Below, one piece after another: positions 1 through 32,000 of a stretch of 32,000 nucleotides of DNA. The stretch lies in the NCBI RefSeq assembly GCF_000400465.1, contig NW_008806285.1, forward strand, positions 60,001 to 92,000, read 5' to 3'. Positions within the stretch are counted from its first letter, which is position 1, and every line of letters starts with the position of its first letter. The position numbers and the translations under genes were made by a program. The DNA is from Wallemia ichthyophaga EXF-994 (taxonomy: Eukaryota > Fungi > Basidiomycota). Under the pieces are notes generated by a model. It was not told the DNA's origin. It did no database searches and worked only from the letters and a program-made list of their open reading frames with translations.

Positions 1-3000
1 ATCAGCAGATTCGAAGGATGTCTGTCACCAAGACCTAGGATATAACCAACCATACTCATCACTGCCAAGCTACGTGTGTAATTTGTTCGACGTTCCAACC
101 AAGCTTCACTATTTCTAGATTTCAGCCAAAGAATTCTGTAAAGATCTTGACCAGTGGTATTGTCGAGAGCGTACTCGAAGACTTCCAACTTGTTGAGGTG
201 ACACAGGTGGTCGAAATCTGGAGCCATTTGCAGCATCAATCTGTGCTCAATGTTCAATAGAATCTTTCTAGTCTCGCGATAGTCCCTGATCAGCATGTGC
301 ATCGTATCAGTGTTTTGCACCCATCCTAAAAGACCAGAGTTTGGAGAGATTGGTATAACGGAAAATCTGTGAATGGACAAATGACGTTTGAATGACTCCG
401 GATTTACGGAAAGGAGAAGATTGATGAGGCCGAACAATTGCATCGCACGCTCATCTTGGCGAAGATCTTCATGTCCTTTCAACAGATACATATACTCCTT
501 TCCATCACTACCCCTGATCTCCATCTTTCTTGGCCTTTGCTTCGTAGTCAACACCGACAATCTGGGAACGACCGCTGCTATTCTGATGACTGGCTTTCCT
601 GATTGGTACGTACCAGGCACAGCCAAGTCGAGATCTTTGGCGTTAAGTAAGCGTGGGGCCACATACTGTAGTTCGATAGCAGTGAGCGCGGTGACCTGCT
701 TCTCAATCTTCCTGAACACTGGGTAATACAGATCCCAAGCCTGGTTGAGGTCTGCCGCATGTTTGGTATGCTTCCACTTCCTGCAGTAGTCTCTAGCTTC
801 TATCAACTCCCTAGAGAACGCCTGAACGAATGAAGTCTCACGCAAAGTCTCTGGACCTCTATCGAGCAAGTCATGCAATGGCTTGAGCGTCTCAATCATA
901 GCAGCTGGGTTATGATGTACGAAGTAATGTCTGGATGCCTCTTCCAATCCTTCGTGCCACATTTCATTCCAAAGTATAGCAACCCTGATCAATTCATTAG
1001 AAACTAGTCCAGCTTGTTCAACCAGCTTGGGTGAATGCTCGCGCATCCTGTCCATTATAGCCAATGCAGCAGCTTTACGAGTCTGAGATTGAGATTTCGA
1101 CGCCACTGTGAGTGGATAGATCAATGCTTGTGGGTGGGCTCTCCCAACAGCACATAAGAGCTGATGGATCAATCTCCGAACGTTCAAGTTTGGTGCGTGG
1201 ATCCTAGCAATGATCTGCGGTATAACCTCCAGCCAAGTATCGACAGAGATGGTAGTGAATCCTTGAGACAGCGTTGAAGAGACGTCTTCGTGATAGCCGA
1301 ATTGAAACCACAATGTTAGCAGACGAAGCGTGTCCTGGAGGGAGTTACCGCCAGACAAGGCAATAGACTTGAAGAATGCCTGTACAGCAGGTACAATATG
1401 TGTGACTAGAGTCTCTGGCTCAACTTCTTCGCTAGCATTCTCGAGATGAGCGATAACTTCGAAGTTGGCCAGCGCAAAGGTGTGCCAAGCCTTATACCAA
1501 CTAGGGTCAAGTTGTGTGGCTTGGTAGAATGCACCGAGGATGTCATCAGCATCGTTGATAAACCAGTCCTCCTGAAGAGCAACCTGCCACTGACCTTGCT
1601 TGAAGTAACATCTAGCCAGTAAGTTTTTGTATTCTGTGATTTTGCCCTGCTTGTAGTACTCATTAGCAATAGCACGTGAGCTCTCAGTTGGGTTCAGGCC
1701 AAGGTCGTTGGATAGAGATGCCGTGAAATCTCTCAACCAATTCAAAGACTCGTCTTGAGCACCCTTTGCCCAAGTGAATTTGAGATGAGCGTAAATGACC
1801 TGTGGAGGGGCTTTTTGGGTAGTGCTGTTCGAGTAAACGCTTGGATCCGGCCCGAGGAGGGAGTTAATAACTTTTTCAGCCAGGAACATTCTATCAGACT
1901 TTCTGCATAAGTTGGCGAACTTGATCCACATCTGTGTGTCTTCTGCTGGAGACAGAACAAGTGTGCGCACTTGCAATATCCTCTGCCAGACTTCAACATC
2001 CGGTTGTGCGCCCTTCAATCTTCCCAAAATGTCAGTAAACACAGAAGTAAAAGATGATATCTCACCTCTTCATCCAAGTCTTGCGTATCGTCGATTGGCG
2101 GTCGGGTTGGTCAGCGAAGAGTTTATACTGAATGATTTCTTCCAGTTCAGCCAGCATCTGCACACGAACCACAACATTGTATGCTCGACCGTAAGACTCA
2201 GTAACTAGAGAAGTGAGTTCGCTGTCCAGACTCTCGCGCGCTTTCGTGATATGGTGGAGAGCCTTCTGGTAGTGCGAGTCGTGCACCGAGAGGATAGCTC
2301 TGTAGAAGAAGCGGTCAGGAGACTCTTGTTTCATTACAGTAATATAATTATCCATCATTTCCCAATTGTTCAGCGACCAAGCAGCAGCAGCAGCCAGCGG
2401 CGCCATAGCGCGACGCTCTTCGTGTCCGGCATTAACCCACTTATTTTGCACGAAGTCTGACAGCTGCTCCCACTCTCCAAGTGCATGGAGACACTTCATT
2501 CGTCCGAGCGTCACTTCAGGCGAATCACCTTCGATCTCCGCCTTCTCAGCGTAGGCGACCAGAGCCTCGTGCCATCTGCCGAGTTTCTCGTACCATTCTT
2601 CGTGGTGCACTATATCTAATTGCTCCCTAGCATATTTGAGCGTACCCCACGCTGCATCCTGTTGCTGCAACTTGGTGTTAACATGCACTAAGCTCTCAAT
2701 AACAGTTGGCGTAGCCTCAGTGAGGAATTCCAATTCTTGGTAGTGGAGTGCCTTTGCGTATGCGTGAACATTCATTGCGTATTCACCTAGCAATGGAATG
2801 TCAATCGGGAGTGGCTTGTCGTCATGCTCCATAAATTCAGCCAAATTGAGCAAAGTGTGCACAACATCTGGTGGTGCTGATGGTGATGTCAGCGCTCTTT
2901 CCATTGCTTTTCCAAGTTCGTCTTGATACTGGTCGTATAGATCCGTCCAGCACGAAACAAATGCTGCATTAAACAGTTCTCTCAGTAAAGGTGGATGAGC

Positions 3001-6000
3001 TTCAGCTAATCCTCTGCAAGCGCGAAGAGCATGCGATGGAGATTCCTTCAAGAACTCAATACCCAATCGCCTCAACCAGTCAGTCCAGTCTTCTCTGTTT
3101 TGAATGAGCTCCACATTTTCAATACCGTATGCCTTTTTGAGATGCTGCTGGTTGGCAATCAGCTTGGTATTTTCAACAGGTGGCTGATCGTCTGTCTTCT
3201 CTGCCGCAAAGCTGTCAAAGATACTGTAATCCTGTGGAAGTCTTTCGCCGTTCAAAAGCATATTGACAAATTGATTATATGGACCATGTTGAATACGATG
3301 TTTGAGCAGCACTTTGGAGATCATCGGTACGAAAACTGCGAAATCAGGACCAAGCTGCAGGACCAAAGCTGCCAGAATATCCATGGCAGCATTGCGCAAT
3401 TCGGCAGGACCAGACGAAAGCACTCTAGCTAACGGGTGAATTATTCTTGAAGCATGATCACAAAAATTGACCTGTCTCGACAGCTGACCGATGGTGATAA
3501 TAGCAGCTTTCCTTAACTGCACAGTCGACTCTGGTCGCTCGATAGTCTTGACAATAGCAGGTACGACGAGGTGGAGATACTCTTCAACGTTCGATCCAAA
3601 GACTGAGAAAGCTCGAAGAATGCGAATAAGAGTTGGCTGGCGTTTATCTGCTAATTCAAAGTCAAATGTTTGTAACATAGGTGGAAGGAGTACTGGTAAA
3701 TGGACTCTGAATTCCCCTTCAAGTGCTTTTGCGAGGATTTCAATGAGCGAGATGATTGTTATTTGTAGGGTGGAGTTGGGATTCCAAAACTCTCTGATCA
3801 ATTCCAATATGTCAGTTAAGAAGTTTCTAATGTGGTGCTTGACAATGCTAACGAGAATAGCAAGTTGCTGGAAGTAAAATTCTTGCAGAGAAGGCGCACA
3901 CGATCTTATAACACCCATGAAGGCAGGAACGATCTGGATCGAGTCAGTATAAAAAACTTCCACCTTGAGCACATTTCAACCTACCTGAGGTAAATATGAA
4001 ACACACTTCAAGCCCTGTGTTTTAAATATGTTCATGATAGCCTCGATAACGGCGTGGTGGTGGTTACTAAGAGAGGGATCTTTGAGCATATTGACGAGAG
4101 CGTTAAACGCTACCGTTTGATAGAAATCGTCGCTGGTATTCTGATTAGATGGTGTTACAACATCAGCAGGATAGATGGTCACAGATTCGGTAGTGACGTC
4201 CGATACAGGCTTCTCAATGTCCTTGTGTTTGTATGGATCGAGGGCACCAAGCAAACCCATCACACGCACCGTTTCAGTGCGCGTTGAAGGTGTCTGGTCA
4301 GTCTGCAATATCTTCACCAACGCATCCAACAAGCCAGGGTATCTGAGGTAAGGCTCGATGACGTAACCAGTGTTAGAAACGACCTGACCAAGCGTCCTCA
4401 ATGCAGCGTCTCGTCTGAGTAATGATGACTGGTCATGAAGGGTTTCTATCAGAAGTGGCATGATAATGTCAACGTGGCTCATTAATTCCTCACCACCAAC
4501 TTGGGCCAATTCACCAATACAGCAGAGAACGTTTGAAGATACAGTGGAGCTGTTGTCTGAGGCTTTTGGAAGCAGCACTTTCATCATTGGGTTGGCGTAT
4601 GGCTTGATCAGTCTCTGAGAAGCACTGACGAGCAGGCCCAACAATCTTGCACTCTCCTCCTTATTACGGCGTACTGTGGAATACTCTAACTCCGTCAGCA
4701 GCTGGATGAGAGCCTTACGGAGCGAAGGCATGACGTAGGCTGGGTTGTGACAAGAGAGTCGACCGATAATCTTGATAGCAACCTCTCGAACAGCAAATAC
4801 TTCATCGTTCAACGCTATAAACAAAGACCTTACATTTTCAGCCTGAGCTAGGTGTCTGTCAAACTTTTCATCTAGCGATTGGAGAACGGATAGTCTAATG
4901 TCGTACTCAGGATCGGCAATAGCCAGAGTCATGAGTTTGTCCAGCATGTCGCCTATGATCTCTATAGCATGTGTTGAAGTCTGGTATGTGACAGGGTCAT
5001 GAATAAAGGTAATGGAGCAGGTGAGGGCAGCAGCCTTGCGTATCTCAGCATTATCATCGTCTACGAATGGTAAAGCAGTATCACGGACAAACTCGTTGAG
5101 AATGTGACCGCTAAAATCGAAAGAGCCCAAAGTCTGTAAAGCTAGTTGAATCACTTCGGGTTTCTTAGCTTCAGAAGCTTGTACTTTGGATAACTCTCTA
5201 GCGGCAGCTGTTTGCGAGCTGGAAGGGTTAGGAGCACCAAGAGCTCGGTAAGACTTGTCGCTCAATATCAACGAAAGCATATTGAGTAACCTATCTTGAA
5301 TGGTTTTGAGGAGGGGTGGTATGTATTTAGCTATATCCCTCAAAGCGTTGACAAGCGATTCTGATAACTCTGTGCTGAAGATCTCTCCCAACAACTCATG
5401 TACGTGTTTAGCCAAGGATGGACCAATTGCGGCTGCAAGTTTTCCCAAACATTGCAGAATGGCATCTTCAGGAATTATGTAACCCTTTTTCGAGCGGTGA
5501 CGGAGTTGCTCGTCGATGGTAAACATGGCACTGTCCATATAATCCTTCATGGCACTTCCTACAGCACTGGCTACATGGCCTACGGCGTTATATGCAACAG
5601 TTCTTTCCCTCTCCTTTCGGATTGCACTCATAAGATGACCCATACTCAACCTAAGCTTCGTCTGTGTAAAAGCTTGAGGATCATAAGTGGCGAGAGTTGG
5701 AATGAGAAGTATTACAGTCTTGCGTATGAGAAAATCCCTGTGATCTTTGTAACGCAATATCAAATCACAGACGTCACCGAAACGAGGTTTTAAGAACATG
5801 CCAGCATGCAGGAGTAAATCTCTGTACACCAGGAGAGAAGCGTGGATGGTATCAACAGTGTTTATCTTAAGGCCAGCTTCTGCCTTTGCGTAGATGGAGT
5901 ATTGCATATCATTTCTATTCTGTGCTTTACGACGCTCCAAAATAACCAAACAAGCGGATAAAGCGTCTGAAGCAGCTTCTCTGATGGTGACTTTAGGGTC

Positions 6001-6638
6001 ACGCAGAGCGATCCAAATGCGTTCAATAGCTCTAGTGACAAAGGTATTGAATAACGCAGGACTATTCTGTGCGAGCTCTTTGATGATTAAAACGGCAGCG
6101 TATCGACCGCCTTCAGATCTGTCACCGGTGAGTAGTTCAAGTGCACGTGGAGCCTCGAAATCGATGAACTGTTCACCCAAGTAAGCACCACCAACGCGGG
6201 CAATGTGGCCTAAGCACTGAGAAGCGGCAATCATGACGTTCATGTCGCTGCAGGGGAGAGCAGGTTTGAGGTAGTTGTAGAAACGATAAAGCCGCTGCTT
6301 TTCTACTTGAATATCCAACAGAATATCTGTGAGTTGTTAGTTGAAACCATTGAATTTCGCGCGACTTGCCAATTGCGACGATTCCACCGAGCTTTTCATG
6401 GGGATAGTTGCTGTTGATTAATTCGAACAACCTGCGCATGACTTCAGATTGGAGCTTTGTGACGCTCTCAGCGCTGAGCTCAGCATTACAGCCAATGAAC
6501 TGAGAGATATGTGAGGGAGTGGAGAAGTGGAGATATGGGACGCACGAACTGCTGTAATTCGTGTGCAGCTTCGTTGCGTAGCTTTGGATCTCTGCTGCGT
6601 AAGCCCGCAAAGATACGCGCTAAGGCGTCTGTGTACAT
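1..6638 (-). CDS. TOR: Serine/threonine kinase TOR (HEAT, FAT, FRB, PI3K-like kinase); 3' end runs off the window start
   Basis: ATG at 6638 (in-frame TAA just upstream). Spliced N-terminus [28 protein letters not shown]. Introns at 6500-6545, 6327-6369 (GC-AG), 3934-3984 and 2020-2065. The translation contains the FRB motif [13 protein letters not shown] and kinase motifs [13 protein letters not shown] and [15 protein letters not shown]. Confidence 0.98.
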
Positions 6639-6713
6639 GATATTATTTTATGGATGATGGTTGTAATGAAGATGGCGAGATGGTAGCGCAAGATGGCTTG
6701 CAATTGCACCACG

Positions 6714-7405
6714 ATGATAAGAAATGGATTAGATTTGTTGGCGAGGAGAAGTCCAATACATAAACCAATATTCAAAACATTATTTGGATTGGATATCAAA
6801 TTGGGTTCGTTCTACTGTGCTTGTCTTATTCGGCGCACTGACTTTAGCATCCAGGCTGTACGATAATAACAGCATTTGCGCTATTTAACAAGGTCGCTGG
6901 TGTTTATGGGGTTAATGTTATATTCACTGGTGGTACATTTGCGCAGTGCACCATGTACCTCTATAGCGTTGGTACACTCGCTGGCTTTGTTTGGGGATTG
7001 AAGCAGATTACAGAGGAGAATCCAACCAACTCGCTATTATATGCGAACATGTTCGCAATTGATCATATTATTTCATCAATCTACTCAGCTGTTTTCTTCA
7101 AGCATTGGTACTTTGACGAGCCTCACGATGGACGGCGGGCGGATGTAGGCGACCTCACGAAAGGCTGGGGTGGCGTCGCACATCAGGATCTTACAGAGAT
7201 GGATAGAATAACAGCCGCCAAGGAGATATGGGGACGCGAGAAGGTGTTTGCAGGATTAGTCCTTCTCAGCGGCTTTGTTGCGAAGGTCTACTTCATATTG
7301 ATAATATACTCTTTCTCTTTATCACTTATACAGGGCACTTACGTTAGCAATAACCAAAGCAATAGAGCAAACTACAGGAGTAATAATAGCAATCAAGATG
7401 AATAG
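6714..7405 (+). CDS. KEI1: Inositolphosphorylceramide synthase regulatory subunit Kei1 (DUF1753-type)
   Basis: Removing intron 6805-6854 gives ...FGLDIKLGCTIITAFALFNKVAGVYG...GGTFAQCTMYLYS...WYFDEPHDGRR, the Kei1 pattern. An alternative in-frame ATG lies at 6693. Confidence 0.85.
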
Positions 7406-7447
7406 ATTAATGTTTTACATGTTGTTGTGTGCCTTGTGTGCTGTCGA

Positions 7448-7806
7448 TTAAAAACCATCTTGAAATTGCTTTATTTTGTAGGCGTAGTACGCACCGCTGG
7501 TGAGACCTAAAGCGGTAAGCATCTTAGGTAAAGCGCTTGCTCTGACTCTGCCAATCGAAGAGGCAGTCAGCAAAGCAGAAGCAGCTAAAGCAGATTCGAA
7601 GCCATAGTCCATGTTTTGTTGAATCAAGTAGCCGCTACTAGCTGTGATTGATTAGAGCAGCAGATAGTACCGACAGCTAACCCACCAAATGCAGCCGAAG
7701 TTAAAAGACCACCGAAAAGACTTGCCTTTGAGCCTTTCTTAATGAAGCCCATAGCTCCACCTAAGCCAGTTAAGCCAGCAAGAGAGAAGGCGAGGTGATG
7801 ACTCAT
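7448..7806 (-). CDS. TMEM14-family small membrane protein
   Basis: MSHHLAFSLAGLTGLGGAMGFIKKGSKASLFGG matches the TMEM14 G(Y/F)xKxGSxxSL pattern. One intron (GTGGGT...CACAG) continues the frame to AYYAYKIKQFQDGF*, with TAA at 7448-7450. Confidence 0.85.
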
Positions 7807-7877
7807 GGGTGATGTAGAGAGGGTGTAAACAAAACGTGTCAAACGCGTAAAAGGTGTAAAATATAAATAAGAATCAA

Positions 7878-8565
7878 TTATTTTGGTGTGTTTAATTGAG
7901 GGGTTTTGTCTTGCAATGATTCTGTGTGTGTTTGTTAGAGTTTGGAGTGTTTCAACGATGAAAACGAACCAGAATTTGATTTGAATTGCATTTCTAACGT
8001 GGAAGGCGATTGGTTGAGAGATTTATATATTGAATCTCTAGTTTGGTGTGTTAATGATGTTTAATACGTTTCAAACATCCCCACCTAACGCTATTAACCA
8101 AATCAGGATCTTCCCTTCTAATCCAAACACTTATAATATCCTCTGCTGCCCTTATAGAAACCACAGCTCCGCAGAGATCATTGATATCGTCAACCATATT
8201 ACAACCAATGATACTAAGTAACAAATCTTCCCAGAGCTGATCAACAATACCTTTCCTAAGCCTAAGAATCCATTTACCGCCTTTTATGTTTTCGGGATCT
8301 TCCCAGACAGGTCTTACGCCTGAACGGAATAGCTGGTAATCGGTGACGACGGGGAGAGTGGAAGGTGGTTTAAGATAAGCGTAGGTGTTCCAGAATGCTG
8401 GTAACTGTGACTGGTGTTAGAATTGCGCATTCTCCCACCAAGCACACTACTAACACTATCAAATCCAGCAATTTTAATTAAATCTTTCTGGTAATCAATT
8501 ATCTTTGAAGAAGGTGGCCTATGTATCCCCCAAACTGTCCACGATGTACTCAATTTTAATGTCAT
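7878..8565 (-). CDS. eIF4E-family cap-binding protein, 4EHP/nCBP (class II)-like
   Basis: Removing introns 8405-8454, 8038-8084 and 7922-7969 gives SWTVW...DYQKDL...AFWNTYAYLKPPS...VRPVWEDPENIKGGKWILRLRKGIVDQLWEDLLLSIIG...SIRAAEDIISVW. The ORF track shows only the first exon read into its intron. Confidence 0.93.
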
Positions 8566-8609
8566 TTCTGTATGCTGATTGGTAGTGCGTGTTCAACCAG
8601 GATCACCAA

Positions 8610-11474
8610 ATGCATCTAATCACTCTGGCTACGTGAGAATCTACTCCTTTTACTATCATTTCTAATCCATCCTCTAGCTGGTAAATTCGGCTTCATTTTC
8701 GTATAAATATTCTCACCAATCTCACTCAGCTCACTTAACCAATGGGCTTTGGATTTTCAGGGAAATTACGAAAGAATCCTTGAGAGCATCAAAGTCGCTA
8801 AATCTCGCGGTGCTTCTCTACGCGTTGGCCCTGAGCTTGAGATTACGTGGGTCTACTACGCGTTTGATTTCGTTATCCACTTGCTTATCTTTCTTCTTCT
8901 ACTTTTTCCTCTTACAGCGGCTATGGCTGCTTGGATCATTACTTGGAGGGTGACACTATCCTTCACTCATGGGAAATTCTCGCCAAATTACTCCAAGATG
9001 ACCACACACATGGCATCATTTGCGATATTGGCATGCCTCTTAGACATAAGAACGTCACTTACAATGCCAGAGTTATTATCAATGATGGCAAGATTCTTCT
9101 TATTCGTCCAAAGATGTGGATGGCCAATGACGGCAATTACCGCGAACTGAGACACTTTTCTCCGTGGTTGAAACACCGCCAAACGGAGGACTTCTTCTTA
9201 CCGCGCATCATACAATCAACTACCCAGCAGACTACTGTTCCAATTGGTGACATTGTCTTGTCAACGCTCGATACCTGCGTCGGGGTTGAGTTGTGCGAGG
9301 AGCTCTTCACTCCAGCAGCTCCACACGTCAATATGGGTTTGGATGGTGTCGAGATATTCACCAACTCCTCCGGAAGCCACCATGAGCTCCGTAAGCTAAA
9401 TAGACGTATGGAGCCGATCAAGGAGGCTACACTGAAGGTGAGCAGGGGGTGTATCTTGTACCACACCTACAGCTAAATTAACGCATCGCTTAGCTTGGTG
9501 GTATTTACCTGTATGCTAACCAACGCGGCTGCGACGGTGACAGGTTGTACTACGATGGTTGTGCCATGATAGTGTTGAACGGCGAGGTAGTTGCTCAGGG
9601 TCCTCAATTCGCTCTTACAGACGTAGATGTCGTCACGGCCACTGTGGATATGGAAGACGTGCGCTCGCGCCGCACCTCCATCAGCCGCAATCTGCAAGCA
9701 GCACAGAGTGGGGCACTTCCACGCGTACACGTCCCTAAGGCTCTATCCTACGGTGTAGGCGAGAATTTTCTTGCTGCTCAACCTTCCCAGCCCGCTCCTC
9801 TCACTATACACCGCCCCGAAGAAGAAATAGCGTGAGTGGGGATGCTAGCCGAGCCCATGCAAATACACACGCAGACAACTGACGTTCCTCATTTGTTAGT
9901 CTCGGTCCCGCCTGCTGGCTGTGGGATTATCTGCGCAGGTCGCGCACGCAGGGCTACTTCCTCGCACTGAGCGGAGGCATTGACTCGTGCGCTTCGGCTA
10001 CCATCGTTAGCTCAATGTGTCGCCTGGTTGTTAAGGCCTGTCAGAACGACGGTGAGTTTGTGCTTGGGCTTCTGCGCGTGGCTTGCTTGGCTGCGAGCTG
10101 AGAAGCTGAGACACACCCCAGAACAGCACGTACTCGCTGACGTCAGACGCATCACTGGCGAACCCGATCACTCGACGTATGTCCCCGCAGACCATCGCGA
10201 GCTATGCAACAGAATCTTCTATACTTCCTACATGGGCACGGAGAATAGCAGCGACGAGACACGCCAACGCGCCAAGGATCTCGCCCACGATATCGGCAGG
10301 TGGGTACTTTGCTTAGCTATTTGATTCAATGGCGCTGTCTCATCCAAATTACTAACTCCCCTCATAGCTACCACGTCGACATCAACATGGACGCTGTGAT
10401 TGGTGCTATACGAGACCTCTTTGGGTTAGCTACGGGACACAAACCGAAATTCAGAGCACACGGCGGCAGCTATGCGGAGAACATAGCTCTGCAGAATATA
10501 CAGGCACGTCTGCGTATGCTGCTCTCATATCTCTTCGCACAGCTGTTGCCTTGGGTGCGCGGCCGCGTCGGCGGACTGCTCGTCCTCGCCAGCAGCAATG
10601 TGGATGAATGGTGGGTGGTTGCTGTGCTTAGCGCTCTGTGCGCCAAACTAAATGTACTTCAGTCTGCGCGGTTACCTCACCAAATACGACTGCTCGAGCG
10701 CGGACCTCAACCCTATTGGCAGCATCAGCAAGACTGACTTGAAGCGCTTCATCGCTTGGGCGCAGTACGAATTCGACCTTCCGATACTTGAAGGGTGAGT
10801 TGGAGTTTAGCTGGCGTTTTAGCGTGTCGTGCTGAGTAGACCACCACCTCTAGATTCTTGCACGCCACTCCAACAGCAGAACTCGAGCCTATTACCCATA
10901 ACTACGTGCAATCGGACGAGGTAGGTGTTGCGCGGGTGTTGCACACACACTAACAACATACTAAGGCCGACATGGGAATGACGTGTGCGTGCGAGTGTAC
11001 AGCCGAGAGCCGTCCCTGCTAACACTCTTCGCTCAGACGACCAGCTCTCCGCGTTCGGTAGACTGCGCAAGGTAGAGAAATGTGGTCCATTTAGCATGTT
11101 CACCAAGCTGCTGTCTGAGTGGAAAGATGTCATGGCGCCAGCCGAGGTGGGTGCTTGCTTGCTATTGTGTGAGTTCAGTGCGCTAATTGGACACGCAAAG
11201 ATCGCCGAGAAGGTGAAGAAGTTCTGGTTCGAGTATTCGCGCAACAGACACAAGATGACGACATTGACGCCGTCGTACCATGCTGTGAGTTGGTGTGGTT
11301 CGACGGCTTCCCAACTGACTCCATTTCTAGGAAAGCTACTCACCAGATGACAACCGCTTCGACTTGCGCCCTTTCCTCTACAACGCTAGATTTCCCTACC
11401 AGTTCGAGAGGATTGACGACACAGTGAAGCGCGTTGAGCAGCTTCAAAAAGAGGTAGAGACACAGCAAAAGTAA
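8610..11474 (+). CDS. QNS1: Glutamine-dependent NAD(+) synthetase (nitrilase-type glutaminase plus NAD synthetase domain)
   Basis: 13 introns: 8633-8677, 8681-8729, 8847-8917, 9438-9493, 9832-9899, 10052-10121, 10300-10367, 10611-10662, 10795-10853, 10921-10965, 10985-11036, 11147-11200, 11285-11330. Motifs: [18 protein letters not shown], the PELEI/IRPK/LCEEL triad, [38 protein letters not shown]. Stop TAA at 11472-11474. Confidence 0.97.
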
Positions 11475-11556
11475 ATTGTGATATTTTGTATGTATGGTTG
11501 ACAATGTAGAAATAAATTAACGATAGTGATACTTTGGATCAAGTCAAAAGAACCAA

Positions 11557-12447
11557 TCAACGCCTAGTTGAAGTGCGACCTTTTCTACCCACACCTGCAC
11601 GCGGACTGGAGTAGTAAGCGTAATGTGAGGCAAAGTTGGGAGATGTGAAAGCATCTTGTGGGATAGCCGGCAATTCGTTATCTTTTACTATCGGATATGG
11701 ACTGCTCTGTTTAGGAGAGCGCTTGTCCTTGATAGGTAAGTGATTAGTCCACGGTTTAACTGGTGGTGCAATAGGAGAGCTACCCGGTGTCCATTGACGC
11801 ATTGTTGGTGCTTGTCTCTGCGACTCCTTCTGCATGGCCTGGAGTTGTCTCAAATTTGTTATCTTGGTGGGAGCGGTAGTATATTTGTCGAGGACGGCTG
11901 GATGGATTGGTTGGATATCTTTCATGTCCTTGGTGTGCTTATTTTCCATCGCTTTAATATCGTCGAAAGAACTACCGGACGACAGCGAGGTCTTTGACGA
12001 GCTACCGACTGTTTCGTCCTCCACTTCCATCGCTTCGCTCTTGGCCTTTTGCCTGCGTCTGTAGCACTTGATGAGCGAGACAAAGGCGATGAGCAGCACG
12101 GCGAAAACGAATACTGAGATTGTTATTGGCAGCACTTTCATGCCGTCTATGGCCAATTTTTTGTCTTTGTTTGCATCGAAATCTCTGACACGAATGGATG
12201 GGGGCATCACATCGTCATCCTCATTGCTACTGCTGCCACTGGCGATTGTCTCATTCAAAACTCCGCGAGGAACCATGTTAACCCCGGCAATAGGCAGAGA
12301 CGGATTCTCCCAGTGTCTAAACATCGACTCTTGTTTTGGTAGTTGAAACTGCATCTGCATCTGCTCGAACCAGCCGAGATCAGCGAGATGGGGTGTAGGC
12401 TGTTGTTGCGCGTGTGGCTTTGTGTAGTCCAAATATATAGCTGGCAT
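11557..12447 (-). CDS. Hypothetical single-pass membrane protein with a long Ser/Pro-rich tail
   Basis: Intronless ORF whose first ATG is at 12447 (the track starts at an upstream TTG). One hydrophobic stretch VLPITISVFVFAVLLIAFVSLI followed by KCYRRRQKAK. No family recognised. Confidence 0.65.
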   Translation of the reverse strand: MPAIYLDYTKPHAQQQPTPHLADLGWFEQMQMQFQLPKQESMFRHWENPSLPIAGVNMVPRGVLNETIASGSSSNEDDDVMPPSIRVRDFDANKDKKLAIDGMKVLPITISVFVFAVLLIAFVSLIKCYRRRQKAKSEAMEVEDETVGSSSKTSLSSGSSFDDIKAMENKHTKDMKDIQPIHPAVLDKYTTAPTKITNLRQLQAMQKESQRQAPTMRQWTPGSSPIAPPVKPWTNHLPIKDKRSPKQSSPYPIVKDNELPAIPQDAFTSPNFASHYAYYSSPRAGVGRKGRTSTRR

Positions 12448-12762
12448 TATGTAGCGTGTGTAGTGTGTAATGCGTAGTGTGCTTATTTGCGTCGCAACCA
12501 GGCGAATAAGGTGAAACAAGAGGATGATTAGTGAGTAAACTTGTGGGCAGAAGGACTGAGAAACCAGCTCTCAGGGTGTATAGTGTTGGTTGAGAGTTTT
12601 GTGTAGGTCCTCACTGAACTTGGTCAACCGCTCTGATTCGCCCGGTTAGGAAAGTTAGCCTAAAATTTTAGCTCGAATGACCGGAAAAGGAAGGTGAGCG
12701 CGTAGAGGGCTAATTAAAAAGAGGAAGAATGAAAGAGGTAAGGAATTTACGCGTACGTCTTA

Positions 12763-13443
12763 TCAATCGACGTCATCCATGTTATCGATATCGACATCGT
12801 TCTCCTTGTACACGGCTAAAGTGTTGTTTAGCCCAACATTCCTAGCATGCTTCAGGACGTTAATCATAGCCCTATCGATATCATTTGAGTGGACATCGCC
12901 ATTCTCGAGGACGATGGATGGATAGAAGACGTAAGTCCAATCTGTGTGGGAGCGAGCGAGTGAGTAAGTAGCTGGAATAACCGAAGAACCCCACGTACCT
13001 CTGAGAATAAGATCGTCTGCTCCACCGCGAGCAGTAACCATAGACTGCTGTACAACGGAAGTGATACAATTACGAATCCGCTTGCGCAGTCTATTCCTCA
13101 CTACAGCCTTCTTTGAAGTGAAAGCTATGGGCGTGATTACGACCAGAGGCAACTCCGCCACATTCATCCGCTTCAAGCCGTATCCATCCTGCCGACCAAT
13201 AGCATCGAGGTACAACCAAAACCTCAGACCAAAGTCGTTGTGTGCGAATGGCAGAGAACTCAGTTTAGTTTGTATGAGTGCGTGTGTTTTGGACGGCGGG
13301 AGAATCTTCAACGTGAAGTACGCGTGCGGGAAGGTGAACAAACCGCGATCACCCAATGTACCAAGATTGACGCCGTAGCCAAAAGAAAGAATTTTCACAG
13401 ATTTATTTGTCTTTTTACTGAGCAATATCTGGCTGCGCTGCAT
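12763..13443 (-). CDS. Hypothetical protein with a bacterial RNase P protein (RnpA) RNR-like motif, possibly mitochondrial
   Basis: ATG at 13443. Probable 57-nt intron 12942-12998 (GTACGT...CACAG). Contains SKKAVVRNRLRKRIR and has a basic N-terminus with no acidic residue in the first ~30 aa. The gene is well supported; the RnpA relationship is inference. Confidence 0.6.
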   Translation of the reverse strand: MQRSQILLSKKTNKSVKILSFGYGVNLGTLGDRGLFTFPHAYFTLKILPPSKTHALIQTKLSSLPFAHNDFGLRFWLYLDAIGRQDGYGLKRMNVAELPLVVITPIAFTSKKAVVRNRLRKRIRNCITSVVQQSMVTARGGADDLILRGTWGSSVIPATYSLARSHTDWTYVFYPSIVLENGDVHSNDIDRAMINVLKHARNVGLNNTLAVYKENDVDIDNMDDVD

Positions 13444-13466
13444 TCAAGAAGATCGAAGACCAAAAA

Positions 13467-15947
13467 ATGTCATTTGAATTGATAATTCCAACAGCAACGA
13501 AGGATGTTCCATATGGTGCTATCGGTATAGCCCATTATCTATCCACAAACGCTGATCCTGCGTGCTCCCCATTCGAGTACTCCCATGTAGATGTACACAC
13601 GGATTTCAGCGACGACGCCAAAGCGGCTACCTTCAAATCCGCAGATGGCGCCCAAGTCACTGATCTCCACACTATTCTTTCAGTCTTGGCCCACGCTGGT
13701 AACATCTCAGGCCAGTCGGAGGACAAGGGCTTAGTCGAGGCTTATGTCAGCGACGCAGCGGCTATGTCCAAGCAATCATTCCCTCAGCTGACGCAATCAC
13801 TCAACAAGCTCGATGATATTCTCTTTCTCCATGCGTTCCTCGTTGGATACGCACCAACTGTTGCTGATTTTGCTATTTGGAGTTCAATCAAGTGTGAGTG
13901 CGGTTAGGTAGTCGTGGCACGTCGCTAAATGTGCTTCTAAGCCTCATCACTCGCTCTCGGCATTCTCAAGAAGAATCAGCACCAAAATGTTGTCAGATTC
14001 CTTTCCTTCTTCGACACTCTCGCTCAGCCAGCGTTGCAAGCCCACGCAGCAGCCAAGTCTAAGAAGGCGTCTACCAAGACGGCCTCTGGTGGTTTCAGTA
14101 TGGGTTTGAAGAACGCAGAGCAAGGCAAGGTTGTCACTCGTTTCCCACCAGAACCCTCTGGATACTTGCACATTGGTCACGTAAAGGCAGCTATGCTCAA
14201 CGACTACTTTGCCAAGATGTACAATGGCACGCTGCGCATCAGACTCGATGACACCAACCCTGTCAAAGAGGACACAGAGTACCAAGACGTGATTTTAGAA
14301 GATCTCAAAATGATGGGTATCACATCTAAGCTGGTTACCTTCACTTCCGACTACTTTCAACTCCTCTACGACAAGGCTATCGAGCTTATCAAACTCGGTA
14401 AGGCATACGCAGACGACACACCTGCAGAGGAGCTCAAAGCACAGAGATTCAACCGCCAGCCTTCAAAGCACCGCGATATGCCAGTCGATGAGGTACTCAA
14501 GCATTTTGAGGAGATGAGCAAGGGTACAGAAGAAGGCAACCGCTGGGTCCTTCGCGCTAAGATCAACTATGCAAGCGATATAGGCACGATGCGTGATCCT
14601 AACATCTACAGAGTGGTGCCACACGCTGACCACCACCGCACGGGTAAGCAGTGGAAGGTATACCCACTCTACGACTTCTGCATGCCGATAATAGATTCCG
14701 TGGAGGGTGTGACCCATGCACTTCGTTCGAACGAATACCACGAGCGTAATCCACTGTACAACTGGATCGTCGATACGCTCTCCATGCGCAGAGCTGAAAT
14801 TTGGGACTTTGGAAGAATGAACTTCACCTACACTCTACTTTCTAAGCGCAAACTGGGTAAACTCGTTGAAGCTGGTAGTGTGAAAGGTTGGGATGACCCT
14901 CGCTTCGCTACTGTTAGGGGTATTTTGCGCAGAGGTATGACTGTCGATACACTGCGCGAATTCATCCTTCTACAGGGTCCATCACAGAGCGTCGTCAACC
15001 TCCAATGGGACCAGATCTGGTCTATGAATAAGCAGCGTATTGATCCCGTCATTCCACGTTTCACAGCTTGCGAGAAAAAGCATCTCGTAAAGGCTGTTGT
15101 GAATGGCGCCCCATCGTCTATCGAATACAAGGAGCTTCCTCGCCATGCTAAGAACAATGATCTCGGTACGAAGAAGGTTGCTTTCTCTAACGAGGTTTAC
15201 ATGGACCAGGAAGACGCACAGTCGTTCGCCGATGGCGAAGAAATCACCATGATGGCCTGGGGTAACGCTTTCGTTAAGGCGAAGGAGGTAAATAGTGAGG
15301 GAATGGTCACTGGACTCACCCTCGATCTGCACTTGGAGGGTGACTTTAAGAAGACTAAGAAGAAGGTGACGTGGTTGTCCGCTAAGAATGATTTCGTTGG
15401 CGTTAAGCTGATGGACTACGATTATCTCATCAACAAACCTCGTTTGGAGGAAAGCGACAACTTAGACGATTTCCTCACTCCTGTCACAGAATTCGTCACG
15501 GATGCTGTCACCGATTCTAACATCAAGTCACTCAACAAAGGCGATCGCTTCCAGTTCGAGAGAAAGGGTTACTTTATTGTGGATGCTGTCAAGGAAGATG
15601 GCACATACGAACTGATAAAAATCCCAGACGGCAGGGTGGCATCGACTATTAGCAAGGGTGATGAGAAGGCGCAAGCTAAGCAGGCTGCGCAGCCCAAGAG
15701 AGATAAGAGGGAGAAGAAGGAGAAGGGTAAAGAGGGTAACGCTGGCAAGGCAGGTAAGGCGCCTTCTGTCACCGACATTGCACCTTCACAGGCAATTGAG
15801 TACCTCAGTCTGAGCGACAAGAATGATGGCTTTGAGATACCTGTCAAGAGCAAGATGTACAATGTCGGTAGTGTTTTTGGAGATGAAAAGGTGGACACCA
15901 ATGTCAAGACGGACATGTACAAGGTGGATCCAATTTACAAGCACTAG
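13467..15947 (+). CDS. GUS1: Cytosolic glutamyl-tRNA synthetase with N-terminal GST-like domain
   Basis: Removing intron 13894-13941 joins ORF 13467 to ORF 14034. Motifs VVTRFPPEPSGYLHIGH (HIGH), LLSKRKL, GWDDPRFATVRG and FQFERKGYF. Confidence 0.97.
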
Positions 15948-16061
15948 ACGGGCCATTAGCAGGGGAACTTGTAAGAGACACGATAAAGAGCTATTCAAAA
16001 GAACATCATTTATAGGATATGATCATGACATGAAATTGGTGATTGATAATAATCTCAAATT

Positions 16062-16993
16062 TTAAGACTCGAAAGTGAATGCAGCGCCGATCTTGTGAGC
16101 TGAAGGACCAGCCGAAGTGTCGTTGAGGCGTTGGGTGTCGAGAGCGAGACCGAAAGAGGCCTTAACGCCTGGACGGAGAGCTTGAGTGTAGCCGAGGGCG
16201 AGGATACCAGCGTTGTTAATCTTGCTCTTGACAAAGGCAGCGTTGTCGAGGTAAGTCTTAGCGCCGACTTCGAGGTTGACGTTGGAAGGACCAATCTTGG
16301 TGTCGTAGATGGCCTTGGCGCCAGCTTCGACGTCGCGGCTGACTCTGTGGTAGTAAGAAGCGGCGAAGACGTTGAGGTTGTTGAGACCGTGGAGGGTGAC
16401 AGCATACTCAGGGGCCGAGTAACCAACAGCAGCAGCGTATTTGCTGATCTTGCCGTCTTGAACCGAGTAAGAAGTCTCGGCACCAGCGAGTAAACCGTCC
16501 TTGCCGACGACCGAGTCGAGGGTGAAAGTAGGACCCTTGAAAACATCCAAGAAGGCGCGGCCGTGGAGACCTGGTTGCTTGAAAATGGCGCCTGCGAGTG
16601 CAGACTTACCACCGCCTTGAGGAAGGAGAGAAGATTGAATGTCGAGCTTAAGGCCCTTTGCGATGTTGTTCTCTAATTCTAATTGAGATTTGAGGACATT
16701 TGAGGTGGTCCACGCTTGAGTGAAGATGACGCCTTTGGAAGCATCAACGTATTTGCCTTCAATGTCGCCGTTGATGTTTGCAGATTTTGAGTCACGGAGA
16801 CCAGAAACCTTGAAAGAGACATTTGAAGGGGTCTTGGTCTTTACTTCTAATTGAGTGCCGTTGATTGGGAAATCCTTGCTGAGGAGGTCGTTGGCTGATT
16901 TGCCGAGATCCTTGGGGAGTGTGAGTGGGGTAGATAAGTATAAAATATATATAATACCTTCCAGGATGGTGGTACTGCTGCTGGTGCTGACAT
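16062..16993 (-). CDS. POR1: Mitochondrial outer-membrane porin (VDAC)
   Basis: Exon 1 MSAPAAVPPSWK, intron 16911-16957, then DLGKSANDLLSKDFP...TQAWTTSN...KINNAGILALGYTQALRPGVK...HKIGAAFTFES*. Confidence 0.96.
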
Positions 16994-17158
16994 CTTTCTT
17001 GTTTTGTTGGTCGTAGTGTTTGAACCAGCGGAATCGATCAAGGCGTGAGATTATTCATTTAAAATTTGATTATTTAATTGTACAAGGTAAAATATTTTAA
17101 ATATATATTTTAAATATGTATTTTAATTTATCGGCTGCCCAATTCTCGGTCTTCTTGC

Positions 17159-18433
17159 ATGACACGGCAGTACAATCTCGATGAAATAGCATCTTTGGAT
17201 TACCTACTAACTTATTACGTTGTACAGATTTCAGGTAGTGTTGGACACCTCTTCTTACTCCTCCTCACCATCATTTCCCGCTCCATACATCACAACGGGG
17301 TTATTATCAACTTCTACTTGATATTCAGCTTTACGCTGTGGATAGATGCTATTCTATTGTACACCGGTCACCTCACTTCCCAAACCCACCAAATCCCCCC
17401 TTCAATACGCATCATTAACTCCAGTATCAGGTGGGTTAGTCCACTCGGGTGATTTCGGTAATCTCGCTAAACATTTCCACACAGAATGACAGGAATGCTA
17501 GCCAACACCTGCACAACCCTTACTGTCGTCTTTAGGCTTTTCATAAGCGTTAACACCGCTCTCAGTACTCGCCTCGCTAAAATTTTATCCAAGATCTCAG
17601 ACACTATCTTGATTTTAGTTCCTTGGGTGTTGAGTATGCCATTCTTCATCGCTTATTTAGCACGCACTATTCCACACCCAGATTTAGTCATCCGAACGCC
17701 CTATTTCTGTGACTACAATGGTAGTGTGTTGAATAAAGTCGTTACCAACCTCACTCTGGCACTAATGTGTCTGATACTGGTGCTGGCAATACTCACCGCT
17801 ATTCTCCTCATCAAACTCCGTTCAAGTCAGCACGGTTTGGTGTACGTGAAAACATCAATCGACGTTGTCCTCGGTTGTCGCATACTTCTCTTCCTCGTCT
17901 ACTCACTCACTACGGTGGTTGTACTAAGCGGTACGCTTAACGACGCTTGGGGGAGTTTCAGCGATGGCCCCACCCTCGCTTTCGGTTTGACCGGTTTCTG
18001 GGCTTTCCTCTTGTTCTTTATTCAACCAGACACCTTCAACGCTATTATGACTTGCTTCGGGCTTAGAAAGTCGCGGAATAGACAGAGACGCCCCTCCTTC
18101 CTCTCTGTCAGCGCTAGTCGACCACGGGGAACTGAGCGGCATGAATTCGACGGGAATTTAACTTTCAATGGGAGTCTAAATGTTCGGAGTAGTGGGAGTG
18201 ATGAATGTGGGGATGTCAATGGCTGGGTTGATAAACGGCGGCTTGACAATGCTGATTCAAGGTGTTTAGGCGGTGGCAGTAGTAGGTGTAGCTCAAGTAG
18301 CTCGAGTACGACACACACGACACACACGACACATACAACACATACAACTCACACAACTAATACGGATACCTACCCAAATATTTTCACTGAAATACACACT
18401 CACAAAAACACAGACAGCGATACGTCGCATTAA
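17159..18433 (+). CDS. Orphan seven-transmembrane (GPCR-like) protein
   Basis: Removing intron 17431-17484 joins ORFs 17159 and 17486. About seven hydrophobic segments, RTPYFC in the putative second extracellular loop, and a long hydrophilic C-tail. The 7TM/GPCR call rests on hydropathy read by eye. Confidence 0.65.
18310..18360 (+). repeat. Imperfect 9-nt coding tandem repeat (ACACACACG-like) encoding (THT)n
   Basis: acacacacg acacacacg acacataca acacataca actcacaca translates to the TTHTTHTTHTTHTTHTT stretch. Confidence 0.85.
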
Positions 18434-18689
18434 GGTTGACATGTACTTGTACTTCTATATTTACTAACAGCATACATTGTATTAATAGACGCGCTTATAG
18501 ATATTCTAATAGGCTTTGTCCGCTGCTTCTGGGACCAACTAAAACAAGGTCACTTTGGAGAAAAATTCACCTCTCCCACTATAATAGATAAGCTCATTGA
18601 TCCTGCTTTCAATGTTAAATTTAAGAATCACCCGCCCCGGAACCCAACTTAGGCTTTCGAAGAATCAAGCTTACGCTTCTTGGTTTATC

Positions 18690-18697
18690 TTACGTAA
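18690..18697. promoter_or_regulatory. Palindromic TTACGTAA bZIP (Pap1/Yap- or ATF-type) site upstream of GPX
   Basis: Exact 8-mer about 137 nt upstream of the GPX ATG. Function is inferred. Confidence 0.4.
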
Positions 18698-18833
18698 CAA
18701 GATGTTTAGAGAGGGATTTGCAGCAATCTCTGTAATTTCATGGCACACACGCCAAATACGACATATGAACAAATATATTCCACGGACTTTTATTCATTTC
18801 TCGCATCCCACGACCCCTAGTTCCCACACAATC

Positions 18834-19426
18834 ATGTCAAATTCTGAATTCTACAATCTCAGCGCAGAGAAACCAAACGGCGAAGAATACAAGTTTGATA
18901 GTTTAAAGGATAAGGTCGTGCTTATTGTGAACACAGCGAGTGAGTTAATGTCACCGGTTATATCACACGGTTCTAAGCGTGGTACACACCAGGCAAATGC
19001 GGCTTCACGCCACAGTACACGGGACTTGAAGAATTGCACAACGCTTACAAAGACAGGGGATTGGTAGTGTGAGTGGTGTGACGTCGTCGTTGTCAATCCC
19101 CGCTAACGACGCACGACGCAAATAGCCTTGGATTCCCTTGCAATCAGTTCGGTGGACAAGAGCCAGGCAGTGACAGCGATATTGACAACTTCTGTAAGAT
19201 CAATCACGGTGTTTCGTTCCAGCTTTTCAAGAAATCAGACGTCAATGGTGATAATACGAATGAGGTTTTCAGATGGCTTAAAGAAAAGAAGCCACAGCTT
19301 ATGATGGGCAGAATCAAGTGGAACTTTGAGAAATTCCTCATCGATAAGCAGGGAAATGTCGTCAATAGATACTCATCCATGTCTAAGCCAAGTGAAATAG
19401 CTAAAGATGTTGAGAAACTCGTCTAA
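18834..19426 (+). CDS. GPX: Cys-type glutathione peroxidase (thioredoxin-peroxidase-like, Hyr1/Gpx family)
   Basis: Two introns removed give [27 protein letters not shown] (resolving Cys) and [17 protein letters not shown] at 19424-19426. Confidence 0.96.
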
Positions 19427-19534
19427 CAATTCATTTTATTCAAATACATTTCTTACTTTAAAGTGAAAATTTTTACAAAGTGAATGACGCGATGAATATC
19501 AAATATCTTGGAATACGTCATTCATCATCGCATC

Positions 19535-20488
19535 ATGATCAAAGTACTCGTTACAGGCGCAACAGGTTTGCTAGGCAGAGCAATTATGCACAACCTCCGC
19601 GCGGACAGCTCTGTCCAAGTATTAGGATTGGGTTATAGTAGAGTTGGTGAAGGTGTTATCAAATGCGATATCACAAATCACGACGAGTTGAAGGGTGTCG
19701 TAGAGCATCACTCACCAGATGTAATCATCCACGCCGCTGCTGAAAGGCGTCCAGATGTCGCAGCGAATGATCCTGCAGCGACGGAGCACCTCAACGTGGC
19801 TGTTTCAGCAAACGTGGCTGGTTTAGCGAGGAGTGTAAAGGCAGCACTCATCTATATATCCACTGATTACGTGTAAGTGGGGGTATTTGTCGGTATCCAC
19901 TCAATTGCTCAATTAAAATCACTCAGCTTCGACGGCACTAAACCGCCATATGAGGTCACTGACACACCAAACCCACTCAATCTCTACGGCAAGACTAAGC
20001 TGGCTGGCGAGAAGGCAGTGCATGAGAATAATCAAAGGTCAATCGTCGTCAGAGTCCCTGTTCTTTATGGCAAAGTAGAGAACAACAAGGAGAGCGCTGT
20101 GACGGTACTCATTGATGGCGTTAAAGATAGTTTGAACGCTCCAAAGAAGTTTGAGCATTTGTCGAAGCGTTTCCCAACCCACGTTGAGAATGTTGCTCAA
20201 GCGTTGAATGCCTTGTCAAAATGGGTTGCTAGTGCCGACAATATCACTCCTATTATCCATTACACTTCAACAGAAGGTTATACGAAATATGAAATGGCAT
20301 GTATCTTTGCGGATATACTGGGAATTCCAAGAAATGGATTAATCGCTGATACTCAAGAGCCTCAAGGTGCAGCTGCTGTCAGTCGTCCAAAAGACTGCCA
20401 GCTTTCGAGAAACAAGTTGGACGATCTCAATTTGGACATGAAAGAGGACGTGCACTTTGTGGAGTTTTTCAAATCTCAATTGTTATAG
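19535..20488 (+). CDS. RmlD-like / MAT2B-like NAD(P)-binding extended SDR
   Basis: VLVTGATGLLG Rossmann motif, HAAAERRPD, ISTDYVFDG (across intron 19873-19926) and YGKTK (YxxxK). Confidence 0.9.
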
Positions 20489-20641
20489 ATTCTCATAAGC
20501 TATTATAAGCTACCATAAACTATTTCGCACGATATATTCCATTTTAGGTTTTTATTATTTTCATTTTAATTCAAATTCCAAAACCCTTTTTAGGTGCGCT
20601 TACGTTCTGTTTCTGAGCCGTCGACACTAAAAATACGCGAT

Positions 20642-21490
20642 ATGAAATTATTGGGAGCAGCAGCAGCAGCAGCAGCAGTGGCACTATTCGCACCAGCATA
20701 CGCGGCAGAAGAGGATATCTACGGTACCTGGTCGTCTGGTTCTGGCGGTGTACAGACAGGTGAAGGATTCTGTACGCCACAAGAGTACAGCTTCAATATC
20801 CCAAACACCACAGGAACGAGCTACTCGTTTACTGAAGATGGCTACTATGAGGAAGCTTCTTACAAGTTCAGATCAAACGCAACTCATCCACAATGCATAC
20901 AAGCAGTCCTCACTTGGCAGCACGGTAGATATGAGTTTTACGATCATGAGGATATGCAAGGTATTAAGACTACTCCTTTCTCTGCAGATGGTCGCGTTCA
21001 AGTTGAGGATCCATGTGCAGCGAGCAGCAACATACTCAGCACAACCAGTTTCAACCACACTTTCGTTAAATACCTCCCATTCGATGATCCCGTTAAGAAT
21101 ATAAAGGCTCTCCAGCTCTACGACTTTGACGGCTCCGAGTTGGCTCCGTTGTACCTCATTAGTCGCCAACCAAACATGCTGCCTACTAGCCCAATCAGCA
21201 CCCAATACTCTAAGAGAAGCAAGAGAAGCACAGATGAGCCAGTAGAGGGTGATGTGGATGCGGATATGCAGAATATACTCGCAACTCCTTCTTTGGAGAG
21301 AAGGAAAGGTGGTGGTGGTAAAGGAGGCGGTGGTGGTAGAGTAAGCAGCGGTGGTGGTAAAGTGAGCAGCGGTGGAGCGGGCCGTGGCGCTAATGTTACC
21401 TCTGGCAATCACTCTTCTGCTGTTTCGAATACCCTCCCTATCTCACTCGCTGCCTTGGTCATTGTCGCGGCAAGCATAGCTATCGTATGA
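20642..21490 (+). CDS. ROT1: ER chaperone Rot1 with an atypical Gly-rich C-terminal extension
   Basis: ATG at 20642 and a signal peptide, then GTWSSGSGGVQTG, SYSFTEDGYYEEA, CIQAVLTWQHG, FSADGRVQVEDPC and LQLYDFDGS...PLYL. Intronless. Confidence 0.92.
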   Translation: MKLLGAAAAAAAVALFAPAYAAEEDIYGTWSSGSGGVQTGEGFCTPQEYSFNIPNTTGTSYSFTEDGYYEEASYKFRSNATHPQCIQAVLTWQHGRYEFYDHEDMQGIKTTPFSADGRVQVEDPCAASSNILSTTSFNHTFVKYLPFDDPVKNIKALQLYDFDGSELAPLYLISRQPNMLPTSPISTQYSKRSKRSTDEPVEGDVDADMQNILATPSLERRKGGGGKGGGGGRVSSGGGKVSSGGAGRGANVTSGNHSSAVSNTLPISLAALVIVAASIAIV

Positions 21491-21754
21491 TAAGTCATGT
21501 GCGAGCGTTGTGCGTTGTGTGTCTTACTCAAACACCCAACCTTACCTAAAACATTGTAATATTTTCATTTATTCATCCTGGACATTATCACCTGGTTCGC
21601 CTGAAACAGTCGCCACTAAGAAAACAAAATAAGTAGAAGCGCTAGCAGCAGCGGCAGCAGCAGCAGCACGCTGAAAACAGCACCTTCAGTCAACATATAT
21701 ACGTCCTCATCTAGCGCTTTCGATCCGTTCACTGCATACGCTCCTGATATACAA

Positions 21755-22343
21755 ATGAGCGTACACGCCACGCCGATGCTGAGCGATACGATCGATACGA
21801 TGCGAGTGGATATACTGCAGAACAACGAAGAAATAGCAGTGCTGCACTTGTCTATCACGCGCTTACCTCTATCGTGTAGTAAACGTGATGACCTCGTGGA
21901 GCAGGAGCTGGACATCCTCCCAAGCGATGCCAACATTCGCCTGTCTAACAAGAGTCCACTAGAGCTCGCATGTGGGAAAATGCCCCCCGTCAGTTACGTC
22001 GGGGGCAGGGTGAGTGGGAGTTAAGTGTGAAATTTTTCTGTCTCATCACATCAAACAGATCAGATCACAAGGCGCGCTGCACCCGTATGCAGTGTTTGAG
22101 AGCAGGCGCGGTAGTTTGTTTAGAGGACAACTTGCAGGTAATCGCGTTAAGCATCAGATATCCATCCTCGACGATAGTAGGGTTTCCCCGATTACCTCAT
22201 TCGTTCTTATCATCGCTAACCAGGCTAAACACTGCTGCGTGTGGAGCAGGAATCTTGATGGTCTGGCTAAGCGGTACGATCTCACTCAATATCATAAGTC
22301 TCAGGGTATGATCTTCAACCCTGCCGGAGCAGCTGGTGGATGA
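21755..22343 (+). CDS. Orphan protein A (paralog of 22499-23119)
   Basis: Removing intron 22010-22058 joins ORFs 21755 and 22014 in frame. Shares motifs with the opposite-strand gene. The frame is open back to 21620, so the true start may be upstream. Confidence 0.6.
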
Positions 22344-22498
22344 TCATGGCTGCGGCTAGTCGATTGTCGCTAGTCACACAACACATATCACTGCAATGCA
22401 AATGCAACGTAACGTTACCTATACTCTAGCTTTTCATGTAACCTTAATGCTCTTAGAAACTATCTGCTGCACGTCAGTTTGACATCACGCTAAACCCC

Positions 22499-23119
22499 TC
22501 ACCTACTTGGTGCCTGCTCATTCACCACCATCCCCAGCCGCTTGTCGTACTGCATGAGATCGTGCCGCTCGGCCAGCCCGTCGAGGCGCTTGCACCAGAC
22601 GACGCGGGTGAAAATACGCGCGGCAACGAGCAGAATAAAAGCAGGGAGAACGTAGCATTGCTGCGATGTCTGCAAGTAGGTGTGCAAGTGCAATCCCAGC
22701 CTAGTTCTGCGTTCGCAGTACAGTGCAACTACGTTATGATCAGGTGTGCGTATCTCGTTTCCAATGCAATGTAGTTTCACTTTTTCGTCTCCGATTCCGT
22801 CTGGCTGCAGCTGCAGCGACAACACCTCCCCACTGCCATTGCCTTGGCCACATACAGCACCCACGGCGACAGAGTACGAGTGCACAGTCTGTCTGAGTAG
22901 GTGCTGCCGCATGTACAGCTCTCCTTCCTCAGTGATAGTGTGGGCTATTGTCGCCACTATTCTTCCATTCTGCTTTATACGCACCACAAACTCCTCTTGG
23001 TCGTATTCACAGTGTATGTTGCACTCAGGTATCGCAGCATTCGCCGCGTCTAGCCCATCGCCTCGCCTCCATCGACTGCTCCCATTGTTGCACTGGGACA
23101 CTATCGCAAACGACGTCAT
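22499..23119 (-). CDS. Orphan protein B (paralog of 21755-22343)
   Basis: 206-aa ORF. WCKRLDGLAERHDLMQY matches WSRNLDGLAKRYDLTQY of protein A. Confidence 0.65.
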   Translation of the reverse strand: MTSFAIVSQCNNGSSRWRRGDGLDAANAAIPECNIHCEYDQEEFVVRIKQNGRIVATIAHTITEEGELYMRQHLLRQTVHSYSVAVGAVCGQGNGSGEVLSLQLQPDGIGDEKVKLHCIGNEIRTPDHNVVALYCERRTRLGLHLHTYLQTSQQCYVLPAFILLVAARIFTRVVWCKRLDGLAERHDLMQYDKRLGMVVNEQAPSR

Positions 23120-23173
23120 GGAGGATGAATAAGTTAATTTAAGCGTTTTATCAATTTAGTCGCTTTAGTCACT

Positions 23174-24181
23174 CTAGTCTACAGTCACGACAATCTTGCC
23201 CGTGTTCTCGTTAGCCGCCATGCAGTCATGCGCCAGTGCGATCTGTTTCCAGCTGAACACGCTGTGTATTCTCAACTCGAGGTCCTTGCCGACTTTGTCG
23301 AGAGCTGCCTTTCTGAAGTCGTTAAGGAGGTCTCCCTGATACTCTGCGCTCCTAGATCTGAGCGTGCTGCCCTGTATGCAGAGTCTCTTGAAGATAATAG
23401 GTCCTACATTAACCTCGCTGGCGACCATACCAGACATAACGCCAAGGAGGACGATGCGTGCATCTTTACCGGCAGCGTTAATGTTGGCGTTCAAGTAAGA
23501 CTGACCGACCATATCGACGATGACGTCGACGCCTTTGTTATCAGTGTGAGCCAGCACCTCTTTATCGAAGCTCTGCGTGCGGTAGTTGATGCCATGTGTA
23601 GCGCCCATTGGGAGACCTTTGACAGCGTCTATCTTAGCGTCTGATCCAGCCGTAGCGAAGACACGCCTAGCGCCGTAATGTCTGGCCAGCTGAATAGCAG
23701 CCATGCCCACACCGCTCGCGCCGGCATGTATGAGCACATCGTCGCCCGCCTTGATACGTCCTATGGTCGACAGAGCCTGGTGCGCAGTGAGGTAATTCTC
23801 GCAGATAGCCGCACACTGGACGTGCGTGAGGTGGGTTGGTTTGCGCAGGATCATGTGCGCGTCGACGGCTATATACTCGGCATATGCCCCGCCATAAGCT
23901 AAGCCAAACACCTCGTCGTCGATTTTCCACTCAGCACTCTGGTTCGCGTCGACTACTACGCCCGAGAACTCCACACCGAGCGTCTTGGGCGCCTGCGGCG
24001 GCAGCGGATACATACCCTTTGCTTGGAGCAGATCCATGCGGTTCACGCCGAACGCAACGACTTTGACAAGCACCTGTGTCGCGCTGAGAGCGGGTTGCGG
24101 CGTGACCTGGATCTTGAGATCAGAGCTGCTGTTCGCAACGTCGTTCGGCGTGTCTATCACAACTGATTTCATAGTGGCCAT
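23174..24181 (-). CDS. NAD(P)H:quinone oxidoreductase, PIG3-type zinc-independent MDR
   Basis: AFGVNRMDLLQAKGMYP, LGVEFSG, YGGAYAEY, VLIHAGASGVG, GSTLRSRS, NENTGKIVV. Intronless; the start is ATG 24181 or 24172. Confidence 0.93.
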   Translation of the reverse strand: MATMKSVVIDTPNDVANSSSDLKIQVTPQPALSATQVLVKVVAFGVNRMDLLQAKGMYPLPPQAPKTLGVEFSGVVVDANQSAEWKIDDEVFGLAYGGAYAEYIAVDAHMILRKPTHLTHVQCAAICENYLTAHQALSTIGRIKAGDDVLIHAGASGVGMAAIQLARHYGARRVFATAGSDAKIDAVKGLPMGATHGINYRTQSFDKEVLAHTDNKGVDVIVDMVGQSYLNANINAAGKDARIVLLGVMSGMVASEVNVGPIIFKRLCIQGSTLRSRSAEYQGDLLNDFRKAALDKVGKDLELRIHSVFSWKQIALAHDCMAANENTGKIVVTVD

Positions 24182-24226
24182 GGTGGTTGTGTGATGTGTG
24201 GTGTGCAGGGTGAAGTTCTTCCCTGT

Positions 24227-24284
24227 TTAGTAAGCATTCTTCTCGAAATATCTGCTTCTTCGGAATATCTGCTCCGCTGAGTAA
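24227..24284 (-). promoter_or_regulatory. Two Yap1-response-like elements (TTACTAA 24227-24233; TTACTCA 24278-24284) upstream of the quinone oxidoreductase
   Basis: Both read TGCTTACT(A/C)A on the gene strand. Function is inferred. Confidence 0.4.
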
Positions 24285-24583
24285 GCACCGGCAGCGGTGC
24301 ACGTCTGCGCAACAGCACGCATTGCATTGCCATTTCATCACTCCTCCTTATCCGCTTATCGCACCTGCCGAGCGGAATTGGCTATGATGCATATGACGTA
24401 TGTGATGTTGGACGAATCTTCGCCGCGTGACCACCCAGCAAAGACGCGCAACTCCCACAACGCCGCGGAGATGGGACTCGTACCGCCGCTGAAACTTATC
24501 AGTGATGAATTTTGGAGTACCGTAGGAGTATCCCACTCGAAGGTGTAATTGATCGATGACGCAATATTACTCCATGTCTAGCG

Positions 24584-24590
24584 TATAAAA
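24584..24590 (+). promoter_or_regulatory. TATA box of Hmp1-like gene 1
   Basis: TATAAAA about 45 nt upstream of ATG 24635. Confidence 0.55.
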
Positions 24591-24634
24591 GGTGGAATAT
24601 ATTAAAGTCTATTTCATACACTCAAAAACTCAAC

Positions 24635-24978
24635 ATGTCATCCGACCCAAGCAAGACCAACGCACAATGGAACTCAACCGTCGGCACTGCCAAGGAATCC
24701 TTGGGCAACGCCGTTGGTTCTGAAGACTACTCCAAGGCCGGTAAAGAGCAACATGCCAAAGGTGAAGCCGAGAGAAAGGAGGCTGAAGCCAAGCAATACG
24801 GCGAAGGCATGGTCGACTCAGCTGCAGGCAAGATGAAGGTGTGTTGGTGTTTCATGCTTTTCGATACCTGCTAACAAATGCTCAGAACGTCGGTGGCGCT
24901 GTCACTGGTGACAAGGAGAAGCAGGCTGAAGGTGCTGCTCGTGAAGAAAAGGGCGAAACCAAGAGAGACTTCGCTTAA
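24635..24978 (+). CDS. Hmp1/CsbD-like small hydrophilin, copy 1
   Basis: Intron 24839-24885. MSSDPSKTNAQWNSTVGTAKESLG...GKEQHAKGEAE...NVGGAVTGDKEKQAEG, resembling the fungal 'mismatched base pair and cruciform DNA recognition protein' family. Confidence 0.85.
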
Positions 24979-25679
24979 ATTTCCGTGTAGCTCTCCATAC
25001 CTATTAGTTATGTAATGAACGCACTGAAAACGCTAATATACGCACATAATGATAACTACAATACTTTGTGATGACTGTTCTTGCTCCTGATTTATATCAC
25101 ACGGGCTAATGAATCCAGCTGTGTCGCGGTGTTAACGCTACAGAAAGTGTCGCTTAAATTATTAGATGCGGATGCTTGATTAATGTTATAGTAGAATACT
25201 CCCAAGTACTCAAAGGTTAGAGCGACTTGTACGATCGACGCTATCTGCGCATCGACTGATGCAGAGGAAATCGAAATGAATAATTAGAGGCGTTGTAATG
25301 TATTGATCGCCGTAGAAGTTACCTCAAGCATGTTTGTGTCTTTGCCATGTCGTCTTCGATTTCCAAGACACAGAAAAGTAACTAGAATGTACTACAAGCT
25401 GCATCAAGTCAAAAAGGATTTTAAACAGAGCAAAGCCTTTAATGCCACAGATCAATCCATCTCGTTGAATAGCATCTCAACAAAGTTGGCCACTTTGCAC
25501 GTGATAATTTTCATTACATCAATATAAAAGCCCGCTTTTCTTTCTCTCGAACAACAACCTCCATAGTAAGTTTGTAATTGATGGAATTGGTGGTGATTAA
25601 ACATTATAATACATGATTGATCTACACCACCAATTCGTGCAGCTACGCCACTCATCCGATACTTACTTGACACGCAGAC

Positions 25680-26031
25680 ATGTCATCAGAACCAAGCAAA
25701 ATGAACGCAAACTACGACTCAACGATGGGTTCTGTTAAGGAACAAGCGGGTGAGTGGGGGACTGTTGCGTTAGCACACAAAAGGACATACTCACACCACT
25801 CCAGGCAACCTCCTCGGTAACGAATCGCTCAAACACAGCGGCACCCAACAACATGCCTCCGGCGAAGCCGAGAAAAAGGCTGCAACTGCCAAGCAGTATG
25901 GAGAGGGTGCCGTCGACAATGTTGCTGGCAAGGCACAGAACATCGGCGGTGCCGTCACTGGTGACAAGAGCAAGCAGGCTGAAGGTGCAGCTCGCGAGAA
26001 CAAGGGTGATACGAAAAGAGAGTTTGCGTAG
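25680..26031 (+). CDS. Hmp1/CsbD-like small hydrophilin, copy 2
   Basis: Intron 25750-25804. MSSEPSKMNANYDSTMGSVKEQAG...QQHASGEAE...NIGGAVTGDKSKQAEG. Not called correctly in the ORF track. Confidence 0.85.
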
Positions 26032-26231
26032 ATTGCTTCTAATTGCTTTGATGCATTAACGCATCCACGCATTCACGCTTTGTACTTACGCTTGTAACGA
26101 CTTCTTCACCTATGTTTTACTGATTTACTTTATATTTCACTCGACTGCTGTTATTGAGATTTACGGCTTGTGTGTATTAGTACATGGAACGAGACTTGGA
26201 AAGAGAAGATAAAACATCTAGAGCAAATCCT

Positions 26232-29200
26232 CTAAAGCACGCTGGCAACTTCATCCTCTGAGTCGTCAGCCGCGGGTTCATCGTCATTGCTGTCGCTAAA
26301 GTCGATAGCTTTACTCTGACTCCTAGATCTGGCAGGCTGGTTGCGAGTGCGTTTTGACGGCGAAGGAGCGTCAACTTTCTTGTGCCCACCTTTATCTCTA
26401 GGTTTAGGTTTATATTTAGGTTTAGCAATAGGACTGCCTTTACCCGCGCTCGCCGTATCGTCGCTATCGCTGGCCCTGCTATCCTCCTCACTGATGATGC
26501 CTGGCTCGCTCTCGTCGCTACTGCTATAAGATTTCTTCGTGCTTTTCGAGCGACCTTTAACGCTTTGCGATAAGCTATGCTGGCTACCTTTGCGTTTAGG
26601 TTGTTGTTTCTCCGTCTTCCTGTAACCGGGTGTATACCTATCACCGTATTTAGAGGCAGCGCGCGGGGTGGGAGCCGTTTTAGTGCGGGGTGCCTTCTTC
26701 ACCGGTGTTGCGTCCTCGACCTGGAAGATGCCCGCTTGTTTATACACGTCATTGAGGCTCTCCCGATACTCGTGGTACTCAACGTCGGAGGTATCGATAT
26801 CTCCCAGGGCCTTGAACTGCTTGTGAAGGGTGGTCAGGAAGCGAGCTAGGGCATTACGCGACAATGCATCAGCCAGTGGACGCTGCTCCTGCACTGTCTC
26901 GGCCAGCTTACACGTAAGCCAGATATCCTTCAAGGGTGTATGTCCAGGTATGTACAGTTTCATAAGGAATTGCACTAGGGCCTTCCGGTCCTCTTTCACC
27001 TCCACTTCGAATAGCTCCTTGAGAGTGTCGAACGCGAGCCTCTGCTGGAGGAGGGAGTGGGGGTGTGCATTTGTAGCTGATTCAGGTGAGTTGGCTTCAC
27101 CCGTTATCCCAACAAGGTGGCGCGGATCCGTCCATTCCGACAAGAGCGTCGCTACTTGCGCCACAGTCACCACCGCTTGCTCGTCACTATCACGATCCCA
27201 GTGGTCGCCTATGGCGATAAGCGCTATCTCGGCGAGCCTTGTCTGGTTGTGTGCTGAGCTGTAGGCGTAGACGGGGAAGAAGTACGACAGACACTGCCGC
27301 AGAGCTTGGTTGTCACCGACTTCCGGACTGAAGTATACATACAGCAGTCCGCGCAACAGCTGAAAGGAGGGCGTTAGTGAGGATGGTCACACTTCAACTC
27401 CATGTCAAACTCACACTCGCATCCGTTATCATGCCCGACAGCATCAGTTTCGACACACCCTCGCAAGAAACGGCCTGATATTCGGCGGTGTGACCGTCGA
27501 GGGTGCGCAGAAGGAAGTGGTTGATGTACTCGAGCTGGGTTTTGTTAGAGGGGGTGGCTTATCTGCACGCACTGTTTTCCACTCACACCAAGACCGCCCT
27601 TGTCCGCAAAGAGGGACACGTCGTGCGTCATGAGCAGGTCGATGACGACCTTGAGCGAATGCATATTGAGTGGCTCGGGTGCGGTTTCAGCCTGGTTCAT
27701 GAACATCTGGAAGCTGCCAATAGCGAGTGTGTCAGCTAGTAGGCAGACAAGCCCGAGTGCGTGCAGGCCGCGCTCGCGGATAGCCGCGTCTTTCGACTTG
27801 ACCGAGGGGATAACGAGATCGGGAAGTATACCGCCCAGAGCGCTATTTTCGATAAGGGAGCTGTTGACGCGCTCGAGCATGCCTATCACTACTGCCAAAC
27901 TACGCAGGTCGAGTTCACCGTTATGTGCAAGTTCCGCGTCATTAAGAATGCGCGCAGTGGCAGGACGCGGTTTAGCGGGCGTTGCTATTGTCGAAGCCCC
28001 ATCGCCCACCTCGTCCTCCTCGTCTTCCTCTGCAATGCGCAAGTCACGCAGCTCCGAGATGAGTTCGACAGAGAGAAGTAGAAAATCGCGCTCTGATGCG
28101 GACAGCTTAGCGAGGATGTCGAGCGCAATAGGGACCAGCTGCTCGGGGAGGGTGGGTGAGCTGAGGAGGGCGCGTACGAGCGTAAACACCTTCCGCCGAC
28201 CCATCTCGTCTGCATAGTCGAGGTTGATGGCTAGTTTGAGTAGCTCACCTAGCACAAAATTCGCATTTACTAGCCGATCTGTGTGCTCGTCGCTGTCGTC
28301 GTCGGGCTGCGCTAGCGCTACGACCGCGTTGTACGCACTTTGCATGTGGAACGCCATAGCTGTCACTACGGGAAGCATCTCTAGCTTCGCATAGTCCTCA
28401 TACGCTACACAGTGGTCTACGTAGACGCGCGCTAGGAGCGCGTGCTCTGGCGTTAGCGCACTCCACGCACCCTCGTCTAGCTGCACCGCGTGGAATATGT
28501 CAGGCCGGTGTGTGAAGAGAGCGAGCAGTGCATCTTCTGCAACGCGTGAGTCTATTACGTCGAAATATTCTAGAAACTGAGTAGAAAGTTTATTGTTAGC
28601 TGGGAGTGACTCTGCTTATGCACACCACACGACCCACCAGCTGGAGATTGTTGTCGGCTCTGTCTACCCACGTCGATAACAGACCGGCACAGGCCTTTTG
28701 GACGATTGGATCACGGTCTCCGAGGCCAGCGCGAATGAGGTTTTCGCGCGGGCTCAGGCGGATACTGCGGACATCTTTCAAAGCATCACTAAGCTGGGAG
28801 CCTTCGAAAACAGACTTGCGGGTGACAGGATCGATGTCTCTGGCGCGTGTGAGGAGGGCGGGGATTGTGAGGGGAGTGGGGAAAACGTTTATGAGAGCGA
28901 CTCTTCTTACGGCGACAGTTGGATCAGATGTGATTGCAGAATTGAGAGATTTGGCTATAGCACCACTGTCATCGTCTGAAGCTTGTAGTTTGCACAGAGC
29001 AAGAGTGGCTTGTTGGCGGATGTTTGTCTCCTTATCGTTCATCCTCTCGAGAAGAGAATCCAAGAGAGAATCGAACAAGTCTTCATCCATAGCGCCTAGT
29101 AGGCTTATAATCAGGTTGGAGATCTGCACACAGCGAAATCTGACGTATTTGTCTTTGGCAGAGAAGCCTTTTAAGAGATGGCGCAGGATGTCGGAAGAGA

Positions 29201-29537
29201 GGACGGAGGAGGGAGATTCGAGGAGATGGTCGTCGTCGTCGTTGCTGTCGTCGTTGTCGCCGTTGGGATGTCTCTCCTCGTGATCCTTGGCAGATGCGTA
29301 CGAGAGATAAGTGGTTGCAAAAGCAATGACCCTGTCAGCGTAAGATTTAGACTTTGGGAATTGCATTATACGGGTGAGTGAGCCAATAAAAGCCTTCACG
29401 AAGGCAGTGTAGCCAGATTGATCAGCATCTCTAAGGAGTTGCAGGTGGAATTTACGCAACTTGATTTGATTTGATTTGTGATTTGATAGGGATTTCTGCG
29501 AATCGGTGAAGGCGTCGATTAGAGTATCTAACGACAT
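26232..29537 (-). CDS. YCG1: Condensin non-SMC subunit G (Ycg1/CAP-G/Cnd3)
   Basis: Three introns (first 28577-28637) join ORFs 28596, 27545 and 26232. HEAT-type motifs AKDKYVRFRCVQ, RARDIDPVTRK, EMGRRKVF and DNQALRQCLSYFFPVYA. Confidence 0.93.
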
Positions 29538-29554
29538 GGTGGTTGTGGGTTAAG

Positions 29555-29586
29555 ACGCGTCTGGGCTTGTTGACGCGTCGACGCGT
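29555..29586. promoter_or_regulatory. Cluster of three MCB boxes (ACGCGT) in the YCG1/DAM1 bidirectional spacer
   Basis: ACGCGT at 29555-29560, 29573-29578 and 29581-29586. The last two form the perfect palindrome ACGCGTCGACGCGT. Confidence 0.65.
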
Positions 29587-29598
29587 AGAACCACCAAC

Positions 29599-30450
29599 AT
29601 GTCCATCAAAACACCGTTAAGGAGAGTTAGCAGTGGAGCGCTCAAGCATTCAAATAATAGCAGCAGCTTGAATATTACTAGCAAAGATCACCATCCACTG
29701 GAATTCCTTACACCAGCGCTGACAGACTTATCTGATGAGTTGGATGGAATTATAAGCAGCACACAGCAGCTAGTCGAGTTAGACGATGCCTTATCACAGT
29801 TCAATCACGGCTTTGGTAGTTTGCTGTGGTCATTGAAGTTGAATGCTTATTGTATCAACTGGCCTGAAGCGCCTACAGATGAATCATTTGCCCGGGTAAA
29901 TGAACTCACAGCGCAATTACAACAGTCAATGGCACCCAGAGAACCCAGAGAACCTACACCTGTCGATACACAAGTAGTCCCACAAGAATCTCATTCAAAT
30001 CATTCAAATCCCGCAGACGAAACACAAGCACATGAACCAGAACCCTCGCCAGAACCACTCAAACCAAAGCCAAAAGTTGTCAGTGTACAGCTACGTAAGA
30101 AAAGGGAGGCGTTTGTCGATAGCGTTATAGATTCACTGCCTTTAGAATACAGAGGTTCACAACCAGCCTTAAGAAATGCCATGTCTAGTGTCCTACATGC
30201 ACTTATGAAGCATCAATGTACTACTCCTCAAGGTAATGGTATTCGTACACCAGATATCGTCAAACATCCAGATCTACCTCAAGCCAAGGTAAACAAATGC
30301 CTTATAGCTCTCGTACAGAAGAAGGCTGTGGTGAAGTGGACGGAGAGTGTAAGTAGTGTGTGTCGGGATATATGTCTATCTACTAACTCCTTTTGCTAAT
30401 CACAGGGTGTCGCTTACTACAGACTACAACTAGAAACCCCTAGGCGGTGA
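29599..30450 (+). CDS. DAM1: DASH/Dam1 complex subunit Dam1
   Basis: FLTPALTDLSDEL...LSQFNHGFGSLLWSLKLNAYCINWPEAP is the Dam1 core. Intron 30349-30405, then GVAYYRLQLETPRR*. Confidence 0.85.
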
Positions 30451-30554
30451 TTTGTACGATATATCAGATATGACATCATTCAAAATTGATCCCGAAGACA
30501 GTCCTCGTCAGTACTCTTAGTTAGAATCAAAAACGTTGAAAATCCTAAAAGAGC

Positions 30555-31005
30555 ATGTCTTCGCCAAATAAATCAACTGGAATGTACCACAGCGTTAAAG
30601 GTAAGTCACTACACTCGCGCCAATCGCATCACCCAGGTTTCACATCAAATACCAGGAAACGTCGTTGAATCTGTTGGGACAGTGACTGGGAGTGAGGAAT
30701 GGAAGAAGAGTGGACAGAAAGAGCACGTCGATGGTGAAGCTGAGCAGAAGGTTCCTCTATCGATTCATTCAGAATTCTTACTGATATAAAAACACCAGGC
30801 AGCTCAAATCAAAGACACAGCAACTGGTATGTATGACCAGGCTGCTGGTAGAGTTCAGGGCGTAAAGGCGGCTATCACAGGCGATAAGCCTGGTCAAGTC
30901 AGTGCAGCCGCTCAAGTCAGTCGCACATACGCTTATATATCATTTTATCTAACTTGCTCAACTTTGCAGGAGGAATCAGGCAAAGCAGCGCAGAAGAATG
31001 CTTAA
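30555..31005 (+). CDS. Hmp1/CsbD-like small hydrophilin, copy 3 (more divergent)
   Basis: Introns 30601-30655, 30751-30798 and 30916-30969 give MSSPNKSTGMYHSVKGNVVESVG...WKKSGQKEHVDGEAEQKAA...AAITGDKPGQ. Absent from the ORF track. Confidence 0.8.
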
Positions 31006-31080
31006 ATGGATATTATTTGTATTCTCTAGTAACATTACATTATACTCCTCTCTTTCACCCACACCACTCACACCGCCAAT

Positions 31081-32000
31081 ATGCACATTGGACTCAAGAG
31101 GCCGCTGCTAGCGCAAGTGCCTTACAAAACCAAGAAATTCCAACTAGCCAAGAAGCGTTCGGCACCAATCTCGGCTTCAATTAAGGAGATTAGCGATGAT
31201 GATGATAACCATAATAACCACGATAGACCAGAGGTTATTGAGATTGACAGTGATAGCGATATTGAGTGTGTTAGCAGTAGTGATGATAATTTCAATTCTT
31301 ATGGCAACGATACCAACGACACCAACGACACCAACGACACTAGCACTAGCACTCACGACCAAACGTTTGAATCTCCTATCGACATCGATACTCCTATTCT
31401 CCCTGAGAATTACCCTCCTCCGCTGCCACCTCTCTGTCGCGACCTATATAACCTCACTTTTACTCACAGAACCTGCGCCGACTTTGTAGCCAATTTCAAC
31501 GCTGGCACCGATAATCTCAGAAAAAGTTATGGTATGCACACCATCACCAATGGTGTCATGGGCGATAGTAGGCAGGGGAATGTAGCGTCATTTGTACCCG
31601 TTTACGACAACGAAGTGAGTGAGTTTGTTGGTGACAGCATCATCGGCATGGTAGTGGCTCTATTGCTGAGAAAATGGTATCCACACCTTCGTCCTGACGG
31701 ATTAACGTGAGTTTTTGAGCCAGAATGTGGCACTGTCTTACCATCATGCTACCAGAGAAATACGCAGCAAGCTAGTCAACAGAGGCAGACTATCGAGCTG
31801 GGCGAAGCTGTACAACTTCGACCAGCATCTCATTCTACCACCTCAGATGCCCCAACTGCCTGTGCGACTCTCACCCATGGTTCTTTGCGATACATTTGAG
31901 GCGTACGTAGCCTCTGTCTTTGACCAGCAAGGTGACGAAAGCGCCGGTCTTATCGCCGTCAAGCAGTGGATTGAGCCGCTTTGTAGGCCTTACGCAGATA
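31081..32000 (+). CDS. Ribonuclease III-domain protein (partial; runs off the window end)
   Basis: TFTH, signature NEVSEFVGDS and, after intron 31707-31755, EIRSKLVN...LCDTFEAYVA. The catalytic E/D and D/E pairs are retained. Confidence 0.85.

Follow-up and report, generated by a model that had tools for sequence, protein, structure and literature searches.

The three nucleotides CTG at positions 8678-8680 are very probably a constitutive coding exon of QNS1 in the salt-loving fungus Wallemia ichthyophaga, a reading in which inclusion in Wallemia is drawn from conservation and from orthologs. In the protein made from a mature mRNA that carries CTG, an invariant cysteine, Cys9, would return to a central position in beta-strand 1 of the glutaminase domain, which is of the nitrilase type. 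The protein recorded for this essential metabolic enzyme would thereby be corrected in every public Wallemia genome.

The QNS1 gene and its smallest exon

The gene lies on the forward (+) strand of the window, which is the whole stretch of 32,000 nucleotides that was analysed. Its features, with slashes marking splice junctions here and below, are as follows.

8610-11474, +: whole QNS1/NADSYN1 gene, 14 exons and 13 GT..AG introns of 45-71 nt, coding 709 amino acids without an internal stop
8610-8632, +: exon 1, ATG CAT CTA ATC ACT CTG GCT AC, coding MHLITLA and the first 2 nt of Thr8
8633-8677, +: intron 1, 45 nt, GTGAGA...TAG, GT..AG
8662-8666, +: candidate branch point CTAAT of intron 1, branch A 12 nt from the 3' end
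8678-8680, +: micro-exon CTG (exon 2), third base of the Thr8 codon (ACC) and first two of the Cys9 codon (TGC)
8681-8729, +: intron 2, 49 nt, GTAAAT...CAG, GT..AG
8712-8716, +: candidate branch point CTCAC of intron 2, branch A 14 nt from the 3' end
8730-8846, +: exon 3, C TCA CTT AAC CAA TGG..., opening with the last base of the Cys9 codon
8918-9437, +: exon 4
9494-9831, +: exon 5
9900-10051, +: exon 6
10122-10299, +: exon 7
10368-10610, +: exon 8
10663-10794, +: exon 9
10854-10920, +: exon 10
10966-10984, +: exon 11, 19 nt, GCCGACATGGGAATGACGT, coding ADMGMT plus 1 nt
11037-11146, +: exon 12
11201-11284, +: exon 13
11331-11474, +: exon 14, stop included

The gene product is predicted to be a glutamine-dependent NAD+ synthetase (QNS1/NADSYN1), with both domains and the catalytic triad present. 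One polypeptide carries the Pfam domains CN_hydrolase (PF00795, residues 6-281, 140 bits) and NAD_synthase (PF02540, residues 340-603, 82.5 bits); its identity is 89% with the enzyme of W. hederae and 70-74% with QNS1 from Agaricomycetes. From residue 4 on, the translation, exon 3 included, aligns without gaps to human NADSYN1 (6OFB). In the human glutaminase, we take the Glu-Lys-Cys catalytic triad to be E45/K114/C175; the Wallemia residues E44, K113 and C174 occupy invariant columns and align to the 6OFB chain at an offset of +1. Apart from the added Cys9, the 709-residue product is identical to the deposited protein EOR00301.1. The 19-nt exon, which the initial annotation had also described, is already correct in that deposited model.

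At the micro-exon, the site is laid out as ATGCATCTAATCACTCTGGCTAC/GTGAGA...TTTCTAATCCATCCTCTAG/CTG/GTAAAT...TTCTCACCAATCTCACTCAG/CTCACTTAACCAATGG, so that a TAG acceptor directly precedes the three nucleotides and a GTAAAT donor directly follows them (TAG/CTG/GTAAAT). The initial annotation had placed CTG between two complete introns of 45 and 49 nt, and both the coordinates and the GT..AG sites were borne out; the lengths compare with 45-71 nt for introns across the gene. The donor GTAAAT and branch motif CTCAC of intron 2 are weaker than their equivalents in most QNS1 introns. With CTG spliced in, the mRNA reads GCT ACC TGC TCA (A-T-C-S), giving ...ITLATCSLNQW... and restoring the conserved ATCSLNQW motif. 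With CTG left out, the frame is kept and the cysteine is the sole loss (...LATSLNQW...), an outcome that had been foreseen and that translation of both splice forms confirmed. The mRNA junction strings expected for the included and skipped forms are CTCTGGCTACCTGCTCACTTAAC and CTCTGGCTACCTCACTTAAC, respectively. When the interior of the 97-nt interval between exons 1 and 3 was shuffled, an AG/NTG/GT site with at least 40 nt on either side arose in 23 of 200,000 shuffles (1.2e-4). An Rfam scan of the whole window returned no match, and thus no structured RNA offers another reading of the site.

The two introns are independent units, each of which has a GT donor, a motif resembling a branch point and an AG acceptor. 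Since each short intron carries its own splice signals, recognition probably proceeds across the intron (intron definition). Just 3 nt separate the intron 1 acceptor from the intron 2 donor, which makes stepwise removal most likely; we infer that the introns would be excised sequentially rather than simultaneously. An acceptor and donor in such proximity could offer a natural substrate for the study of intron-defined spliceosomes.

Conservation across fungi and ortholog transcripts

The layout of an exon, a 45-55 nt intron, NTG, a 48-54 nt intron and an exon is found in all eight genomes compared, namely those of three Wallemia species, Pisolithus, Schizophyllum amplum, Laccaria, Dacryopinax and Rhizoctonia, which represent the Wallemiomycetes, Agaricomycetes and Dacrymycetes. 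In each of the eight, the counterpart of exon 1 ends in GCN AC. The first base of the micro-exon is C, A or T, a synonymous change at the Thr wobble position, and TG is fixed in all eight. The string TAGCTGGTAA is unchanged in W. ichthyophaga, W. hederae and W. mellicola, and the intron interiors at the site are 56-75% identical across these three species. In each of them intron 1 has a length of exactly 45 nt, with its splice sites kept and its interior 56-61% identical between species; the range for intron 2 is 48-50 nt within Wallemia and 48-54 nt among the remaining basidiomycetes. Judged from this alignment, the pattern of a synonymous first base and a fixed TG is that of a 3-nt exon on which purifying selection has acted in three fungal classes. 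The micro-exon architecture very probably arose before Wallemiomycetes, Dacrymycetes and Agaricomycetes diverged. Outside these classes, the sampled genera Mixia (Pucciniomycotina), Jimgerdemannia (Mucoromycota) and Colletotrichum (Ascomycota) have no introns at the site.

The closest parallels are the QNS1 exons of the Agaricomycetes Pisolithus tinctorius and S. amplum, which share with the Wallemia exon its position, phase (AC/ and /Y), NTG form, short introns (47-54 nt) and ATCSLNQW motif, and differ in having A rather than C as the first base. Their models are correctly annotated and accompanied by RNA-derived contigs, whereas in Wallemia the exon is absent from the annotation and its inclusion is predicted from sequence comparison. 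A P. tinctorius Logan contig from one run reads GCAAC-ATG-TTCC against genomic cag/ATG/gtaggc, and four S. amplum contigs from four independent runs read GCGAC-ATG-CTCC; in both species the 3 nt are spliced in. The cysteine is likewise present in all seven full-length RNA-derived basidiomycete proteins. The same micro-exon had been expected in other basidiomycete QNS1 genes, and the eight genomes together with the contigs from two species bear this out.

All 34 orthologs compared, drawn from diverse eukaryotes, share Cys9, which aligns to Cys9 of human NADSYN1 (6OFB). In the AlphaFold model of an ortholog with 75% identity (pTM 0.89), it sits mid-strand in beta-1 (strand 4-13) of the glutaminase domain. 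Hence two further proposals of the initial annotation, that CTG supplies a conserved cysteine and that this residue belongs to the first strand of the glutaminase domain, both stand.

Alternative readings and public gene models

In the public annotation, the interval is one 97-nt intron (8633-8729), CTG is intronic and the Wallemia enzyme is a 708-residue protein that naturally lacks the cysteine. All 15 listed deposited Wallemia models agree to the extent that they skip CTG or mis-splice around it and lack the cysteine, and removal of the 97 nt as one GT..AG intron, with a branch motif close to the 3' end, is mechanically feasible. It is nevertheless very improbable that this annotation is correct. 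At 97 nt, the intron would be the longest of the gene, in which the rest span 45-71 nt. An unused TAGCTGGTAA core would not be expected to stay invariant in three Wallemia species, and the invariance of the cysteine among the orthologs also speaks against an enzyme without it. The models themselves are ab initio: the W. ichthyophaga gene set is a GeneMark-ES prediction (PMC3849046), which accounts for the exon missing from that annotation. The 708-residue deposited proteins probably arose where such prediction fused exon 1 to exon 3. Detection of GGCTACCTGCTCACTT in RNA reads would speak against the single intron.

Models from other basidiomycetes point the same way. The cysteine is lacking in about half of the public basidiomycete QNS1 models examined; in Lentinula, models with the skip artefact coexist with correct ones, and the Laccaria and Dacryopinax models skip the exon although their genomes have a perfect AG/NTG/GT. 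Skipping in public basidiomycete models is an annotation artefact. Because the skip keeps the frame, the error is silent to frame or stop checks, and the same silent one-residue error, or worse, affects roughly half of the examined basidiomycete QNS1 proteins. The warning in the initial annotation that such an exon is readily overlooked was well founded, and the QNS1 locus would make a good test case for micro-exon-aware annotation. For the W. mellicola strains with 728-residue models, a mutated acceptor was considered and rejected, the DNA being identical to that of the reference strain. Those models combine a GTAAAG donor 4 nt downstream with the acceptor of the micro-exon and continue in frame through intron 2.

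From the window alone, an identical protein could also come from a single non-canonical AG..AG intron, GCTACGTG/agaatc...cag/CTCA, which would yield Thr-Cys-Ser (ACG TGC TCA) without any micro-exon. This reading is vanishingly unlikely. It needs an AG..AG intron in which the GT donor is missing, and the ortholog transcripts use the micro-exon. Moreover, W. hederae has ACGTAA and W. mellicola ACGTTA at this point, where the non-canonical reading yields no cysteine, whereas with the CTG micro-exon each of the three species encodes T-C-S; the ACGTG/AG...AG/C intron was rejected on its failure in those two. The strings GGCTACCTGCTCA (ACC, micro-exon) and GGCTACGTGCTCA (ACG, non-canonical) distinguish the two, and CTCTGGCTACGTGCTCACTTAAC is the junction string for the non-canonical intron.

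The remaining alternative, a possible single-residue switch, had been raised in the initial annotation. In it the micro-exon is a regulated cassette, mRNAs with and without the cysteine are both made, and the protein without it has a distinct role, for example as an inactive or destabilised glutaminase. In-frame skipping would suit such a role, as would the sub-optimal donor and branch site of intron 2, which are often a property of alternatively used sites. A minor skipped isoform is mechanically possible, being in frame and able to escape nonsense-mediated decay. If true, the cassette reading would place a one-residue splicing switch on NAD+ synthesis, conserved from the last ancestor that Wallemiomycetes share with mushrooms. 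The transcript evidence argues otherwise and makes a regulated cassette highly unlikely. No clean skip junction was found among 90 informative N-termini, and no skipped transcript was found in the RNA-derived sequences examined, which are assemblies that display dominant isoforms only. Under a broader junction pattern, 11 of 11 matching metagenome contigs contain the 3 nt; these may be intron-less genomes or transcripts and are informative on the absence of the skip form alone. The narrower included and skipped junction patterns had zero matches in metagenomes. Across the W. ichthyophaga genome, a single exon-skipping event was recorded in RNA-seq at two salinities, 10% and 30% NaCl (Zajc et al. 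2013, PMC3849046). Loss of a residue from the middle of beta-1 would presumably shift the register of the strand, which suggests damage rather than regulation. With the cysteine in every full-length RNA-derived protein and no clean skip, the proposed switch found no backing. There is accordingly little chance that under some condition, such as extremes of salinity, the 97-nt unit is removed as a whole to leave an in-frame, NMD-immune enzyme without Cys9 and with altered or abolished glutaminase activity.

Relation to known micro-exons

A constitutive 3-nt exon in QNS1 can be set beside several known systems. Animal neuronal micro-exons reportedly measure 3-27 nt (Irimia 2014 and Li 2015, as cited in PMC12230235). 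Together with the 3-bp homothorax micro-exon of Drosophila, they resemble the QNS1 exon in size, in preserving the frame and in adding one or two residues to a folded domain. They are, however, tissue-regulated cassettes with long introns and dedicated enhancers and factors, whereas the QNS1 exon has introns of about 50 nt, is apparently constitutive and gives no sign of regulation. Recursive splicing proceeds through AG/GT ratchet points that are zero-length exons. There, as at the QNS1 site, acceptor and donor are nearly juxtaposed and stepwise removal is implied; in QNS1, by contrast, the mRNA keeps three coding nucleotides, and the introns are tiny, where those of recursive splicing are very long. 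A single-nucleotide exon is reported from Arabidopsis (Guo and Liu 2015, cited in PMC12230235). It is likewise an extreme micro-exon overlooked by aligners and gene predictors, but it is 1 nt long and belongs to a plant gene for an unrelated protein.

Within the basidiomycetes, a long-read annotation of Coprinopsis cinerea lists 27 three-nucleotide exons in 26 genes, where misannotation breaks gene models, and 1- and 2-nt exons have been reported there as well (PMC12230235). The description of CTG in the initial annotation as near the lower size limit is therefore roughly right for 3 nt, but the limit itself lies lower. Like the Wallemia exon, the C. cinerea micro-exons of up to 3 nt are very short internal coding exons of a basidiomycete with short introns. 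Skipping in QNS1 keeps the frame, unlike the model-breaking cases in Coprinopsis, and hence goes unnoticed. Exons of 3 nt are thus already documented in Coprinopsis, some species' QNS1 models already include the one described here, and it is no new kind of element. The Coprinopsis catalogue covers one species, while the QNS1 exon, traced over three fungal classes, is a deeply conserved addition to the known 3-nt exons.

A three-nucleotide exon in QNS1 and the residue it supplies

The CTG that the initial annotation read as a micro-exon of QNS1, the glutamine-dependent NAD+ synthetase gene (NADSYN1), matches the window sequence exactly in its coordinates and in its two flanking introns of 45 and 49 nt. 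With splice boundaries marked by slashes, positions 8610-8760 read ATGCATCTAATCACTCTGGCTAC/GTGAGA...TTTCTAATCCATCCTCTAG/CTG/GTAAAT...TTCTCACCAATCTCACTCAG/CTCACTTAACCAATGG. A whole-gene model was assembled by hand and then verified by script, and it comprises the following features.

8610-11474, + strand: QNS1, 14 exons and 13 introns (every intron GT..AG, 45-71 nt), open throughout to encode 709 amino acids
8678-8680, + strand: micro-exon CTG
10966-10984, + strand: 19-nt exon encoding ADMGMT plus 1 nt, between introns of 45 and 52 nt

The 19-nt exon, also predicted at the outset, is real in this model and is already treated correctly in the deposited W. ichthyophaga model. The product carries the Pfam domains CN_hydrolase (residues 6-281) and NAD_synthase (340-603), and its alignment with human NADSYN1 (PDB 6OFB) begins at residue 4 (E = 2.6e-128). 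Its closest protein match, at 89% identity, is from Wallemia hederae, while its 90% protein cluster contains W. ichthyophaga and W. mellicola.

Translation of both versions agrees with the expectation that skipping the CTG preserves the frame and removes a single Cys, which pairs with Cys9 of the human enzyme in the 6OFB alignment. The conservation claimed for this residue holds, as its column is invariant in an alignment of 34 orthologs drawn widely from eukaryotes (fungi, fish, primates, plants and algae). The triad E44/K113/C174 is invariant in the same alignment, and the micro-exon Cys is distinct from the catalytic Cys, C174. Its predicted placement in the first strand of the glutaminase domain likewise agrees with the AlphaFold prediction for an ortholog of 75% identity (pTM 0.89), in which the first beta strand spans residues 4-13 (LITLATCSLN). 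Without this residue in mid-strand, the first eight residues would change their in/out register, probably a harmful effect.

Conservation of the micro-exon and its presence in ortholog transcripts

Evidence for use of the CTG comes from comparison of the window with the corresponding loci in the W. hederae and W. mellicola genomes. All three Wallemia species encode Thr-Cys-Ser here, with GCN AC closing exon 1, CTG as the micro-exon and YTC opening exon 3. The ten bases TAGCTGGTAA are unchanged among the three, whereas the interiors of both introns share only 56-75% pairwise identity. The search for the same micro-exon in other basidiomycete QNS1 genes was extended to five further loci, for a total of eight genomes, and all five have the same exon/intron/NTG/intron/exon layout.

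Micro-exons and flanking introns (upstream / downstream) at five further basidiomycete QNS1 loci
Pisolithus tinctorius: ATG, 47 / 54 nt
Schizophyllum amplum: ATG, 52 / 51 nt
Laccaria bicolor: ATG, 47 / 50 nt
Dacryopinax primogenitus: TTG, 48 / 48 nt
Rhizoctonia solani: TTG, 55 / 54 nt

Within the micro-exon, only the first base differs among the eight genomes (C, A or T), and there the change is synonymous, at codon position 3 of Thr; the TG that follows, which begins the Cys codon, is constant in all eight. This is the substitution pattern of coding sequence rather than intron. Shuffling the 97-nt interval produces a qualifying AG/NTG/GT at a frequency of about 1.2e-4. The Cys could also be kept by a single non-canonical intron after ACGTG (giving ACG TGC), a reading that works in the window alone; it fails with the corresponding bases of the other two species, ACGTAA in W. 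hederae and ACGTTA in W. mellicola.

Two species, Pisolithus and S. amplum, have both a genome and RNA-derived assemblies encoding precisely the annotated protein. The Pisolithus genome reads ...GCAAC/gtacgt...gtcag/ATG/gtaggc...cgcag/TTCC..., and the RNA-derived Logan contig reads ...GCAACATGTTCC.... For S. amplum, the genome reads ...GCGAC/gtgcgt...cgcag/ATG/gtaggt...ttcag/CTCC..., and each of four separate runs yielded a contig (L006-L009) for the Cys-containing protein; L006, the one inspected at the junction, reads ...GCGACATGCTCC.... Mature mRNA of both species therefore retains the orthologous 3-nt exon. The Cys is also present in all seven full-length basidiomycete proteins known only from RNA-derived assemblies. 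Taken with the layout conserved in eight genomes, these contigs uphold the initial reading, and the CTG is very probably a micro-exon used in Wallemia.

Within the lineages sampled, the micro-exon is common to Wallemiomycetes, Dacrymycetes and Agaricomycetes. The sample also took in Mixia osmundae (Pucciniomycotina), Jimgerdemannia (Mucoromycota) and Colletotrichum (Ascomycota), in which the ACN TGY codons are uninterrupted by flanking introns. Separately, W. ichthyophaga seems to have lost an intron precisely at 8760/8761 (CAG/GGA, D-F-Q/G), some 30 nt to the 3' side of the micro-exon region. The site is intronless there, whereas a phase-0 intron occupies the identical point in W. hederae, W. 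mellicola, Pisolithus and S. amplum.

Deposited models and the proposed switch

The deposited W. ichthyophaga EXF-994 protein (EOR00301.1, 708 aa) equals the model at all positions with only Cys9 absent, so the public model splices exon 1 straight onto exon 3. Each of the 15 listed Wallemia models has one of two faults, a skipped CTG or an insertion of about 19 intron-derived residues. Gene prediction in W. ichthyophaga was ab initio, using GeneMark-ES (PMC3849046), from which a 3-nt exon cannot reasonably be expected. Among 134 basidiomycete QNS1 proteins, made up of the best 120 matches and 14 additional listed members of the Wallemia cluster, about 45 have the Cys and about 68 read ATSLNQW without it. 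The rest carry other solutions (ATYSLNQW, ATSCSLNQW, ATSSLNQW, truncated or invented N-termini); a dozen or so of the proteins, for instance in Blastosporella, Tulasnella and Hericium, have ad hoc junctions or invented N-termini. The whole pattern is consistent with failure to model a 3-nt exon. Lentinula has Cys-containing and Cys-less versions side by side, and in Laccaria, Dacryopinax and Rhizoctonia the micro-exon is in the genome while the Cys is absent from the protein model. Annotation error rather than biology accounts for the Cys-less and patched models.

In W. mellicola, the 728-aa models combine an overlapping donor (GTAAAG) 4 nt downstream with the micro-exon's acceptor and translate intron 2 in frame, so their 19 added residues are intron-derived. 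A strain difference as their source is ruled out by identical DNA in three W. mellicola assemblies (L027:301-460, L028:301-460 and L002:1501-1660). An additional 'ES' in the 709-aa W. mellicola models (HHLEESGDT) suggests that another splice site is misplaced as well.

Regulated skipping of the CTG as a single-residue switch, as initially proposed, is unsupported. The first protein search gave 90 informative N-termini, mostly from metagenome, metatranscriptome and Logan assemblies, and none has a clean ATSLNQW junction; six lack the Cys and carry upstream intron sequence or Ser in its place. Assemblies conceal minor isoforms, so skipping at a low level may go unseen. A pattern scan of metagenome contigs allowing 0-3 nt at the junction gave 11 matches, each with 3 nt. 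In the W. ichthyophaga transcriptome at two salinities, exon skipping amounted to one event in total (PMC3849046).

Micro-exons in fungi are described as barely studied in a long-read annotation of Coprinopsis cinerea, in which 1,165 genes have an internal exon no longer than 15 nt, with exons of 3, 2 and 1 nt numbering 27, 57 and 13, respectively (PMC12230235). Public models of Pisolithus, S. amplum and some Lentinula already contain the orthologous exon. Hence, while the Wallemia exon was previously unannotated, 3-nt fungal exons were already known; what is new here is the depth of its conservation and the scale of silent mis-annotation.

Splicing of the flanking introns and neighbouring features

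Intron definition is usual in fungi with short introns. Both flanking introns are complete, each with a donor, an acceptor and a branch-like motif (CTAAT and CTCAC, 12 and 14 nt from the respective acceptors), and may be recognised across themselves. Since the acceptor of intron 1 and the donor of intron 2 lie 3 nt apart, their binding factors probably cannot sit together and the introns would be removed sequentially, in a manner resembling recursive splicing. At 45 and 49 nt, both fall within the size range of the gene's remaining introns and lie near the genome-wide average of 61 nt (PMC3849046).

An Rfam scan of both strands of the window (1-32000) returned no family at its gathering score. 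On the - strand, a neighbouring ORF (8314-8565) starts at 8565 with MTLKLSTSWTVWG, 44 nt from the QNS1 ATG at 8610 on the + strand. The two are head to head, leaving almost no space for separate promoters or 5' UTRs. The syntenic neighbours in W. hederae and W. mellicola match Pfam IF4E. In two W. mellicola assemblies (L027:1-264 and L028:1-264, - strand), the upstream neighbour is annotated as a protein of ~4,150 aa with IF4E and mTOR/FAT/PI3K-kinase domains; adjacent genes have apparently been joined by mistake in this annotation.

Follow-up and report, generated by a model that had tools for sequence, protein, structure and literature searches.

The reading frame at positions 12763..13443 (reverse strand) of the window, the whole 32,000-nucleotide stretch of Wallemia ichthyophaga EXF-994 contig NW_008806285.1 analysed here, is a genuine gene that is under constraint and restricted to the Wallemiales. 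Its predicted product is a basic protein of 207 aa and 23 kDa (pI about 9.7) that ends in an acidic tail, occurring in the Wallemiales only, whose residues 95-148 are predicted to form a beta-strand followed by a long arginine-rich helix. With a confidence only a little better than even, we read it as a lineage-restricted basic protein in which this invariant strand and arginine-rich helix bind RNA, much as the RNR helix of the bacterial RNase P protein (RnpA) does, and whose compartment leans towards the mitochondrion. At present it counts among the many conserved proteins peculiar to the lineage of a salt-loving, extremophilic fungus, here with an RnpA-like basic helix, and is not yet a discovery.

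A spliced and constrained gene of the Wallemiales

The frame consists of 226 uninterrupted codons and contains LPLVVITPIAFTSKKAVVRNRLRKRIRNCI, as well as the elements FTLKIL, WTYVFYP and DIDRAMINVLK in that order. The initial annotation had placed the gene and its motif correctly, at 12763-13443; the 226-aa ORF found there is, however, not the coding sequence, the real product having 207 aa and a 57-nt intron lying at 12942..12998. The best database match is the W. ichthyophaga hypothetical protein J056_000841 / E3P92_01466, of 207 aa, which in sequence alignment is identical to the 226-aa ORF apart from a 19-residue gap. Residues 149-167 of the ORF (GTWGSS...RSHT) are intronic, and removal of the intron yields a protein of 207 aa (computed pI 9.65 and 23.4 kDa) that is an exact copy of the W. 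ichthyophaga database protein P0002. The intron is exactly in frame and free of stop codons, being translated in the unspliced ORF as GTWGSSVIPATYSLARSHT, so that a reading from ORFs alone gives a plausible but wrong protein of 226 aa, with 19 residues too many. The features of the gene and of its surroundings are as follows.

12999..13443, reverse strand: exon 1, aa 1-148 and the first base of codon D149 (ORF list, alignment of Wallemia orthologues and splice reconstruction)
12942..12998, reverse strand: spliceosomal intron of 57 nt, GTACGT...ACAG (orthologue alignment and splice reconstruction)
12763..12941, reverse strand: exon 2, aa 149-207 after splicing and the stop codon (orthologue alignment and splice reconstruction)
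13387..13443, reverse strand: N-terminal 19 residues, MQRSQILLSKKTNKSVKIL (composition and hydrophobic moment in four orthologues)
13063..13116, reverse strand: RNR-like arginine-rich helix S110-I127, SKKAVVRNRLRKRIRNCI (PF00825, TIGR00188, our own RnpA HMM and hhalign)
13444..13466, no strand: spacer of 23 bp between the divergent start codons of the gene and of glutamyl-tRNA synthetase (GluRS)
13467, forward strand: start of GluRS
11557..12519, reverse strand: downstream neighbour, an ORF of about 280-320 aa without a Pfam match
2062..6318, reverse strand: TOR kinase gene, two adjacent long ORFs with HEAT, mTOR_dom and FAT domains

Exon 1 comprises the basic N-terminus together with the conserved core and the RNR-like helix; exon 2 encodes DWTYVFYP..., then the C-terminal helix (NDIDRAMINVLKHAR) and an acidic tail, DVDIDNMDDVD. 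The position of the intron, after DDLILR and splitting an Asp codon, is common to W. hederae (locus L082), W. mellicola (L083) and a metagenomic Wallemiales contig (L084); the intron shifts the frame in W. hederae and in the metagenomic contig, and contains stop codons in all three relatives. Where prokaryote-style calling was applied to relatives, on metagenomic and Logan contigs, the gene is broken or lengthened at the intron (P0006, P0007, P0008, P0130). An extra intron, after codon 15 (KPKVK|ILSFGY), is present in W. mellicola and in the metagenomic relative and absent from W. ichthyophaga and W. hederae. The orthologue models of W. mellicola vary by strain, with 155, 190 or 202 aa (P0004 cluster), because its two introns have been handled differently.

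Among the four orthologues, pN is 0.12-0.26 against a saturated pS of 0.77-0.93. The most constrained segment in their alignment is aa 95-148, which is nearly invariant and includes RNRLRKRIR. The initial annotation had made its reading depend on conservation of the RNR motif in homologues, and the core R-N-R-L-R-K-R-I-R (R116-R124) is indeed invariant in every orthologue. The most divergent orthologue available comes from an AT-rich, Wallemia-like fungus that recurs, with the same synteny, in metagenome assemblies from ENA and Logan (L084; P0006 cluster), and of which P0144 is found on 41 contigs, the longest of 193 kb; in the L084 orthologue 'SKKAVV' is replaced by 'SKLSIH' and RNRLRKRIRK is unchanged.

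Searches covering about 15 billion proteins retrieved no homologue outside the Wallemiales. Only Wallemia-type sequences and fragments came out of a word-indexed search of 5.8 billion clusters, of a word-indexed search with the family profile at E<=10, and of an exhaustive search of 1.84 billion representatives with a HMMER profile. Likewise, these protein searches did not detect the family in Tremella, whose mtDNA carries rnpB. Independent gene models of the protein exist in many Wallemia assemblies, and all source names for it are 'hypothetical' or 'uncharacterized'.

The gene order porin, GluRS, this gene, an ORF of 280-290 aa and NAD synthase is conserved in L082, L083 and L084. The head-to-head pairing with GluRS is also kept in these three loci, with a spacing of roughly 55-100 bp. 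In W. ichthyophaga the 23-bp spacer implies a bidirectional promoter region common to both genes; with start codons this close, the 5' UTR of either gene must reach into the other gene or its promoter, and conservation of the pairing across the Wallemiales suggests co-regulation. A chimeric prediction from a Logan contig of 1035 bp (P0129) places MYTFQHSYFTLKIL...WLYLDA in frame with the GST-like N-terminal part of GluRS; since the genes that it joins run divergently in the genome, it has the look of an artefact of assembly (a fold-back or inversion) at the shared promoter.

The downstream neighbour keeps its position in all four Wallemiales loci (L082 4966-5891, L083 4944-5836, L084 5885-6724); it is rich in Ser, has a single hydrophobic stretch, VLPITISVFVFAVLLIAFVSLI, and probably spans a membrane once. 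The two ORFs of the TOR kinase gene are set apart by three bases only (3973-3975); a short intron or a lone stop codon probably accounts for the split. Further genes in the window are ordinary nuclear ones, including those for Rot1, a zinc-type alcohol dehydrogenase and the condensin Cnd3, and the window contains no Rfam match and no tRNA. The spliceosomal intron and the nuclear neighbours (TOR, GluRS, porin, Rot1, condensin) bear out the earlier description of a nuclear fungal gene.

Extent of the similarity to bacterial RnpA

The sole stretch of the protein that resembles bacterial RnpA is the helix S110-I127, its basic helix being SKKAVVRNRLRKRIRNC. In Pfam, PF00825 (Ribonuclease_P) was the top match, with E 0.027 and 15.0 bits for the unspliced and E 0.062 and 13.8 bits for the spliced sequence, and aligned aa 111-134 to profile positions 53-75. 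In NCBIfam, TIGR00188 (rnpA) was the sole match (E 0.0045-0.0054, 17.0-17.2 bits), with aa 93-129 aligned to profile positions 35-70. Both alignments fall on the correct region of the RnpA models, which is the RNR helix. The whole protein, spliced or unspliced, reached neither of the curated cut-offs, 22.3 bits for PF00825 and 38.35 bits for TIGR00188, and at any score the matches extended to two (PF00825) and three (TIGR00188) of the four orthologues. The initial annotation had proposed the PF00825 search as a check, and its 13.8-15.0 bits go against the assignment.

A Pfam scan at E<=10 returned PF00825, DUF7269 and DUF3819 only, all of them sub-threshold. For the spliced protein, the evidently spurious match to DUF3819 (Not1), with E 0.066, ties with PF00825 over the same residues. 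We also ran ten nonsense controls, namely four reversed orthologues and six block-shuffled copies; one of the ten, a reversed sequence, reached a Pfam E of 0.029, equal in strength to the PF00825 match. In NCBIfam the best of the ten controls had E 0.048, about ten times worse than the TIGR00188 match (E 0.0045). The ORF had been picked for its motif in the first place, and hence library E-values are not independent evidence. A motif match picked by eye always returns as the 'top HMM hit' for that family, a caution to which the reversed control, at the same E-value, gives weight. The resemblance to RnpA thus exceeds chance only weakly: RnpA is the best match in both Pfam and NCBIfam, although the scores lie far below the cut-offs, the alignments span 24-37 residues and a control reached E 0.029.

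The B. subtilis RnpA motif that the initial annotation had quoted is accurate (PDB chains 4jg4/1a6f). As RNR consensus we used K-x4-5-A-x2-R-N-x2-[KR]-R-x2-[RK], checked against the PDB RnpA sequences. The core A113-VV-R116-N117-RL-R120-K121-RI-R124 fits this consensus except that K stands once for R; the upstream Lys comes immediately before the Ala, versus 4-5 residues away in the consensus, and the conserved Ala is a Ser in the metagenomic orthologue. In a proteome the size of that of Wallemia, a strict motif, A-x2-R-N-R-[ILVM]-[KR][KR]-x2-[KR], should occur by chance about 0.008 times and a relaxed form about 0.6 times; these expectations assume independent residue frequencies and are underestimates, since basic residues cluster, and the ORF was chosen for the motif.

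For a comparison of profiles, we built an RnpA profile from a 48-sequence non-redundant alignment of 80 diverse metagenomic loci plus T. maritima, the loci coming from a metagenome scan with a consensus-first alignment. Other sources were unusable for this purpose: a scan of genome contigs gave only Enterobacterales, a protein search with the RnpA alignment only Enterobacterales and Bacillus, and a scan of viral contigs no RnpA. With the resulting HMM, HMMER aligned aa 110-126 alone (17 residues, 8.7 bits). Against the 48-sequence profile, hhalign aligned 17 columns (aa 111-127) with a probability of 20% and P 0.0011; against a narrower RnpA alignment the probability was 3%, and the global mode returned nothing. 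When the residues of the 16-residue motif block were shuffled 1000 times, the block scored above 964-1000 of the shuffled versions against the RnpA motif profile, indicating that the order of the residues, and not composition alone, is RnpA-like.

Outside the helix the likeness ends. The initial annotation had fitted the flanking elements to the RnpA fold, a fit that receives no statistical support. Against RnpA sub-profiles, 126-433 of 1000 shuffles did as well as or better than the N flank, and for the C flank the figure was 149-1000 of 1000. In an alignment extended outwards from the motif, the score was reached by 23-62 of 300 shuffles on the N side and by 102-178 of 300 on the C side. Similarity to the alpha1 cleft, the sheet, beta4 and alpha3 of the RnpA domain (about 110 aa) was undetectable in these sub-profile and anchored tests. 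Two equivalences were dropped on the null shuffle tests: 'NDFGLRF' with alpha1 'EDFQKVF' and its D/E-F-x2-V-F pattern, drawn by eye at 40 versus 39 residues upstream of the RNR motif, and 'MVTARGGADDL' with beta4 'VVVAKKGVADL', from a low-mact hhalign realignment and MAFFT.

A single-sequence search of the PDB found neither RnpA nor any other match, and the family profile retrieved no chain at E<=10, though the PDB holds 11 distinct RnpA sequences. Nor was there similarity, in Pfam at E<=10 or in the PDB, to the eukaryotic and archaeal RNase P-MRP proteins (Pop5/Rpp14, Pop4, Rpp1, Rpr2, Pop7) or to solved fungal mitoribosomal proteins.

RnpA folds as an alpha-beta sandwich, alpha-beta-beta-beta-alpha-beta-alpha, whose RNR helix lies in a left-handed beta-alpha-beta crossover. 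AlphaFold2 models of the Wallemia protein, from an alignment of four orthologues, had a mean pLDDT of 32.5 for the full length and 43.6 for aa 17-193, too poor either way. A Foldseek search of the PDB with these low-confidence models gave a best E of 0.42 and no RnpA among the top 50; GNAT/HAT-like matches with E of about 0.4-1 were disregarded on account of the low confidence, and forcing RnpA sequences into the AlphaFold alignment was rejected as circular. The order predicted, again with low confidence, is two strands, a helix at 50-62, strands at ~72-82 and 92-102, the RNR helix at 113-133 and a C-terminal helix at 167-186, the last of these in both runs. Together with the N-terminal extension, this modelled order is compatible with the alpha-beta-beta-alpha-beta-alpha core of RnpA, and compatibility is all that it expresses.

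Possible functions of the arginine-rich helix

In the reading that we favour, the arginine-rich helix most likely offers structured RNA a surface to bind, by analogy with the RNR helix in bacterial RnpA. The likeness to RnpA over about 17 residues would then reflect a similar RNA-binding helix on a scaffold that is otherwise unrelated or has diverged beyond recognition. The outcome of the RnpA membership tests lowers the proposition that the protein is an RnpA much more than the proposition that its helix works like an RNR helix. The data show the structure of the gene, its conservation, its narrow taxonomic range and how far, and how weakly, it resembles RnpA; that the protein binds RNA, where it resides and whether it takes part in processing tRNA or other RNA are matters of inference.

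The compartment is judged from the N-terminus, which the initial annotation had rightly called basic and acid-free: all four orthologues have a basic N-terminus with almost no acidic residues. In W. ichthyophaga the first 19 residues are basic and free of acidic residues, none occurring before D32, and among the orthologues this character is conserved while the sequence is poorly so. The first 20 residues of the four orthologues contain 3-5 K/R and 0-1 D/E, with a hydrophobic moment of 0.38-0.75 (moderate amphipathicity), and the conserved block starts at residue 14-16. Judging by this composition, the 19 residues are possibly a short mitochondrial presequence, and a mitochondrial location is slightly favoured. 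The basic helix could, from its sequence, equally serve as a nuclear or nucleolar signal.

Indeed, basic helices can also serve in localisation or in the binding of DNA or protein, and the first alternative is that the arginine-rich stretch acts mainly in one of these ways, as a nuclear or nucleolar signal or in contacts with DNA or protein, the function of the protein being unconnected with RNase P and RNA processing and its match to RnpA pure coincidence. RNRLRKRIRK, as read from the sequence, resembles a classical monopartite basic signal, Pfam matches of equal strength arose from a reversed sequence and from unrelated families over the same residues, and the protein has no other similarity to RnpA. 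Coincidence accords poorly, however, with the result of the motif-block shuffles, and the helix lies inside the most conserved block of 50 residues and not in a linker, while the N-terminus looks more organellar than nuclear. We regard this alternative as unlikely, though it keeps some weight.

The central inference of the initial annotation was an endosymbiont-derived RnpA acting with a mitochondrial P RNA, and the evidence leans against it. This alternative would make the protein a true, highly diverged RnpA, imported as the cofactor of a mitochondrially encoded P RNA and helping to cleave the 5' leaders of mitochondrial pre-tRNAs. Some of the background suits it. PRORP, the protein-only RNase P, is absent from Fungi (PMC10941002), and the mitochondrial RNase P proteins of fungi outside budding yeast are unidentified (PMC3790967). 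No basidiomycete rnpB was known as of 2012 (PMC3790967); the gene has since been reported in some mitochondrial genomes of Agaricomycotina, for instance in the mtDNA of Tremella fuciformis (PMC7315562), and in Malassezia slooffiae, with the remark that it is uncommon among Basidiomycetes (PMC10113387). Literature searches brought up no fungal protein described as RnpA-like, no Wallemia mitogenome carrying rnpB and no mention of the locus itself.

The protein itself offers further points in favour of RnpA descent: the best match in both libraries lies on the correct part of the models, the core A-x2-R-N-R-L-[KR]-[KR]-x2-R is matched and its R-N-R-L-R-K-R-I-R segment invariant in the family, the hhalign P is 0.0011, and the protein is basic with an acid-free N-terminus. 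Against these stand scores of 14-17 bits where the cut-offs require 22.3 and 38.35, a spliced Pfam match that ties with a spurious one and is equalled by a reversed control, a likeness that stops at the helix with flanks no better than shuffles, and a family profile that misses all 11 RnpA sequences of the PDB. The protein is also nearly twice the size of RnpA, the K-x4-5-A spacing upstream is absent, one R is a K and the Ala a Ser in one orthologue. No orthologue is detectable in other fungi, including lineages with a mitochondrial rnpB, which is itself uncommon in Basidiomycota, and the ORF was chosen for its motif. We therefore consider a diverged RnpA of this kind improbable, and give the same low standing to true RnpA descent with a role in mitochondrial RNase P. 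If a nuclear-encoded, imported descendant of RnpA were nonetheless confirmed, it would fill the protein gap in fungal mitochondrial RNase P and extend the Ostreococcus precedent to Fungi.

A related proposal is a relic of a bacterial-type P protein in which the RNR helix alone is still recognisable and about 90 residues have been added, and which works with a mitochondrial P RNA. This we hold to be distinctly improbable too; if true, Fungi would have their first P protein of bacterial type, and with it a lead to the protein subunits of mitochondrial RNase P that have yet to be identified in fungi outside the budding yeasts. Finally, a non-functional chance ORF beside GluRS, for which the unusually tight 23-bp spacing to the GluRS start codon might speak, is effectively refuted by the strong purifying selection with saturated synonymous sites and by an intron whose position is conserved while its sequences diverge, and it also runs against the synteny in four species and the independent gene models in many Wallemia assemblies.

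Comparison with known systems

Bacterial RnpA, with the structures 1A6F, 1NZ0, 1D6T and 2LJP, is like the Wallemia protein a small basic protein with a beta-strand followed by an arginine-rich helix carrying A-x2-R-N-R-[IL]-[KR]-[KR]-x2-R, and the Wallemia motif aligns without gaps to A59-R70 of the E. coli protein and to B. subtilis RnpA. The two differ in length, 207 aa in Wallemia versus about 115-120 aa in RnpA, and in the loop from KK to Ala, which is 3-4 residues shorter in Wallemia; moreover, the Wallemia protein is the product of a eukaryotic nuclear gene with an intron.

A precedent for a nuclear gene of a bacterial-type P protein that serves organelle-encoded P RNA is found in Ostreococcus, where a nuclear bacterial-like P protein serves the organellar P RNAs and complements an E. 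coli rnpA ts mutant (PMC4919922). The Ostreococcus protein is bacterial-like, whereas the Wallemia protein falls below every RnpA threshold, a distinction made by description only. Among fungal mitochondrial RNase P proteins only Rpm2 of yeast has been identified; it is nuclear-encoded and imported. The initial annotation had rightly set it apart from RnpA, for Rpm2 is unrelated to other RNase P proteins (PMC4919922). The Wallemia protein has about a fifth of its size, and is again set apart from it by description only.

The Wallemia protein also resembles the RNA-binding helices of the arginine-rich-motif type, in that a short, invariant helix dense in Arg and Lys is its most conserved element. 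By analogy, such a helix is likely to be its mode of action. Arginine-rich-motif helices form a functional class and not a homologous family, and the Wallemia helix sits within a conserved domain of about 180 aa.
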